Positions 1 to 64,000 of a stretch of 64,000 bases of DNA are shown here, one piece after another (position 1 is the first letter of the stretch; each line of letters begins with the position of its first letter). The position numbers and the translations under genes are program-made. This stretch comes from an uncultured Candidatus Saccharibacteria bacterium (GTDB taxonomy: Bacteria; Patescibacteriota; Saccharimonadia; Saccharimonadales; JAUPVS01): positions 8,752-72,751 of the forward strand of contig CAYWVZ010000003.1 of NCBI GenBank assembly GCA_964462215.1. The letters run 5' to 3'. The notes under the pieces are model-generated. The model worked only from the letters and a program-made list of their open reading frames with translations, did not search any database and was not told the DNA's origin.

Positions 1-14
1 ATATGTTGCAAATA

Positions 15-314
15 TTACACTATGATTGTCAGGCCGAGCGGCAGCCAAAAACCAACGAACATGGCAATCAACAGAATGGCGTATTCGATCTTGCGGTCAA
101 TCTGAAAGCGTTCGCGCGAGGCGATCGCTACGCCAACGATCAGCCCGATTGGCAGGCCTACCTGGAACGTATCGGTACCGACCCGCACCCACAAAGCTCC
201 TAAGATTAAATAAAGCACCATTTTAAGGAAATAGACGCTGTCGAGCTCTTTGACCGCCATCGATGGGCGGCCGGATGAACGGCGGCGGGCGGTTTTTGTT
301 TTCGCTTTTACCAT
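15..314 (-). CDS. small integral membrane protein (99 aa), function unknown
   Basis: Complete ORF with a basic N-terminus followed by hydrophobic segments. It is the last gene in the tightly packed string downstream of rpsJ. Confidence 0.55.
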   Translation of the reverse strand: MVKAKTKTARRRSSGRPSMAVKELDSVYFLKMVLYLILGALWVRVGTDTFQVGLPIGLIVGVAIASRERFQIDRKIEYAILLIAMFVGFWLPLGLTIIV

Positions 315-333
315 AAGCAGTATTTAAGCATGG

Positions 334-1017
334 TTAGTTGGCGCGATGCAAGTCGTCTACTTCTTGCCGGACCCCCTCGATCGTCTGGCTGAGTAAAAAG
401 CTGGTAGCCAGTTCTACGCGCTCCCGGTGCTGCTCCAATGCTTCGGCGACGGCCGGAACGGTATCGGCATCAAAACCTAAACGCCGGCTAACTGCTAAAC
501 GCCGCTGTATCATCCAGGCTACTGATGCGCTGTCACTGTAACGTATGGGTACATTTTCCTGAAAATAACGCTGGACACCTCTTTCAAAATCCCGGCCGCC
601 GATAGCTAGGGCCGGCAAACCGGTCAAAACGGCCGCCTTGGCCTGCAAGTACGCCCGTTGGCCTTCGGCCTGATCCAGTACGACGCTATCCATCAACAAA
701 TCGTTCCCCATGTCGGCACAACCCCGCAGCGCCCCGCGGGATAAATCCGGAGCGTACGTCACCAGGGTTTCTTTGGCGTACTGGATCAACTCTTTGCGTA
801 CCGCCAACTTGTCGTATACATGGTCGGTGCGATTGTGCAGCCAAATTCCTTCGGCCAGAGCCGGATCAACCTTAAAGGCATGGGAACGTAAGTCGGTGCC
901 GGTATAGGCGCGGTACATACCGATAAAGTCCGGCAAGGCGCTACCGACCAGGACTTCGGGCGGCGCTTTGGGACATACTGCCTCGGCGGTGACCATGTGA
1001 GTTAAGATGTTTGGCAT
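334..1017 (-). CDS. acyl carrier protein phosphodiesterase (AcpH)-like protein
   Basis: Start chosen at MPNILTH, 2 nt after the upstream stop. N-terminal NILTH, GSALPDF and GIWLHNRTDH align by eye with the AcpH pattern NFLAH / GNLLADF / GIxxHRxID. Confidence 0.5.
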   Translation of the reverse strand: MPNILTHMVTAEAVCPKAPPEVLVGSALPDFIGMYRAYTGTDLRSHAFKVDPALAEGIWLHNRTDHVYDKLAVRKELIQYAKETLVTYAPDLSRGALRGCADMGNDLLMDSVVLDQAEGQRAYLQAKAAVLTGLPALAIGGRDFERGVQRYFQENVPIRYSDSASVAWMIQRRLAVSRRLGFDADTVPAVAEALEQHRERVELATSFLLSQTIEGVRQEVDDLHRAN

Positions 1018-1019
1018 AT

Positions 1020-1754
1020 CTAAGGCGCTGCGTCCTTGGGCGACTGCGGGCGCGGGCGCACACCCCATTCGATAATTGATTGTGTCAAGCCCTTGCGGAT
1101 AGACCGGTGTTTATCGCGCTGCAACGGCCGCGTCTCTTCGGAGATAATCCTATCCAGCAGCATAGTGACACCCGGCCGGGCGGCGCAAGCAAAAGCAGCG
1201 TGATACAACTGACTGGAACTCCGATTCATAATCGTTGTGGTTTCTTCGTCGTCATAGGCACCAATAATATCGAGCGGCAACACCTTAACCAGTCGTGAAT
1301 TGGCATATTTTGTGACCAGTAGGTCTTCCATGTCATACGGTGAACTGGCCACGGCTCCACCCATCTTCGCAATACTTTCTTGGATAACTTGGTCATACCG
1401 AAGACGCTGCGTCCGATAGATAGCTTTCGAACCAAAAACCGCTCCCAGATACAGGCCGGTGCGGATAACGCGATCCCACCATTGGTCATCAGAACCCCTT
1501 ACATCACCGCGGGGATACGCACCCCGTACGATATCGTCAATAGTGTCAAGCGCTCTACCGGTAATCCGTTTCTCGGCCCGCCGCTCAACGGAACGTTCGA
1601 TATCTTCCGGGTCTATCTTGCGCTCTATCCAGGTAGCGGCTCGTGCTAGCCGCCAGTCAAGACCCTCGATGTGGCGCTCGTTCAGAAACGGCTTCCGTAT
1701 GTCGGCAGACGGTTCGTGGCCGGGGCTATCGGGCGGTGGTAATATTTCGCTCAT
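1020..1754 (-). CDS. hypothetical protein (244 aa), no recognizable family
   Basis: Long ORF in the same orientation, beginning 20 nt downstream of the rpsJ stop. Coding-like composition, no motif recognized. Confidence 0.65.
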   Translation of the reverse strand: MSEILPPPDSPGHEPSADIRKPFLNERHIEGLDWRLARAATWIERKIDPEDIERSVERRAEKRITGRALDTIDDIVRGAYPRGDVRGSDDQWWDRVIRTGLYLGAVFGSKAIYRTQRLRYDQVIQESIAKMGGAVASSPYDMEDLLVTKYANSRLVKVLPLDIIGAYDDEETTTIMNRSSSQLYHAAFACAARPGVTMLLDRIISEETRPLQRDKHRSIRKGLTQSIIEWGVRPRPQSPKDAAP

Positions 1755-1774
1755 GGAGCACCCTAAACCCGTGG

Positions 1775-2167
1775 TTACATCTTAATTTCGGCGTCACAAC
1801 CGGCCGGAAGGCTCAGGTTCATCAGGCTGTCGATAGTTTTGGGAGTCGGTTCAAGCACGTCGATAATACGCTTGTGGATGCGCATTTCGAACTGTTCACG
1901 GCCTTTTTTGTAGACGTGCGGGCTCTTGATAACGGTGTAAACCGTCTTCTTGGTAGGTAGCGGGATTGGGCCGGCAATGGTAGCGCCGGTACGCAGAGCG
2001 GTGTCAACAATCTGCTTGGCCGATTGGTCGATGACTTTGTGGTCATACGCCTTCAGGCGAATACGGATTCGCTGCTTGCCGTTCTCGGCTTTAGCCGGCT
2101 TGGCTGCTGGGGTTTTACTGGTTTCCGCCGCTTTGCTGCTAGCGGGTGTCTTCTTGGCGTCTGCCAT
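1775..2167 (-). CDS. rpsJ: 30S ribosomal protein S10 with a Lys/Ala/Pro-rich N-terminal extension of about 30 aa
   Basis: Core [19 protein letters not shown]...LPTKK...[26 protein letters not shown] is canonical S10. AAGGAG lies 9 nt upstream of the ATG at 2167; the ORF-track start at 2209 was rejected. Confidence 0.95.
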
Positions 2168-2279
2168 AGAGTTTGACTCCTTTGTGATGTAACATCTCCG
2201 GAGCGCCATAGAGAGCGCGGCCGGCGACTTTTAGTCACCACGATTAATTTACCCTGTAATTCTACAACAAACTCTAAGA

Positions 2280-2308
2280 AATGAAAAGGGCGCCCTGGTT
2301 TGGGGCGC
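2280..2308 (-). terminator. putative intrinsic terminator downstream of tuf
   Basis: On the minus strand, GCGCCC-CAAACCA-GGGCGC is followed by CCTTTTCATTTCTT (stem at 2290-2295 / 2303-2308). Confidence 0.45.
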
Positions 2309-2337
2309 TCCTTTGGCTTCTCGGTAATCCGCAAGGA

Positions 2338-3519
2338 TTACTTGTTGATCTTGGTTACCACACCGGCACCAACGGTTCGGCCGCCTTCGCGGATAGCGAA
2401 ACGTAGACCTTGTTCCATGGCAATTGGAGCCAGCAACTTAACCTTAAAGGTTACGGTGTCACCGGGCATAACCATTTCTTTGTCGGCTGGTAGTTCAACC
2501 TCACCGGTTACGTCCGTGGTACGGAAGTAAAACTGCGGCTTGTAGCCCTTGAAGAATGGCGTGTGACGGCCACCTTCTTCTTTGGTGAGGATATACACTT
2601 CGGCGTCAAACTCGGTGTGCGGAGTGATCGAACCTGGCTTACAAAGCACTTGGCCACGCTCAATGTCATCACGCTCAATACCGCGCAACAGGACACCGAC
2701 GTTGTCACCAGCTTGACCTTGGTCAAGGTTCTTCTTGAACATTTCAACACCAGTTACTACGCTCTTGGTAGTCGGCTTGATACCAACAATTTCAACTTCT
2801 TCGTTGACCTTGACGATACCTTGCTCGATACGGCCGGTAGCTACCGTGCCGCGACCTTTGATAGAGAAAACGTCTTCGATTGGCATCAAGAATGGCTTGT
2901 CGAGGTCACGCTTTGGCTCCTCAATATAGTCATCCATAGCCTTAACGAGTTCCATAACAGCATCTTCGTTAGCGGCATCGCCTTCGAGGGCTTTCGTAGC
3001 AGAACCTTTAATAATCGGTGCGTTCTCGTCAAAGTCATTCTTGGCAAGTAGTTCACGGATGTCCATCTCGACGAGTTCGACGAGTTCTGGATCTGCGAGG
3101 TCCATCTTGTTCATAAAGACCAAGATCTTTGGAACGCCTACTTGCTTAGCAAGCAATACGTGCTCGCGGGTCTGCGGCATAGGGCCGTCAGCAGCCGAAA
3201 CTACCAGGATAGCACCGTCGACTTGAGCGGCACCAGTGATCATGTTCTTGACATAGTCAGCGTGACCCGGCATGTCAACGTGGGCGTAGTGGCGCTTGTC
3301 GCTTTCGTATTCCTGGTGAGATGTTGCAATGGTAATACCACGGGCCTTCTCTTCAGGTGCTTTGTCGATCTCATCATAGTTAACTTTTTTGTTAACGTCG
3401 CTCGGAAGCTTTTTAGCCAATACGGCGGTGATTGCTGCCGTTAAAGTCGTTTTACCGTGGTCAACGTGACCCATGGTACCAACGTTTACGTGCGGTTTAC
3501 TTCGGTCAAAATCTGCCAT
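2338..3519 (-). CDS. tuf: elongation factor Tu
   Basis: [17 protein letters not shown] and NKMD GTPase motifs with full-length EF-Tu similarity. AGGAG lies 9 nt upstream of the ATG. Confidence 0.98.
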
Positions 3520-3594
3520 GTAGAGTGACTCCTATTATTTTCTTAGTTTATTGCGCACGAGCTAAACAGGTAGCTCACACGAGTTACCGTAATA

Positions 3595-3819
3595 TCATAT
3601 CTGATCATTAGGGGTTTGTAAAGTGGTTATCTTAGGAGGTATAGCCGACGGCAGCCTAACCGCGCGCTCCTGCCGTGGCTCCTCTAAAAATGAACCGAGC
3701 AAAGCCTTGACAGTGCAGATGCCTACATAACAACCGACTTGGGCGAGTTTATGCAGAGATATGGTCTCTGGCGCTAGCCGAAGCGGTGCAATGCGTTCCC
3801 TCGGTACGGGGTTAGACAT
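3595..3819 (-). other. doubtful 74-aa ORF filling the unusually long fusA-tuf spacer; may be a structured RNA instead
   Basis: ATG lies 5 nt after the fusA stop with no SD, and no family is recognized. A 15-bp imperfect hairpin (3636-3684) sits inside it. Confidence 0.25.
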
Positions 3820-3824
3820 GCTGC

Positions 3825-5912
3825 CTACTTGGCATTCTTGGCAATAATGGCTTCGGTGACGTGGTTCGGCACGTCGGCGTAATGGTCAAGTTCCATGCTG
3901 GAGCTGGCGCGGCCCTGGGTCATCGAGCGCAAGTTGGTGGTGTAGCCAAACATTTCGCCTAAAGGCACGAAGGCGGTAATTTCTTTGATGCCGGACGGCA
4001 AATCTTCCATTGACTCGATACGGCCGCGTTTGGCGTTCAGGTCGCCGATAACGTCGCCCATGAACTCTTCGGGGGTAACTACTACGACTTTCATGACGGG
4101 CTCGAGCAACACGGGGTTGGCCTTCTTAACACCCTCTTGCAAAGCCATAGAACCGGCGATGCTAAAGGCCATTTCAGAGGAGTCAACATCGTGGTAGGAA
4201 CCGTCGTACAGCTCGGCCTTGATGTCAACCACCGGATAGCCGGCGATAACACCGTTAGCCATAGCTTCTTCGATACCTTTGCGGACCGGGGTGATATATT
4301 CACTCGGTACCACACCGCCCTTGATGCTGTCGATGAATTCAAAACCTTTTCCGGCTTCGTTCTGGCTGAGGCGCAGCCAGACGTGACCATACTGGCCGCG
4401 ACCGCCGGATTGGCGGACAAACTTGCCTTCGACTTCAACGGCATCTTTACGGATAGTCTCGCGATATGCCACTTGCGGCTGGCCGATATTGGCTTCGACG
4501 TTAAACTCGCGCTTCATACGGTCGACGAGGATTTCCAGATGAAGTTCGCCCATGCCGCTGATGATGGTCTGGCCGGTTTCGTCGTCAACCCGCACGCGGA
4601 AGGTCGGGTCTTCTTCGGCCAGCCGCTGCAAGGCGATACTCATCTTCTCTTGGTCGGACTTGGTCTTGGGCTCGATGGCAATACTAACCGGCGGTTCCGG
4701 GAAGGTAATGCTTTCCAGCACGATCGGATTGTTGGGGTCGCACAATGTATTGCCGGTTGTCGTACCTTTCAGGCCAACGATAGCGGCAATGTCGCCAGCG
4801 CCAACTTCTTCGACATCTTCACGCTTATCGGCTTGCAGGCGGACAATGCGCCCAACACGCTCTTTTTCGCCGGTCGAACTGTTCAAAACGTATGAACCGG
4901 CCGTCACCTTACCGGAATAAACGCGGAAGTACGCCAGTTTACCGACAAACGGGTCGGTCGTGATTTTAAAGGCCAGGGCAGCAAACGGGTCGGCTTCGGT
5001 TGGTTTGCGCTCGATTTCGTCACCGGTCTTAGGGTGCGTACCCCAGGTTGAGCCGACGTCGAGCGGGCTTGGCAAATAGTCGTTAACCATGTCCAACACC
5101 TTTTCGACGATAACGCCGCGGCCATCGCCGCCGGTAACCGCAAAGAACTTGCCGGATAGTACGGCACTGCGGATGGCTTGCTTGATTTCGTCAACACTCA
5201 GGCCGTCTTCGCCGACTTCAAAGTATTTTTCGAGCATTTTTTCGTCTTCGGCGACGGCGTTTTCGATAAGCAATGAGCGGTACTTCTTGGCTTGGTCCAG
5301 CATGTCTTCGGGAATATCACCTTCGATGAGGGATTTGTCGGCAAATTCCTTATAGGTGTAGGCTTTCATTTCGACCAGGTCGACGACGCCGTTGACAGAT
5401 TGCTCGAAACCGATCGGCAGATGCACCGGAAAAGCGGCTTTACTGAGGCGGCTGTGAATGGACTCCAACGATTTGTAAAAGTCACCGCCGGTTTGGTTGA
5501 TCTTGTTAATAAAACAGATGCGGGGCACCTGGTATTTGTCGGCCTGGCGCCAGACGGTCTCGGACTGTGATTCGACGCCCATTTTACCGTCAAAAACTAC
5601 GCAAGCGCCGTCGAGCACACGCAAAGAGCGCTCTACCTCGACGGTAAAGTCGATGTGGCCGGGAGTGTCGATAATGTTGATTTGGTGGTCTTTCCAGAAG
5701 CACGTAACAGAGGCCGCAACAATGGTAATGCCGCGTTCGCGCTCTTGGGCCATCCAGTCGGTAGTGGTTTCGCCCTCGTGCACGGCGCCGATTTTGTGGT
5801 TTAGGCCCGTGCGGTACAAAATACCTTCGGTGGTAGTAGTTTTACCGGCGTCAATGTGAGCAATAATGCCCAGGTTTCGAATGTCTTTCATGTCGGTTTT
5901 TTTAGTTGCCAT
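3825..5912 (-). CDS. fusA: elongation factor G
   Basis: AHIDAGKTT and DTPGHIDF motifs, 695 aa, full-length EF-G architecture, in str-operon position. Confidence 0.98.
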
Positions 5913-5921
5913 TTATTGTTC

Positions 5922-6398
5922 CTACCTTGCGAAGTGCGCGAAAGCACGGTTGGCTTCGGCCATCTTATGCGCGTCTTCGCGCTTTTTAACAGCCGTACCG
6001 GTATTGTTGTAGGCATCCATTAGCTCATTAGCGATACGGTCTTCCATGCTCATACCCTTACGGCCACGGGCGGCAGCTACGAACCACATCATCGTCAGGT
6101 GATTCTGGCGCTGGCCTTTGACTTCGAACGGAATCTGGTAGTTAGCACCACCGACACGGCGGGAACGGGTCTCGACGTGCGGCTGGATGTTCTTCATGGC
6201 CTGCTCAAACACATCAAGCGGGTTATCTACTTTGAGCTTGTTGGCAGCTTTTTGCATACCACCGTACACCAAGCGCTCAGCCAGCTGTTTTTTGCCGTTG
6301 AGCATGACGCGATTGATCAGGCGCTGCACCTGCACACTGTTGTAGATGCGGTCAGCTGGGATATCACGAACGAGAGATTTGGTAACTTTACGTGGCAT
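5922..6398 (-). CDS. rpsG: 30S ribosomal protein S7
   Basis: Canonical S7 sequence (MPRK...VETRSRRVGGANYQIP...AHFAR), located between rpsL and fusA. Confidence 0.97.
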   Translation of the reverse strand: MPRKVTKSLVRDIPADRIYNSVQVQRLINRVMLNGKKQLAERLVYGGMQKAANKLKVDNPLDVFEQAMKNIQPHVETRSRRVGGANYQIPFEVKGQRQNHLTMMWFVAAARGRKGMSMEDRIANELMDAYNNTGTAVKKREDAHKMAEANRAFAHFAR

Positions 6399-6400
6399 GA

Positions 6401-6814
6401 TTATTTGCTCTCTTTCTTGGCGCCGTACTTGGAACGGCCTTGTTTGCGGTTTTGTACGCCCTGGAGGTCGAGCGCGCCGCGGACGATGTGGTAACGCACA
6501 CCGGGAAGGTCCTTAACGCGACCACCGCGCACCAGCACGACGGCGTGCTCCTGCAGGTTGTGGCCTTCACCACCGATGTAAGCCCAGACTTCGTAGCCGT
6601 TCTGCAAGCGCACACGGGCAACTTTACGCAAAGCCGAGTTCGGCTTCTTTGGTGTTTTGGTGGTAACTTTCACACACACCCCGCGCTTAAACGGCGCCGG
6701 CTTTTCGTAGTTTTTGGTCTTTAAGTTGTTGACCACGCGCTGCAGAGCCGGTGACTTCGACGTGGTCGACTTGTCGTGGCGGCCTTTGCGCACTAGTTGA
6801 TTAATTGTTGGCAT
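6401..6814 (-). CDS. rpsL: 30S ribosomal protein S12
   Basis: [12 protein letters not shown]...[14 protein letters not shown]...GHNLQEH is canonical S12. AAGGAG lies 6 nt upstream. Confidence 0.98.
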
Positions 6815-6937
6815 TGGTACTCCTTATTGGTGTGATCTGCTGCGGCAAGCGCGGAACCCTGCGAGTGCCAACTCTGCACGGTTCCCTGCTGCGCCCGGCT
6901 CGGACCACTTACTTTGCTGTTGTTAACTTTACCAGAT

Positions 6938-9900
6938 TTAACCCTTTGAAGCAACCGTTGGTTCGGCGACTTCGTCGTCAAGCAGCACTTCTTCGGCTTC
7001 GTCGTCCTCGACATAGCCGGTTCCAACCGGAATCGGGCGACCCAGGATAACATTCTCTTTCAGGCCGTATAGGTGGTCTACTTTACCACTGGTAGCGGCG
7101 CTGATCAGTACGCGGGTAGTGTCTTGGAACGAAGCGGCACTCAGGAACGATTCGGTTGACAGCGATGACTTGGTGATACCAAGCAATAACTGGGTGTACT
7201 CGATAGGCTGTTTGCCGGCTCCGGTGAGGCGAACGTTTTCTTCCAACACGGCAATCTTACTAACGACATCGCCGGTTACGAACTCGCTGTCGCCAGCGTC
7301 TTCAATCTGTACACGGCTAAACATCTGGCGCACGATGATTTCCAGGTGCTTGTCGGCAATGTTCTGGCCTTGTGAAGCGAAGATACGCAAAACTTCGTTC
7401 ATGATGTAGCGTTGTGCGGCCTCTATACCTTGTAGACGCATCAGCTCATGCAAGTTGATGGAACCGTTGGTCAGGCGCTCACCGGCTTTAACGGTATCGC
7501 CGTCTTTAACGAGCAGTTGCTTAAAGCCAGGAATTTCGTAACGGACTATGCTCTTGGCGGTCGGACTAATCGTGATTGACTTTTTCTTGACGTTGACTTT
7601 ACCGGCAATGGTGGCAGTTAGCGGCTCAGAGTCATCCTCGAGGCTGGCAACCACGTCGCCAATAGCCACTTCCTGGTTGTTCTTAACCTTAGCCACGCGT
7701 TCGCCCAGTATCAGGTCGACTTTGTCTTGACCTTTGGCGGTGATTTCAACGACGTAGTGATCGCCTTCTTCCCAGGCCGTTACAATGCCGGTGATATCTG
7801 CCAGGAAGGCTTGACCCTTTGGTGTGCGGACTTCGAACAGTTCTTCGACACGCGGCAGACCGGTGGTGATGTCTTCGCCGGCAACACCGCCGGAGTGGAA
7901 GGTTCGCAGCGTTAGCTGAGTACCGGGCTCACCGATACTTTGGGCGGCAATGACACCGACCGGGTGGCGTTCGGAAACAACTTCGCCGGTAGCCGGATCA
8001 AGGCCGTATGACTTACGGGCCACACCACGCACGGTGGTACAGCTGAGCACACTCATGATACGTACTCCGTCAAGCTTTTCGTCGGCTTCGATAGCCGCAG
8101 CAATTTCGGGCGTAATGAGTTGACCGCGCTTAACGTGGTTAGCCATTTTCTCGGCGGCGAAACGGCCTTCCAGGCGGCTTGCAAAGGTTACACCGATTTC
8201 TTCGGCATCTGCCCGGTAAATCGGAAAGCCCGGGTCGTCTTTGCACTCTTCTTCGGTAGTAAAGACATCTTGGGCTACGTCAACCAAACGGCGAGTCAGG
8301 TAACCGGAGTCGGCAGTCTTGAGTGCCGTGTCAATCATACCCTTACGGGCACCACGGGTGGCCGTAAAGTATTCCAGCGGACTAAAACCACTTTTATAGT
8401 TCGACTTAATCGGCAGCTCAATGGTGCGGCCGGTCGCGTCAGCCACCAGACCGAACATACCAACGGCGGTGTTCACCTGGCCGATGTTACCACGGGCGCC
8501 AGAGATAACGGCCGTCGACATAGCATTGTCTTCATGGGCAAACTGTTCAACTAAAGTTGACTGCACATTGTTACCTACCTCTGTCCAGGCTTCGATGGTC
8601 AGACGATAGCGTTCGTCATCGGTGATGAAGCCTTGGTCATATTGGTCACTCACTTCGGCGACACGCTTCTCGCCATCGCTAAGAATGTGTTGTAGGCCTT
8701 TAACTTCGGTAAAGTCGCTCATACCCATACTAAGGCCGGACTTGGTGGCGTACTCGAAGCCCAGGTCTTTTAGGTCGTCGGCAATTTCGGCGGCTTTAGC
8801 CTGGCCGTATTTTTGGTACGACAAAGCCATAGCTTGCTGTAGTCTCTTCTTGGTCATAGCCTCGTCTTGGAACGGAAAATCTTCGGGGAAGATTTCGTTA
8901 AAGAGGATGCGGCCCAGTGTGGTTTCGCGGACTTCGCCGCGGAACGGCAGGCGCACAAAACCCTGCAAGCCAATTTTGCCGGCGTCGAGTGCCATCAAAG
9001 CCTCGTCGAGGCTGGAAAAAGCTACCGGTGTTTTAGTCTGGCCGGGGCGGCTATAGGTCAGATAGTAGCAGCCCAACACGATGTCTTGTTCGATGTGCAG
9101 GATTGGCGAACCATCGGCTGGCTTTAACAGGTTGGCGTTGCTGGCCATGATTTCGCGGGCCTCTTTCTGGGCTTTATCGCTCAGCGGCAAGTGGACAGCC
9201 ATTTGGTCACCGTCGAAGTCGGCGTTAAAGCCTTTACAGACCAACGGATGCAACTGGATAGCTTTACCTTCGATGAGTACCGGCTGGAAGGCCTGGATAC
9301 TTAAACGGTGCAAGCTAGGTGCACGGTTCAAAAGCACGTATTTGCCGCGAGTTACTTCGTCCAGGGCATCCCACACGACAGTTTCACCGGCTTCGATCAT
9401 ACGGGTAGCACTGCGGATGTTGTGGGCGTACTCTTTTTCGATGAGTTCGCCGATAACAAACGGCTTGAACAGCTCAAGCGCCATCATCTTAGGCAGGCCG
9501 CACTGGTAAATCTTGAGTTCCGGGCCGGCTACGATAACCGAACGGCCAGAGTAGTCAACACGCTTACCAAGCAGGTTTTGGCGGAAACGACCCTGTTTAC
9601 CCTTGAGCATGTCACTCAAAGATTTCAGGCGACGACGTTGGCCGGTAGCAGCCACGGCACGTCCGGAACGGGCGTTGCTGTTGTCTACTAGGGCATCGAC
9701 GGCTTCTTGCAGCATACGCTGTTCGTTACGGCGGATAACCTCCGGTGCGTTTAGTTCAATCAGTTTCTTCAGGCGATTATTGCGGTTAATGACACGGCGG
9801 TAGAGGTCGTTGAGGTCGCTGGTGGCAAAACGGCCACCGGTTAGCTGCACCATTGGGCGCAGGTCCGGCGGAATAACCGGCAGTACGGTGACACACAAGC

Positions 9901-10774
9901 TTTCCGGCTCAATACCGGCCCGTTCCATGCTTTCGAGCAGGCGGAGCCGCTTCATCAGCTTCTTTTTGCGCTGGCCTTTGGCTTCGTCGGCTTCGGTGGT
10001 CAGGTCTTTAATTAGCTTAACAAGATCGACTTCGTCGAGCAGATCTTTGAGAGCGCCGCCGCCCATACCAACGGTAACCAGGTCCTGGAACTCGTCAGGC
10101 AGGTTGCGGTAATCGGTCTCGTTAATGAGGCTGAACTTCTCGAGACCCTGCAGCTGGGTTTTAGTTAGGTCGTAATCCTGTTGCAGTTCTTCAAGTTCTT
10201 TGGTTTGGGCTTCGGCCAAAGCCTTAACGTCAGCAGACTCGCCTTTGGCCTCTTTCTCGTAACGCAGCTTGATGGCTTGCTTGGCGGCTTCGAACTCAGC
10301 TTCTTTGTCGGCCAGCATCTTGTCGCGCTTGTCGGCGTCAACCGACTTAATGACGTAGCTGGCAAAGTACGCGATGCGCTCCAGGTTTTTAACGGTCATG
10401 CCCAGCACCAGGCCGATGGCCGATGGGGTGCCGCGCAAAAACCAAATGTGAGCTACCGGGCTGGCCAGCTGGATGTGGCCCATGCGCTCGCGGCGGACAA
10501 TGCTGCGGGTAACGATTTCGCCGTTTTTGTCGACGGCCGCCTCGCGCGAACGGACACCTTTGTATTTGGCGTCGTGCGGGTTGATGTCTTTGACCGGGCC
10601 AAAGATCCGTTCGCAGAACAGACCATCGCGCTCCGGCTTTTGGGTTCGATAGTTGATGGTTTCGGGCTTAGTGACCTCGCCGTATGACCAGTCCAAGATG
10701 TCGCCGGGGTTGGCAACAGCCAAACGGACGGCGTCAAAGTCGGCAATATCGGTTCCTGTGTTATAGCGTCTCAT
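6938..10774 (-). CDS. rpoC: DNA-directed RNA polymerase subunit beta'
   Basis: Catalytic [12 protein letters not shown] motif, 1278 aa. The start overlaps the rpoB stop. Confidence 0.98.
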
Positions 10775-13700
10775 TAGGCTACCTCCTCTTTCTGTTCAGT
10801 GTCTGCGGTGGCAGCCACCGTTGCGTCTTCGTCGTCGGCCGACTGGTCAGCAGCTGGGCTGTCATCGGTCACGGTTGTAACGGTAGGTGTGTCGCTACCC
10901 AAATCCATCATGACGAACTCGTCAGCCACCATTTCTTGGGTTACATCAACGTCCGAAACCGTTGTGTCGGGCACCGGCACATCGGATTGGTGTTTGGCTT
11001 CGTCCTTGACGTTCTCGGCCAAAACGGCTTCGGCGTCAATGATTTTATCGGACTCTACCAAGTCAACCTTGAGACCCAGGCCTTGTAGTTCTTTGACAAG
11101 CACGTTGAAGCTTTCCGGTACCTTGGGACCGACGATTTCGGTCTTTTTGATGATCGACTCATAGGCTTTAGAACGGCCGTAAACGTCGTCAGACTTGATA
11201 GTCAGCATTTCTTGCAGCGTATTGGCGGCGCCGTAGGCTTCGAGCGCCCAGACTTCCATTTCACCGAAGCGCTGGCCGCCGTTTTGGGCCTTACCGCCCA
11301 ACGGCTGCTGGGTGACCATGGTGTACGGTCCGGTTGAGCGGGCGTGGATCTTGTCGGTCACCATGTGGTTGAGCTTAATCATGTACATTGAGCCGACGGT
11401 AGTGCGTTCTTTAAAAGCCTCGCCGGTGCGGCCATCGTATAGTTGCTGTTTACCGTCTTCCGGCAAACCGGCTTCTTTAAGCAGGCTTTCGATCTTTTCG
11501 GTTGGAACACCGTTGAAAGACGGGCTGGCAACTTTTATGCCTAAAGCCCGTGCGGCCATGCCAAGGTGCGTTTCGAACAACTGTCCGACGTTCATGCGGC
11601 TTGGTACACCAAGTGGGTTCAAGATAATGTCTACAGGGGTGCCATCTTCGGTGAACGGCATATCTTCGACCGGCAGTACACGGGCGATAACACCCTTGTT
11701 ACCGTGACGGCCACCAAGCTTGTCGCCGACGGAAATCTTGCGCATCTGGGCTACGAAAACCTGGATTTGCATGATGACGCCAGCTTTGAGTTCATGGCCG
11801 TTGGCGCGGCTGAAGACCTTGACGCCGACAACCTTGCCGTGTTTGCCGTTGCTCATACGCTGTGACGTGTCGCGGACTTCTTTGGCTTTTTCGCCAAAGA
11901 TTGCCCGTAACAGGCGCTCTTCACTACTGAGTTCTTGCTCGCCTTTGGGTGTAATTTTACCGACCAGGATGTCGCCCGGGTGGACTTCGGCGCCGATGCG
12001 GACAATACCGTCTTCGTCGAGGTGGCGCAGGGCTTCTTCGGATACGTTAGGGATGTCGCGGGTTACGATCTCGGGGCCTAACTTGGTTTCGCGGACTTCG
12101 GTCATGTAGTCGACGATGTGGACGCTGGTCAGCGTGTCGTCTTCGACCAGTTTGCGGGAAATAATGATGGCATCTTCGAAGTTGTAGCCGCTCCAGGGCA
12201 TAAACGCGGTAATCAGGTCTTTACCAAGCGCCAGCTCGCCGGCGGCAACAGACATACCTTCGATCAAGACGTCGCCCTTTTTAACTTTGCTGCCTTGGCT
12301 CACGACTACGCGCTGGTTAATACTGGTACCCTCGTTGCTGCGGACATAGTGCATGGGTTCGTAAGTGACAGTGCCTTCTTTGTACTTGACGGCCACTTGG
12401 TCGGCGTTAGCTTTGACAACTTCACCGGCAGCTTCAGCCAGAACGACTTGGCCGCTGTTGCGGGCAACGTCGCCTTCCATGCCGGTACCGACAATCGGTG
12501 CGGCGGGCCGGATAAGCGGCACGGCCTGGCGCTGCTGGTTACTGCCCATCAAACTTCGGTACACATAGTTCTTTTCGATGAAAGGAATCAGGCCGGCGCT
12601 GGAGCCGATAATTTGCTTGCGCGAGGCGTCCATGTGGGTTACGTCGTCGGCGTCAACTTCTTCTGATTTTAGGCGGTTACGGGCACTAACGCGCTCGTTT
12701 ACGAACAACCCTTTGTCGTCGAAAGGTTCGCTGGCGTTGGCAATAACGGCACTTTCTTCTTCCGAAGCGTCCAGATAAGCGATTTCGTCTGTTACCACAG
12801 CTTTAACCGGCCAGGTGACTTTACCTTTGACGGCAGCCAGCTTCTTGGCATCGGCAGCAGTGATTTTAGCACCGGCTTTTACCAGGACTTTGCCTTTTTC
12901 GTCTTCCAGGTCAACAGAGGCGACACGGCCCGTAGCTTCCTTGGCGGTTACGGCGTTACTGACTTTGCGGTACGGAGTTTCGATAAAACCGTAGTCGTTA
13001 ATGCGGGCAAAACTGGCCAGGTTAAGTACCAGGCCGATGTTGGCACCTTCCGGCGTTTCGACGGCGCAGATACGGCCATAGTGGGTAGCGTGGGCGTCAC
13101 GGACTTCGAAGCCGGCGCGCTCACGCGAAAGGCCACCGGGACCCATTGAGCTCAAACGGCGCTTGTGGGCCAGCTCGGAAAGCGGGTTAATCTGGTCCAT
13201 GAACTGACTAAGTTGCGAGCTGGCGAAGAATTCACGCACGGCGGCCACTACCGGACGGGCGTTGATCAGCTGCGCCGGCGTGACTGTTTCGATCTCGCTC
13301 ATGCTCATACGGTCTTTGGTGTTACGCTCCATGCGCAACAGACCAATGCGGAACTGACGTTGCACCAGTTCGCCGACCAATTTGACGCGACGGTTGGCCA
13401 AAGAGTCGATGTCGTCGGCCGGATCCTGGGTGTTATTAAGGCGAATTAACTCGGCAATGATGGCTACCAAGTCGGCCAGGCGCATGACGCGGTTTTCGGC
13501 GGTGTTGGGCACATCTAGGTTAAGGCGCTTGTTGATCTTGTAGCGGCCGACACGGCTGAAGTCGAAGCGCTTGAAGTTATAGAACATGTTTTCGAGCAAA
13601 CTGCGGGCGTTATCGACAGTGGCCAAGTCGCCCGGACGCAAGCGGCGGTACACCTCAATCAGAGCATCGTTGGCGCCGCGGGTCGGGTCTTTTTCGAGTG

Positions 13701-14367
13701 TAGCGTCCAAATGGCTGAACGAGCCTTGGTCGACATGCTTAAACTGTTCTTTCATTTGGGTTTCGGTCAGGCCCAGCGCGCGCAGCAAGGTTGTTACCGG
13801 AATTTTTCGTTTGCGGTCAATTTTGACGTACAGGGCGCCGTTGGCGGCAGTCTCGAACTCCAGCCAGGCGCCGCGGCCAGGAATAACCTTAGCGCCGTAG
13901 AGGTTACGGGCGCCGTGGGCATCGGCCGTAAAGAAGACACCAGCCGAGCGGATCAGCTGGCTGACAACGACGCGTTCGGCGCCGTTAATAACGAATGTAC
14001 CGCGGCTGGTCATCCACGGATAGTCGCCCAGGTAAATTTCTTGCTCTTTGACTTCGCCGGTGACTTTGTTGGTCAGTTCCACGGTAGCTTTAAGCGGCGC
14101 GTCATAACTGACGTTATTCTCGCGGGCTTCCGATTCGGTCATCTTGGGCTTTTCAAAGCGGTAATCTTTGAAGCGCAAGCTTAATTTGGTACCGGTATAA
14201 TCGTCGATCGGGCTGATTTCAGCCAACAACTCGCCCAGACCCTCTTCGACAAACCACTGGAAGGATTTGTTTTGGTGGTCGACTAGGTTGGGGAGCTGTA
14301 GGACGTCGTCATCATTAGTAAAATATACTCGCTGCTGTTTATCAGCGGTTGATGTACTCTTGGCCAT
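10774..14367 (-). CDS. rpoB: DNA-directed RNA polymerase subunit beta with an acidic C-terminal tail of about 80 aa
   Basis: Full-length RpoB similarity (e.g. GEMEVWALEAYGAA). Start set at MAKSTSTADKQQRVYF (ATG 14367) rather than the upstream in-frame extension. Confidence 0.97.
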   Translation of the reverse strand: MAKSTSTADKQQRVYFTNDDDVLQLPNLVDHQNKSFQWFVEEGLGELLAEISPIDDYTGTKLSLRFKDYRFEKPKMTESEARENNVSYDAPLKATVELTNKVTGEVKEQEIYLGDYPWMTSRGTFVINGAERVVVSQLIRSAGVFFTADAHGARNLYGAKVIPGRGAWLEFETAANGALYVKIDRKRKIPVTTLLRALGLTETQMKEQFKHVDQGSFSHLDATLEKDPTRGANDALIEVYRRLRPGDLATVDNARSLLENMFYNFKRFDFSRVGRYKINKRLNLDVPNTAENRVMRLADLVAIIAELIRLNNTQDPADDIDSLANRRVKLVGELVQRQFRIGLLRMERNTKDRMSMSEIETVTPAQLINARPVVAAVREFFASSQLSQFMDQINPLSELAHKRRLSSMGPGGLSRERAGFEVRDAHATHYGRICAVETPEGANIGLVLNLASFARINDYGFIETPYRKVSNAVTAKEATGRVASVDLEDEKGKVLVKAGAKITAADAKKLAAVKGKVTWPVKAVVTDEIAYLDASEEESAVIANASEPFDDKGLFVNERVSARNRLKSEEVDADDVTHMDASRKQIIGSSAGLIPFIEKNYVYRSLMGSNQQRQAVPLIRPAAPIVGTGMEGDVARNSGQVVLAEAAGEVVKANADQVAVKYKEGTVTYEPMHYVRSNEGTSINQRVVVSQGSKVKKGDVLIEGMSVAAGELALGKDLITAFMPWSGYNFEDAIIISRKLVEDDTLTSVHIVDYMTEVRETKLGPEIVTRDIPNVSEEALRHLDEDGIVRIGAEVHPGDILVGKITPKGEQELSSEERLLRAIFGEKAKEVRDTSQRMSNGKHGKVVGVKVFSRANGHELKAGVIMQIQVFVAQMRKISVGDKLGGRHGNKGVIARVLPVEDMPFTEDGTPVDIILNPLGVPSRMNVGQLFETHLGMAARALGIKVASPSFNGVPTEKIESLLKEAGLPEDGKQQLYDGRTGEAFKERTTVGSMYMIKLNHMVTDKIHARSTGPYTMVTQQPLGGKAQNGGQRFGEMEVWALEAYGAANTLQEMLTIKSDDVYGRSKAYESIIKKTEIVGPKVPESFNVLVKELQGLGLKVDLVESDKIIDAEAVLAENVKDEAKHQSDVPVPDTTVSDVDVTQEMVADEFVMMDLGSDTPTVTTVTDDSPAADQSADDEDATVAATADTEQKEEVA

Positions 14368-14492
14368 ACAGAGCAACACTCCTTGCTTATAAATTGGTGT
14401 ATTTTGATAATTGCGCGCGAAGATCCTAAGAGAGACTTGTGGTGCCGATTTTTGGGAACACAGCACCGCCCACTTACCCTACTTCACCACCT

Positions 14493-14522
14493 ATGGTAGA
14501 GGTTTTGCAAACGAGAGTCAAG
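14493..14522 (-). promoter_or_regulatory. candidate sigma70-type promoter for rpoBC
   Basis: Minus strand reads TTGACT-17 nt-TACCAT immediately after the clpP stop, about 125 nt upstream of the rpoB ATG. Confidence 0.35.
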
Positions 14523-14526
14523 TACT

Positions 14527-15129
14527 TTATTTTTTGGGTTTGGGTGGGGTTTTGATGACATCATCGACAATGCCGTATTTCTTGGCTTCGTCGGCGGTCA
14601 TCCATTTGTCGCGTTCCATGTCTTCGTGGATTCGGGCATGCTTTTGGCCGGTGTTTTTGGCCATGATTTCTTCAAGGAGCTTCTTAACACGCAGGCTTTC
14701 GCGCAGGTCGATCTCTTGGTCGGTGACTTTGCCGCGGGTGCCGCTACTGGGCTGATGGATCATGACGCTGGCGTTGGGCAAAATAAAGCGCTTGCCTTTG
14801 GTGCCGCTACTGAGCAGAAAGGCTGCAGCACTGGCTTGCACACCAATTCCAACGGTTTGAACGTCGGACTTGATGTAGTTCATGGTGTCAAAAATTGCCA
14901 AGGCATCGTAAACGCTGCCGCCCGGGCTGTTGATATACAGGTAAATGTCTTTGCCGGGGTTCTCGTTGTCCAGGAATAATAGCTGGGCGGTAATCAGGTT
15001 GGCGGTGTGCGGGTTGACGTCTTCGCCCATAAAGATGATGCGGTCTTTGAGCAGGCGCGAGTAGATGTCGTAAGCGCGCTCCATGCGGCCTTCGGTTTCG
15101 ATAACAGTCGGGATCAAAACGGATTTCAT
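14527..15129 (-). CDS. clpP: ATP-dependent Clp protease proteolytic subunit
   Basis: 200 aa with full-length ClpP similarity ([11 protein letters not shown]..., [13 protein letters not shown]). Confidence 0.97.
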
Positions 15130-15135
15130 GCTGCT

Positions 15136-15174
15136 ATGATAGCGCTGCTAGCACTCTCGTGTCAAGAGTGCTAA
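15136..15174 (-). promoter_or_regulatory. CIRCE-type inverted repeat (HrcA operator consensus) embedded in the clpP promoter
   Basis: Minus strand reads TTAGCACTC-TTGACACGA-GAGTGCTAG, matching TTAGCACTC-N9-GAGTGCTAA. TTGACA in the spacer acts as the -35, with 18 nt to TATCAT (15136-15141), which lies 6 nt before the ATG. Confidence 0.75.
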
Positions 15175-16454
15175 TATTTGGTAGCGTATTCCGTTAATTT
15201 CTTGATGGTTTTGTCGGTGAGGATACGGTTGGCGATGTCGCCGCGGGCTTCGGGTTTGTCGAGCTCGGCCAGCATCTGCGGGTCTTGGTATTGGGTCTTG
15301 AGCATTTGCAATTGGGTTTCGAGTTCTTCGGGAGTAACCATGATGCCTTCACGGTCGGCCACTTCGCTTAAGACCAGGCCGATTTTAACGCGGGCTTCGG
15401 CTTTGACGCGATTTTTGGCACGGTGCTCCGCTTCGGTGACACCTTCTTCTTTGAGGTGTTCTTCCCAGGTTTGGCCGCGATACATCAGGTTTTGGCGTTC
15501 CTGGCGTTCGGCGGCGTCAAGCTGCTCGTCGATCAGGCTATCCGGTATGGCCACCTTGCTTTTGGCGGCAATACCTTCGATGAGTTCCTGTTCGAATTGG
15601 CGGTCAACCTCATTTTGGCGCTCGGCCATCAGCTGTGTCTTGATGTCTTTTTTGAGTTCGGCCAGGGTTTTGAACGGTCCGGCTTGCTGGGCAAAGGCGT
15701 CGTCGGCTTTAGCCGTTGCCAGCTCTTCGACTTTGCTGACACTAACGGTAAAGGTGACTTTTTTGCCGACCAGCGCCTTGACGCCGTAGTCTTTGGGAAA
15801 CGTCAGGGTAAACGACTTTTCGTCGCCGGCTTTCATGCCGATGACATTATCTTCAAAGCCCGGGATAAAGGTGTTGCTGCCCAATGCTAGCGGGTAGTCC
15901 TTACCCTCGGCACCGTTGACCGGCTGGCCTTTGTCGTCCACACCCTTAAAACTAAGCGTCACACGGTCGCCGGCTTTGGCAGCCCGTTCAACCGTTTTAG
16001 CTTGAGCCAGACGCTGCTGCAAAGACTTGACAACTTCGGCAATGTCTTCGCTAGTTACTTCGGCTTTAGCTCGCGCCTTTTTTATCTTCTTATAGTCCGG
16101 TAGTGTGACTTCGCCCACAACCGGTACAGTGGCCTCGAACTCCAGCGTAGTGAACGGTACGAACTTTTTGACAGAGATTTCCGGACGGGCCACCGGCCGC
16201 AGGTTTTGCTGCTCGGCGGTTTGGACGTAAAACTGGTTGATGGCTTCTTCGACAACCTCAGTTTGCAGACGGCTTTGGTCGATACTTTTTTCGACCAAAG
16301 CCTGCGGTGCTTTGCCGGGGCGAAAGCCAGATAGCCTAACGTCTTGTCCGAGTTTTTGCACCACTTGCTGCTTGATTGGGCTCAAATCGGCCTCGCCGGC
16401 CGTAAAGGTTAGGGTAACTTGGGTGGGTGAGTTGGTAATCTTTTTTACGTGCAT
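15171..16454 (-). CDS. tig: trigger factor
   Basis: GFRPGKAP ribosome-binding signature, FKBP-type middle domain, tig-clpP order. Start set at MHVKKITN. Confidence 0.93.
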   Translation of the reverse strand: MHVKKITNSPTQVTLTFTAGEADLSPIKQQVVQKLGQDVRLSGFRPGKAPQALVEKSIDQSRLQTEVVEEAINQFYVQTAEQQNLRPVARPEISVKKFVPFTTLEFEATVPVVGEVTLPDYKKIKKARAKAEVTSEDIAEVVKSLQQRLAQAKTVERAAKAGDRVTLSFKGVDDKGQPVNGAEGKDYPLALGSNTFIPGFEDNVIGMKAGDEKSFTLTFPKDYGVKALVGKKVTFTVSVSKVEELATAKADDAFAQQAGPFKTLAELKKDIKTQLMAERQNEVDRQFEQELIEGIAAKSKVAIPDSLIDEQLDAAERQERQNLMYRGQTWEEHLKEEGVTEAEHRAKNRVKAEARVKIGLVLSEVADREGIMVTPEELETQLQMLKTQYQDPQMLAELDKPEARGDIANRILTDKTIKKLTEYATKY

Positions 16455-16590
16455 AAGTGTGTACTCTAACAGATTGCGGCCGGTTTGGCGAGTGTTTCGG
16501 CTACGAGTAGTTCTCATTACCCCTGTTAACTAGCCACATGGTACCATTACCGGCATTGTCAAGGGCTAAGCGACCCCTGTGAAAAAGATA

Positions 16591-16893
16591 TTATGCAACC
16601 TTAGATTTTTTCCTAGCCAAGTATCTGTCGCGGGCTGCTTCTTCTTTGGCAACACGCTTTTCAACGGTATCTCCAGCAGCTAGATAGTAAATGAAGCTCC
16701 AGAACCCGAATATAAGTCCTCCAAAGAATCCTACCCAGGCTATACGGCCACGTTTGTGAGCCATGATCATACAGACGATTGCCCAAAAGAGTGAGCTAAG
16801 AAACCAAAACCATAATAGGTAAGCAACACCTGTTCCAGCGGCTGCACCTAGCTCGGCCGCTGCCTGAACTGATGTATCTTGTTCTGGTGTCAT
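16591..16893 (-). CDS. small membrane protein (100 aa)
   Basis: Three Trp/Phe-rich hydrophobic segments and a basic C-terminus. TAATG overlap with the upstream gene. Lies in an AT-richer stretch. Confidence 0.6.
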   Translation of the reverse strand: MTPEQDTSVQAAAELGAAAGTGVAYLLWFWFLSSLFWAIVCMIMAHKRGRIAWVGFFGGLIFGFWSFIYYLAAGDTVEKRVAKEEAARDRYLARKKSKVA

Positions 16894-17339
16894 TATTGTT
16901 GCTCCGTGTTCTGGTAAAGCTTACATGGGTCACCATTAGTCATACCGTGAATTTGACCTAGTCGGCCTTTTTTAGACTGTTCGGTTGCAAAGTACTGAGG
17001 ATGCTCTGCCATAAACTGCTTTATGCAGGATATCTTAGTATTGTCGTAACGGTAAGCAGCCCACAACGCCGCGTCTGGGTCTATAGGAGCCTCTACGACA
17101 GGTGTCTCTTCAATAACTGGCTCTGGCACCACAACAGCCGCTTCTTGTTCTCGTACGGCCTCTACAGGCGTCGTTTGAACATCCAGCACTTCCTCAGCTG
17201 GTTGGGCCTGGCTTAGGGGTTCATCAATTTTACTCATAGGTTTACCTCCATACACGAGCTGTAACGTAGCACACAGACCGACTACTGTGGCTATGGCTAC
17301 GACTATTAGTTTACGTGTAGTTGGCTTGAGGTGTTCCAT
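16893..17339 (-). CDS. membrane-anchored protein (148 aa) with a Pro/Glu/Val-rich linker
   Basis: N-terminal TM helix, an acidic P/E/V linker and a Cys-containing C-terminal domain. AGGAG lies upstream of the ATG. Confidence 0.6.
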   Translation of the reverse strand: MEHLKPTTRKLIVVAIATVVGLCATLQLVYGGKPMSKIDEPLSQAQPAEEVLDVQTTPVEAVREQEAAVVVPEPVIEETPVVEAPIDPDAALWAAYRYDNTKISCIKQFMAEHPQYFATEQSKKGRLGQIHGMTNGDPCKLYQNTEQQ

Positions 17340-17373
17340 AGTGATACTCCTACTTTAATAATTGAGTGCCTCT

Positions 17374-17399
17374 AAAAAAGGACACCCGTACTAGGTGTC
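17374..17399 (-). terminator. intrinsic terminator after the toxin-like cassette
   Basis: Minus strand reads GACACC-TAGTACG-GGTGTC followed by CTTTTTTAG. Confidence 0.6.
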
Positions 17400-17413
17400 T
17401 TAAGCCAACAGCA

Positions 17414-17461
17414 GGTTGTATCCCGACTGCTTTCGTACGAGTGCCCTTACCGGATACAACC
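17414..17461. repeat. 10-bp perfect inverted repeat with a 28-nt loop, flanked by CGTACGA repeats
   Basis: GGTTGTATCC (17414-17423) pairs with GGATACAACC (17452-17461). CGTACGA occurs at 17434, 17462 and 17471. Confidence 0.6.
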
Positions 17462-17538
17462 CGTACGATGCGTACGACAATAAAAAACCGCCGTTAGCTT
17501 AAGACGTTTTTATCATACCAGATATATGAATATGTAGA

Positions 17539-17811
17539 TTATTTGAATGGATATTTATGATTATCAACAAGAATTACTTTTAGAGTGCCTGGGGTTATTT
17601 TAGTGCAATAAGCGCGCCATGAACCCGAAACCCTGAATGAGTATACTCTGTAGGGGTCTTTATACTTCTTCGTGGCCCTAACAACCTCAAAATTTAACGA
17701 ATTATAGGATGTCCCGTGATTACTTAAATGCTTAACTTGCTTACTAAACTGCTCACTCTTACCGCTTGCATCTAAGTCCCCCTGAACCCTGTTATCAAGG
17801 ACGACTTTCAT
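17539..17811 (-). CDS. putative RelE/ParE-superfamily toxin (90 aa)
   Basis: C-terminal YRVYSFRVSGSWRAYCTKITPGTLKVILVDNH resembles the RelE/ParE core (yrlRvgdyRaiY...i.vl.v.hH). Small basic protein, last gene of a three-gene AT-rich cassette. Confidence 0.45.
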   Translation of the reverse strand: MKVVLDNRVQGDLDASGKSEQFSKQVKHLSNHGTSYNSLNFEVVRATKKYKDPYRVYSFRVSGSWRAYCTKITPGTLKVILVDNHKYPFK

Positions 17812-17822
17812 GGGTCTCGTTT

Positions 17823-18053
17823 TTAGTTAAGCCTATCAATGATACGCTCTGTGAACTCATCGGAAGCACCCGCTTGACGAAAGTCACGACGATAATCAGA
17901 GGCGGTGGGCGATATAGTGATCCCGCGGATACCTTCGGTTTGATAGACGACTTTATACTTAATGGTCTGGTCATTACTACTAGAGAAGTTCTTAAATGGC
18001 TTGGGCAGACTATCAATAACTTTCTTCGGTATAGCTACCGCTATGGCATTCAT
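17823..18053 (-). CDS. hypothetical 76-aa protein, candidate cognate antitoxin by position
   Basis: Located 11 nt upstream of the toxin-like gene, with an ATGA overlap to the DUF3467-like gene. No recognizable DNA-binding motif. Confidence 0.35.
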   Translation of the reverse strand: MNAIAVAIPKKVIDSLPKPFKNFSSSNDQTIKYKVVYQTEGIRGITISPTASDYRRDFRQAGASDEFTERIIDRLN

Positions 18054-18322
18054 CGGCTCTTCCTTCCTTTAAGCTCAAGAACTTGCACAAAGCCATCAGT
18101 CAACTTATCCAGCATTGCTAATGGAAGAATAATCCTACTTACCAGCGTACCATTCGGAGTATCATGTTTATTAACGTATATAAAGTCAAGTGTTATCTCG
18201 TTGTCGCTCGTGTCCATGTTAATGAAATTTGCATAGACAGCAGCTCTTAGGTGCTGGGGGATCGAAACCTCAACCTTAACTTCTTTAGGTTTCGCAACTG
18301 GTTTTGGGTCATCGTCTGCCAT
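18050..18322 (-). CDS. DUF3467-like protein
   Basis: AAVYANFINMDTSDNEITLDFIYV...GTLVSRIILPLAML matches the DUF3467 pattern as I recall it. Start ATG 18322 lies 8 nt after TGTTATACA (extended -10-like). Confidence 0.5.
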   Translation of the reverse strand: MADDDPKPVAKPKEVKVEVSIPQHLRAAVYANFINMDTSDNEITLDFIYVNKHDTPNGTLVSRIILPLAMLDKLTDGFVQVLELKGRKSR

Positions 18323-18429
18323 AGTCTTAGTGTATAACAACTTGTGGCGTTTGGATAATGTTTGTGCTTTTATTACTATTTCTACCTGCTATTAAAGAGT
18401 ATTCCGGTGTCATGTGTTATTTATTTCTG

Positions 18430-19713
18430 TTAGGCTTTTTGGAGGTGGGCGGCGATTTGATCTACGGTGCCGCTGTCTTCTTGGCCGGTTTTGAGGTCTT
18501 TAGCCTTGAACTGGCCACTGTTTAGCTCGGCTTCGCCGATGAACAACACGTACGGAATACCTTTTTTGTCGGCGGTTTTGGTTTGCTTGTCGGGCTTGCG
18601 GCCGGTGGTGTCGACAGCCAGGTTGAGGCCTTTTTGTCTGAGGGTTTGCAGCGCCGGCTGTGCGGCCGTATAGACATCGCCAATTAAGACTACGTACAGG
18701 TCGGCTTCCGGTTGGAACGTCGGCAAGAGTTTATTGGTTTCGAGGAAGTTTTGCAGGGTTACATCACCCATGCCGAAGCCGACCGTCGGCACCGGTTCCA
18801 CGCCGAACAGGCCGACCAAGCCGTCATAGCGGCCGCCGCCGAACATGGAGCGGTTGTTGTCGGGGTTGGTATCAAAAACTTCGAAGACGATATCGGTGTA
18901 GTAGTCAAAGCCGCGCATCAGCGTGATGTCGAACTCAACGTTGCCGATACCGGAGCTTTCGAGCAACTGCATGAGCTGCTGTAGCTCGGCCACTGACGGA
19001 TGCTTGGCCAGTTCCGCGGGCAAATCTGCTAGTTTAGCGGCTTTGAGCACGCCGAATAGCTGTTTGGTGGCTGCGGCCGGCACGATTGCCTCGGCTTGCT
19101 CTTTGAAAGCGGCCGGTTCCATTTTGTTCTTGCGGTCGATTAGCTTGATGAGCTGATGAGCCTGGTCATCAGTGAGCTTGAGGTAGTCACGCATCAGGGT
19201 GTCGGTTAATTTACGGCTGTTAAGCTTGATGGTGTACATGCTGCGTTTGGCACCGTAGGCCTGGAGCAGCGCGTCCGCCACTTCGATCACTTCGTGTTCG
19301 GCTGGCAGACCGGCCACGCCGAAGATATCGACGTTCAGTTGCCAGTGCTCGCGCAGGCGGCCGCGCTGCGGCCGTTCGTACCGCCACAGATTAGGAATGC
19401 TGTACCAACGCAAGGGATACGCCAATTCCTGGCGCCGCGCCGCCACCATACGGCTGACAGTCGGTGTCATCTCCGGCCGGATAGCTACTTGGCGGTCGCC
19501 GCGGTCGGTAAAGGTATAGGTTTGCTCGTTGACAATCTCTTCGCCGGTTTTGGCCGCGTACAGCTCCAGCGGCTCTAAAATCGGTGCGTCATACTCTTCG
19601 TAGCCGAAACTCTCGACTACTCGGCGCATAACGTCGAACATATATTTCTGGATGCGCTTATCTTCGGGGTAAAAATCCCGCGCGCCTTTGTAGGGTTGAG
19701 TTGATAATGCCAT
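18430..19713 (-). CDS. hisS: histidine--tRNA ligase
   Basis: 427 aa with class II aaRS HisRS similarity (RGARDFYPED..., RWYSIPNLWRYERPQRGRLREHWQ, GGGRYDGL). Confidence 0.95.
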   Translation of the reverse strand: MALSTQPYKGARDFYPEDKRIQKYMFDVMRRVVESFGYEEYDAPILEPLELYAAKTGEEIVNEQTYTFTDRGDRQVAIRPEMTPTVSRMVAARRQELAYPLRWYSIPNLWRYERPQRGRLREHWQLNVDIFGVAGLPAEHEVIEVADALLQAYGAKRSMYTIKLNSRKLTDTLMRDYLKLTDDQAHQLIKLIDRKNKMEPAAFKEQAEAIVPAAATKQLFGVLKAAKLADLPAELAKHPSVAELQQLMQLLESSGIGNVEFDITLMRGFDYYTDIVFEVFDTNPDNNRSMFGGGRYDGLVGLFGVEPVPTVGFGMGDVTLQNFLETNKLLPTFQPEADLYVVLIGDVYTAAQPALQTLRQKGLNLAVDTTGRKPDKQTKTADKKGIPYVLFIGEAELNSGQFKAKDLKTGQEDSGTVDQIAAHLQKA

Positions 19714-20265
19714 TTACTGTTTCCTTTCTCTAGATTGTATCATTGTTTCGAGCTGACGCAGTGCCCGTTTGGCGGTTGTTGCCGACCCAAAACGGTATCG
19801 TTGCCGGGCGTCAAGGTACTGACCTTTCAGCTCCTCGCTCCACCCTCCGAAGCCGCGCACCATAACCACCGGGATTCCAGCTTGATAGGCAACGGTAATT
19901 TCGTTCAGTGTCCCTGATCCGCCAGCCAGGGCAATAATGCCGTCACAACTAAGCGCCTGCACCATTTCACGGCCACCGCCCCGCACCAAACCAGTGGCAA
20001 TAACTACGCTGGCGCTGTCCTGATCATATATTTTTGTGCCCTTTTCGTAGGTTATCCCGATGGTCAGGCCGCCGCTCTGGCGGCAAGCAACCGCGGCAAC
20101 TGTTGGCAGTGAATCGCTGTCTTTTTCGGCGCCAAATATCAATACATACCCGGCGGCCGCGATGGTTTCGCCCAGTTCTTTTGCTAATTGTTCGGTTTGT
20201 TCGGTGCCGGCTTTATATTGCAGGTCGGCCATAGATCCAATTACTCCAATTTGTACTTTACGCAT
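19714..20265 (-). CDS. TIGR00725/LOG-like (SLOG) Rossmann-fold nucleotide-binding protein
   Basis: IGVIGS...GYVLIFGA...GGGREMV...IALAGGSGTLNE pattern. Directly abuts the hisS start. AAGGAG lies 7 nt upstream. Confidence 0.6.
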   Translation of the reverse strand: MRKVQIGVIGSMADLQYKAGTEQTEQLAKELGETIAAAGYVLIFGAEKDSDSLPTVAAVACRQSGGLTIGITYEKGTKIYDQDSASVVIATGLVRGGGREMVQALSCDGIIALAGGSGTLNEITVAYQAGIPVVMVRGFGGWSEELKGQYLDARQRYRFGSATTAKRALRQLETMIQSRERKQ

Positions 20266-20310
20266 TGGAAATCTCCTTAAAATAAGTTCTACTTGTTTAG
20301 TAATTTGCCT

Positions 20311-20345
20311 GAAAAGAAAAACGCCGGAGGCGATCCGGCGTTTTA
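20311..20345 (-). terminator. intrinsic terminator (potentially bidirectional)
   Basis: Minus strand reads AACGCCGGA-TCGCC-TCCGGCGTT followed by TTTCTTTTC. Confidence 0.7.
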
Positions 20346-20371
20346 TCTCGTTTTACGTTCTAGAGAAATAG

Positions 20372-20423
20372 CAAACTAACCGATCGGCTCCGGCGACAGA
20401 TGCAGATGATGCTGGTTAGTTTG
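20372..20423. repeat. 10-bp perfect inverted repeat with a 32-nt loop, in the 3' region of the heptad-repeat gene
   Basis: CAAACTAACC (20372-20381) pairs with GGTTAGTTTG (20414-20423). Confidence 0.5.
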
Positions 20424-20462
20424 ACAGTAGTTCATGATCGCATTATACCATACTTGTCAAGA

Positions 20463-20810
20463 TTAAGCAATTTTTGGCTTGAGATGGGCGGTTTTGGTAT
20501 TGAGCTGGCGGATATCACGGTCGTGCCCGGTTAGCGTGTCTTGGTGCTTGCCCAATTGGAGGTCGTGCCGTTCAAGGGTGATGGTGTGATGCTCGTGCGC
20601 CTCTTCCATCTTGCCAAAACGGCGGTCCATGGCATCGAAACGCTCGTCCATGGCATCAAAGCGACGATCCATAGCTTCGAAGCGACGATCAACCGCGTCA
20701 AAACGGTCAGCCACCATTTGCATGAAGTCGCTTAAAAGTTCGCCGACCACGCGGCCAACGATTTCTTCGATATCGGCCCGAATGGCCGCACGGTGGGGGT
20801 AATCTGCCAT
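20463..20810 (-). CDS. coiled-coil protein with DRRF(D/E)AM heptad repeats (115 aa)
   Basis: ADRFDAV-DRRFEAM-DRRFDAM-DERFDAM-DRRFGKM. -10-like TGTTAGACT lies 6 nt before the ATG. Confidence 0.65.
   Translation of the reverse strand: MADYPHRAAIRADIEEIVGRVVGELLSDFMQMVADRFDAVDRRFEAMDRRFDAMDERFDAMDRRFGKMEEAHEHHTITLERHDLQLGKHQDTLTGHDRDIRQLNTKTAHLKPKIA
20607..20711. repeat. five imperfect tandem 21-bp units encoding the heptad repeat
   Basis: Units start at 20607, 20628, 20649, 20670 and 20691 (catggcatcgaaacgctcgtc / catggcatcaaagcgacgatc / catagcttcgaagcgacgatc ...). Confidence 0.8.
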
Positions 20811-20909
20811 ATGTCCAGTCTAACAGCCGCACCAAACCGCCTGCAAACAAAATGAAAAAGTTCTTAATTTTCTGTCGAAGGCCGCTCTAGCGGGCTATCC
20901 AGGAATACA

Positions 20910-21212
20910 CTAGCCAGCTCTTGACGCCCGTTTAGGGTCCAGCAAGCGCCCTGCTAGCTCAATACCTATTCCACCCATACTGTGCAACATTTTTAGACGC
21001 TCTTCCGTAAGTAGCACTTTGCGCTCTTCTAAAGAATATGTGAGAGCTTGTCTGGCCTGAATAGATTCTATATCTTCTGGGGGGAGATCTTTAATCTCAT
21101 CAAACTTTCCTTGAATTGATAGTTTTAGCATATCCATATCTACACGCTGGAACGTTTTGGATGAAAATGGCTCCGTGTCTCCTGAAAATCGGCCAAATTT
21201 ATACTCGCTCAT
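20910..21212 (-). CDS. hypothetical protein (100 aa)
   Basis: ORF immediately downstream of tRNA-Leu on the same strand. AT-richer than its surroundings, no family recognized. Confidence 0.5.
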   Translation of the reverse strand: MSEYKFGRFSGDTEPFSSKTFQRVDMDMLKLSIQGKFDEIKDLPPEDIESIQARQALTYSLEERKVLLTEERLKMLHSMGGIGIELAGRLLDPKRASRAG

Positions 21213-21237
21213 ACTGTCTACTTTCTTACTTAACGTC

Positions 21238-21322
21238 TGGTGCGGATGAAAGGACTTGAACCTTCACGCCTTGCGGCACTAGCTCCTAAGGCTAGCGTGT
21301 CTACCAATTCCACCACATCCGC
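21238..21322 (-). tRNA. tRNA-Leu (anticodon UAG), type II with long variable arm, encoded CCA
   Basis: Folded by hand. Acceptor GCGGATG/CATCCGC, D-stem GTG/CAC, anticodon stem CTAGC/GCTAG with loop CTTAGGA. Variable arm is 13 nt, T-arm GAAGG-TTCAAGT-CCTTT, discriminator A followed by CCA. Confidence 0.93.
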
Positions 21323-21356
21323 ACGAACAGAAACATGGTCAGAAAACTGCTTCATT

Positions 21357-21890
21357 TTACCCTGTTCGGCGGTAAAACGCCAGTTGGGCGTCACCGTAGG
21401 TTTTATGGCTGATGAGTTGGCAGCCGACGAGTTCCGGTAGTGTGAGCGCGCCTGGCCATGATAGTACGTAGGTGCCGCCTGGTGCTGTGTGCTTGACGAG
21501 TTTTTGCAACAGAGAGAGTTGTAGCTTGTCGTAGGGCGGGTCGCATAAGACCAGGTCGAATTGTTCTTGGGGGTTGTTGTCGGACCAGCTGGAGGCATTG
21601 GCTTTGATGAGGCGCGCGGCGCTGCTGAGGCCAAGCTCGGTAATGTTGCTGGCAATAGTGTTTTGAGCATTTTTGTCGCTTTCGAGCAGCAGCGCCCGCG
21701 CGGCTTCGCGGCTCAGGGCTTCGAAGCTTAAAGCGCCGGAGCCGGCAAAGGCATCCAGCACACTCAACCCCGAAATATCGCCCAGAGCCGCGAACAGGGC
21801 GCCGCGCATTTTGTCGCTCATCGGGTGAGTCCGGTGGCCGCGCGGCGCCCGAAACTGACGTCCGCCAAGTCGACCGGCGATAACCCTCAC
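21357..21890 (-). CDS. rsmD: 16S rRNA (guanine966-N2)-methyltransferase RsmD
   Basis: MRVIAG...R.T.D..R.ALF..L, DAFAGSGALSFEALSR and DPPY motifs, 177 aa. Confidence 0.88.
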   Translation of the reverse strand: MRVIAGRLGGRQFRAPRGHRTHPMSDKMRGALFAALGDISGLSVLDAFAGSGALSFEALSREAARALLLESDKNAQNTIASNITELGLSSAARLIKANASSWSDNNPQEQFDLVLCDPPYDKLQLSLLQKLVKHTAPGGTYVLSWPGALTLPELVGCQLISHKTYGDAQLAFYRRTG

Positions 21891-22711
21891 CGCGTATCCT
21901 TCACCAAACCCGCGTCAACCAACGCACTGTACCAAGCCAACGTTACCGTCTGCACGATAGCCGGCCCCAGTTGCTTACGTACCCGCCGCGTTAGCCGCGG
22001 CGTCCAGCCCTTACGGTAGAACGTATCGTACATATCCAGCACAGCAATTTCGCGGGCCGTCCGCTTAAACCATTCGGCCACGCCAATCTCGCGGACTTTA
22101 GCAATGTCATCAGGTGTTGGTATGACATCGTTAAACTTTAGCGGTGCGATAATCGCCGCGATACCGATCTCAAACAAGCCGTGCGTCGTCAACAAGCCCT
22201 TCGGTCCCCACATTTTCCAGTTGTTCTTGACTTTTTCCCGCCGCGTACCACCCGGCATAACCCATTTTTTCTTGATAGTTGTCCGATCCTCAATGCCTTG
22301 GCCGCCGCGTAGCTCCACTAACTTTTCTTCATACGGATAATGATGGGCCGGCGTTAAGCCATCGACCAAAGCGTGCGCCAACCAGGCCGCCTCAAAGGCA
22401 CTGCGCTCGCGATTGCCTTTCTTCAGCTCTTCAACCAGTTTGCGGTAATGTTCGGTAATGAGTTCGATGAGTTGCGAGTCGTCGTTGTCGAACGGACTGT
22501 AATAATGCCAGGGTTCGTCTTGAGCCGGACTTTTACGCTTAATGGCATCGGGGCCGTTCTTACCCTCGAACTGCAGGATCATCCGAGCCGGCGGAAACAC
22601 AGCATCGTCCGGCAGCACCTTAGACAAGTGCCGGCGGGCGGTACGGTCAATCTTCTGGTGGGCACCAAGCACACGGCCAGAATATTTGCTAAGTGTAGTT
22701 CCTGAATACAT
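21887..22711 (-). CDS. putative zinc-dependent phospholipase C / S1-P1 nuclease-fold family protein
   Basis: His-rich metal-site-like motifs GAHQKID and WLAHALVDGLTPAHH. 4-nt overlap with rsmD. Confidence 0.4.
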   Translation of the reverse strand: MYSGTTLSKYSGRVLGAHQKIDRTARRHLSKVLPDDAVFPPARMILQFEGKNGPDAIKRKSPAQDEPWHYYSPFDNDDSQLIELITEHYRKLVEELKKGNRERSAFEAAWLAHALVDGLTPAHHYPYEEKLVELRGGQGIEDRTTIKKKWVMPGGTRREKVKNNWKMWGPKGLLTTHGLFEIGIAAIIAPLKFNDVIPTPDDIAKVREIGVAEWFKRTAREIAVLDMYDTFYRKGWTPRLTRRVRKQLGPAIVQTVTLAWYSALVDAGLVKDTR

Positions 22712-22713
22712 GG

Positions 22714-24750
22714 TTAGTTTAGGTTTGTAATGGCTCTAAGTGCCTTAACACGTTCGTATAACTCTTTATAGTGTAGCAAATCTTCGCCTTGGTCGATATA
22801 GGCCTGAGCCGCCTGGCGGGCCCGGGCAATTAATGCAAAGTCGGTTAGCTGAGCGATGCGCAGGTCAAGCGCGCCATGCTGAAAGGTGCCGTAGATAGCG
22901 CCCGGGCCGCGGATTTCCAGGTCCAGCTCGGCCAGTTCAAAGCCGTCATTGCTTCGCTCCAACGCTTGCAACCGCCGGCTTGGCGCTTGGGCGTCGCCCA
23001 GCATCAGATAGCAGTAGCCCTGCTGGTCGCTGCGACCCACCCGGCCGCGCAGCTGGTGGATTTGCGCCAAGCCGAACCGCTCGGCGTTCTCTAGCAGCAT
23101 GACACTGGCGTTCGGCACGTCCACACCCACCTCGATAACTGTCGTCGAAACCAAAATGTCCAGCTCGCGCTCGGCAAAACGCCGCATGACGGCCGTCTTT
23201 TCATCGGCCTTAAGCTTGCCGTGTAACAGCCCTACCCGCCAATCTTTAAAATCCCGCGTAGCTAATTCTTCATAGATTTTCTCGGCCGAGCGAGCCTGCA
23301 ACAGGTCAGAGTCGGCGATTAGCGGCGCTACCACAAACATCTGCCGTCCCTGCTTCAGCTCTTTTTGTATGGTTTTGTATAGTTCGGCGCGGGCGTGCGG
23401 TGAAATAATCTTTGTGATAATCGGTTTGCGGTTGCGCGGCTTGCTGTCGATGATAGTCACGTCCAGTTCGCCGTACAGGGTTAGCGCCAGGCTGCGCGGA
23501 ATCGGCGTGGCCGTCATATTTAGGACGTGCGGCATATGGCCGGCCTTGGCTTGCAGTTTTTTGCGGTGTTCCACGCCGAAACGGTGTTGCTCGTCGATAA
23601 TCACCAGCCCGAGCTTGTGCATATCGACTTTCTCTTGAACCAAGGCGTGCGTACCGACGATAAACCGGATCTTGCCCTCTTTAATAGCAGTGTGGGCGCG
23701 CTTTTTGGCCGGCGGCTTGAGACTGCCTACCAGCAGACCGACTTGGTCGGCGTAGCCGAGCGGCTCCAGTAAACCGTGGACGGTTTCGGCATGCTGGCGC
23801 GCCAGTAACTCCGTCGGTGCCATTAGTGCCACCTGGAAACCTTGCTCCATAGCCATGAGTGCCGCCATGGCCGCCACCACGGTTTTGCCCGACCCCACGT
23901 CGCCTTCCAGCAAGCGGTTCATCGGCTGGCTTTTTTGCATATCCAAATACATCTGCCAAACGGCCTTGCGCTGGGCGTCAGTCAGCTTAAATGGCAGGTG
24001 GCCGACAAACTCCTTAGCCAATGCCTCCTTGAACGGAATCTCGAGCGCCGTATCTTGCAGCAATTCATACTTATTGAGCAGGCTGGCCAGGCTTAGTTCG
24101 AAGATTTCGTCAAAGCCCAAACGGTACCGCGCCCGCTCCAACTGCTCGTCAGAGTCAGGAAAATGAATCGCCCGCCACGCCTCAGAGCGACCCATCAGGC
24201 CATATTGCTCAACCAGCCAGGCCGGCAAAATTTCGGGTAACCGGTCAACGAGCGGAATAACGTTGCGCAGCACCCGCCGGATCTGCACCGACGTCAGACC
24301 TTTGGTTTCACGATATTTGGGAACAATCCGCGCCGTATGCACCGGAAAATCACTAACCAGCTCGATTGACGGGTTCATGATGGCGAAACGTTGGCGGCTT
24401 AATTCGTATGTACCTGTAATAAAGTACTCCGTGTCGCGTTTGGTTTGCGTTTCACGGTACGGCTGGTTAAACCAAACCAGCCGTACGCTGCCCCGCCCGT
24501 CGCTAGCCACTGCTTCGGTAACGTGCATGCCGCGCCGCACGTAGCGGCCCTTGATATTTTTGATTGTGCCGCGCACCGTCACTGCACCGGGCCGCAGCAC
24601 ATCGGTCGTTTGGATATGCGAATAGTCGTCGTAGCGGCGCGGCACGTTCAGCAACAGGTCCTGCACCGTCTGCAAGCCAAGCGCCGCGAATTTAGCGGCC
24701 AGCGCCTCGCCAACCCCCTTCACGTCCTGCAGTGGACTCCGTAATGTCAT
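22714..24750 (-). CDS. recG: ATP-dependent DNA helicase RecG
   Basis: OB-fold wedge N-terminus, Walker A GDVGSGKT, DEQHRFG, 678 aa. Confidence 0.95.
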   Translation of the reverse strand: MTLRSPLQDVKGVGEALAAKFAALGLQTVQDLLLNVPRRYDDYSHIQTTDVLRPGAVTVRGTIKNIKGRYVRRGMHVTEAVASDGRGSVRLVWFNQPYRETQTKRDTEYFITGTYELSRQRFAIMNPSIELVSDFPVHTARIVPKYRETKGLTSVQIRRVLRNVIPLVDRLPEILPAWLVEQYGLMGRSEAWRAIHFPDSDEQLERARYRLGFDEIFELSLASLLNKYELLQDTALEIPFKEALAKEFVGHLPFKLTDAQRKAVWQMYLDMQKSQPMNRLLEGDVGSGKTVVAAMAALMAMEQGFQVALMAPTELLARQHAETVHGLLEPLGYADQVGLLVGSLKPPAKKRAHTAIKEGKIRFIVGTHALVQEKVDMHKLGLVIIDEQHRFGVEHRKKLQAKAGHMPHVLNMTATPIPRSLALTLYGELDVTIIDSKPRNRKPIITKIISPHARAELYKTIQKELKQGRQMFVVAPLIADSDLLQARSAEKIYEELATRDFKDWRVGLLHGKLKADEKTAVMRRFAERELDILVSTTVIEVGVDVPNASVMLLENAERFGLAQIHQLRGRVGRSDQQGYCYLMLGDAQAPSRRLQALERSNDGFELAELDLEIRGPGAIYGTFQHGALDLRIAQLTDFALIARARQAAQAYIDQGEDLLHYKELYERVKALRAITNLN

Positions 24751-24772
24751 AACCTTAGTATACGGTAACTAG

Positions 24773-24997
24773 TTATGCCGCCTCTAGCGTCCTGACCCGC
24801 CGGTCGTGTTTCCTCAAGTCTTTTTCATGCACCGCTACGACCATGTCCGTAAAACCCAGCTCTTGATTCATCCTTTCCATCTCTGACTTTAGCCAACTTG
24901 CATCTTTAAGCGTTGGGGCAAGAACTTCTAGAATCAACTCATTTTGAGCAAAAATCTGCTCTAGCATGATCTGGGTATAGCGATGGTCAATAGCCAT
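24773..24997 (-). CDS. small hypothetical helical protein (74 aa)
   Basis: Start moved to MAIDHRY because TGGTAAACT (extended -10-like) ends 6 nt upstream. No family recognized. Confidence 0.5.
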   Translation of the reverse strand: MAIDHRYTQIMLEQIFAQNELILEVLAPTLKDASWLKSEMERMNQELGFTDMVVAVHEKDLRKHDRRVRTLEAA

Positions 24998-25094
24998 GAG
25001 CATAGTTTACCAAGCCAAGTGGCCAGCGCGCCAGCAAATTAAGCAAAAATTAAGAACTTTGCGGGTGCAAGGTGCGGGCTTAGGGCGGCGAGGT

Positions 25095-25883
25095 TTAGCG
25101 AGCCTTGCGAATCAGCAGGAAGGTGCTGGGGCCGAAGTATGACTTGGCCAGTAGCGGCTGCAGTACGTTTTCGACAGAGAGCATAGCGCCCTCGGGCAAC
25201 AGTTTTTTAAGGCCGGGTGAACGTAAGTTCGACACGGACAGGGCGCGCTCTACTTTCAGGCCGGCGTGGGCCAGCTGGCGGATAACCGTTTTGGGGTTGT
25301 GGTTTACAAAAGCGACTTCGTCCGGGCGGCGGTTCTTGGCCGAACGAATATCCACGGGCTCTACCGGCAACTTCTGGCCTTTTAGGGCATGTTTAAGCCG
25401 GTTTCGGGCGTGGGCGTAGTTGGCAATCTCTAGCAAGAAATAACCGCTGGGAGCCAGGGCACGGGCAATCTCGGCAAACTCGGCGCTGGGGTCCGGCAGG
25501 TGGTGCATCACCCGGATCATCATAATCAGGTCGACGGAGCCGTCTTTGAACGCCAGCTTGTCGGCTTGCATCAGCTGGCGGTCGATCTGCGGATAGTCTT
25601 TGAGAAAACTTCTGGCGATGTCGAGCTGCTGTTGCGATGGCTCGGCCAGAGTTACTTTGTCGGCGTACTCGCTGAGCAACACCGAAAGGCGGCCGTAGCC
25701 GCCGCCGATATCCACGGCATGTTTAAAGCGCTTGCCGCGCAACAGCCGCTTGATAGCTAGCACTTCGGCGGCGTTTTCGTAATCGCGCCCTTCCCAATAA
25801 TGGAGGTAATTGTGCTTAGGGTCGTTGTATTGGTCGGCTTTTTTGGCTGCCGCAGCCCGCGGGTTTTTGGTGGTTTTATTCAT
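25095..25883 (-). CDS. class I SAM-dependent methyltransferase
   Basis: Motif I VDIGGGYGRL, motif post-I LAEPS, later IMMIRVMHHL. Confidence 0.8.
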   Translation of the reverse strand: MNKTTKNPRAAAAKKADQYNDPKHNYLHYWEGRDYENAAEVLAIKRLLRGKRFKHAVDIGGGYGRLSVLLSEYADKVTLAEPSQQQLDIARSFLKDYPQIDRQLMQADKLAFKDGSVDLIMMIRVMHHLPDPSAEFAEIARALAPSGYFLLEIANYAHARNRLKHALKGQKLPVEPVDIRSAKNRRPDEVAFVNHNPKTVIRQLAHAGLKVERALSVSNLRSPGLKKLLPEGAMLSVENVLQPLLAKSYFGPSTFLLIRKAR

Positions 25884-25891
25884 ATCGCCAA

Positions 25892-27133
25892 TCAGTATAG
25901 CACTATCGCGAAATTATTCTTGCCGCGTTTTAGCAGATTACTGCCTTTTTTGAACACCGATACGTCAGCAGCGCCTACTTTCTGGCCGTTAACCGAAATA
26001 GCGCCGGCCGCAATGAACCGCGTAGCCTCGGTATTAGAAGAAGCCAGGCCGGCGGCAACTACAACGGCCGGCAGGCCATCCTGAGCAGAGGCCTCAATCA
26101 CCGGTAATTCTTCTTTTAGAATTGCCACTTCGCCCGGCTTTAGTTCTAAGAAATCCGCGCCGCCGAACAGCACTTCGCTGACGCGTTCGGCCGCATCCGC
26201 GCGATCGGCGCCATGTACCAGCTTGGTGACTTCGTAGGCGAGAGTCTTTTGGGCCGAACGGCCGCCGCGGTCTTTCTGAAAATCAGCCATAACTTTGTCG
26301 ATAGCCGGTTTGTCGAGTTCGGTAAAAATCTTGAGGTAGCTCTCGGTACCCTCGTCATCGGCATTCAGCCAAAACTGGTAAAAACGGTAGACGCTGGTTT
26401 TGGCCGGATCCAGCCAAACCGCGCCCTCTTCACTCTTGCCAAATTTTTTACCGGTAGCTTTATTGATAATCAAGGGGCACGTAAAGGCGTTTACTTCGGC
26501 TCCGGCCACGCGCCGTACCAAATCGACACCAGATATAGCGTTGCCCCACTGGTCACTACCCGCTAGCTGTAGCGTAACACCATATGTAGTGTATAAATGC
26601 AAGAAATCGTAGCCCTGCAACAGGGTGTAGCTGAACTCGGTGTAGCTAATGCCGGCGCCGTCTTCGCCGATCCGGCGAGCAATGTAGTCGCGCTGTACCA
26701 GCGGCGTCATGCTGAAATGCTTACCGACGTCGCGTAAAAACTCCAGTACGGTCATGTCTTTAAACCAGTCCAGATTATTAACCATCTGTACCGCGCCGCC
26801 GAACAGCTGCTCGATTTGCGCCTTAACGGACGCTACGTTGGCTTCGACAACTTCGGCGGATTGCATCGGCCGCTCGCTGTCTTTACCGCCCGGATCGCCG
26901 ATTAGGCTGGTGGCGCCGCCGGCCAGCATAATCGCTTTGTGGCCGTGCCTGATGAAGCACTTATCCATCATGGCGGCCGCCAGGTTCCCCACTGTTAGTG
27001 AGTCCATCGACGCATCCCAGCCGTGGTAAAAGGTTATTGGATCGGTATCGAGCGGAGCCAGGCTAGGCAACGTTGTTTGGTTGACAAAGCCGCGCCACTC
27101 AAGCTCTTCGCTTAGAGTCATTTTGTGTGCCAT
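25892..27133 (-). CDS. tyrS: tyrosine--tRNA ligase
   Basis: Class I TyrRS similarity, KFGKS (KMSKS-type) motif, C-terminal S4-like domain. Start ATG 27133 lies 7 nt after TATACT. Confidence 0.92.
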   Translation of the reverse strand: MAHKMTLSEELEWRGFVNQTTLPSLAPLDTDPITFYHGWDASMDSLTVGNLAAAMMDKCFIRHGHKAIMLAGGATSLIGDPGGKDSERPMQSAEVVEANVASVKAQIEQLFGGAVQMVNNLDWFKDMTVLEFLRDVGKHFSMTPLVQRDYIARRIGEDGAGISYTEFSYTLLQGYDFLHLYTTYGVTLQLAGSDQWGNAISGVDLVRRVAGAEVNAFTCPLIINKATGKKFGKSEEGAVWLDPAKTSVYRFYQFWLNADDEGTESYLKIFTELDKPAIDKVMADFQKDRGGRSAQKTLAYEVTKLVHGADRADAAERVSEVLFGGADFLELKPGEVAILKEELPVIEASAQDGLPAVVVAAGLASSNTEATRFIAAGAISVNGQKVGAADVSVFKKGSNLLKRGKNNFAIVLY

Positions 27134-27207
27134 GAGCCATAGTATACAGGAGTCAGGCGGTAGTGCGAGGAGCATAAGCAGATTTTGGGCTTATTTTTGT
27201 AATTTTT

Positions 27208-27216
27208 TGCTATAAT
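27208..27216 (+). promoter_or_regulatory. extended -10 promoter element for the PBP gene
   Basis: TGCTATAAT lies 29 nt upstream of ATG 27246, with AAGGAG in between. Confidence 0.45.
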
Positions 27217-27245
27217 AGGGCCATCAAGGAGCATGTTGTTACCAG

Positions 27246-30236
27246 ATGAGCAAGAACAGTCGAAAGCCGCGTGGCCAGGGCCGGGTAGGCAAAAACTACT
27301 TCGTGACCCGCAGCGGTAATACCGTCAAACTGCACCGCAGCCTATCGCAGCGGTACCGTTCCTATAAAGACAACAAGTCGCGGCGGCGGGCAGCTTATTT
27401 GAGTACTCTGCCCAAGGGCCGTGTTAAACGCTTTTTCGCGCATTTTGAGCCAAAGCGCATGTATCATTATTGGTTTAGCCGCCGCGGCGCCATTATGGCG
27501 CTCAAGGTGTTGGGTGTCGGTACGGTAGCCGCTTTCTTATTACTTATCGGTTTGTTTGCTTATTTCCGCAAAGACCTGCCGAACCTGAAAGACATCTCCG
27601 GTAGTAACATCGGCGGCAGCATCCGTTACTACGACCGGACCGGCCAAACCCTGCTCTGGGAAGATTATGACGCCGTCAAACGTATCCCTGTAACTGACGA
27701 CAATATTTCACCGTATGTCAAAGACGCCACTGTTGCCATTGAAGATAAGGACTTCTTTAAGCACGGCGGGTTTGACGTCCGCGGCATCGCCCGGGCCGGC
27801 CTGAACGATGTGTTCGGCAGCGGCGGCGGGCGACAAGGAGGCTCCACTATTACCCAGCAACTGGTTAAGCTGACGCAAAATTGGACCAACGACCAAACCT
27901 ACACCCGTAAAATTAAAGAGTTGATTCTGGCCGTCGAGCTGGAACGCAGTTATTCCAAAGATGAGATTTTAACCGGCTACCTTAATACGGCGCCGTACGG
28001 TAATGTCCAGTACGGTGTTGAGGCGGCCAGCCGCGATTACTTCCAGAAGTCGGCCAAAGACCTGACGCTCGACGAGGCGGCGTTCCTGGCGGCTATCCCC
28101 AAATCACCGTCATATTATTCGCCGTATGGTGCTTATTACAAGAACAACCAGGCCGAGACGCGGCCGGAATTGATTAGCCGCCAACATTACATTCTTGACC
28201 AGATGGCCCAGCAAGGCATGATTACTAACGAACAGCGCGACGAGGCCAAACAAGTCGATACTATGGCTAAAGTCCACGAGCCGCAGCCTAAATATGCCGG
28301 CATTCAGGCTCCGTGGTACGTGTTGGCTGCCAAGCAATCGCTAGAAGAAAAATACGGCGCCGAAACCGTACAGCGCGGCGGCTGGGTAGTCACAACAGCG
28401 CTTGATTTACCGCTGCAACAAGAAGCAGAGGCTCAGATTCAAAAAGGTATTATCCAGGTTCGCCGGCAAGGCGGTGACACGGCTGCTTTCGCCGCCGAAG
28501 ACGTCACCAACGGCCAAATGGTCGCCCTGGTCGGCGGCGTCGACTTCACTAACCCCGAATACGGCCAATTTAATTACGCCACCGCGCCGCTGCCGCCCGG
28601 CTCCAGCTACAAGCCCTATGATTACATTTCTTTGATGGAAAACTCTACCAGCGCCGGCGCCGGTTCGGTACTATATGACACGCAAGGCCCGTTGGAGGGC
28701 TATCCGTGTACCAACAAGGCATTGCCCAAGCAAGGCGGTAACTGCCTATGGGATTATGACTTCCGCTACCCCGGCGCGGTAACTATCCGGTACGCCCTGG
28801 GCGGCTCCCGCAACGTCCCGGCCGTCAAAGCTATGCTGATAGCCGGCATTAATAAAACGATTGAAGTATCCGAAAAGCTCGGCCTTAAGAGCGGCTATAA
28901 ATGTTATGCCCCCGGCGTATCCGATGTGTCGGCCGCCACTAAAGAAGACGAGGAACAATGTTACGCCTCCTCGGCCATTGGTGACGGCGCCTACCTACGG
29001 CTGGACGAACATGTCCATGGCTATGGCAGTATCTCGCGCAATGGTGTTAACCTGCCGCAAACCTACATTCTCAAGATTACTGACTCGGCAGGTAAGACCG
29101 TTGATGAATGGAAGCAGGTCAAAGGCGACCAGGCCGTTCGGCCCGATTCCGCCTATATCGTAGCCGATATATTGCAGGATCCGAACGCCAGTTACTTCCC
29201 CGGCGGCAACAAGCCCCAAGTCTATAACAACGGCAAAGGCACCTGGAAGTTCGGCATGAAGACCGGTACCACCAACGATGGTAAAGACGGCTGGATGATG
29301 GGCTTTTCGACCAAGTATGCGGCCGGTGTGTGGGTCGGCTATCACACCCGGCAACGAGTGATGAGCGGCACTATGGAGGCGATGACTCAGCCGATTTGGC
29401 AAGGTTGGATGCGAGCTGTCCACAAAGACCTCGATCCGGTCGACCGGGTGCAGCCAAGCGGTATCCAGACGTTGCCGGCGTACATTATCCGTAACCATGT
29501 CGGCATCGGTTCGGTCGAGCCTAGTCCGGCCAACGATCTTTATCCCTCTTGGTACAAACAGCCGGCTCAGCGCTCCGGCGCCGCCCAAACCATCGACAAA
29601 GTCTCTAACAAGCTAGCGACTTCGTGTACGCCGGAACTTGCCAAACAGGTGGTTAACAATGCCGCCGCCAATATGTTTTCGGTTGACAGTCTTGCACCGG
29701 GCGGGACTACCAATACTAACACTTCTGAAAATGATGATGTGCACAGGTGTGAAGACGTTAAGCCGAGCGTTACCGTGACGGCAACCGGCTGTACTGTTGT
29801 AGCAACAGTGTCCCAGGGCTCGCACGCCCTGTCCAGCGGGCAGTTCCCCGGCACCGTAAACTTCATCGTTAACGGCCAGGTGGTCAGTAGCGCCGGCGTC
29901 AGCAATAGCCCGTCTTCGGTCAGCTATACTGCGCCGGCCGGTACCGGCTCGATAACTGCCCAAGTGATCGACGGAGTACTATATGAAGCCAGCGACACCG
30001 TTAATCTGACGTGCGGCAACGGAGGTGGAGCCAGTATCCAGGCCACTACCAACGGCAGCAACGTGACCTTTACCTGGAGCGGCGTTAGCGGTAATGCGAC
30101 GGTCTACAAAACTGGTGACATCTTCCTATGTACAGGTAATGGTTCCTGTCCTGTGGCTGCCGGTTCGGCGCCCCCCGGCACTAAGGTGTATATCAAAGAC
30201 GGCAGCGGTACGGTTATTGCCAGTACTACCGTTTAA
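27246..30236 (+). CDS. bifunctional class A penicillin-binding protein (glycosyltransferase/transpeptidase) with a long C-terminal extension
   Basis: GT51 motifs EDKDFFKHGG and GGSTITQQLVK; transpeptidase motifs SSYK, SRN and KTGTT. Basic cytoplasmic tail of about 80 aa plus a TM helix. The C-terminal extension of about 250 aa is Ser/Thr/Gly/Val-rich and looks like beta-sandwich. Confidence 0.92.
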   Translation: MSKNSRKPRGQGRVGKNYFVTRSGNTVKLHRSLSQRYRSYKDNKSRRRAAYLSTLPKGRVKRFFAHFEPKRMYHYWFSRRGAIMALKVLGVGTVAAFLLLIGLFAYFRKDLPNLKDISGSNIGGSIRYYDRTGQTLLWEDYDAVKRIPVTDDNISPYVKDATVAIEDKDFFKHGGFDVRGIARAGLNDVFGSGGGRQGGSTITQQLVKLTQNWTNDQTYTRKIKELILAVELERSYSKDEILTGYLNTAPYGNVQYGVEAASRDYFQKSAKDLTLDEAAFLAAIPKSPSYYSPYGAYYKNNQAETRPELISRQHYILDQMAQQGMITNEQRDEAKQVDTMAKVHEPQPKYAGIQAPWYVLAAKQSLEEKYGAETVQRGGWVVTTALDLPLQQEAEAQIQKGIIQVRRQGGDTAAFAAEDVTNGQMVALVGGVDFTNPEYGQFNYATAPLPPGSSYKPYDYISLMENSTSAGAGSVLYDTQGPLEGYPCTNKALPKQGGNCLWDYDFRYPGAVTIRYALGGSRNVPAVKAMLIAGINKTIEVSEKLGLKSGYKCYAPGVSDVSAATKEDEEQCYASSAIGDGAYLRLDEHVHGYGSISRNGVNLPQTYILKITDSAGKTVDEWKQVKGDQAVRPDSAYIVADILQDPNASYFPGGNKPQVYNNGKGTWKFGMKTGTTNDGKDGWMMGFSTKYAAGVWVGYHTRQRVMSGTMEAMTQPIWQGWMRAVHKDLDPVDRVQPSGIQTLPAYIIRNHVGIGSVEPSPANDLYPSWYKQPAQRSGAAQTIDKVSNKLATSCTPELAKQVVNNAAANMFSVDSLAPGGTTNTNTSENDDVHRCEDVKPSVTVTATGCTVVATVSQGSHALSSGQFPGTVNFIVNGQVVSSAGVSNSPSSVSYTAPAGTGSITAQVIDGVLYEASDTVNLTCGNGGGASIQATTNGSNVTFTWSGVSGNATVYKTGDIFLCTGNGSCPVAAGSAPPGTKVYIKDGSGTVIASTTV

Positions 30237-30241
30237 ACTTC

Positions 30242-31588
30242 TTACGACTCCAAAAATTGATTAAGCGCGTCACGAACAGTGGTGACGCCCTTTAGCAGGG
30301 TTGGTTGCTTACCGCCTCTGACGACCGGCCCGATAGCCGCCTTAAAGCCCAGTTTTTTGGCTTCTTGCACCCGTTTATCAATAAACGGTACGTGGCGCAC
30401 TTCGCCCGACAGGCCGACTTCGCCGAAGACAACGGCATTTTGCTTAAGCTGCAGACCACGGGCGGCCGAACCGATGGCCATGCAGATAGCCAGGTCTGCC
30501 GCGGGTTCCGTAATCCGGATACCACCGACAATATTGATAAAAATATCCTGGTCGGCCAAACTGAGTTTGGTGCGACGCTCCAGCATAGCCACCAGCAGAT
30601 TGATACGGTTAAGGTCGATGCCGCTGGCCGTGCGCTTAGGATACCCGTACGAAGTTTTATTAACCAGTGCCTGCACCTCTACCAGGATGGGGCGCGAGCC
30701 TTCCATGGTAGCCAACACCACCGAACCGTCACTAATCTGCCGTTCGGCCAGCAATGCGGCAGAAGGGTTCTTAACGGGAAACAAGCCCTTGTCTTGCATT
30801 TCAAAGATTGCTACTTCGTTGGTAGACCCGTAACGGTTCTTGACGCCGCGCAGCACCTTAAAGCCGCCGTAGCGGTCGCCCTCCAGCTGTAATACCACGT
30901 CAACGACATGTTCTAATACTTTAGGGCCGGCTATCGAGCCCTCTTTGGTAACATGGCCGACCAGAATAAGCGCCGTGTTGCTTTGTTTGGCAGCCGCTGC
31001 CAGCAAGTGGGCGCTGTTGGTTATTTGGCTGACACTGCCCGGCCCCGAGCTGATAGCCCCGCAACTAACAGTTTGAATTGAGTCAACTACCACCAACGTA
31101 TGGGCGCCCTCAGCGATAGTAGCAGCGATATCGTCAGCACTGTTGCTGGTGGCAATCATCAGGTTTTTGGCGCTGACGCCTAACCGTTCGGCCCGCAAGC
31201 CGACTTGGTGGGCTGATTCTTCACCGCTGACATACAGTACGGATTGCTTGGCGGCTAAGGCGCTAGCTACCTGCAACAGCAGAGTGCTTTTGCCGATGCC
31301 GGGCTCACCGGCCAGCAAGCTGACACTGCCGGCCACAAAACCGCCGCCCAAGACAGTGTCCACGTCCACCAAGCCGGTTGGCAGCCGGTGAGCCCGGTCC
31401 TTGCCGGCAACTGCCGTCAGCGTAGCAGACCGCAGTTGCCGGCCGCCTGAGACGATCTGTTGCGGCTCCACCGACAATTCTTCTTCCAGGGTGTTCCATT
31501 CGCCGCAAACGTGGCACTTCCCTGCCCACGTGGCCGATTGGGCGCCGCAATTCCGGCAGACATAACGGACAGCCCCTTTCTTACTCAT
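30242..31588 (-). CDS. radA: DNA repair protein RadA/Sms
   Basis: N-terminal CxxC...CxxC zinc finger, Walker A GEPGIGKST, KNRYG motif, Lon-like C-terminal domain. Confidence 0.95.
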   Translation of the reverse strand: MSKKGAVRYVCRNCGAQSATWAGKCHVCGEWNTLEEELSVEPQQIVSGGRQLRSATLTAVAGKDRAHRLPTGLVDVDTVLGGGFVAGSVSLLAGEPGIGKSTLLLQVASALAAKQSVLYVSGEESAHQVGLRAERLGVSAKNLMIATSNSADDIAATIAEGAHTLVVVDSIQTVSCGAISSGPGSVSQITNSAHLLAAAAKQSNTALILVGHVTKEGSIAGPKVLEHVVDVVLQLEGDRYGGFKVLRGVKNRYGSTNEVAIFEMQDKGLFPVKNPSAALLAERQISDGSVVLATMEGSRPILVEVQALVNKTSYGYPKRTASGIDLNRINLLVAMLERRTKLSLADQDIFINIVGGIRITEPAADLAICMAIGSAARGLQLKQNAVVFGEVGLSGEVRHVPFIDKRVQEAKKLGFKAAIGPVVRGGKQPTLLKGVTTVRDALNQFLES

Positions 31589-32559
31589 TCTGTCTCCTGA
31601 GGCTGCAAACGGCTATCTATGGCTTTTACTAAGTCCCGCTCTTCAATTACCAGCTGGTTGCGTTCATTGACTAGCTGGTTATAGGTTTCAACCTGGGCAC
31701 GAGTCGCTGCCACCACGGCGTTATATTGGCGCACCAAGACGTTAAAGTGGCCGACTCCGGCGTTATAACCTTGGTAGTTGCCAGCCGCCAGCATTGCGTC
31801 GAGCAGCTGGCGTTCGGCCTGCAAGGCCGTGTCGCGGGCTGCTAAGTCTGTTTGGTTGGCGTCAATCTGTTGTTTTAGCGCATCCATCTGAGCATCATAC
31901 TCGGCGACCCGCTGTTTGCGCGAAGTGAATTCCTGCTCGTAAGCATTCAGATAGGCTACCACCTGGGCGCGATCGGTGAAATATTGCCGGTAGTAGGTTT
32001 CGAGTTCGGGCGGCAGCTCGGCCACTTCGGTACCTAAAATAGAGTGGAGTTCATTAAAAACATCGTCACCGGCCTGGCGGTAGCTGTCGACATTAGCGCG
32101 GATACGCGGATTGGTTACACTGGCATATGCTTTTTCCAGCAGGGCGTTGACCCGCCGGCGCTCACTGTCGCTCAAGCGCTGGTAGGCTACATGCAGCATT
32201 TCGTGAGCCGCTGTAACTTGTTTAATCCCCTGTAAGCGCGGGTCCTGTACATCATACAGATAAATGCCCTGGTTGGTGACATAGCAGCCCAGCACGATAG
32301 TCTGCTCGTGGCCGTGGCAGTTTTGGTTGAAAGCCTCTTTATCGTCCAGTTCGGGGTGGAAGACATAAAATAAGCGCTGAGCCTTCGGTGTCATAGTGGT
32401 GTCAGCGGCTAACTGAGCGACCGCCGGCGGCGCCTGGTAGCCGCGCAACCGCCACCAATCGAAGATGGTTTGGCGCTGCCAAAAGCCGACAGCCACCGCT
32501 GCCAACACCAGCAGAGGTATGACTAACCCAACAACCCGTGAAGATTTATGCTGCTGCAT
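31585..32559 (-). CDS. membrane-anchored HExxH (putative zinc metalloprotease) protein with a C-terminal coiled coil
   Basis: N-terminal TM helix, AAHEMLHVAY motif, Q/A/L-rich heptad C-terminal half. 4-nt overlap with radA. Confidence 0.45.
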   Translation of the reverse strand: MQQHKSSRVVGLVIPLLVLAAVAVGFWQRQTIFDWWRLRGYQAPPAVAQLAADTTMTPKAQRLFYVFHPELDDKEAFNQNCHGHEQTIVLGCYVTNQGIYLYDVQDPRLQGIKQVTAAHEMLHVAYQRLSDSERRRVNALLEKAYASVTNPRIRANVDSYRQAGDDVFNELHSILGTEVAELPPELETYYRQYFTDRAQVVAYLNAYEQEFTSRKQRVAEYDAQMDALKQQIDANQTDLAARDTALQAERQLLDAMLAAGNYQGYNAGVGHFNVLVRQYNAVVAATRAQVETYNQLVNERNQLVIEERDLVKAIDSRLQPQETE

Positions 32560-32577
32560 TGGCTTTATTATACCGTT

Positions 32578-35067
32578 TTATTCGGCAGCTGCGCTATAGG
32601 CAAGTGTTTTGCCGCGGGCGCCCACCTGGACGATTTCGCCTTTTTGGTAGGCCTCATCCAAAACCTGCAGGGCGATATGGTCCTCGATAGTATCTTGGAT
32701 CAGGCGCCGCAGCGGCCGCACGCCGTTGTGGGCATCATAGCCGTTTTCCAGCAAATACTGCTTGGCGCTGGCGGTCACCTGCAAACCCAGGCCGCGCTTA
32801 ATCAGGCGCTGGCGTAATTCATCAAGCTGCAAGTCCAAAATTTTCAGGACGTCTTTTTTAGTTAGAGCCCGGAAGACAATTACTTTATCGATACGATTGA
32901 GCAGTTCGGGCCGCATCATTTTTTTGAGTTCGTCCTGGACTTTGTCTTTATTGCTGGCATGCATGGCGTCCAGGTCTTTGAGTTCGTCTTTGGCGGTGGC
33001 ATGGAAGCCAAGCGAGGCCTCTTTTTGCAACTTATCGGCACCGAGGTTGCTGGTCATGATGATAATAGTGTTGCTGAAGTCGATTTTACGGCCCTTAGCG
33101 TCAGTCAGGACACCGTCCTCCAGGATCTGCAGCAACATATTAAAGACTTCGGGGTGGGCTTTTTCGATTTCGTCGAACACCACTAGGCTATAGGGCTGCC
33201 GGCGGATTTTGTCGGTCAGTTGGCCGCCGTCATCGTAGCCGACGTAACCAGCCGGCGCGCCAACCAGCCGCGAGGTGGTGTGTTTTTCGCTGAATTCACT
33301 CATGTCAATTTTGATCATGGCGTCTTCGCTGCCGAAGAATTCGCGGGCCAATACCCGGCCGAGTTCGGTTTTGCCGACACCCGTCGGACCCAAGAACACA
33401 AACGAACCAATCGGGCGGCGCTCGCTGCTAATACCGGAGCGGTTACGGCGGATAGCCTTGGCAACAGCCGTAACGGCCTCGTCCTGGCCGATAATGTGCT
33501 TGCCCAGCTGTTTTTCCAGATTAAGCAGGTATTTGGCTTCGGAACGGATAACTTTGGTGACCGGCACACCGGTGATACGCGACACGACATCCGCTACGTC
33601 TTCGCTGGTCATAGCAATCTTTTTACCGCTCTTGGTGCTGGCTTTGAGGTCAGCCAGCTCTTTGGTTACCTGGCTGGCGCGGGTTTTGTACTGGGCGGCT
33701 TTTTCGTAGTCGCCGTTATCGGCGGCTTCTTCCATACGGACGTTTAGTAATTTGAGCTCTTTTTGGAACTTGCGGACATCGGGCGGCGTCTTGCCTCTGT
33801 CGACGCGCAAGTGGGCAGCGGTTTCGTCCATCAGGTCAATGGCTTTGTCGGGCATGTAGCGGTCGGCAATGTAGCGTTTAGCCAATGTTACGGTGTCATC
33901 CAAGACTTCGTCGCTGACTTTGACGTTGTGATATTGCTCATAATGTTTGCGTAGGCCTTTCAGAATAGCCAGGGTCTCGGCCGGATTGGTTTCGGGTACC
34001 TGGATAGGTTGGAAGCGGCGCTCCAGGGCGGCATCTTTTTCGATGTGCTTGGTGTATTCGTCGGTGGTAGTAGCGCCGATGACTTGGATTTTGCCGCGAG
34101 CCAGGGCTGGTTTGAGGATGTTACCGGCGTCCATGGCGCCTTCGGCGGCACCGGCACCGACAATTAAGTGCAGTTCATCAATAAAGACAATGGTTTTGTC
34201 GTCGTTTTCGAGTTCGGTCATAACTTTTTTGAGGCGCTCTTCGAACTCACCGCGGTACTTGGTGCCGGCAATCATACCGGCCAGGTCAAGGATAACGATA
34301 CGCTTGTCGAGCAGGCTGTCGGGCACGTCTTCGGCGATAATGCGCTGCGCCAAACCCTCAACTATCGCTGTCTTGCCGACGCCCGGTTCGCCGATGAGCA
34401 CGGGGTTATTCTTGGTGCGGCGGTTTAAAATGGTAATAACCCGCCGAATTTGCGGCTCGCGGCCGACCACCGGATCGAGTTTACCGCCGCGGGCTTGCGC
34501 CGTCAGGTCGGTGCCGTAAAAGTCCAGCGCGCCCTTGCCGCGTTTTTTGCCGGCCCGGCGCTGAAAACCGGTTTGGCCGCCGCCAGCGCTGCTGTCTTCG
34601 TATTGTTGGCGGTTCAAGAATTGTTCCAACTCGTTGAGCAGGTCATCAACACTAACATTCATGTCACGCAACAGCACGGTGGCCCGGGCGTTTTTTTGGC
34701 TGAGGATACTGTAGAGGATGTGTTCGGTGCCGCAGAATTCCTGGTTGAAGTTCTGAGCCACATCGAAAGCCATGCGCAGGGTCAGTTTGGCCGTCTCGCT
34801 CAGACCTTTGGCGCCCATATTTAGGACCAGGGTTTTTGGTGTCAGATTAAGAGCCAGCCGGGCCCGGTCGAGCGTTACGCCGGCACCCTCCAGCAACTTG
34901 GCGCCCATTGAAGAATCCTGAGCCAATACGCCTAGCAGCAGGTGCTCCGTGCCCACGTAGGCACTGCCAAAATTGCGAGCAATGGCGTCGGCATGCTTGA
35001 GACTCTGCACCGCGTTGTCCGTCAAGTGATTGAGAAACTCTTGAAAATCGGCGTTACTGGGCATCAT
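32578..35067 (-). CDS. clpC: ATP-dependent Clp protease ATP-binding subunit ClpC
   Basis: Two Clp_N repeats, Walker A GEPGVGKT and GPTGVGKT, a UVR-like linker, 829 aa. Confidence 0.95.
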
Positions 35068-35076
35068 AGTACTTTT

Positions 35077-35115
35077 ATGATACTAGTGCTAGCACTCTCG
35101 TGTCAAGAGTGCTAA
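35077..35115 (-). promoter_or_regulatory. second CIRCE-type inverted repeat embedded in the clpC promoter
   Basis: The 29 nt at 35087-35115 are identical to 15146-15174. Same TTGACA-18 nt-TATCAT arrangement, with the -10 lying 9 nt before the ATG. Confidence 0.75.
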
Positions 35116-35122
35116 ATCATCG

Positions 35123-36337
35123 TTATTTGGCGGTGTCTTCGCCATGTTCTTCAATGGCTTCCAGCAGGCTGCTTTCCAGTTCGGATTTCTTCTTGAGCTT
35201 GGGCGGATTGACGGCAGTTTGGCCAGTGGCTGGCTTTTCGGCCGGTGTTTCGGCACTAGCTTCAGCTGGAGCTGCCGCGGCGGGCACTTCGTCTTCCTGT
35301 TTGTCGGCAGTTATATCGATTTCGTGGCCGGTCAATTTGCTGGCCAAGCGTACGTTCTGGCCGTTTTTACCAATAGCAATACTGAGTTGGTCTTCGGGCA
35401 CCACGACGGTAGCCTTGTTGGTATCTTTGTTGATAGTAACTTTGGTGACTTGAGTCGGGCTGAGGGCGTTCTGGATGTAGGTAGCCGGATCTTCGTCCCA
35501 AACGACGATATCGATTTTCTCTTGTTCGCCGACCTCACTCATAACAGCGTTAACGCGCGTGCCGTGACCGCCGACGAACGTGCCGACCGGGTCAACGCCG
35601 GGTACGGTGCTAGCTACAGCCAGTTTGGTGCGCACGCCGGCTTCGCGGGCAATGCCTTTGATTTCGACGGCGCCGTTTTCCATTTCGGGTACTTCGGCTC
35701 TAAACAGCCAGTCGATAAATTCGGTGTTGCCGCGGCTGACTACCAGCTGCGGGCCACGAAAGCCGCGCTCGACGTCTTTTAGGAACACTTTGAGGCGCTG
35801 GCCGGGGTAGTAACGCTCGCCTTGGATTTGTTCGCTCATTGGCATGATACCTTGGGCTTTGCCTAGGTCAATCCGCACAATGCGGCCTTCGACGCGGGCA
35901 ACGATACCGTTGATGACGGTGCCGATTTTATCTTCGTATTCGTTCATAATAATATCGCGCTCGGCTTCACGCAGACGTTGCAAAATAACCTGCTTGGCGG
36001 TTTGGGCGGCCACACGACCGAAGTCTTCGACCTTTTCTTCGATTTCGATAGTTTCGCCGACCTTGGCGTTCTTACGGATAACTTGAGCGTCGCCCAGGCT
36101 GATTTGCACTACCGGATCTTCGACTTCTTTAACGATTTCTTTAGTTACGTAAGCAGTAACGTCGCCGGTGTTGAGGTTCATATTAACGCGAACCTCTTGC
36201 TCGCGGTCGCCGTAGTCGCGGCGGTAGGCAGCAGCTAGCGCCTGTTCGACCACTTCTTGTACGGTTTCTTCAGGTAGGTTTTTCTCTTCGGCGATTGCCT
36301 GGATAGCTTGCGCCAGCTGTTTAAAATCCATTTCCAT
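35123..36337 (-). CDS. nusA: transcription termination/antitermination protein NusA
   Basis: N-terminal domain, S1 and two KH domains by similarity. Ala/Pro/Glu-rich C-terminal tail. Confidence 0.93.
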   Translation of the reverse strand: MEMDFKQLAQAIQAIAEEKNLPEETVQEVVEQALAAAYRRDYGDREQEVRVNMNLNTGDVTAYVTKEIVKEVEDPVVQISLGDAQVIRKNAKVGETIEIEEKVEDFGRVAAQTAKQVILQRLREAERDIIMNEYEDKIGTVINGIVARVEGRIVRIDLGKAQGIMPMSEQIQGERYYPGQRLKVFLKDVERGFRGPQLVVSRGNTEFIDWLFRAEVPEMENGAVEIKGIAREAGVRTKLAVASTVPGVDPVGTFVGGHGTRVNAVMSEVGEQEKIDIVVWDEDPATYIQNALSPTQVTKVTINKDTNKATVVVPEDQLSIAIGKNGQNVRLASKLTGHEIDITADKQEDEVPAAAAPAEASAETPAEKPATGQTAVNPPKLKKKSELESSLLEAIEEHGEDTAK

Positions 36338-36375
36338 AGTGTTTCCTTTCGTTAGATGCTTAGGGCTTTTGCATG

Positions 36376-36396
36376 AAAAAAGCCGACCTGCCGGCC
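36376..36396 (-). terminator. putative intrinsic terminator after the surface-protein gene
   Basis: Minus strand reads GCCGG-CAGG-TCGGC followed by TTTTTTC. Confidence 0.4.
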
Positions 36397-36457
36397 GACC
36401 TAACTGAATTCAGTCTAACAAAATTACCAGGGGCAGTCAAGCAAGAGTGACAAACGT

Positions 36458-38875
36458 CTATTTGCGCCCAACCTTGGTATCCGGAAGCCAGTGCTTGGCA
36501 GTATAGCGCCTGTACCCTGCCAGCAACGCTACACCACTACCCAGCAACAATGAAGCTATGAATAAGGGTAGCCGATGGTCAAATCCTGTGGGCGCCAGCG
36601 ACCCGTTGCCGTTATCACCTCCACTTCCAGGAGTGGGCGGTAGCGGCGGGACGGGCGGGTCAGTGTAGCACTCACCATAACAAGCCAGATAGGGCTGGGG
36701 GATATTATTGAGCGCATAAAAGCTTCCACCAATATATACTGCTGTTTCTGCCCGATTAAGGGCCACTGTATCTACTGGGCCCGATACGAGTGGCGTCCAA
36801 GTGGCAGTACCGGTAGCCGTGTCCAGCCCGCGGATAAATCCGCCGAAAGAACCTGCGACATACAATGTGTTGTTATCTTCAGTGAGGACGATGTTGCGTA
36901 TTGGCGGCGTAATGCTTGGTGCAAAGCCGGGAATAGCTGAGCTGTCACCGGTATCAAAAGCATATAGATAACCACTAAAAAATCCGGCGACATAGATTGT
37001 ATCATCATCAGAGGCAAGCGCCAGAGCGGAAACTGGCGCGTTAATCTCGATAGGGCTAAACGCTGTCGGCGCCTCAGTGGCTGTGTCAAAGGCTCTTAAG
37101 AAAACAGCGCCGCTAAAGCCTCCGCCGATATACAAGGTGCTGTCGTCACTGGTAAGAGCCAGTGCGTTTACCGCACTGACCATAGCCGGGGCAAAACTGG
37201 TGGCTACACCCGTTGTGGTGGTAAATGCTGCCACATAGTTTTGGGCTGTAGTTCCGTTAATCTGAGTAAAACTACCTCCCACATACAGTGTCTGGCCATC
37301 CTTGCTAAGAACGATTCTATTAACCGTGTTGTTTACATCCACATCAAGAGGTTGCACTGCTCCTGTTGAAGCACTGAAGGCCGCCACGCGGTTACGGGTA
37401 GTGGAGCCATTTACCTGCGTGAAACTACCGCCGGCGTAGAGGGTTTGACCGTCGGGGCTGAGCGCAAGCGTAGTCACCGAGCCATTAATATTGGGGTTGA
37501 ATGTGGGGTCAACAGTACCGTTCGGCAATATACGAGCTAGCCTATTACGATTAACACCCCCTAAGAACATATCACCATTTGAATCAACAGCGAAGAGAGT
37601 GCCGCCGTCAGGACTAAGAGCCATCTGATTGACACCGTTATTAACAATGCGGGCATCAAAACTGGTTACGTTACCGGTAGCAAGTGCCGTATTAAAGGCC
37701 GCCAGATAGTTACGGGCGACCGAGCCATTTACCTGCGTGAAACTACCGCCAGCGTAGAGGGTTTGACCGTCGGGGCTGAGCGCAAGACTGTCTGTAATAC
37801 TATTAATATCAGGGTCAAAATTGGTCACGTTGCCGGTATCGAGTGCCGTGTTGAAAGCGGCCAAGCGGTTGCGGGTAACGGAACCGTTTACTTGGGTAAA
37901 ACTGCCGCTTATATATAGCGTTGAGTTATCGGGTGTAAGTAAAACATCATAAACGTTACCGCCAATATTGGGGTTAAAGTCCGTTACATTGCCGGTGTCC
38001 AGAGCGGTGCTGAAAGCAGCGAGATTGTTCCGGGTAGCCGGCGGTCCACCACTGCCGACCAGCGCAAAAATTCCGCCGGCGTATAGTGTGGAGTCATCAG
38101 AGGTCAGCGCAAGACTGCGTACCAGCGGTGAAGGGACACCGAAAACATTGGGGTTGAAATTCGTAACATTACCGGTATCGAGTGCCGTGTTGAAAGCGGC
38201 CAAGCAGTTGCGGGTAACGGAACCGTTTACTTGGGTAAACTGACCGCCGGCGTACAGCGTGGAGTCGTCAGCAGTTAGCGCCAACGATACTACCCTGTTG
38301 TTAAAGTTTGGGTTAAAGTCGGTTAACGCACCATCTGAGGTATTGAAAGCAGCCAAACGGTTGCGAGTGACGGAGCCGTTTACTTGGGTAAACAGACCTG
38401 CCACATACAGTGTTGTCCCGTCATTGCTTAAAAGTAGCGCATCAACTATCCCATTAATGACAGGTTGAAAGGCTGGGTCGACCGTACCATCTGGCAATAT
38501 ATGACTTATTTTGTTATTGTCGGCAGCTACATACCAGCCGCCATTCCCGTCAGATATAACAGCGTCGGGGTACGGCACAGTGTCTGACGACACCGTATTG
38601 GGCTCCCCCGTACCTGTATTTATAGAGGCTCCGTGAAGAGCTGGCGTGGGATCAATGATCGTGAAGTTACCCCCTACATAAATTGAGCCGTCAGCAGCAG
38701 GCAGCAGAGCAGACACTTCGCCATTAGTAACCGGGAAGTCCGGGTCGGGGTCGTTGGGGGGAGTTGGTGCTGCCCACACCAGGCCAACCGAAGTTAGTAC
38801 CAGCAGAGCTACAAATGCGAGTGCCACTACACTTGAAGTTGCCCGCTGAATAAACCGTTCCAGGTTGGCGAGCAC
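36458..38875 (-). CDS. sortase-anchored (LAPTG) cell-surface protein with about 12 beta-propeller-type repeats (delta-60-like)
   Basis: GTG start with GAGGG upstream and an N-terminal signal/TM segment. About 12 repeats of roughly 45-57 aa (LYAGGSFTQVNGSVTRNRLAAFNT...FNPNINGSV..LALSPDGQT). The C-terminus has a Pro-rich stalk, LAPTG, a hydrophobic segment and RRYTAKH. Confidence 0.8.
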   Translation of the reverse strand: MLANLERFIQRATSSVVALAFVALLVLTSVGLVWAAPTPPNDPDPDFPVTNGEVSALLPAADGSIYVGGNFTIIDPTPALHGASINTGTGEPNTVSSDTVPYPDAVISDGNGGWYVAADNNKISHILPDGTVDPAFQPVINGIVDALLLSNDGTTLYVAGLFTQVNGSVTRNRLAAFNTSDGALTDFNPNFNNRVVSLALTADDSTLYAGGQFTQVNGSVTRNCLAAFNTALDTGNVTNFNPNVFGVPSPLVRSLALTSDDSTLYAGGIFALVGSGGPPATRNNLAAFSTALDTGNVTDFNPNIGGNVYDVLLTPDNSTLYISGSFTQVNGSVTRNRLAAFNTALDTGNVTNFDPDINSITDSLALSPDGQTLYAGGSFTQVNGSVARNYLAAFNTALATGNVTSFDARIVNNGVNQMALSPDGGTLFAVDSNGDMFLGGVNRNRLARILPNGTVDPTFNPNINGSVTTLALSPDGQTLYAGGSFTQVNGSTTRNRVAAFSASTGAVQPLDVDVNNTVNRIVLSKDGQTLYVGGSFTQINGTTAQNYVAAFTTTTGVATSFAPAMVSAVNALALTSDDSTLYIGGGFSGAVFLRAFDTATEAPTAFSPIEINAPVSALALASDDDTIYVAGFFSGYLYAFDTGDSSAIPGFAPSITPPIRNIVLTEDNNTLYVAGSFGGFIRGLDTATGTATWTPLVSGPVDTVALNRAETAVYIGGSFYALNNIPQPYLACYGECYTDPPVPPLPPTPGSGGDNGNGSLAPTGFDHRLPLFIASLLLGSGVALLAGYRRYTAKHWLPDTKVGRK
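37833..37900. repeat. 68-bp internal repeat, copy A
   Basis: 67/68 identical to 38172-38239, offset 339 bp (two protein repeats). Confidence 0.9.
38172..38239. repeat. 68-bp internal repeat, copy B
   Basis: 67/68 identical to 37833-37900. Confidence 0.9.
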
Positions 38876-39102
38876 TAAACCCTCTCACTTTCTATTGCAA
38901 AACACGCAACGATAGTTTTAATGCTTAGTATTGTAGGTTTTACTTGTTCTGCTGTCAACGCGGCTGCGTGGGCTACATGACTGCATTCTCGAAAGCACAT
39001 CCGCACGAGGAATGTGCTACAAGTTTGAGCATATTCCGAGCTCAGGACAGTGCTAGAGAGAATGCAGCCATGCAGCCGGCCGGCGTGATAGAATTAATGG
39101 AT

Positions 39103-41679
39103 ATGAGCAAAAACGTGACACGGCTGTTTAAGCAGTTCCGGCCTGAACAGTATGACATTGCCCTCAAACCCGACCGAGAGGCCATGACCTTTAGCGGCAC
39201 GGTGACTATGACCGGCCGCAAAACCGGGCGGCCGGCGCAACGGCTGACCTTTCATCAGAACGGGCTCAAAATTAGCAAAGCTACTATCGTCAAACTGGAC
39301 CGTAAGGGCGAACAGAAAATGCCGGTCAGCCGCATCAATCTACACAAAAAATTCGACGAAGTGCGGCTGCATACCGACCAGATGGTCTATCCGGGCCAAT
39401 ACCGCATCCAGCTGGAGTTTAGCGGCACGATCACACGAGCCATGAACGGTATGTACCCGTGCGCATTCAAACACAAAGGCAAACAGAAACAGCTTATCGC
39501 CACGCAGTTCGAAAGCCATCACGCCCGCGAAGTCTTCCCGTGCATTGACGAGCCCGAAGCTAAAGCCACATTCGACCTGACGCTAACGACGCCTACCGGC
39601 GAAGCAGTACTAGCTAACACACCAATAGCCAAACAAACCAAAAAAGGCACCCTGCAGACTACCCGCTTCGAAACAACACCGGTTATGCCCACCTATTTGC
39701 TGGCCTTCGTGTACGGCGAGCTCGGCTACAAAGAAGCCACGACCCGCGATGGTGTGGTAGTACGCACCTACGCCACGCCTGATAATGTCAAGTTGACCGA
39801 TTTTGCGCTGGACGTGGCCGTCAAGTGCCTGGAGTTCTACAATGACTACTTCGGCTTGAGCTATCCTCTGCCCAAGTGTGACCTCATCGCCCTGCCCGAT
39901 TTCGCCAGCGGCGCCATGGAAAACTGGGGCTGCATCACTTTCCGCGAACAGTGCATGCTGGTCGACCCCAAACACACCAGCTTGGCCGTCAAACAGTATG
40001 TGGCCATGGTGGTCGCCCATGAACTGGCCCACCAATGGTTCGGCAACTTGGTTACCATGCGCTGGTGGACGGACTTGTGGCTCAACGAGGGTTTTGCCAG
40101 CTGGATCGAATACTTGGCTATTGATCACCTATTCCCCGACTGGCAGATGTGGACGCAGTTCATAACCGACGAGCAGCAACCGGCTTTGCGCCTGGACGCC
40201 CTGGAGCACACCCACCCGGTTGAAGTGCCGGTCAAACACCCTGACGAAATCCGCAGTATTTTCGATGCCATCAGCTATAACAAGGGCGCCAGCGTCATCC
40301 ATATGCTGCATGAGTACCTTGGGCCGGAGAGTTTCCGCGACGGCTTGCGGCACTACCTCAAACATCACCAGTACGGCAACACCGACACTATTGACCTATG
40401 GAATGCCCTGGCCGAAGTCTCCGGCAAACCGGTGCAAGGTTTTATGCACGCCTGGACGGCGCAGCCCGGCTTTCCGGTCATCCGGGCCAGTATCGGCTCC
40501 AGCGCCACTTCGGCCCATCAGCAACGTTTTTATGCCAACCCCGCCCAGCCGCGCGACGAGCTAGTACGCTGGCCGGTTCCACTGGAGCCAACCAGTGCGC
40601 TCGAGCCCGCCCTCCTGACCGAGCGTGAGCATTCGTGGCCCATAGATAAACCGGCCGCAACAGAGACCGACAACGGGATTTTTAAGTTCAATAGCCGGCA
40701 AAGCGGGTTTTATCGTGTGGTCTATGATTCGGCGCATGTAACCAAGCTCGGCCAGGCAGTGGCTGCCGGCAGGCTTGAACCGCTGGACCGGCTGGGCATT
40801 TTAAGTGATGTGTTCGAAGCCGCCAAGGCCGGCTATACCAGTAGCACCGACGCGCTAAACTTGTTGCACTATTACAAAGATGAAGATAACAACGCCGTTT
40901 GGGATGTCATCGCCGGAGGCTTAGGCAGCATCCGTACCGTCATGGATGACGAGGGTATCCGCCAAGCCATGAAACCGTTTGTCCGCACGCTGGTTGCCAA
41001 ACAACTCAAACGCCTGGGCTGGCAGCCAAAACCGCGCGAAGACCATTTCGACAGCCTGCTGCGGCCGACGATTATCGGGTTGGCAGCTCTGGCTGACGAT
41101 CCGGCCACCGTCAAAGAGTGCGTGCGCCGCTTTAAGGCTATGAAGAACTCCGAAGACCTGCCGGCCGACTTGCGCAGTGTTATTTACGGCACCGTAGCCC
41201 GTCATGGCGATACCAAAACGTTTGACCGGCTGCTCAAGCTCCACAACACAACACCTTCCAGTGAAGAAAAATTAACGCTCTCGGCCGCCCTGACCAACTT
41301 CAGTCAGCCCGAGCTTATTACGCGGTCGTTGTCGCTCATTACTACCGACACCGTACGGCTCCAAGACGCCGCTTATTGGATAGCCTACAGTTTTGCCAAC
41401 CGCCATGCCCGGCAAACCACCTGGCGATGGCTAACCAAAAATTGGTCGTGGCTCAACGAAAACATGGGTTCCGATATGAGCTTCCCGCGTTTTCCGCTAT
41501 ATGCCGCCCGGGCGGCCGACAAAGCCAGCTTTTTGCCCGCCTATAAAAAGTTCTTTGAATCAGTGCTGACACCGGGACTGGAGCGCGCCTACCGGCAAGG
41601 CGTTGAAACGATTGAATGGCAAACCGCCTGGAAAGCCCGCGACCTAAAAGCCGTTAAGAGCTTTTTCAAAAACACCTGA
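39103..41679 (+). CDS. pepN: M1-family aminopeptidase N
   Basis: GAMENWG exopeptidase motif and HELAHQWFGNLVT...WLNEGFA zinc site, with an ERAP1-like C-terminal domain. Start uncertain: ATG 39103 lies 8 nt after TGATAGAAT. Confidence 0.9.
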   Translation: MSKNVTRLFKQFRPEQYDIALKPDREAMTFSGTVTMTGRKTGRPAQRLTFHQNGLKISKATIVKLDRKGEQKMPVSRINLHKKFDEVRLHTDQMVYPGQYRIQLEFSGTITRAMNGMYPCAFKHKGKQKQLIATQFESHHAREVFPCIDEPEAKATFDLTLTTPTGEAVLANTPIAKQTKKGTLQTTRFETTPVMPTYLLAFVYGELGYKEATTRDGVVVRTYATPDNVKLTDFALDVAVKCLEFYNDYFGLSYPLPKCDLIALPDFASGAMENWGCITFREQCMLVDPKHTSLAVKQYVAMVVAHELAHQWFGNLVTMRWWTDLWLNEGFASWIEYLAIDHLFPDWQMWTQFITDEQQPALRLDALEHTHPVEVPVKHPDEIRSIFDAISYNKGASVIHMLHEYLGPESFRDGLRHYLKHHQYGNTDTIDLWNALAEVSGKPVQGFMHAWTAQPGFPVIRASIGSSATSAHQQRFYANPAQPRDELVRWPVPLEPTSALEPALLTEREHSWPIDKPAATETDNGIFKFNSRQSGFYRVVYDSAHVTKLGQAVAAGRLEPLDRLGILSDVFEAAKAGYTSSTDALNLLHYYKDEDNNAVWDVIAGGLGSIRTVMDDEGIRQAMKPFVRTLVAKQLKRLGWQPKPREDHFDSLLRPTIIGLAALADDPATVKECVRRFKAMKNSEDLPADLRSVIYGTVARHGDTKTFDRLLKLHNTTPSSEEKLTLSAALTNFSQPELITRSLSLITTDTVRLQDAAYWIAYSFANRHARQTTWRWLTKNWSWLNENMGSDMSFPRFPLYAARAADKASFLPAYKKFFESVLTPGLERAYRQGVETIEWQTAWKARDLKAVKSFFKNT

Positions 41680-42021
41680 TTACAGATCTGTCACAAAATT
41701 ATGGACCGTGAATGCGGCGGTGCCGACTCCAACGGCCGCCAGTTCGTACTCCCCACGCCAACGATGCTTGGCAACCCATAGTTCAGCGGCAAAGGCCATT
41801 TGGCGAAGTTTTTGGGGCGTAATATAGTCCAGGCCGGTACCTTGCTGCCGGCCGGCTCGGTATTTTACTTCTATAAAATAGATAGTCTGGCCTTTGGCTG
41901 CCACGATATCGATTTCGCAGTAACGGGTCCGCCAATTTTGTTGCAGCACCCGAAAACCGCGGTCTTGCACATATTTGGCCGCGGCCGCCTCGGCCCGGCG
42001 GCCCGTCTCGACTGTCGTCAT
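41680..42021 (-). CDS. yraN: YraN-family (UPF0102) endonuclease-like protein
   Basis: GRRAE..A..Y....G...L..NWR....EIDIVA......FIEVK pattern. ATGA overlap with rnhB. Confidence 0.85.
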   Translation of the reverse strand: MTTVETGRRAEAAAAKYVQDRGFRVLQQNWRTRYCEIDIVAAKGQTIYFIEVKYRAGRQQGTGLDYITPQKLRQMAFAAELWVAKHRWRGEYELAAVGVGTAAFTVHNFVTDL

Positions 42022-42581
42022 AATAACGCTTGGATTGGTTTGTATGATTGCCGATGCAGTTTGCAGACACCGTGCAGTTGCAGGGCCTGGCGGTGGGTTT
42101 TGGTGCCGTAACCGACGTGGCTCTCGAAACCGTAACCAGGATATTCGGCTGCCGCCTCGGCCATATGCCGGTCGCGGCGAACTTTGGCGTAGATACTGGC
42201 CGCACTAACAACCGGATGGGTGGCGTCGGCATCAACAACGCATTGCACGGCCGTGAACTGCGGCGGGCAATAATTGATGTTGCCGTCCATAATAATGGCT
42301 TCGTCGGCAGCCGCGGCCAGCCCGGCAAGTGCCCGTTCCACCGCCAGCCGCATGGCAGCCGTTAGGCCCAGCCGGTCAATTTCGTCCGGCTGTACCCAGC
42401 CCTCGCCGATATCGCAAACCGCCTCAATAGCCGTGAATAATTGTTCGCGGCGCTTTTTGGTGAGCGTCTTTGAGTCGGCCACCCCCGCAGGCATGGTACC
42501 GACCTGGCGAGCTGCCACTACCAATAGTGGTCCGGCCCAACAGCCGCGCCCTACCTCGTCAATACCAATTACCCGTTGCAT
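42018..42581 (-). CDS. rnhB: ribonuclease HII
   Basis: IGIDEVGRGCWAGPL motif and the rnhB-yraN pairing. Start ATG 42581 lies 6 nt after TGGTATGAT. Confidence 0.9.
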   Translation of the reverse strand: MQRVIGIDEVGRGCWAGPLLVVAARQVGTMPAGVADSKTLTKKRREQLFTAIEAVCDIGEGWVQPDEIDRLGLTAAMRLAVERALAGLAAAADEAIIMDGNINYCPPQFTAVQCVVDADATHPVVSAASIYAKVRRDRHMAEAAAEYPGYGFESHVGYGTKTHRQALQLHGVCKLHRQSYKPIQALL

Positions 42582-42595
42582 ACATGCATCATACC

Positions 42596-42623
42596 AAAAA
42601 CCGCTCACGGTCGGAGCGGTTTT
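42596..42623 (-). terminator. intrinsic terminator after rplS (A/T-flanked, possibly bidirectional)
   Basis: Stem ACCGCTC/GAGCGGT (42600-42606 / 42614-42620) is followed on the minus strand by TTTTTGG. Confidence 0.6.
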
Positions 42624-42654
42624 AATGAAACATTAAGAGATACTTAACGATTAT

Positions 42655-43218
42655 TTAACTTTTGTCGCTGTCGGCAGGCTTATCAGCCGCCGCTTCGGGC
42701 GCAGCCTCTTCATGTTCTGCTTTGGCGGCCTCAACCTTAGCTTCGGTCTTGGCTTCTTTGGCAGCCTCTTTGGCAGCTTGAGCCTCGTGTTCGGCCTCGG
42801 CCTGTTCGTGGAGTTTAGCTTCCTCGGCTTCGGCTTTTTCGTCGTGGACGGCGTTAACAGTTTCTTTATCAAAGGCCATGCCGGTTAGACGGGCAGATTT
42901 ACCGGTGCGGTCGCGCATGTATGATAAGTAGTTGCGGCGAACCTTGCTGCGCTTGACGACTTCGACTTTGGTAACTAACGGTGAGTGCAGTAAATAAGTT
43001 TTTTCGACACCGATACCGCTGGCAATACGACGGACGGTAATTGAGGCGGTGTGGCTGCCGGTACGGTCGGTGCGGATAACCAGGCCTTCGAAAATCTGGA
43101 TACGTTCTTTGTTGCCTTCGCGGATTTTCTGGTGCACGCGCACAGTATCACCGCTCTTGACGTCAACGACGGCAGATTTCTTGTACTTTGCTTCGATTTC
43201 AGCGATAACAGATGACAT
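42655..43218 (-). CDS. rplS: 50S ribosomal protein L19 with a Lys/Glu/Ala-rich C-terminal extension of about 70 aa
   Basis: GDTVRVHQKIREGNKERIQIFEGLVI...SFTVRRI-type core, then AEAEEAKLHEQAEAEHEAQAAKEAAKEAKTEAK... Confidence 0.93.
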   Translation of the reverse strand: MSSVIAEIEAKYKKSAVVDVKSGDTVRVHQKIREGNKERIQIFEGLVIRTDRTGSHTASITVRRIASGIGVEKTYLLHSPLVTKVEVVKRSKVRRNYLSYMRDRTGKSARLTGMAFDKETVNAVHDEKAEAEEAKLHEQAEAEHEAQAAKEAAKEAKTEAKVEAAKAEHEEAAPEAAADKPADSDKS

Positions 43219-43279
43219 AACCCGTAAATACTACACTATTTACTCTTTGGATGCAAGCCGGAAGTGGTATGATAAAGAC

Positions 43280-44419
43280 ATGAGCAAAAACTTTGGCGAC
43301 GAGGCCTTGCGCAAACACAAAGAGCTGCGCGGCAAAATTAGCTTGCAGCTGAAAGACAGCCTGGATAGCCGCGATAAGCTGAGTACTTATTACACACCGG
43401 GCGTGGCGGCGGTTAGCAGTTATGTGGCCGAGCATCCGGAAGAAGCCCGCGATTATACCTGGCTGAACAACAGCGTGGCTGTGATTAGTGACGGTTCGGC
43501 CGTATTGGGCTTGGGTGACATCGGCCCGTACGGTGCTTTGCCGGTGATGGAGGGTAAGGCTATGTTGTTTAAGCACTTTGCCGATATTGATGCTGTGCCG
43601 ATCGTGCTGGACGTGCACACACCCGATGAAATCGTGGCCGCCGTGGCGGCCATAGCGCCGAGTTTTGGCGGCATCAACCTGGAAGATATTGCCGCGCCGA
43701 TTTGTTTTGAGGTAGAAGAACGATTGAAGGCCGGGTTGCCGATTCCGGTGTTTCACGACGACCAGCACGGTACGGCTGTGGTGGTGCTGGCTGGCTTGAT
43801 CAACGCCGCCAAACTTACCGGACGTGAGCTGCGTAATAGCCGGATCGTGGTGGTCGGCGCCGGCGCAGCCGGCACGGCCGTTATCAGGCTTTTGCACGAG
43901 TACGCCCGGCCGGAGATTCTGGCCGTTGACAGCAAGGGTATCGTCAGCGCCCATCGCACCGACCTGAATAGTGAAAAGAGAAAGTTACTGGACGTCACCA
44001 ACCCGCACGACGTGGACGGGTCTTTGGCCGACGCGCTGAAAGACGCCGATATCTTTATCGGCGTCTCCAAGCCCGGTCTGCTAACACCCGAGTTTATCAA
44101 AACCATGGCCAAAGACCCGATCGTCTTCGCCATGGCCAACCCCACGCCCGAAATCATGCCCGATGAGGCCAAGGCCGCCGGCGTGGCCGTTATGGCCACC
44201 GGCCGCAGCGATTTCCCTAACCAGGTCAATAACGCCCTGGCGTTCCCGGGCATCTTCCGCGGCGCGCTCGATAATAAAGTCCGGCAAATCACCGACCAGC
44301 ACAAAATCGCTGCGGCCGAAGTGATCGCCGGTCTGGTCGAAAACCTTACAGCCCAAGAGATTATCCCCTCAGTCCTAGACGACCGGCTGGTTCCGGCTAT
44401 CGCCAAAGTTATCGTATAA
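43280..44419 (+). CDS. NAD(P)-dependent malic enzyme (short form)
   Basis: YTPGVA, VISDGSAVLGLGDIG, FGGINLEDI and VVVGAGAAG motifs. Start ATG 43280 lies 6 nt after TGGTATGAT; the upstream in-frame extension overlapping rplS was rejected. Confidence 0.9.
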   Translation: MSKNFGDEALRKHKELRGKISLQLKDSLDSRDKLSTYYTPGVAAVSSYVAEHPEEARDYTWLNNSVAVISDGSAVLGLGDIGPYGALPVMEGKAMLFKHFADIDAVPIVLDVHTPDEIVAAVAAIAPSFGGINLEDIAAPICFEVEERLKAGLPIPVFHDDQHGTAVVVLAGLINAAKLTGRELRNSRIVVVGAGAAGTAVIRLLHEYARPEILAVDSKGIVSAHRTDLNSEKRKLLDVTNPHDVDGSLADALKDADIFIGVSKPGLLTPEFIKTMAKDPIVFAMANPTPEIMPDEAKAAGVAVMATGRSDFPNQVNNALAFPGIFRGALDNKVRQITDQHKIAAAEVIAGLVENLTAQEIIPSVLDDRLVPAIAKVIV

Positions 44420-44422
44420 AGC

Positions 44423-45097
44423 CTAAAAACTAAGCGACGGGCGCGCCGGCGGCGCCTCGCGAGCCTCAAAGTACGCTCGCAATACTCGTTCAGGGCGTAA
44501 AACCAGCTCGTCGTGCTCGCCAGGCAGCCGAACCAAGCCAACTCTGGCATTGTCCAGCATCGGCTCAACACCCGAGGGCATCTGGAAGTAAGTATCATTA
44601 TCCGTATACACCAGATCGGTTGCTACACCCCAGCTACTAAAATCGGCGGCCAGTTCCGGCCCGTTGAACCGGGTAATTTCCGGCAAGTAGCGAAGATTAG
44701 CCTTTGGATGGGTCCCCATCTCAATCATCGAATCCATAGTAAGCTGCGTTGCTTCGGCCAACTGACGCGGCGATTTAATACCAATGCCCGGCGTCCACAT
44801 ACGTGCCATTTTTAGGAATGTACGGGAAACCAGACGAGACACAGGTGTCGGTACCGGAGCATTAAAAGCGGCAATCGTATCAGGCATTGTGCCGCGCAGC
44901 GCCAACATGCCAGCCGAGTGAGTAATGACGTCAACGCCGTCAACCGCACGACGTATCCGGTCGGGATTATCCATAGCATAGCCAAAGGTAAATCGGTCTA
45001 CGTCTCCATAATAACCGTCGTCTACGGCCGCGCGGGCAACCTCATCTGCTGTCAGGTGGTTGCCGCCAAATCCGCCAATGTATACTGCTCGTGCCAT
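44423..45097 (-). CDS. putative alpha/beta-fold serine hydrolase (224 aa)
   Basis: ITHSAG nucleophile-elbow-like motif, later DND and GEHD. Start lies 9 nt after TGCTATAAT. Confidence 0.45.
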   Translation of the reverse strand: MARAVYIGGFGGNHLTADEVARAAVDDGYYGDVDRFTFGYAMDNPDRIRRAVDGVDVITHSAGMLALRGTMPDTIAAFNAPVPTPVSRLVSRTFLKMARMWTPGIGIKSPRQLAEATQLTMDSMIEMGTHPKANLRYLPEITRFNGPELAADFSSWGVATDLVYTDNDTYFQMPSGVEPMLDNARVGLVRLPGEHDELVLRPERVLRAYFEAREAPPARPSLSF

Positions 45098-45158
45098 TAT
45101 CTTTTCATTATAGCACACTTGTTAGATAATGTCAATAGAGCTTATGTTTTGACCCCTG

Positions 45159-46760
45159 TTAGCCAATCACCCGATAAATCTCATCCAAGGTGGTTTCGCC
45201 GGCCACCACCCGTAAAATACCGTCCTGCAACATGGTGTGCATGCCGCTTTTAATGGCCGCTGCCTCAATTTCTTGCGAAGAGGTGGTTTTGCCTTTCTCC
45301 AGCAAAGTCCGGATATCGCCGGTCATCATAAATTGCTCGCGCAGAGCGATCTGGCCGCTAAAACCATAGGGGTTATCCTCTGATTTGCCTGGCTTATACA
45401 GCTTAAGCCCGTCCAGGCTGGGCCGGTCGATACCCTTGGGCAGCGTGTCGATGACTTCTCTGATTTGCTTGAGGGTTGCCTCATCAGGGTCGTACGGCTG
45501 CTTGAGTTTGTCGTCCAGCTTGCGCACCAGCCGCTGGGCCATGACCAGGCGGATAGCCGAAACGAACAGCGGGTTTTCGCCGATAACGTCCATTAGGCGG
45601 GTTAGCGCCGCCGCGGCCGACGAAGCGTGAAAGGTCGACAGCACTAGATGGCCGGTCAACGCCGCTTGCAGCGATGTTTTAGCGGTGTCTGTGTCGCGGA
45701 TTTCGCCGACCATGACAATGTCGGGGTCCAACCGCAGTACCGCCCGCAGCTTGTTGGCAAAATGCGTCTCGGCGTTGTTTTGCGAAGTCACCGATATTTG
45801 GGTAATGCCGGCGAACTGGTACTCTACCGGGTCTTCGATGGTTATGATCTTGCGCTCGTCGTTGTTGAGCGAGTTCAACATGGAATATAGGGTGGTAGTT
45901 TTACCGGAGCCGGTGGGGCCGACTACCAATACCAGGCCGCTGGGCTTGTTGATAATGTCGTCTACCACCTTGCGCTGGTCGGGCGACAGCCCCAGCCGAT
46001 CCAATTGGTACATGTCCTGCTGCATATTAAACAGGCGCATCACCACGTCCATGCCGTTAATACTCTGTACCGTCTCCAGACGGACGTTGACGTCCACTTC
46101 GCTGCCGTCGGCCATGTGGATACGTTGGGCGATGTGCCCCTGCTGCGGCTCTTCAGAAGCTGTCGATATATTGCCGGCACTGGCGATCTCGGATACCAAG
46201 GAGTGATATTTGTCCGGCGGCAACTGGGCAATGGTGTGCAACACGCCGTCGATACGGAAACGGATACGCACAAAGTCCCGTTGCGTTTCCAGGTGGATGT
46301 CCGAGGCGTTCAGGTTGTGTGCCTGTTTGACCAGATAGGCCAGCGTATCGTCGGCCCGCACCTGGGTCAGCGTTGCCGAAACCGATTGCTGTAAATCTTT
46401 GGAGCCGGCCTGCTTGATGGTAATGTCCTGGTATTCTACTTTTTTAGGCGGGTCATATAGCTTCATGTATTCGCGAAAGCCGCTGTCCGAGATGAGCGCG
46501 AAACTAGTTCGTTGGTCGAGAAATTGCTGGCGCAACTTGTCGAACGTCTGCTGCGAGGTGGTGTTGGTAACACCGAACGTAATGGTATGTTCGTCGGCTT
46601 GCAGGGGGATAACTTTAAGCTGGTACAGCTCCTCTTTGGGCAGCAGGTCTTTATAGAGCGGCTTATTGGCGATTTGCGACGTGTCAATATACGCCATATT
46701 CAGTAGGCGGGCGCGGCGCAGGGTAGCCTGCTCATCATCGCGGCGAGCGTCTTGACTCAT
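45159..46760 (-). CDS. pilB: type IV pilus / type II secretion assembly ATPase (PilB/GspE family)
   Basis: T2SSE N-terminal domain, Walker A GPTGSGKTTT, Walker B/Asp box IMVGEIRD, His box GHLVLSTFH. Confidence 0.88.
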   Translation of the reverse strand: MSQDARRDDEQATLRRARLLNMAYIDTSQIANKPLYKDLLPKEELYQLKVIPLQADEHTITFGVTNTTSQQTFDKLRQQFLDQRTSFALISDSGFREYMKLYDPPKKVEYQDITIKQAGSKDLQQSVSATLTQVRADDTLAYLVKQAHNLNASDIHLETQRDFVRIRFRIDGVLHTIAQLPPDKYHSLVSEIASAGNISTASEEPQQGHIAQRIHMADGSEVDVNVRLETVQSINGMDVVMRLFNMQQDMYQLDRLGLSPDQRKVVDDIINKPSGLVLVVGPTGSGKTTTLYSMLNSLNNDERKIITIEDPVEYQFAGITQISVTSQNNAETHFANKLRAVLRLDPDIVMVGEIRDTDTAKTSLQAALTGHLVLSTFHASSAAAALTRLMDVIGENPLFVSAIRLVMAQRLVRKLDDKLKQPYDPDEATLKQIREVIDTLPKGIDRPSLDGLKLYKPGKSEDNPYGFSGQIALREQFMMTGDIRTLLEKGKTTSSQEIEAAAIKSGMHTMLQDGILRVVAGETTLDEIYRVIG

Positions 46761-46848
46761 ACCTATTAGTATAAGCGTTTTAGGCTAAAACCCCAAGGCT
46801 GTTCCCGGAGTTATGTGCCGCGGCCGTAGCGTGCGGTACAATACCGGC

Positions 46849-47370
46849 ATGCGCCCGTTAGTTTTAATCGCCCATAACGTCCGTAGCGCTCATAATGTCG
46901 GCTCATTGTTGCGGACAGCCGAAGGCTTGGGAGCCACGCAAGTTTACTTGACAGGCTACACGCCATACCCGGCCCTGCCGAAAGGGGTCGAGGATAAACG
47001 GTTGCCTCACCTGGCCGCCAAAATCGACCGCCAGATACACAAAACCGCCTTGGGGGCCGAAACCACTCAAAGCTGGCAACACAGTCCGGCTATCGAGCCG
47101 GTCTTGGCCGCGCTGCGTCAGAAAGGCTACAGCGTTGCGGCCCTGGAACAAACCAAGACGGCCCTTGCCCTGCCCGACTTCCGGCCGCCGGACAAGCTGG
47201 CGATTATCGTTGGCCGCGAGGTCGAGGGCATTGAGCCTGAAGTCCTGCAACAAGCCGATCTGCACCTGGTTATTCCTATGTCCGGGCGCAAAGAATCGTT
47301 CAACGTTACCCAGGCCGCCGCCATGGCTCTGTACCATTGCCGTTTTGCCCCGGACGTTTTGCTTGATTAA
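46849..47370 (+). CDS. SpoU/TrmH-family RNA 2'-O-methyltransferase
   Basis: NVGSLLRTAEG, IVGREVEGI and ESFNVTQAAAMALY motifs. Start lies 6 nt after TACAAT. Confidence 0.85.
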   Translation: MRPLVLIAHNVRSAHNVGSLLRTAEGLGATQVYLTGYTPYPALPKGVEDKRLPHLAAKIDRQIHKTALGAETTQSWQHSPAIEPVLAALRQKGYSVAALEQTKTALALPDFRPPDKLAIIVGREVEGIEPEVLQQADLHLVIPMSGRKESFNVTQAAAMALYHCRFAPDVLLD

Positions 47371-47391
47371 CTGCTTATGCATCTTTACAAT
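47363..47391 (+). promoter_or_regulatory. candidate promoter of the CAP-domain gene
   Basis: TTGATT-17 nt-TACAAT, with the -10 ending 8 nt before ATG 47400. Confidence 0.5.
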
Positions 47392-47399
47392 AGTGATAG

Positions 47400-48260
47400 A
47401 TGCCGATAAAAACACACAAAACTTCCCACCAAAAACACCCCAAACACTACGTCAAGGTGTACTGGCCGTATTTGCCGCTGGTTCTGATCGTAGGGTTGGC
47501 TTTGTGGCTCAGTTATCCATCGGTGGCCCGCTCCCAGCGTGAGGTTTTATCATATACCGCTAATATCAGCACCGTTGAATTGTTGCGGGCCACCAACCAG
47601 CAACGCGCCGGTAATGGTAAGCTGTCCTTGACGGCCGACCCGCAACTGACCGCCGCCGCCCAGGCCAAAGCCGACGACATGGTGGCGCGCAATTATTGGT
47701 CTCATATTACCCCTGACGGGCAGGCGCCCTGGTCATTCATTAACCAGACCGGCTATCACTACGAAAAAGCCGCCGAAAACCTGGCCTACGGCTTCAGCGA
47801 CAGCGCCGGCGTTGTCACGGGTTGGCTGAGTAGCCCCGAACACCGGGAGAACCTGTTGGCTAATGATTATAGCGAAGTTGGTTTCGGCGTCGCTCAGGCC
47901 GAAAGTTATCAGGGCAACAGTTCCGAAACCGTGGTAGTTGCGCTCTACGGCCGGCCGGCCGAAGACGGCCAACCGGCAGCCGTACTTGGTGACCAGACCC
48001 TGGCCAACCAAGAAACCAGTAAGACCGTCAGCAAGGCTCAGGCTTTGACCGGCGGCCGTTTACCGTGGATCGGCTTCTTCCTGGGCCTGCTTATCGGCGG
48101 CGGCTTGGTGTACCTGCTCTACAAGCACAGCCGGGCCGTCCACCGGGCCGTGCGCAAAGGCGAACGTTTTGTGCTTAAACACCCTGTTTGGGATGTTACT
48201 ATTTTGGCAGCTGTCGCGTTATGTCTGATCCTCAGCCAAGGCGTCGGTGTAATCCGCTAG
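47400..48260 (+). CDS. membrane-anchored CAP (SCP/PR-1-like) domain protein
   Basis: N-terminal TM helix and a CAP core (NQQRAGNG...YWSHITPDG...AENLAYGF...GWLSSPEHRENLL). Two C-terminal TM helices. Confidence 0.8.
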   Translation: MPIKTHKTSHQKHPKHYVKVYWPYLPLVLIVGLALWLSYPSVARSQREVLSYTANISTVELLRATNQQRAGNGKLSLTADPQLTAAAQAKADDMVARNYWSHITPDGQAPWSFINQTGYHYEKAAENLAYGFSDSAGVVTGWLSSPEHRENLLANDYSEVGFGVAQAESYQGNSSETVVVALYGRPAEDGQPAAVLGDQTLANQETSKTVSKAQALTGGRLPWIGFFLGLLIGGGLVYLLYKHSRAVHRAVRKGERFVLKHPVWDVTILAAVALCLILSQGVGVIR

Positions 48261-48279
48261 GCTCTTTTATATATATTGG

Positions 48280-51200
48280 TTACTGTAGTTTAAGATTGGC
48301 TTCGCCCACCAGGCTGGCTAACTGTTCCAATACAGATTGATTCCGTTCAACCCGTGTCGGCAACTTAACGATTTGTTTGTTATCGGCTGTCCCCAAGACC
48401 AGTACGACCTCGGTATCGCCCTGATTAGCGTCTATCGTTTCTTTCAAAGAAACCAGCAGCTGTTGGTTGGTGCTATCTGCCAGGCGGATATAGACCCGTT
48501 CCATGGTCGGTAGCGAAGGCTGCTGGACGGCCTGCGGCCGTCCAGCAGCGGCCGCCGCCTTGCGCGGCTTTGGCACTCGGACACTCTTGCCGGTAGCCTG
48601 GTAGGCTGCCGCCTGTTCCAGGGTAATCTCGCGGGCGTCATCCACCATGACCTTGAGTTCGTCGGTCGGACTACCGTCGCGGTTGCGGGCGTTAATTTTG
48701 CCGCGGGCTAATATTACCCGGTCCCGCTCCCAGATACCGGTAGTCTGCTGATAGGTATTAGGGAATAAGATTAGCTCCATCTCGCCATCCATATCGGCAA
48801 TTTTAATAAACGCCATGCGCTGGCCGTTTTTGGTAGTAATCTCGCGCAGGTCACTAATAATACCGGCCACCGTGACGGCCCGGCCGTCATGGTCGGTCGT
48901 AAAGGCCGTCAGCGGCATAGCTTGTTCGCGCAAAAAGGTCTCGTAGGCCTGCAAAGGGTGTTGTGAAAGATACAACCCTAGCAATTCACGCTCCCACTGC
49001 AACTGTTCGCGCACCGGGATAGCCGCCGCGGCAGCCTCCAGCGACAGTTGCGGCGTAACCACCGCCACTTCGATAGTGTCGCCAAACAGGTCGGTTTGGC
49101 CGGTATCGGTTTGCTTTTGCAGACGGTTAGCAAAAGCCAGCAGGGCGTCGATGTTGTGCAGCAGTTTACTGCGCTCTTCGAACCGGTCAAAAGCTCCGGC
49201 TTTAATTAAACTTTCCAGCCCCTTGCGGTTAACGATACGCGGACTGACTTTGCTCAAAAAGTCTTCCAGGCTGGCAAAGGTGCCGTCTACAGCCCGGGCA
49301 CGCAGGATCTCTTCGACCGCGCCGGTACCGACGTTTTTAATAGCGTTCAAGCCAAAGCGGATTTCTTGCTTATCCGGTACCACGGCGAATTCCAGGAATG
49401 ATTCATTAACGTCCGGCGGCAAGACGGCAATACCCATGTGTTTACACTCGTTAATTTCAATGGCCAAACGGTCGGTGTCGTCGTAGTCGCTGCTCATCAG
49501 TGCCGCCATAAAGGCTGCCGGGTAGCGGGCCTTGAGATAGGCTGTCTGGTAGGCAATTAGCCCGTAGCAGGCAGCGTGCGACTTGTTGAAAGCGTAGTCG
49601 GCAAAACCTTCCAGGTCTTTCCAGAATTTCTCGGCCACGGCTTGGGGAACGTCCTTGGCCAGCGCCCCCTGGATAACTTTGTCTTTCATTTTTACCATCA
49701 TGTCGCGCTTTTTCTTACCGACAGCTTTGCGCAACGTGTCCGACTCGCCGCCGGTAAAACCGCACATGTCGCGGACGATCTGCATGAACTGCTCTTGGTA
49801 GACCATGACGCCGTAGGTGTCTTTGAGCGCCGATTTCATCAGTCCGTGGTCAAAGGTGACGGCTTCGCGGCCGTTTTTACGGGCAATAAACTTATCAGTC
49901 AGACCGGCAGTCAGCGGCCCGGGCCGGTACAGTGCCCCCATGGCAATAATATCGTCAAAAACGGTCGGCTTGAGCTCCCGCAAATAACGCTTCATGCCGG
50001 ATGATTCAAACTGGAACACGCCGGTGGTATCGCCGCGCTGGAACAGCTTAAAGGTTTTGGCATCATCTAGCGGCAAGGTGTTGATGTCAATGTCTGTACC
50101 GTAGACTTTCCGGATAATACGCAAGGCGTTCTTGATAATCGTCAGGTTGGAGAGGCCCAAAAAATCCATTTTTAGCAGGCCGAGGTCTTCGATCGGGCCC
50201 ATCGAGTACTGCGTAGCCACGACGCCCTTTTGGGCCATTTCCAGCGGTGCGAATTTAACGATGTCGTCCGGCGCGATCACCACGCCGGCGGCGTGCACGC
50301 CGTGGCTGCGAATGGTGCCTTCCAGTTGGACGGCCAGGTCAAAGACCCGCTTGGATTGTTCGTTGTTCTGATACTCGGTCTTGAGGTCATTGTCTTTTTG
50401 CAGCGAGGTGGCCAGCGGGATGTGGCGCCCCTGCACCGGCGGCGGGATCATTTTGGCCAGCCGGTCGGCATCGGCGTACGGTACCTGCAGCACCCGCGCC
50501 ACATCCCGCACGGCGTTGCGCGCCGCCATCCGGCCAAACGTCACGATATTGGCCACCCGCTCGGTACCGTATTTATCGATACAGTACTGGATAACCTCAT
50601 CGCGGCGGCTATCTTGGATATCGATGTCGATGTCGGGCATGCTGATACGGTCGGGGTTCAAAAACCGTTCAAATAGCAAATCGTACTTGAGGGGGTCAAG
50701 TTCGGTAATTTTCAGCGAATAGGCAATAATCGAACCGGCCGCCGAACCGCGGCCCGGGCCGAAGACAATTCCCTTGTCTTTACCGGCGTTAATGAAGTCA
50801 GCAATAATCAGGAAGTAGCCGTTGAAATTCATGTTCTCAATAACCTCTAGCTCGAAGGCTGCCCTGTCGGCCACTTCTTTGGCGAGCGTCTTCTTGGCCT
50901 CTTTGATGTCAAGCTTGTCGGCCTTGGCCTCGTCTACGCCGCCATAGCGCCACGCCAGGCCGCGGTAGACCAGCTTCTCCAGGTACGAACGCTCGGTCTC
51001 GCCGCGGGGCACCGGAAACTTAGGGATCAGGATTTTACCAAGTTCCAGCGTAACGTTACAACGGTCAGCAATCGCCCGTGAGTTGGCAATCAACTCCGGA
51101 TAATCGGTTTCCCAGCGCTTAATCAGCTCCCTGGGGTCGGCCACATGCAATTCAAACTCTTTTAGGCTCATCCGGTTGGCATCACTCAGGTACGAGCCGG

Positions 51201-51915
51201 TCTGCACGCAAAGCAGGATTTCGTGTGCCTCTTGATCGGCGTGCTTGAGATAGTGGGCGTCCGACGTTACCACGGCCGGTATATCGAGTTCTTTAGCCAG
51301 CCGCAGCAGTTGCCGGTTGACCGCAACCTGTTCGTCCCATTTGCTGGGGTGGTCCGGGTGGCCATGGTCTTGCACCTCGATATAGTAGCGATCACCGAAC
51401 ACCGACTTATACCATTCGGCCAGTTTTTTGGCACGGTCGTATTGGTCTTGCCGCAACAGGTCACCTACCTCGCCGCCGATGCAGCCACTCAGCACAATCA
51501 GTCCTTGGTTATATTGCTCTAGCAGCTCGTGGTCAACACGCGGTTTGTAGTAATAGCCCTGCAGATTGGCAATGGTGCTCAGGCGCATCAGGTTCTGGTA
51601 GCCGGTGTTGTTCATGGCTAGCAAAGTGAGGTGATAATATTGCTTGTCTTTTTGCGGGTCTTTGTCGGTGTGGGCCCGCGGCGCTACATACGCCTCCATG
51701 CCAAACAGGGGCTTAATACCGGCCGCCTGGGCTTCGGCATAAAATTCAATCAGCCCCGACAAAGTGCCGTGGTCGGTTACTGCCACAGCCTCCATGTCGT
51801 GGCTTTTGACGTAGTCGACCAGCGCCGGTATTTTGGTTAACCCGTCGAGCAGACTATATTGCGTGTGGTTATGCAGATGCACAAAGTCACGCGGTTGCAG
51901 TGATTTTTTGGCCAT
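48280..51915 (-). CDS. dnaE: DNA polymerase III subunit alpha
   Basis: PHP domain FVHLHNHTQYSLLDG, polymerase core and OB fold, 1211 aa. Confidence 0.96.
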   Translation of the reverse strand: MAKKSLQPRDFVHLHNHTQYSLLDGLTKIPALVDYVKSHDMEAVAVTDHGTLSGLIEFYAEAQAAGIKPLFGMEAYVAPRAHTDKDPQKDKQYYHLTLLAMNNTGYQNLMRLSTIANLQGYYYKPRVDHELLEQYNQGLIVLSGCIGGEVGDLLRQDQYDRAKKLAEWYKSVFGDRYYIEVQDHGHPDHPSKWDEQVAVNRQLLRLAKELDIPAVVTSDAHYLKHADQEAHEILLCVQTGSYLSDANRMSLKEFELHVADPRELIKRWETDYPELIANSRAIADRCNVTLELGKILIPKFPVPRGETERSYLEKLVYRGLAWRYGGVDEAKADKLDIKEAKKTLAKEVADRAAFELEVIENMNFNGYFLIIADFINAGKDKGIVFGPGRGSAAGSIIAYSLKITELDPLKYDLLFERFLNPDRISMPDIDIDIQDSRRDEVIQYCIDKYGTERVANIVTFGRMAARNAVRDVARVLQVPYADADRLAKMIPPPVQGRHIPLATSLQKDNDLKTEYQNNEQSKRVFDLAVQLEGTIRSHGVHAAGVVIAPDDIVKFAPLEMAQKGVVATQYSMGPIEDLGLLKMDFLGLSNLTIIKNALRIIRKVYGTDIDINTLPLDDAKTFKLFQRGDTTGVFQFESSGMKRYLRELKPTVFDDIIAMGALYRPGPLTAGLTDKFIARKNGREAVTFDHGLMKSALKDTYGVMVYQEQFMQIVRDMCGFTGGESDTLRKAVGKKKRDMMVKMKDKVIQGALAKDVPQAVAEKFWKDLEGFADYAFNKSHAACYGLIAYQTAYLKARYPAAFMAALMSSDYDDTDRLAIEINECKHMGIAVLPPDVNESFLEFAVVPDKQEIRFGLNAIKNVGTGAVEEILRARAVDGTFASLEDFLSKVSPRIVNRKGLESLIKAGAFDRFEERSKLLHNIDALLAFANRLQKQTDTGQTDLFGDTIEVAVVTPQLSLEAAAAAIPVREQLQWERELLGLYLSQHPLQAYETFLREQAMPLTAFTTDHDGRAVTVAGIISDLREITTKNGQRMAFIKIADMDGEMELILFPNTYQQTTGIWERDRVILARGKINARNRDGSPTDELKVMVDDAREITLEQAAAYQATGKSVRVPKPRKAAAAAGRPQAVQQPSLPTMERVYIRLADSTNQQLLVSLKETIDANQGDTEVVLVLGTADNKQIVKLPTRVERNQSVLEQLASLVGEANLKLQ

Positions 51916-51969
51916 ACCCTCTACCGTATTACATCATATAGTATAAGGGATGAGCGCCTGCGGCGCGAG

Positions 51970-52377
51970 TTATTTTGCCTCTTTGTTGAGATAGGTTTTG
52001 AGATGCTTAATCGCTTCGCCGGCTTCTTTGATGGCTTTATCGAGGTCTTTATCGTCGGCGTCGCCTTCGTGCAGGGCAGACAGTACTTCGCGGACCTTCT
52101 CTTTGGCGTCAACGGCCGTGGCCACAGCTTTATCCCACTCATCGCGGGCTTTATCACTCATTTTATCGGCAGCTTTACGGCCCTTTTCGATCAAATCTTC
52201 GAGGTCGCTGTATAGTTCCTTGAGCCGTTTTTCGGCTTCGCGTTTGGTTTTGACGGCTACTTCTTTGATGTCTTCGCGGGTCTCTTTACCGCTTTTTGGC
52301 GCCGTTAGGATACCGGCGATATAGCCGGCGGCACCGGCAACTAAAGCGCCGATGGCAAAATTCTTACCTTTACCCAT
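51970..52377 (-). CDS. YtxH-domain protein
   Basis: GALVAGAAGYIAGILTAPKSGKETRED signature followed by a charged helical region. Confidence 0.8.
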   Translation of the reverse strand: MGKGKNFAIGALVAGAAGYIAGILTAPKSGKETREDIKEVAVKTKREAEKRLKELYSDLEDLIEKGRKAADKMSDKARDEWDKAVATAVDAKEKVREVLSALHEGDADDKDLDKAIKEAGEAIKHLKTYLNKEAK

Positions 52378-52642
52378 TTTTACCCCCTCTACCTTTTCGC
52401 GTTATCATGTCGGTAATATTACCGATTAAGCGGCCGATGGCTACCGGTGCCGCCGCCTGTTCGAAGAACTCGGTCACGGCCTCGGCCTTGTCGGCGATCT
52501 GTTCGGCTTTTTGGGTGATATGCTTGATGCCATTGGCGACTTGGATAAGTTTAATGATCAGCACAATACCAAGAATCAAAAAGATGGCCAGGGTAGCGGA
52601 CAGGACGATAACGAGGATTTTCAGGCTTAGGTCTGCACTCAT
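52370..52642 (-). CDS. DUF948-like small membrane protein
   Basis: Single N-terminal TM helix plus a helical tail. The pairing with YtxH is typical. Confidence 0.6.
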   Translation of the reverse strand: MSADLSLKILVIVLSATLAIFLILGIVLIIKLIQVANGIKHITQKAEQIADKAEAVTEFFEQAAAPVAIGRLIGNITDMITRKGRGGKNG

Positions 52643-52656
52643 ATAGGTAGTATACC

Positions 52657-53556
52657 TTATTCGTCAACTTTTAGGCTACGGAGATATTCGCGAAAGGCCG
52701 TACCGATTTGCGGATGCTCGCACGCAAAGTCAACAACTGTTTTGAGATACTCAAGTTTATTGCCGGTGTCGTAGTAGCGGCTGTCCTGCAGCTCGCAGCC
52801 GAACAATGCCTTGCCGTCGCGGATCATTGGTTCCAGCGCATAGGTTGTCAGGTAGAATTCGTGGTCTTCGGATAGGCTGGCTTTACCGCGCTCAATGTAT
52901 TCGAAGATATCCGGCGTCAGCAGATAGCCGCCGACACTGGCGAAGTTGGACGGCGCTTGTTCTTTGCCGGGCTTTTCGACCAGCCCGCGCATACGGATAA
53001 CATCCGGCCGGACCGCCTCGCCTTCGACAACGCCATAGCGTTTATACTCTTCGTCTTTGTTGAGCTTGATACAGGGCAGAATAATGCCACCGAGTTCTTC
53101 GTGCAGATCAATCATCTGCTTAAACCGATTAGGCCGGGAAACAATCAGGTCATCGGCAAAGGTGTAGATGAATGGCTCGTTGCCGATCAGGTGGGCCGCA
53201 TTCATGACCGGCGTAGCACTGCCGTAGGGGCCCTTCTGCCGGATGTAAGCAAAGTTGGCCAGGTCGGAAATATGCTTGGTGGCTTCGAGCAGTTCAATTT
53301 TGCCGCCCTGCTTAAGGTTGGCGCGCAGGTCGGCGCTGATGTAATCGAAATGGTCTTCGATGGAGCGTTTATGGTAGCCGGTTACAATGACGATGTCCTC
53401 GATGCCGGCGTCGGCCAGCTCCTCGACAATATATTGGATAATCGGTTTGTCGACCAGCGGCAACATTTCTTTGGGCATGGCCTTGGTTTGCGGCAAGAAG
53501 CGCGTACCGAAGCCGGCGGCAGCAATGACAGCTTTGCGGACAGGTGTAGTACTCAT
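52657..53556 (-). CDS. galU: UTP--glucose-1-phosphate uridylyltransferase
   Basis: AAGFGTRFLPQTKAMPKEMLPLVDKP motif. Start ATG 53556 lies 7 nt after TACAAT. Confidence 0.9.
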   Translation of the reverse strand: MSTTPVRKAVIAAAGFGTRFLPQTKAMPKEMLPLVDKPIIQYIVEELADAGIEDIVIVTGYHKRSIEDHFDYISADLRANLKQGGKIELLEATKHISDLANFAYIRQKGPYGSATPVMNAAHLIGNEPFIYTFADDLIVSRPNRFKQMIDLHEELGGIILPCIKLNKDEEYKRYGVVEGEAVRPDVIRMRGLVEKPGKEQAPSNFASVGGYLLTPDIFEYIERGKASLSEDHEFYLTTYALEPMIRDGKALFGCELQDSRYYDTGNKLEYLKTVVDFACEHPQIGTAFREYLRSLKVDE

Positions 53557-53608
53557 TAGTACCATTGTATCAAATTTGTGTATTTTGGTTATGGTATTCT
53601 TTATATAG

Positions 53609-54226
53609 ATGGCTCATGCAAAACTTTTTTCGGGCACCCGACCTTCCACCCTGGTTCAGCTGGTCGCTCTGACGGCAGCCGTATCGGCCATAACTACAGG
53701 TATCGCCTTTGGGTTGATTGCTCATATTCAAAACCGGCCGGCAACCGGTTTTGACGATGCCTTCGGCCTCCTGATATTCGAACCGCTGTTCATCGTAGTG
53801 CTGGCCATAGCTGCTACCTGCCTTTGCAGCTGGGCGTTTGCCTATCGTCACCTCCCCCGGGCCGGCTATATAAGTATCTTCGGTGCCGGCAGCACATCTG
53901 TCGTCGTCTTCGGGTTGAGCTTCTGGTTGTTGGCGTTCTTCGGTGCGCCGATCGATACGATGTCCCCGGTGTCAATCATGATGACGGTGTTTGTGGCATC
54001 CATGGCCGCAGCTGTGCCGATCGGCGGGTTATTTTACCTGGTAATCATAGGGGCTTTGTCGCGGACCCAAAAGCCGGCGGCATTAACCGTAGTGGCAATT
54101 AGCCTTGCGGTGGGTGCGATCGTGCTGGGCGGAATATTTCTTTTTGCGGCCGGCAACCGGTTTGTGCAGAGCGGCTTGCAGGCCGAAGAAGCGGGCTCCC
54201 AATACCAGCTGAAGCCGCGCTACTAG
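53609..54226 (+). CDS. polytopic membrane protein (205 aa), function unknown
   Basis: About 5 hydrophobic helices. TGGTATTCT lies 8 nt upstream of the ATG. Confidence 0.6.
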   Translation: MAHAKLFSGTRPSTLVQLVALTAAVSAITTGIAFGLIAHIQNRPATGFDDAFGLLIFEPLFIVVLAIAATCLCSWAFAYRHLPRAGYISIFGAGSTSVVVFGLSFWLLAFFGAPIDTMSPVSIMMTVFVASMAAAVPIGGLFYLVIIGALSRTQKPAALTVVAISLAVGAIVLGGIFLFAAGNRFVQSGLQAEEAGSQYQLKPRY

Positions 54227-54233
54227 CTTGCGG

Positions 54234-55706
54234 CTAGGCACCCAGCTGTTTGCGGATATGTTGCTGGGCGATTTGCGGGTTGGCCTGGCCTTTGGATTGT
54301 TTCATGACTTGACCAACCAAGAAGCCGATAGCTTTGGTTTCGCCATTTTTAACGTCTTCGGCAGCTTTGGGGTTATCAGCCAATACCTGCTTGACGATTG
54401 CCTCGATGGCGCCTTCGTCGGATTCCTGCACCAGGCCCTGTTCTTCGGCATATTTTTCTATGCTTGCTGGTAGTTTTTCGTTCTCGGCCAGTTGGGTAAA
54501 GAGTAACTTGGCGTTGGTGGAACTAAGTTTGTTGGACTTAACCAGCTCATACAGAGTGGTTTGAAGCTGTAAGTGGGCATTGTCTTTGAGTTTGAACGTA
54601 TCCTCGCGGACCAGCGGGATCATAACGTTAACGTTCCAGTTAGCCAGGAACTTGGCCAGGTCGGGATTGTCGAGGTTTTGTTCGATTAGTTCCAGATACG
54701 TCAGATGAGGTGTTTCGACCTCGGCTTCCAGTAATGTGTCGATGTGAGCCTGGTCGATACCAAGTTTTTGTAGGCGCTTGCGCCATTCGCCCGGCATGAC
54801 CGGCATAATCTCGCGCAGCGGCTTGACTATGTTAGCGGTTAGCTCAAGCGGCGGCACGTCGGGTTCGGGCATGTAGCGGTAGTCATGGGCCTCCTCTTTA
54901 CTGCGTTGCGGCACGGTTTTTTGTTTGGCTTCGTCCCAGCCGCGGGTTTCTTGAACGATTTTTTCGCCCTTTTCGAGCCGTTCGATCTGCCGGTCGGTTT
55001 CGTACTCAATGGCCCGCTCGACGCTGCGGAAGCTGTTAAGGTTTTTGGTTTCGGTACGGGTGCCGAGTGTGCCCGGGTCTTTACTGACGCTGACGTTAAC
55101 GTCGAAGCGCATGTTGCCGTAATACAGGTTAGCGTCCGAGACATCGGCGTAGCGCATCAGCAGATACAACTCTTTAGCATAGATGCGGGCTTCGGCGGCG
55201 CTGTGCATGTCAGGTTCCGAGACGATTTCAAGCAGCGGCGTGCCGGCACGGTTAAGGTCAACCAGGCTGTAATCCTTGCCGGCCGGATGAGTCGACTTGC
55301 CGGCGTCGGCTTCCAGGTGGGCTTCGCGGATGCGAATAGTTTTTTCTTGACCGTCAACGGTAATGGTGACCGAACCGTCGCGGATGATCGGATTGTAGAA
55401 CTGGGTTATTTGGTAGCCCATCGGCAAGTCGGGGTAAAAGTAGTGTTTGCGGTCGAACTTACTGAACGACTGCGGCTCGGTGTTCAAAGCTAACGCCGCT
55501 CGCGCCGCCAGCTCTACGGCTTTTTCGTTCAGTACCGGCAGCGCTCCGGGCATTCCTAAGTCGATGTGGCTGATCAAGGTGTTCGGCGGCGCTTCGCGGG
55601 CATCGTTGCCGACGGCCGAAAACAATTTTGTCACGGTCTTGAGTTGCACGTGGCACTCAATCCCAACAGCGAGGCTGTATTGTTTTCGGACGTCGGCAGC
55701 TATCAT
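54234..55706 (-). CDS. gatB: Asp-tRNA(Asn)/Glu-tRNA(Gln) amidotransferase subunit B
   Basis: Full-length GatB similarity (GIECHVQL..., YFYPDLP, C-terminal YqeY-like domain). Confidence 0.95.
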   Translation of the reverse strand: MIAADVRKQYSLAVGIECHVQLKTVTKLFSAVGNDAREAPPNTLISHIDLGMPGALPVLNEKAVELAARAALALNTEPQSFSKFDRKHYFYPDLPMGYQITQFYNPIIRDGSVTITVDGQEKTIRIREAHLEADAGKSTHPAGKDYSLVDLNRAGTPLLEIVSEPDMHSAAEARIYAKELYLLMRYADVSDANLYYGNMRFDVNVSVSKDPGTLGTRTETKNLNSFRSVERAIEYETDRQIERLEKGEKIVQETRGWDEAKQKTVPQRSKEEAHDYRYMPEPDVPPLELTANIVKPLREIMPVMPGEWRKRLQKLGIDQAHIDTLLEAEVETPHLTYLELIEQNLDNPDLAKFLANWNVNVMIPLVREDTFKLKDNAHLQLQTTLYELVKSNKLSSTNAKLLFTQLAENEKLPASIEKYAEEQGLVQESDEGAIEAIVKQVLADNPKAAEDVKNGETKAIGFLVGQVMKQSKGQANPQIAQQHIRKQLGA

Positions 55707-56122
55707 TTTTTGAACGCTCCTATATCTTTGAGAGCTTGGCCAAAACCAAGCAGCGCTTTTTTAATATCTTCCTCTTTGAGCTTGATGTCGTCGGTATCAC
55801 TCATGATTTTCATAGCAAATTTGTGGGCCGACCATACGGCGTCGTGGTTAGTGAACTGTTTCTGGGCGTTAACCAACCGCTCGCCCATAGACTTACCCTT
55901 AAAACGCAGGCGCTTCAAAGCCCGGTCCAGCAACTGGTCGGCGTCAACCACGGCTTCGCCCCATGTCTCTTTGTTGGCCAGCAACTTCTGCAACTCTTTC
56001 CATTTAGTTTGGAAGTCCTGCGGTTTGATCTTGCGCGGTTTGCGTTTGAAGCGTATGCCCAAGATTATTGTTATAAAAACGACAACGAGTGCCGCTATAC
56101 TGACGATCGTAAATGTATCCAT
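55703..56122 (-). CDS. single-pass membrane protein (139 aa) inserted between gatA and gatB
   Basis: TAATG overlap with gatA and ATGA overlap with gatB. N-terminal TM helix followed by a charged helical domain; no family recognized. Confidence 0.65.
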   Translation of the reverse strand: MDTFTIVSIAALVVVFITIILGIRFKRKPRKIKPQDFQTKWKELQKLLANKETWGEAVVDADQLLDRALKRLRFKGKSMGERLVNAQKQFTNHDAVWSAHKFAMKIMSDTDDIKLKEEDIKKALLGFGQALKDIGAFKK

Positions 56123-57573
56123 TAGATAACTCCTTCTGTGGCTCGCGCGAGGCCCAGCAGCTGACGATCGTGCTTTTGGGCGGCCATTAATTGTAATCCG
56201 ACGGGTAAGCCGTGGCTGCTGCCGGCCGGAATACTGATAGCTGGCACTCCAACCAGATTAGCGGCAACGGTCATAATGTCCTGCAGGTACATTTGCAGCG
56301 GGTCGTGGGCAAGTTCTCCGATTTTGAAAGCGGTGGTCGGTGCTACCGGGCCAGCCAGGTAGTCAACTTCTTTGAAGACCTGGTTGAATTCGTTGATGAG
56401 CTTAGTCCGCAGCCGCTGGGCTTTTTTGTAATAGGCGTCGTAATAGCCGCTGCTAAGCACATAGGTGCCGATCATGATCCGCCGCTTGGCTTCGCGGCCA
56501 AAGCCTTGGCTGCGAGCCAGCGAAAAGCTTTCTTCGAGGTCTTTGGCTTGGGGAACGGCGTAGCCGAAATGCTGGCCATCGTAGCGGCTCAAGTTACTGC
56601 TGACTTCGGCCGGGCAGATGATGTAGTAGCAGGCCAGGGCCAGCGGCAGCGACGGCAAACTGACCGGCTTGACGTCGGCACCAGCTTGTTTGAGCTTGGT
56701 CAGGACGGCAGCGACTTGCGTGCGGACGCCATCGTCCAGCGCGTCAGTCATATATTCTTCGATGACGCCAATTTTGCGGCCTTTCAAATTGGAGTCAAGG
56801 TCGATGTAGGCGTGAGTGTCGCGCTCGATACTGGTGCTATCCAGCGGATCGCGACCGGCCATGACGTCGAGCACAATCGCGGCGTCTTCGACGGAAGTAG
56901 CCAGCGGGCCGATGACATCGGTGCTGCTAGCCATGGCAATGACGCCGGAACGGGAGACCAGCCCATAGGTGGGCTTGAGGCCGACAGCCCCGCAGAAGCT
57001 GGCCGGCTGGCGGATCGAGCCGCCGGTGTCGGTGCCGATGGCAAAAGGGGCCAGCTGCAAAATGACGGCGGCGGCCGATCCGCCAGACGAGCCGCCCGGT
57101 ACGCGCTGAGGGTCATGCGGGTTTTTAGTGATGGCGAAGTCACTGTTTTCGGTGCTGGCACCGTGGGCAAAAGCATCAAGATTGGCTTTGCCGACGCAAA
57201 TGGCACCTTCCAGTTCCAGCTTGTCGATAGCCGTTGCCTGGTACGGCGCCTCAAAGCCCTTGAGGATGTTGCTGGCGGCAGTAGTTTCACTACCAAAGGT
57301 CAGGAAGTTGTCTTTGGCGATGAACGGCGCGCCCGCCAGCCGGCCGACCTGTTCGCCGTTGGCCACCCGTGCGTCAATCTCGGCGGCACGGCTGCGGGCG
57401 CGCCCGGCCGTCGTGACAATCACGGCGTTATACTCCTGATGTTTCTCAATGGCCGTAAGCGAACGTTCCACCAAATCGGCAGCCTTGAGCTCGCCAGCCT
57501 GAACTTTGGCAGCCAGTTCGGCAATCGACGGCCAGGCGTCAGCAAGGCCGGACAAACCGGCAGCGGCGGCCAT
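56122..57573 (-). CDS. gatA: Glu-tRNA(Gln) amidotransferase subunit A
   Basis: Amidase signature GGSSGGSAAAV, 483 aa. Confidence 0.95.
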   Translation of the reverse strand: MAAAAGLSGLADAWPSIAELAAKVQAGELKAADLVERSLTAIEKHQEYNAVIVTTAGRARSRAAEIDARVANGEQVGRLAGAPFIAKDNFLTFGSETTAASNILKGFEAPYQATAIDKLELEGAICVGKANLDAFAHGASTENSDFAITKNPHDPQRVPGGSSGGSAAAVILQLAPFAIGTDTGGSIRQPASFCGAVGLKPTYGLVSRSGVIAMASSTDVIGPLATSVEDAAIVLDVMAGRDPLDSTSIERDTHAYIDLDSNLKGRKIGVIEEYMTDALDDGVRTQVAAVLTKLKQAGADVKPVSLPSLPLALACYYIICPAEVSSNLSRYDGQHFGYAVPQAKDLEESFSLARSQGFGREAKRRIMIGTYVLSSGYYDAYYKKAQRLRTKLINEFNQVFKEVDYLAGPVAPTTAFKIGELAHDPLQMYLQDIMTVAANLVGVPAISIPAGSSHGLPVGLQLMAAQKHDRQLLGLARATEGVI

Positions 57574-57866
57574 TATTCGACCATCCTCTTTACTTTAAAA
57601 TGCCCTTTTTCGGTAGCCGGCGCATTCTGCAGCAACGCCTGTTGGTCGGGCCCATAGTCCATAACCTCGTCCGGGCGCATCACATTCTTTAACCCCGTCA
57701 CCTGATAGGTCGGTTCAATCCCCTCCAGGTTTACCTCATGCAGTTGTGTAACGTATTCCAGCAAGGCGCTAATTTCGGCGCCAAACTGATCGATTTCTTC
57801 ATCAGTCAACTGCAGCCGCGACAGCCGGGCCAATTTTAAGACGTCATCACGAGTCAATTTGCTCAT
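57573..57866 (-). CDS. gatC: Glu-tRNA(Gln) amidotransferase subunit C
   Basis: 97 aa with a GatC-like sequence (VLKLARLSRLQLTDEE...). TAATG overlap with gatA. Confidence 0.88.
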   Translation of the reverse strand: MSKLTRDDVLKLARLSRLQLTDEEIDQFGAEISALLEYVTQLHEVNLEGIEPTYQVTGLKNVMRPDEVMDYGPDQQALLQNAPATEKGHFKVKRMVE

Positions 57867-57913
57867 AGGGTTTTTTCAGTATAGCACGGCTAACAGAGTT
57901 GCCGCCAGAGGCG

Positions 57914-58282
57914 CTAGTTAGGAAAGTTGCGGTAATAGCTGTCCGGTTTGACGGCCGCGTCGATAACAGCCCACAGCCACGCCACGAACACTCCCCATAA
58001 ACCCAGCGTCACCACGCTTAACACCAAGTTGAGCCAGAATTTCCAGGCGTCTTTTTGATAGGTATAAACCCAAGTCCAAAAACCCAGGAATACTGCCAGG
58101 ATGACGGCCACGGCCTTGTCTTTGGGTGCCGGCGCGCCCGCCGCAGCCGCCGGTTTGTATTCAATATCGCCAACTTGCACGCCACAATGCGGGCAAATCA
58201 CCGCCTCACGCTTAATGACTTCGCCGCAACTCGAACAAAATTGCTCGTCTTCTTTCTTTTGCCGTTTTTTAGCCTGTTCCAT
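57914..58282 (-). CDS. zinc-ribbon domain membrane protein
   Basis: CSSCG...CPHCG zinc ribbon followed by two Trp-rich TM helices. TGATATACT lies 7 nt before the ATG. Confidence 0.65.
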   Translation of the reverse strand: MEQAKKRQKKEDEQFCSSCGEVIKREAVICPHCGVQVGDIEYKPAAAAGAPAPKDKAVAVILAVFLGFWTWVYTYQKDAWKFWLNLVLSVVTLGLWGVFVAWLWAVIDAAVKPDSYYRNFPN

Positions 58283-58379
58283 GCCGGCCAGTATATCACC
58301 GATAACAGATGAAACCTAGAGGATTTGCCAAAACGCTTGTGTATGATGTACTATTGTTTCAATCATTGGAGACTGTTCA

Positions 58380-59237
58380 ATGGCCGAAGCAAGGGCCCAG
58401 ATCCCGACCACCACAGAACATGGCGAAGCTTGGATTGACAGTTTGAAAGTTGATTACACCTTGGAACGGCCAGTTGAAACGGCGGATCCGGTGCCATTGG
58501 TTATCATGCCCGGCTTCTTTGGTTTTGAAGAATCATACCGCGGCCTGGCCAAGGTAGCTGCTGGCCGCGGCAAACCGACCGTTACCTATACGCCGGAGCG
58601 CGGCAGTTGGCGGCACGCCTTTAGCCTGGATCAACTTGTCCATCCCGAAAAACTGCCGGCCCAGGCAGCTGCCGGCCTGTTGCGGGCACTCAATAAAGAC
58701 CACGGGTACGAAGCATCTGATGTTGCCCCGCACTCCCTTAGCGGACAGACGTTGGCAGCCCTGGATGATCAAGCCCTGCAGTATATTCGCCAAGCGCATT
58801 TACTAGCGCCAGCCGGCATCACCAACCACAGTTTAGTTGACTTGACACTTCGGGTACCTCGCCTGCTCAACGAGGAAATCCGCCAGGAATTCAACGTCAA
58901 GACCATGCCTTTCATCTTTAACCCCAAAGCACTCATACAGGCGGCCGTCTATCTGAAATATCCATGGCGTATACCGAGTGAGGGTATGTCGGTTAGCAGC
59001 TGCCGGATTCACGATGACTTGGAGCGTATCCAAAAGAGCGGCGTGGCCGTCACGGCCACCTGGTTCGTGCGCGACCCGCTGTTTAACGCCGAAGACGGCC
59101 ATCGCTGGACTAGCTGGCTATTACCGGGTGGTCACTCAGAAATTTTCGCTGATTTAACGGCCGGCCACGCCGCGCCGATCACCCGCGCCCAAGCACTTGG
59201 TGATTATCTGGTTCAGCGCAGCCTGGAGCTTGGCTGA
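58380..59237 (+). CDS. putative alpha/beta-fold hydrolase (285 aa)
   Basis: VIMPGFFG..., PHSLSG nucleophile-elbow-like motif, late D and H (LPGGHSE). GGAG lies 10 nt upstream. Confidence 0.5.
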   Translation: MAEARAQIPTTTEHGEAWIDSLKVDYTLERPVETADPVPLVIMPGFFGFEESYRGLAKVAAGRGKPTVTYTPERGSWRHAFSLDQLVHPEKLPAQAAAGLLRALNKDHGYEASDVAPHSLSGQTLAALDDQALQYIRQAHLLAPAGITNHSLVDLTLRVPRLLNEEIRQEFNVKTMPFIFNPKALIQAAVYLKYPWRIPSEGMSVSSCRIHDDLERIQKSGVAVTATWFVRDPLFNAEDGHRWTSWLLPGGHSEIFADLTAGHAAPITRAQALGDYLVQRSLELG

Positions 59238-59282
59238 CAGCCTAAAAAGAGAACGAGCCGAGAAGGCTACGGTCTAATCGGC

Positions 59283-60098
59283 TCAATCAGACCGTTTCTG
59301 CCCCATCACGGAACGAAAGCCAATGTCGGAGTCGGCCCCGTCGCCCGACCTGCTGAGCCCCGCCCGGTCACCAACGACGCGCGCATCCGGACCGCACAAC
59401 CAATCGTCAGCGTCGCGGCGATCTCTTTCGTGCTGGACAAAGCGGTTGAAAGTCTCGGTGTCAGGTCGCTGCGTACCGTGAATAATGGCGTCGGCGTCCA
59501 TCATGGCCCAAGCCAGGATCGGCATACCTTCAACTGTTACGGTTTCTGAGCCGCTGCCCTTTTGGATCAGCTTAGCCAGTTCAGCCTGTTGCTTGTTCCA
59601 TTTCTTGTTGGTACCGCGCAGAGCGACATCAGCTAGCACGATCTGGAGCGGTGCTTCCACCAGCTCTGATTGGCCGGCGCTTTCGGGACGAGTTTTGTTC
59701 CACCAGTCCGCCGGACGGTTGGTATACATTTCAGGCCATACGTACGTATCTGGAACAGTTTGGCCATTTTTTGGCTGGAGGGCATCATGGCCCCTAATAA
59801 CATGTGAGGGAGTCCACATACGCCCGTTTGCATCTTCAGCGCCCATAGTCAGGTGGACAACCGGCACCAGGTTATCAGGAATTTCGGTTTGACCCATAGC
59901 TTCCAATTGACCGGTAAAAGTATCTTCGGCTGCTTGCTTGTCTACGCCGAGGACAAGGTGTGCTACTTCGGCGGTACGGCCAGCGGCAGCGGCGATGGAA
60001 CCCACGCGGCCAGCGACACCAAAAGTGGTTGCCAGCACTAAATCATCCCGTTGTCCTATGGACGGGACTTCAAAATCTACGTGTTCAGCAGTGGTCAT
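59283..60098 (-). CDS. hypothetical soluble protein (271 aa), no recognizable family
   Basis: Long ORF with its own promoter and AAGGAG. No TM helix or signal peptide, no motif recognized. Confidence 0.6.
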   Translation of the reverse strand: MTTAEHVDFEVPSIGQRDDLVLATTFGVAGRVGSIAAAAGRTAEVAHLVLGVDKQAAEDTFTGQLEAMGQTEIPDNLVPVVHLTMGAEDANGRMWTPSHVIRGHDALQPKNGQTVPDTYVWPEMYTNRPADWWNKTRPESAGQSELVEAPLQIVLADVALRGTNKKWNKQQAELAKLIQKGSGSETVTVEGMPILAWAMMDADAIIHGTQRPDTETFNRFVQHERDRRDADDWLCGPDARVVGDRAGLSRSGDGADSDIGFRSVMGQKRSD

Positions 60099-60127
60099 AG
60101 TAACATCGACTCCTTAATTTCTCAATT

Positions 60128-60156
60128 ATACTATCACATTATATCACCTATGTCAA
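60128..60156 (-). promoter_or_regulatory. candidate strong promoter of the 271-aa gene
   Basis: Minus strand reads TTGACA-17 nt-TAGTAT preceded by TGA (extended -10), with a 29-nt leader containing AAGGAG. Confidence 0.5.
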
Positions 60157-60211
60157 CATGTCGCTCGGGCAAGATCTGGTTCAGTCGACACTGCGTAGAC
60201 AGCCGTGTAGT

Positions 60212-62176
60212 TTACAGTTTGCTCTTGAGATCGGCGATAATATCGCGCAGTTCGGCGGCTTTTTCAAATTGTAAGTTGGCCGAGGCCAGTTCCATTTGGC
60301 TGGTCAGGTCGCGGATGATGTGGCCGTATTCGTCTTTGGGAATCTTCTTGAGGTTGAGCTTGGCGGTTTTTGCTTCTTCGGGCAAGTCGGGGCGCAAGCC
60401 CTTCTCGACGGCCTTGGCGATACCCTGCGGCGTGATGCCGTGTTTGGTGTTATAGGCCTCCTGGATTTTGCGGCGGCGGTTGGTTTCGTCAATGGCGCGC
60501 TTCATGCTACCAGTGACGCTGCCCGCGTACATAATAACGTGCCCGTCGATGTGGCGGGCGGCCCGGCCGATGGTCTGGATGAGTGCTTGTTCACTGCGCA
60601 AAAAACCTTCTTTGTCGGCATCCAAAATGGCCACCAGGCTGACTTCGGGCAAGTCCAGACCTTCGCGCAGCAGATTGATCCCCACTACCACGTCGTAGGT
60701 ACCCAGGCGCAGGTCGCGCAAGATATCGGTACGATCCAAGGTATCGATGTCGCTATGCAGGTAGGTAACCTTGATGCCCAGTTCCTTTAGGTATTCGGTC
60801 AGGTCTTCGGCCATGCGCTTGGTTAGCGTGGTGACCAGCACACGCTGGCGCTTGGCAACGGTGTCTTTGATTTCGGCCAGCAGGTCGTCAACCTGGTTGT
60901 CGACCGGCCGGACGTCAATCGGCGGATCCAGCAAACCGGTCGGTCGGATGACTTGCTGGGCCGGCTTGGGGCTGCGGCTCAGTTCGTATTCAGCCGGCGT
61001 GGCACTGACATAGACCACCTTGTTAATATGTTTCTCGAACTCGCTGAACGTCAGCGGACGGTTGTCCAGAGCACTCGGCAAGCGGAAGCCGTGTTCTACC
61101 AGCACCTCTTTGCGGGCCCGGTCGCCATTATACATACCACGCACCTGCGGCATCGTCATGTGCGATTCGTCGACGAACATCAAAAAGTCATCGGGGAAAT
61201 AATCCAGCAGCGTAGCCGGCTGCTCGCCCTCTTCGCGGTTGGTTAAGTAACGGCTGTAGTTCTCGATCCCTTTCACGAAACCAGTCTCTTCCAACATCTC
61301 CAGGTCAAACCGCGTGCGCTGTTGCAAGCGCTGGGCTTCGAGCAACATGCCGTGTTTATTGAAGTAGGCCAGCCGCTCCTCCAACTCGTGCTCGATATTG
61401 CCCATGGCCACTTTGAGCTTGTCGTACGGCGTCACGTAGTGGCTGCCCGGGAAAATCTTGTATTCGTCGAGGTTGGCTAGGATTTCGCCGGTCAGCGGGT
61501 CAATCTTAGTAATGCGGTCGATTTCGTCGCCAAAAAACTCGATACGGTAGGCTAGTTCTTCGCCGGCCGGAAACACGTCAACCACATCGCCGCGCACCCG
61601 GAAGGTGCTGCGATGAAAGTCAATGTCGTTGCGCTGGTACTGGATGTCGGTCAGTTGACGCAAGAATTTGTCGCGCACCCGGCGTTCGCCTTTTTTGACA
61701 GTAATCGACAGGCCGTTATAATCTTCGACCGAACCAATGCCGTAAATACAGCTGACGCTGGCCACAATGATGACGTCGCGGCGGCTAAGCAGTGCGTCGG
61801 TAGCGGCGTGGCGCAGGCGGTCGATCTCTTCGTTGATTTGGCTGTCTTTTTCGATGTAGGTGTCGCTGCGCGGGATATACGCCTCGGGCTGATAGTAATC
61901 GAAGTAGCTGACAAAATAATGCACGGCGTTATTGGGAAAGAAGTTGCGGAACTCACTGTAGAGTTGCGCAGCCAAGGTTTTGTTGTGGCTCAGCACCAGC
62001 GTGGGCTTTTGAGTTTGCTGGATGACATTGGCCATAGTGAACGTCTTGCCCGAGCCGGTAACTCCAAGCAGGGTCTGCTCTTTAGTGCCCTTCTTTAGCT
62101 CATCGGTCAAGCGGGCAATTGCCGCTGGCTGGTCGCCGGTAGGCTGGTATTTCGAGGTGAGCTTGAACGTAGTCAT
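60212..62176 (-). CDS. uvrB: excinuclease ABC subunit B
   Basis: Walker A GVTGSGKT, helicase motifs, C-terminal UVR domain ([11 protein letters not shown]). Start lies 6 nt after TGGTACAAT. Confidence 0.96.
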
Positions 62177-62199
62177 CTCCTCATTGTACCAAGAAGTAC

Positions 62200-62445
62200 C
62201 TAATTATAGCGAGGCAGAGCCGGAGCCTGCTGGCCCGGATTCGGAAATGATTGCCCATTGGGAGTGGTGCACACTTCCGGGTAGCTCTCGCGCACCGGGT
62301 TACCAGCGGCTACGCAGTCTTCGAATGACCTAACCTGCCTATCACCCATCACCGCCCGCATAACGGTATACCCGCCGAGCATTATAAGGACCAGGGTAGA
62401 AACGATGAGTACAAAAACCGACCGCCTTTGCGCGCCGGTCCTCAT
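62200..62445 (-). CDS. small secreted or membrane-anchored protein (81 aa)
   Basis: Start set at MRTGAQRR (ATGA overlap with the upstream gene). One TM helix, two Cys and a Pro-rich tail. Confidence 0.5.
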
Positions 62446-63683
62446 GCCTTGAGCTTCTCGGGCGCGATCATGTTGTTGTCGAGTTGCTGCAAAACTTGTT
62501 GCTCCAGGTTCTTTTCGCCCATGTAGCGCACGAAGATTTCGTTCCACAGGGCTTCGCGGAAGTGGTAAATTGCCCGATTAGCATAGGGCAATTGGTCGAC
62601 ATAGCTGGCCGCCACGTCAAGCATGTTGAGCGGTATCGGCCGGTCGGCATAGATGCTAGCCACATAGTCAAGGTCGCGCCAAAACTCTAGCCCCGGATCG
62701 ACTTCATATAACAATTCTTCGGCGCGCCGCCAGTGCAGGTCCTCCGGCTGGACGTGCGGCTCAAAAATCTCCGGATGATATTCATTCTCGAGTTTGCCAA
62801 AGTAGCGTTGGATGACTCGCCAGTGGATCTGCTGACCGGCCATGATTGCCGCCTGGCCCGGATCGGCTATTAGCGTATCAACGATAATCTCACCGAAGTT
62901 AGGCTGGACCTGTTTAAGCTTGAAAAACGCCGAATACAAACGGATTTCATTCAGATAGTGGAATAGGAGCGGCAGGGCAAAAATAGTGATCCCCCGCAAG
63001 TGTGTGCCTGGCCCCAGCGGCAGCATCAAGATAACGCCGAGTTCCTTGAGGTGCGTGATGTTGTGGCGTTTCTTATGAATGAAATTGGCAGCTATATCGC
63101 CCCAACGGTCGAGCGGCATTTGTAAGATTTCGATTTGCCGGGTCTCGAAGTCACTGGGTTTGAGTTTCTTGTAGTTACCGAGGAACTTGTTGAGCCAGTC
63201 CGGCGACTCAGCAAAGCGCATCGCGCCATAAATTTCGGCCAGGTTTTCGCGTTTGAGCATCGAGTCAATAGAGCGGTACCCAAGGTGTTTCATAATGGCT
63301 TTAGGCGGCATTTTCTTCAGCATCTGTTTGGCCACACTGTGTTTGAGCACCCAACAGCTCTTGGGCGTTTTGACGTCTTCCCAGGCTTTTTTCATCAGTG
63401 GCATCAGCGCTTCGGCATCGTTCGGGTCGGTGCCGCCGATTTGTTTGACTAAATGTTCATCGTTTTTTTCAATTTTATTCAGCAGAGCGAAGTAGAGTTC
63501 TTTGCCAGTGGTGTCGTCGGGGTCCAGCCCCAACTCCTGTGTTTTAATGCGAACTTTACCGATGATTTCGGCGGTTAGGCGAACGTCGGCACCCGGGTTG
63601 CCGCTGGCCTCCTCCAATTGCTTAAGCGCCAGTGTAAACATTGGCTCCGTCGCCCCCAAAAGTTCTGACAACATTTTCGACAT
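62442..63683 (-). CDS. hypothetical protein (413 aa), no recognizable family
   Basis: Long ORF with coding-like composition. Start set at MSKMLSELL; the upstream extension was rejected. Confidence 0.65.
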   Translation of the reverse strand: MSKMLSELLGATEPMFTLALKQLEEASGNPGADVRLTAEIIGKVRIKTQELGLDPDDTTGKELYFALLNKIEKNDEHLVKQIGGTDPNDAEALMPLMKKAWEDVKTPKSCWVLKHSVAKQMLKKMPPKAIMKHLGYRSIDSMLKRENLAEIYGAMRFAESPDWLNKFLGNYKKLKPSDFETRQIEILQMPLDRWGDIAANFIHKKRHNITHLKELGVILMLPLGPGTHLRGITIFALPLLFHYLNEIRLYSAFFKLKQVQPNFGEIIVDTLIADPGQAAIMAGQQIHWRVIQRYFGKLENEYHPEIFEPHVQPEDLHWRRAEELLYEVDPGLEFWRDLDYVASIYADRPIPLNMLDVAASYVDQLPYANRAIYHFREALWNEIFVRYMGEKNLEQQVLQQLDNNMIAPEKLKA

Positions 63684-63768
63684 CTTGCTTACAGGGTACC
63701 ATGAGCGCTTTGGGCGGTAAAGCTTGTGCTTGCATTTTATCGCCCAAAGATGTATACTACACCATATT

Positions 63769-64000
63769 ATGGCACCAGAGCATAGCCCCATGGAGGGCAA
63801 TCATACCCCAGAAAAACAGCCCCTTATAGAGTGGAGCGACACACAGGTGCCGGTTGAGGGTTATGAATCTGAGGGCCTGGATCTTTTTGTGGGGGGTCTT
63901 AGGAATTACGATAAGACCGTGATGTGGGCCAATAACAAAACTGCTGAATTCATCCATCCGGAAGAAGAACGCCAGAAGCTCATACAAGCCAGGGAGGCGC
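63769..64000 (+). CDS. 5' part of a hypothetical gene running off the window
   Basis: ATG at 63769 is open to the window edge (MAPEHSPMEGNHTPEKQPLIEWSDTQVPVEGYESEGLDLF...). TATACT lies 10 nt upstream. Preferred over the antisense ORF 63757-63987. Confidence 0.4.
   Translation, partial: MAPEHSPMEGNHTPEKQPLIEWSDTQVPVEGYESEGLDLFVGGLRNYDKTVMWANNKTAEFIHPEEERQKLIQAREA

Follow-up and report, generated by a model that had tools for sequence, protein, structure and literature searches.

The protease genes clpP and clpC lie 20 kb apart in the 64-kb stretch of Saccharibacteria DNA analyzed here (64,000 nucleotides; below, the window), and they share one operator-promoter design, as their common sequence, -10 hexamer, and spacing indicate. 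In both cassettes, the arms of a CIRCE element flank the -35 hexamer TTGACA of the promoter. CIRCE and its repressor HrcA form a textbook heat-shock system, and we consider it likely (probability roughly 0.85) that the two elements are HrcA operators fused to sigma-70-type promoters, which would work by occlusion of the -35 hexamer as part of a consolidated proteostasis regulon.

The window has a G+C content of 54% and carries core housekeeping genes (rpsJ, tuf, fusA, rpsG, rpsL, clpP, tig, hisS, recG, tyrS, radA, clpC, nusA, dnaE, gatCAB, and uvrB). Pfam annotation took in nearly all of its larger ORFs; two ORFs were recognized by eye, not by Pfam, as rpoC and rpoB. Named relatives that come closest to its ClpP and ClpC carry annotations as Candidatus Saccharibacteria, Saccharimonadales, or Patescibacteria, and the top 120 ClpP homologues are all close environmental relatives. 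The features at the two clp promoters are as follows.

15148..15174, minus strand: CIRCE-1, predicted HrcA operator, with left arm TTAGCACTC at 15174..15166, spacer TTGACACGA at 15165..15157, and right arm GAGTGCTAG at 15156..15148
15165..15160, minus strand: -35 hexamer TTGACA of the clpP promoter, wholly inside the CIRCE-1 spacer
15141..15136, minus strand: -10 hexamer TATCAT of the clpP promoter, separated from the -35 by an 18-nt gap and ending 6 nt before the clpP ATG
14527..15129, minus strand: clpP, 200 aa, downstream of CIRCE-1 (Pfam CLP_protease, E = 8.5e-76)
15171..16517, minus strand: tig (trigger factor), upstream of clpP (Pfam Trigger_N, FKBP_C, and Trigger_C)
35089..35115, minus strand: CIRCE-2, the same 27-nt sequence as CIRCE-1, between nusA and clpC
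35106..35101 and 35082..35077, minus strand: clpC promoter, TTGACA and TATCAT with an 18-nt gap, 11/12 consensus positions
32578..35067, minus strand: ClpC-type AAA+ ATPase, 829 aa, downstream of CIRCE-2 (Pfam Clp_N twice, AAA, AAA_lid_9, UVR, AAA_2, and ClpB_D2-small)

A preliminary description of this DNA had reported a perfect CIRCE between tig and clpP. The arms of CIRCE-1 agree with the consensus TTAGCACTC-N9-GAGTGCTAA at 17/18 positions, just as it had counted, but "perfect" slightly overstates such a match. Pfam confirmed both flanking genes, and an independent sigma-70 scan, in which the clpP promoter scored 11/12 consensus positions, agreed with the earlier placement of TTGACA in the 9-nt spacer and of TATCAT 18 nt downstream, 6 nt before the start codon. 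This 18-nt gap is one above the optimum, which counts against the reading as an HrcA-controlled promoter. The CIRCE spacer is exactly 9 nt in CIRCE-1 and CIRCE-2, as in all related sites. clpP cannot start earlier than the ATG at 15129, since an in-frame TAG lies 18 nt upstream of it, and the stop codon of tig (TAG, 15173..15171) falls within the left arm of CIRCE-1. At its other end, tig may truly start at an ATG at 16454; the gene call on locus L121 gives 427 aa.

CIRCE-2 had been missed by the preliminary description. With up to 3 mismatches to the consensus, the 64-kb window contains two sites, both at Clp promoters, and zero matches were found at the same threshold in 100 dinucleotide-preserving shuffles. 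Each site overlaps the -35 of a sigma-70-type promoter of a Clp gene. Identity between the two copies spans 29 nt (35115..35087 versus 15174..15146; sequence TTAGCACTCTTGACACGAGAGTGCTAGCA), after which both cassettes have 5 variable bases and then a common TATCATA. Among loci selected by the motif, a perfect CIRCE also stands upstream of Saccharibacteria ClpC homologues of 45 to 77% identity (L058, L028, L023, L038, L010, L003, L110, and L060).

Two genes follow clpC closely.

31585..32559, minus strand: 324-aa ORF, 18-nt gap after clpC
30242..31588, minus strand: radA, with a 4-nt overlap with the 324-aa ORF

Judged by spacing only, both are possible co-transcribed members of a clpC operon. 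A separate TATAAT stands 7 nt ahead of the ATG of the 324-aa ORF, which gave no convincing Pfam match, the single match (AAA_13) scoring 22.9 bits against a cutoff of 36. In Firmicutes, a clpC operon has the order ctsR-mcsA-mcsB-clpC-radA-disA, which the order clpC, 324-aa ORF, radA resembles minus ctsR, mcsA, and mcsB.

Whether the palindrome is kept upstream of clpP in relatives, a point raised in the preliminary description, was assessed in 80 metagenomic clpP loci chosen by ClpP protein similarity alone, 76 of which had readable upstream sequence. A CIRCE was sought within 200 nt upstream of clpP and was present in 72/72 loci with ClpP identity of at least 69%, with up to 2 mismatches in 71 and as a symmetric 4-mismatch variant (CTGGCACTC...GAGTGCCAG) in 1; at about 60% identity, it was found within that distance in 0/4 loci. 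All 67 non-redundant related clpP sites have TTGAC inside the spacer, and the arm deviation seen in the window (final A to G) recurs in 6 of these 67. A TAnnnT hexamer lies 16 to 18 nt from the -35 in 69/69 non-redundant sites (17 nt, n = 52; 18 nt, n = 15; 16 nt, n = 2), and tig is upstream of clpP in 60/69 related loci. When sequences were anchored on the element, the conserved parts were limited to the arms, the TTGAC in the spacer, and the TAnnnT -10; the neighboring 3' end of tig has no nucleotide-level conservation among related loci. That the arms are kept while neighboring bases drift argues for ongoing selection on the arms themselves and not on the promoter hexamers alone.

The -35 occurs in two registers within the spacer (L122-L197), TTGACnnnn at 36 sites and nnnnTTGAC at 31, the latter reading TTGACG. 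The -10 shifts along with the -35, and thus the operator moves by 4 bp relative to the promoter with the -35 still enclosed. CIRCE spacers vary from genome to genome. Cassettes of the same genome have identical spacers, with TTGACACGA at both window sites and TTGACACTA at hrcA and nusA-clpC of MAG CAYZYH01, a hint of concerted evolution that comes from two genome pairs alone.

The cassette is not confined to clp genes. A motif scan of one genome per species, requiring CIRCE arms and TTGACA at the start of the spacer, returned at least 120 loci, and most of the matches listed are from Saccharibacteria or other Patescibacteria. The other taxa among the matches listed are Chloroflexi, mitis-group streptococci, Fervidobacterium, Dialister, and a few gammaproteobacterial MAGs. 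Among the matches listed, the product of the first gene downstream is distributed as follows.

DnaK: 47 loci
HrcA-like protein: 32 loci
Hsp20: 13 loci
ClpB/ClpC: 11 loci
ClpP: 3 loci, one of them the window's own sequence (a Logan contig)
GroES: 2 loci
DnaJ: 1 locus

The rest of the matches listed lie ahead of a few other genes. In a census that disregarded the spacer and allowed up to 2 mismatches, 263 CIRCE sites were found in 200 loci, 203 of them with TTGAC in the spacer, and the target classes were unchanged from the motif scan. Because the same cassette precedes dnaK, hrcA, dnaJ, hsp20, clpC/clpB, clpP, and groES, the chaperone and Clp protease arms of proteostasis appear to share one repressor in Saccharibacteria and the wider Patescibacteria. 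The consolidated regulon that had been suggested from the clpP site is therefore supported at the level of the lineage. groESL is the sole constant member of the HrcA/CIRCE regulon (PMC545781).

Several of these loci have arrangements of their own. In the Saccharibacteria MAG CAYZYH01, the cassette occurs both at hrcA (L111) and ahead of nusA-clpC (L084). At L084, some 190 nt separate it from nusA, and clpC, which comes after nusA, lacks a CIRCE of its own; from this layout, the operator appears to have shifted across nusA between lineages having the nusA-clpC order. The dnaK gene of Saccharibacteria usually has two tandem CIRCE elements (L005-L007, L011, L014, L063, and many others), the first enclosing the -35 and the second downstream of the -10, in the leader. 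This second element often reads TTGGCACTC-N9-GAGTGCTAA and is without TTGAC. In two gammaproteobacterial MAGs (L106 and L107), an RpoH-like sigma factor follows a CIRCE that has TTGACA in its spacer, and CIRCE at rpoH is known in Geobacter (PMC545781). In three Chloroflexi MAGs (L009, L016, and L100), what follows the same combination is a small protein of the Zn_ribbon_8 (FmdB) type. In locus L076, a 1-mismatch CIRCE at about position 258 (+) lies 34 nt upstream of an ORF that resembles Fe/Mn superoxide dismutase, its N-terminus having been judged by eye; the ORF may likewise belong to the regulon of this oral-type Saccharibacterium.

HrcA-like proteins of Patescibacteria are about 230 to 240 aa long (L024, L042, L054, L118, and about 25 other loci). 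Four were tested against Pfam, and they pass the threshold for the HrcA C-terminal domain (PF01628), which is matched over profile positions of about 80 to 215 only; for the HrcA wHTH domain (HrcA_DNA-bdg, PF03444), 1/4 scored above threshold and a second fell just below. The N-terminal 80 residues of one HrcA-like protein align to Thermotoga maritima HrcA (1STZ) with E = 4e-16, the QPHTSAGRIPTDKGYR segment included. A DNA-binding domain conserved in this way fits the unchanged operator consensus, and the position of hrcA behind its own cassette implies autoregulation. The ORFs annotated in the 64-kb window include no hrcA, groESL, dnaK, ctsR, or ClgR-like gene, and it is from the relatives that we infer HrcA to be the probable cognate repressor of the window's two sites.

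That gap in the window's gene list, and the fact that reduced genomes do lose regulators, would suit an account in which hrcA has been lost and the elements are relics, or are bound by a regulator other than HrcA, so that the sites now serve as strong constitutive promoters. We regard this as unlikely. The two window copies are identical over 29 nt and have arms near consensus, the arms are conserved in all 72 of the closer relatives amid drifting neighboring bases, pointing to continuing selection on them for repressor binding, and an HrcA whose DNA-binding domain is well conserved is found widely in the lineage.

A transcription start at the A of the clpP ATG would put the operator at about -45 to -19. 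By inference from characterized HrcA systems, an HrcA dimer on the operator would keep RNA polymerase off the -35 hexamer, and by analogy with the same systems, HrcA activity would need GroEL. Proteotoxic stress would then titrate GroEL and release HrcA, and clpP and clpC would be derepressed together with the chaperone genes. The HrcA of this lineage is about 100 aa shorter than characterized HrcAs, and therefore GroEL dependence cannot be assumed.

Transcription of clpP is predicted to start at or next to the A of the ATG, and for clpC, whose ATG lies 9 nt past the -10, a 5' untranslated region of 0 to 3 nt is predicted. Since the -10 ends only 6 nt (clpP) and 9 nt (clpC) before the start codon and no Shine-Dalgarno sequence is present at either gene, both mRNAs are predicted to be leaderless or nearly so. 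Spacing between the -10 and the clpP start is bimodal among relatives: it is at most 10 nt in 42/69 loci (mode, 7) and 17 to 44 nt in 23/69, several of these with visible GGAGG-like leaders, and the remaining 4/69 have long leaders of 97 to 151 nt. A TAnnnT hexamer ending 6 to 8 nt before the start, without a Shine-Dalgarno sequence, was seen at about 8 to 10 of the 37 window genes checked (start codons at 24750, 32559, 46760, 47400, 62176, and 16454, also 15129 and 35067); these include recG, the 324-aa ORF after clpC, a pilB-like ATPase, a CAP-domain protein, uvrB, and possibly tig. On that count, leaderless mRNAs look to be a genome-wide trait. None of the top-ranked papers in our literature search pairs "leaderless" with CPR terms.

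If the mRNAs are leaderless, the operator lies outside the transcript and is expected to act on DNA only, which argues against a role at the RNA level for these two genes. The inverted repeat might instead act mainly as RNA, as a 3' hairpin that terminates or stabilizes the tig and nusA transcripts, its likeness to CIRCE being secondary. Folded as RNA, the element does form a 12-bp stem (-19 to -20 kcal/mol; z-scores, -3.7 and -4.7) that begins at or just past the stop codons of these two genes. However, the sense strand has no U-run after the hairpin, there are no sense-strand terminator calls at either site, and the lone plus-strand call (15149..15173) is the palindrome in antisense reading; an intrinsic terminator was rejected on these grounds, the hairpin being present without a sense-strand U-run. 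What is conserved also goes beyond mere pairing, to the exact CIRCE bases and to a -35 and -10 at fixed spacing, and elsewhere the same element stands before dnaK, hrcA, and hsp20, behind unrelated upstream genes. We therefore consider a mainly RNA-based function very unlikely.

A dispersed repeat or mobile promoter cassette that came to lie upstream of clp genes by chance is more improbable still. Such a reading could draw on the 29-nt identity of the two copies, their common -10, and the identical spacers of the L084/L111 pair. Against it, there are just two copies in 64 kb, each exactly at the promoter of a proteostasis gene, the site upstream of clpP is orthologously conserved in relatives with differing spacers, and no flanking repeats or transposase genes were found. 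A generic repeat was rejected on the same count of two copies, both at promoters, and within the 64-kb window this speaks against the scattered repeat that the preliminary description had named as a possible refutation.

We also looked for the operators of other Clp regulators. The CtsR box (tandem heptad RGTCAAANANRGTCAAA) has 4 weak matches in the window versus 4.2 expected, none near clpP or clpC; the gene upstream of clpC is nusA and not ctsR, mcsA, or mcsB, and no CtsR-like protein is found among the window ORFs. For ClgR, we scanned with the core of its box, CGCYNANRGCG. Allowing up to 1 mismatch, 0 of 33 window matches fall in the clp intergenic regions (15130-15170 and 35068-35122). 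With these 33 matches, the ClgR-like pattern WCGCYNANRGCGW is overrepresented at 1 mismatch, versus 18.3 expected and 0/100 shuffles reaching 33, and this excess is probably a codon or composition effect.

A wider proposal can be framed from these observations: that a truncated HrcA of about 235 aa is the single master regulator of protein quality control across Saccharibacteria, probably in much of Patescibacteria, and with echoes in Chloroflexi, acting through a fused cassette with the -35 in the operator spacer in two registers 4 bp apart, the -10 at 17 to 18 nt downstream, and mostly leaderless mRNAs. We would give this proposal about even chances. If true, the heat-shock circuit would be a minimal one, its chaperone and Clp protease arms either never split or merged again. 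In published transcriptomes of TM7x, a cultivated Saccharibacterium, most chaperones are higher at initial host encounter and clpB and clpP are higher in stable symbiosis; the TM7x transcriptome papers do not mention hrcA for TM7x. Such opposite changes indicate that co-regulation is not strict in every member or condition, and TM7x either is without clp cassettes or has additional controls.

Gene regulation in Patescibacteria/CPR is almost unstudied, and in our full-text searches neither CIRCE nor HrcA was linked to Saccharibacteria or CPR by any paper. The cassette gives the group a concrete regulon to test, in which a single repressor and a single operator-promoter design would serve about eight classes of target gene, the Clp protease among them, and it would offer a ready stress-inducible promoter for newly tractable Saccharibacteria. 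The mechanism is not new: a known operator, repressor family, and logic are extended to a lineage without described regulation. Its distinctive traits, on the sequence evidence, are a -35 that occupies the spacer in either of two registers, transcripts predicted to be leaderless, and an HrcA of reduced length. The placement of clpP under CIRCE had been interpreted in the preliminary description as a sign of rewiring, and this interpretation is supported: each of its statements about the sequence holds, and on its own refuting conditions the palindrome is kept in relatives, the window has two copies only, and HrcA homologues exist in the lineage. But the novelty claimed for it was somewhat too high, given that HrcA control of protease or Clp genes is on record in Mycoplasma pneumoniae and lactic acid bacteria.

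Compared with the class I system of Bacillus subtilis (dnaK and groESL operons), the Saccharibacteria system has the same operator consensus, TTAGCACTC-N9-GAGTGCTAA, a repressor of the same HrcA family, implied autoregulation of hrcA, and dnaK and groES among its targets. The architecture differs. In B. subtilis the operator sits around or downstream of the transcription start, whereas here the -35 lies inside the operator spacer and the transcripts are predicted to be leaderless. Classical HrcA is about 340 to 360 aa long, compared to about 235 aa in the Patescibacteria lineage. The targets differ as well, in that clpP and clpC of Bacillus belong to a separate CtsR regulon (PMC6305308) and here have CIRCE at both promoters.

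Streptococci and lactobacilli come closer in having clp genes with CIRCE or under HrcA: the HrcA and CtsR regulons of streptococci overlap (PMC6305308), and clpL of Lactobacillus gasseri is HrcA-regulated according to work cited in PMC3192767. Unlike the window, streptococci have CtsR too; here neither promoter has a CtsR box and no ctsR lies beside clpC. Oenococcus oeni likewise places chaperone and Clp genes under a single repressor, but as a mirror image with CtsR in the place of HrcA, all of these genes being under CtsR with no hrcA and no CIRCE (PMC6305308).

A striking parallel in gene arrangement is M. pneumoniae, whose HrcA controls dnaK, dnaJ, clpB, groESL, lon, pepA, and pip, and where a CIRCE separates lon from the tig gene ahead of it (PMC7737663), the same order as at clpP here. 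Both would be cases of a small genome with one HrcA over chaperones and a quality-control protease. They differ in that the M. pneumoniae protease is Lon and not ClpP/ClpC, in that Mollicutes are not Patescibacteria, and in that PMC7737663 describes no -35 within a CIRCE spacer. Saccharibacteria would provide a second independent case, after Mollicutes, of HrcA presiding over proteases together with chaperones in small genomes.
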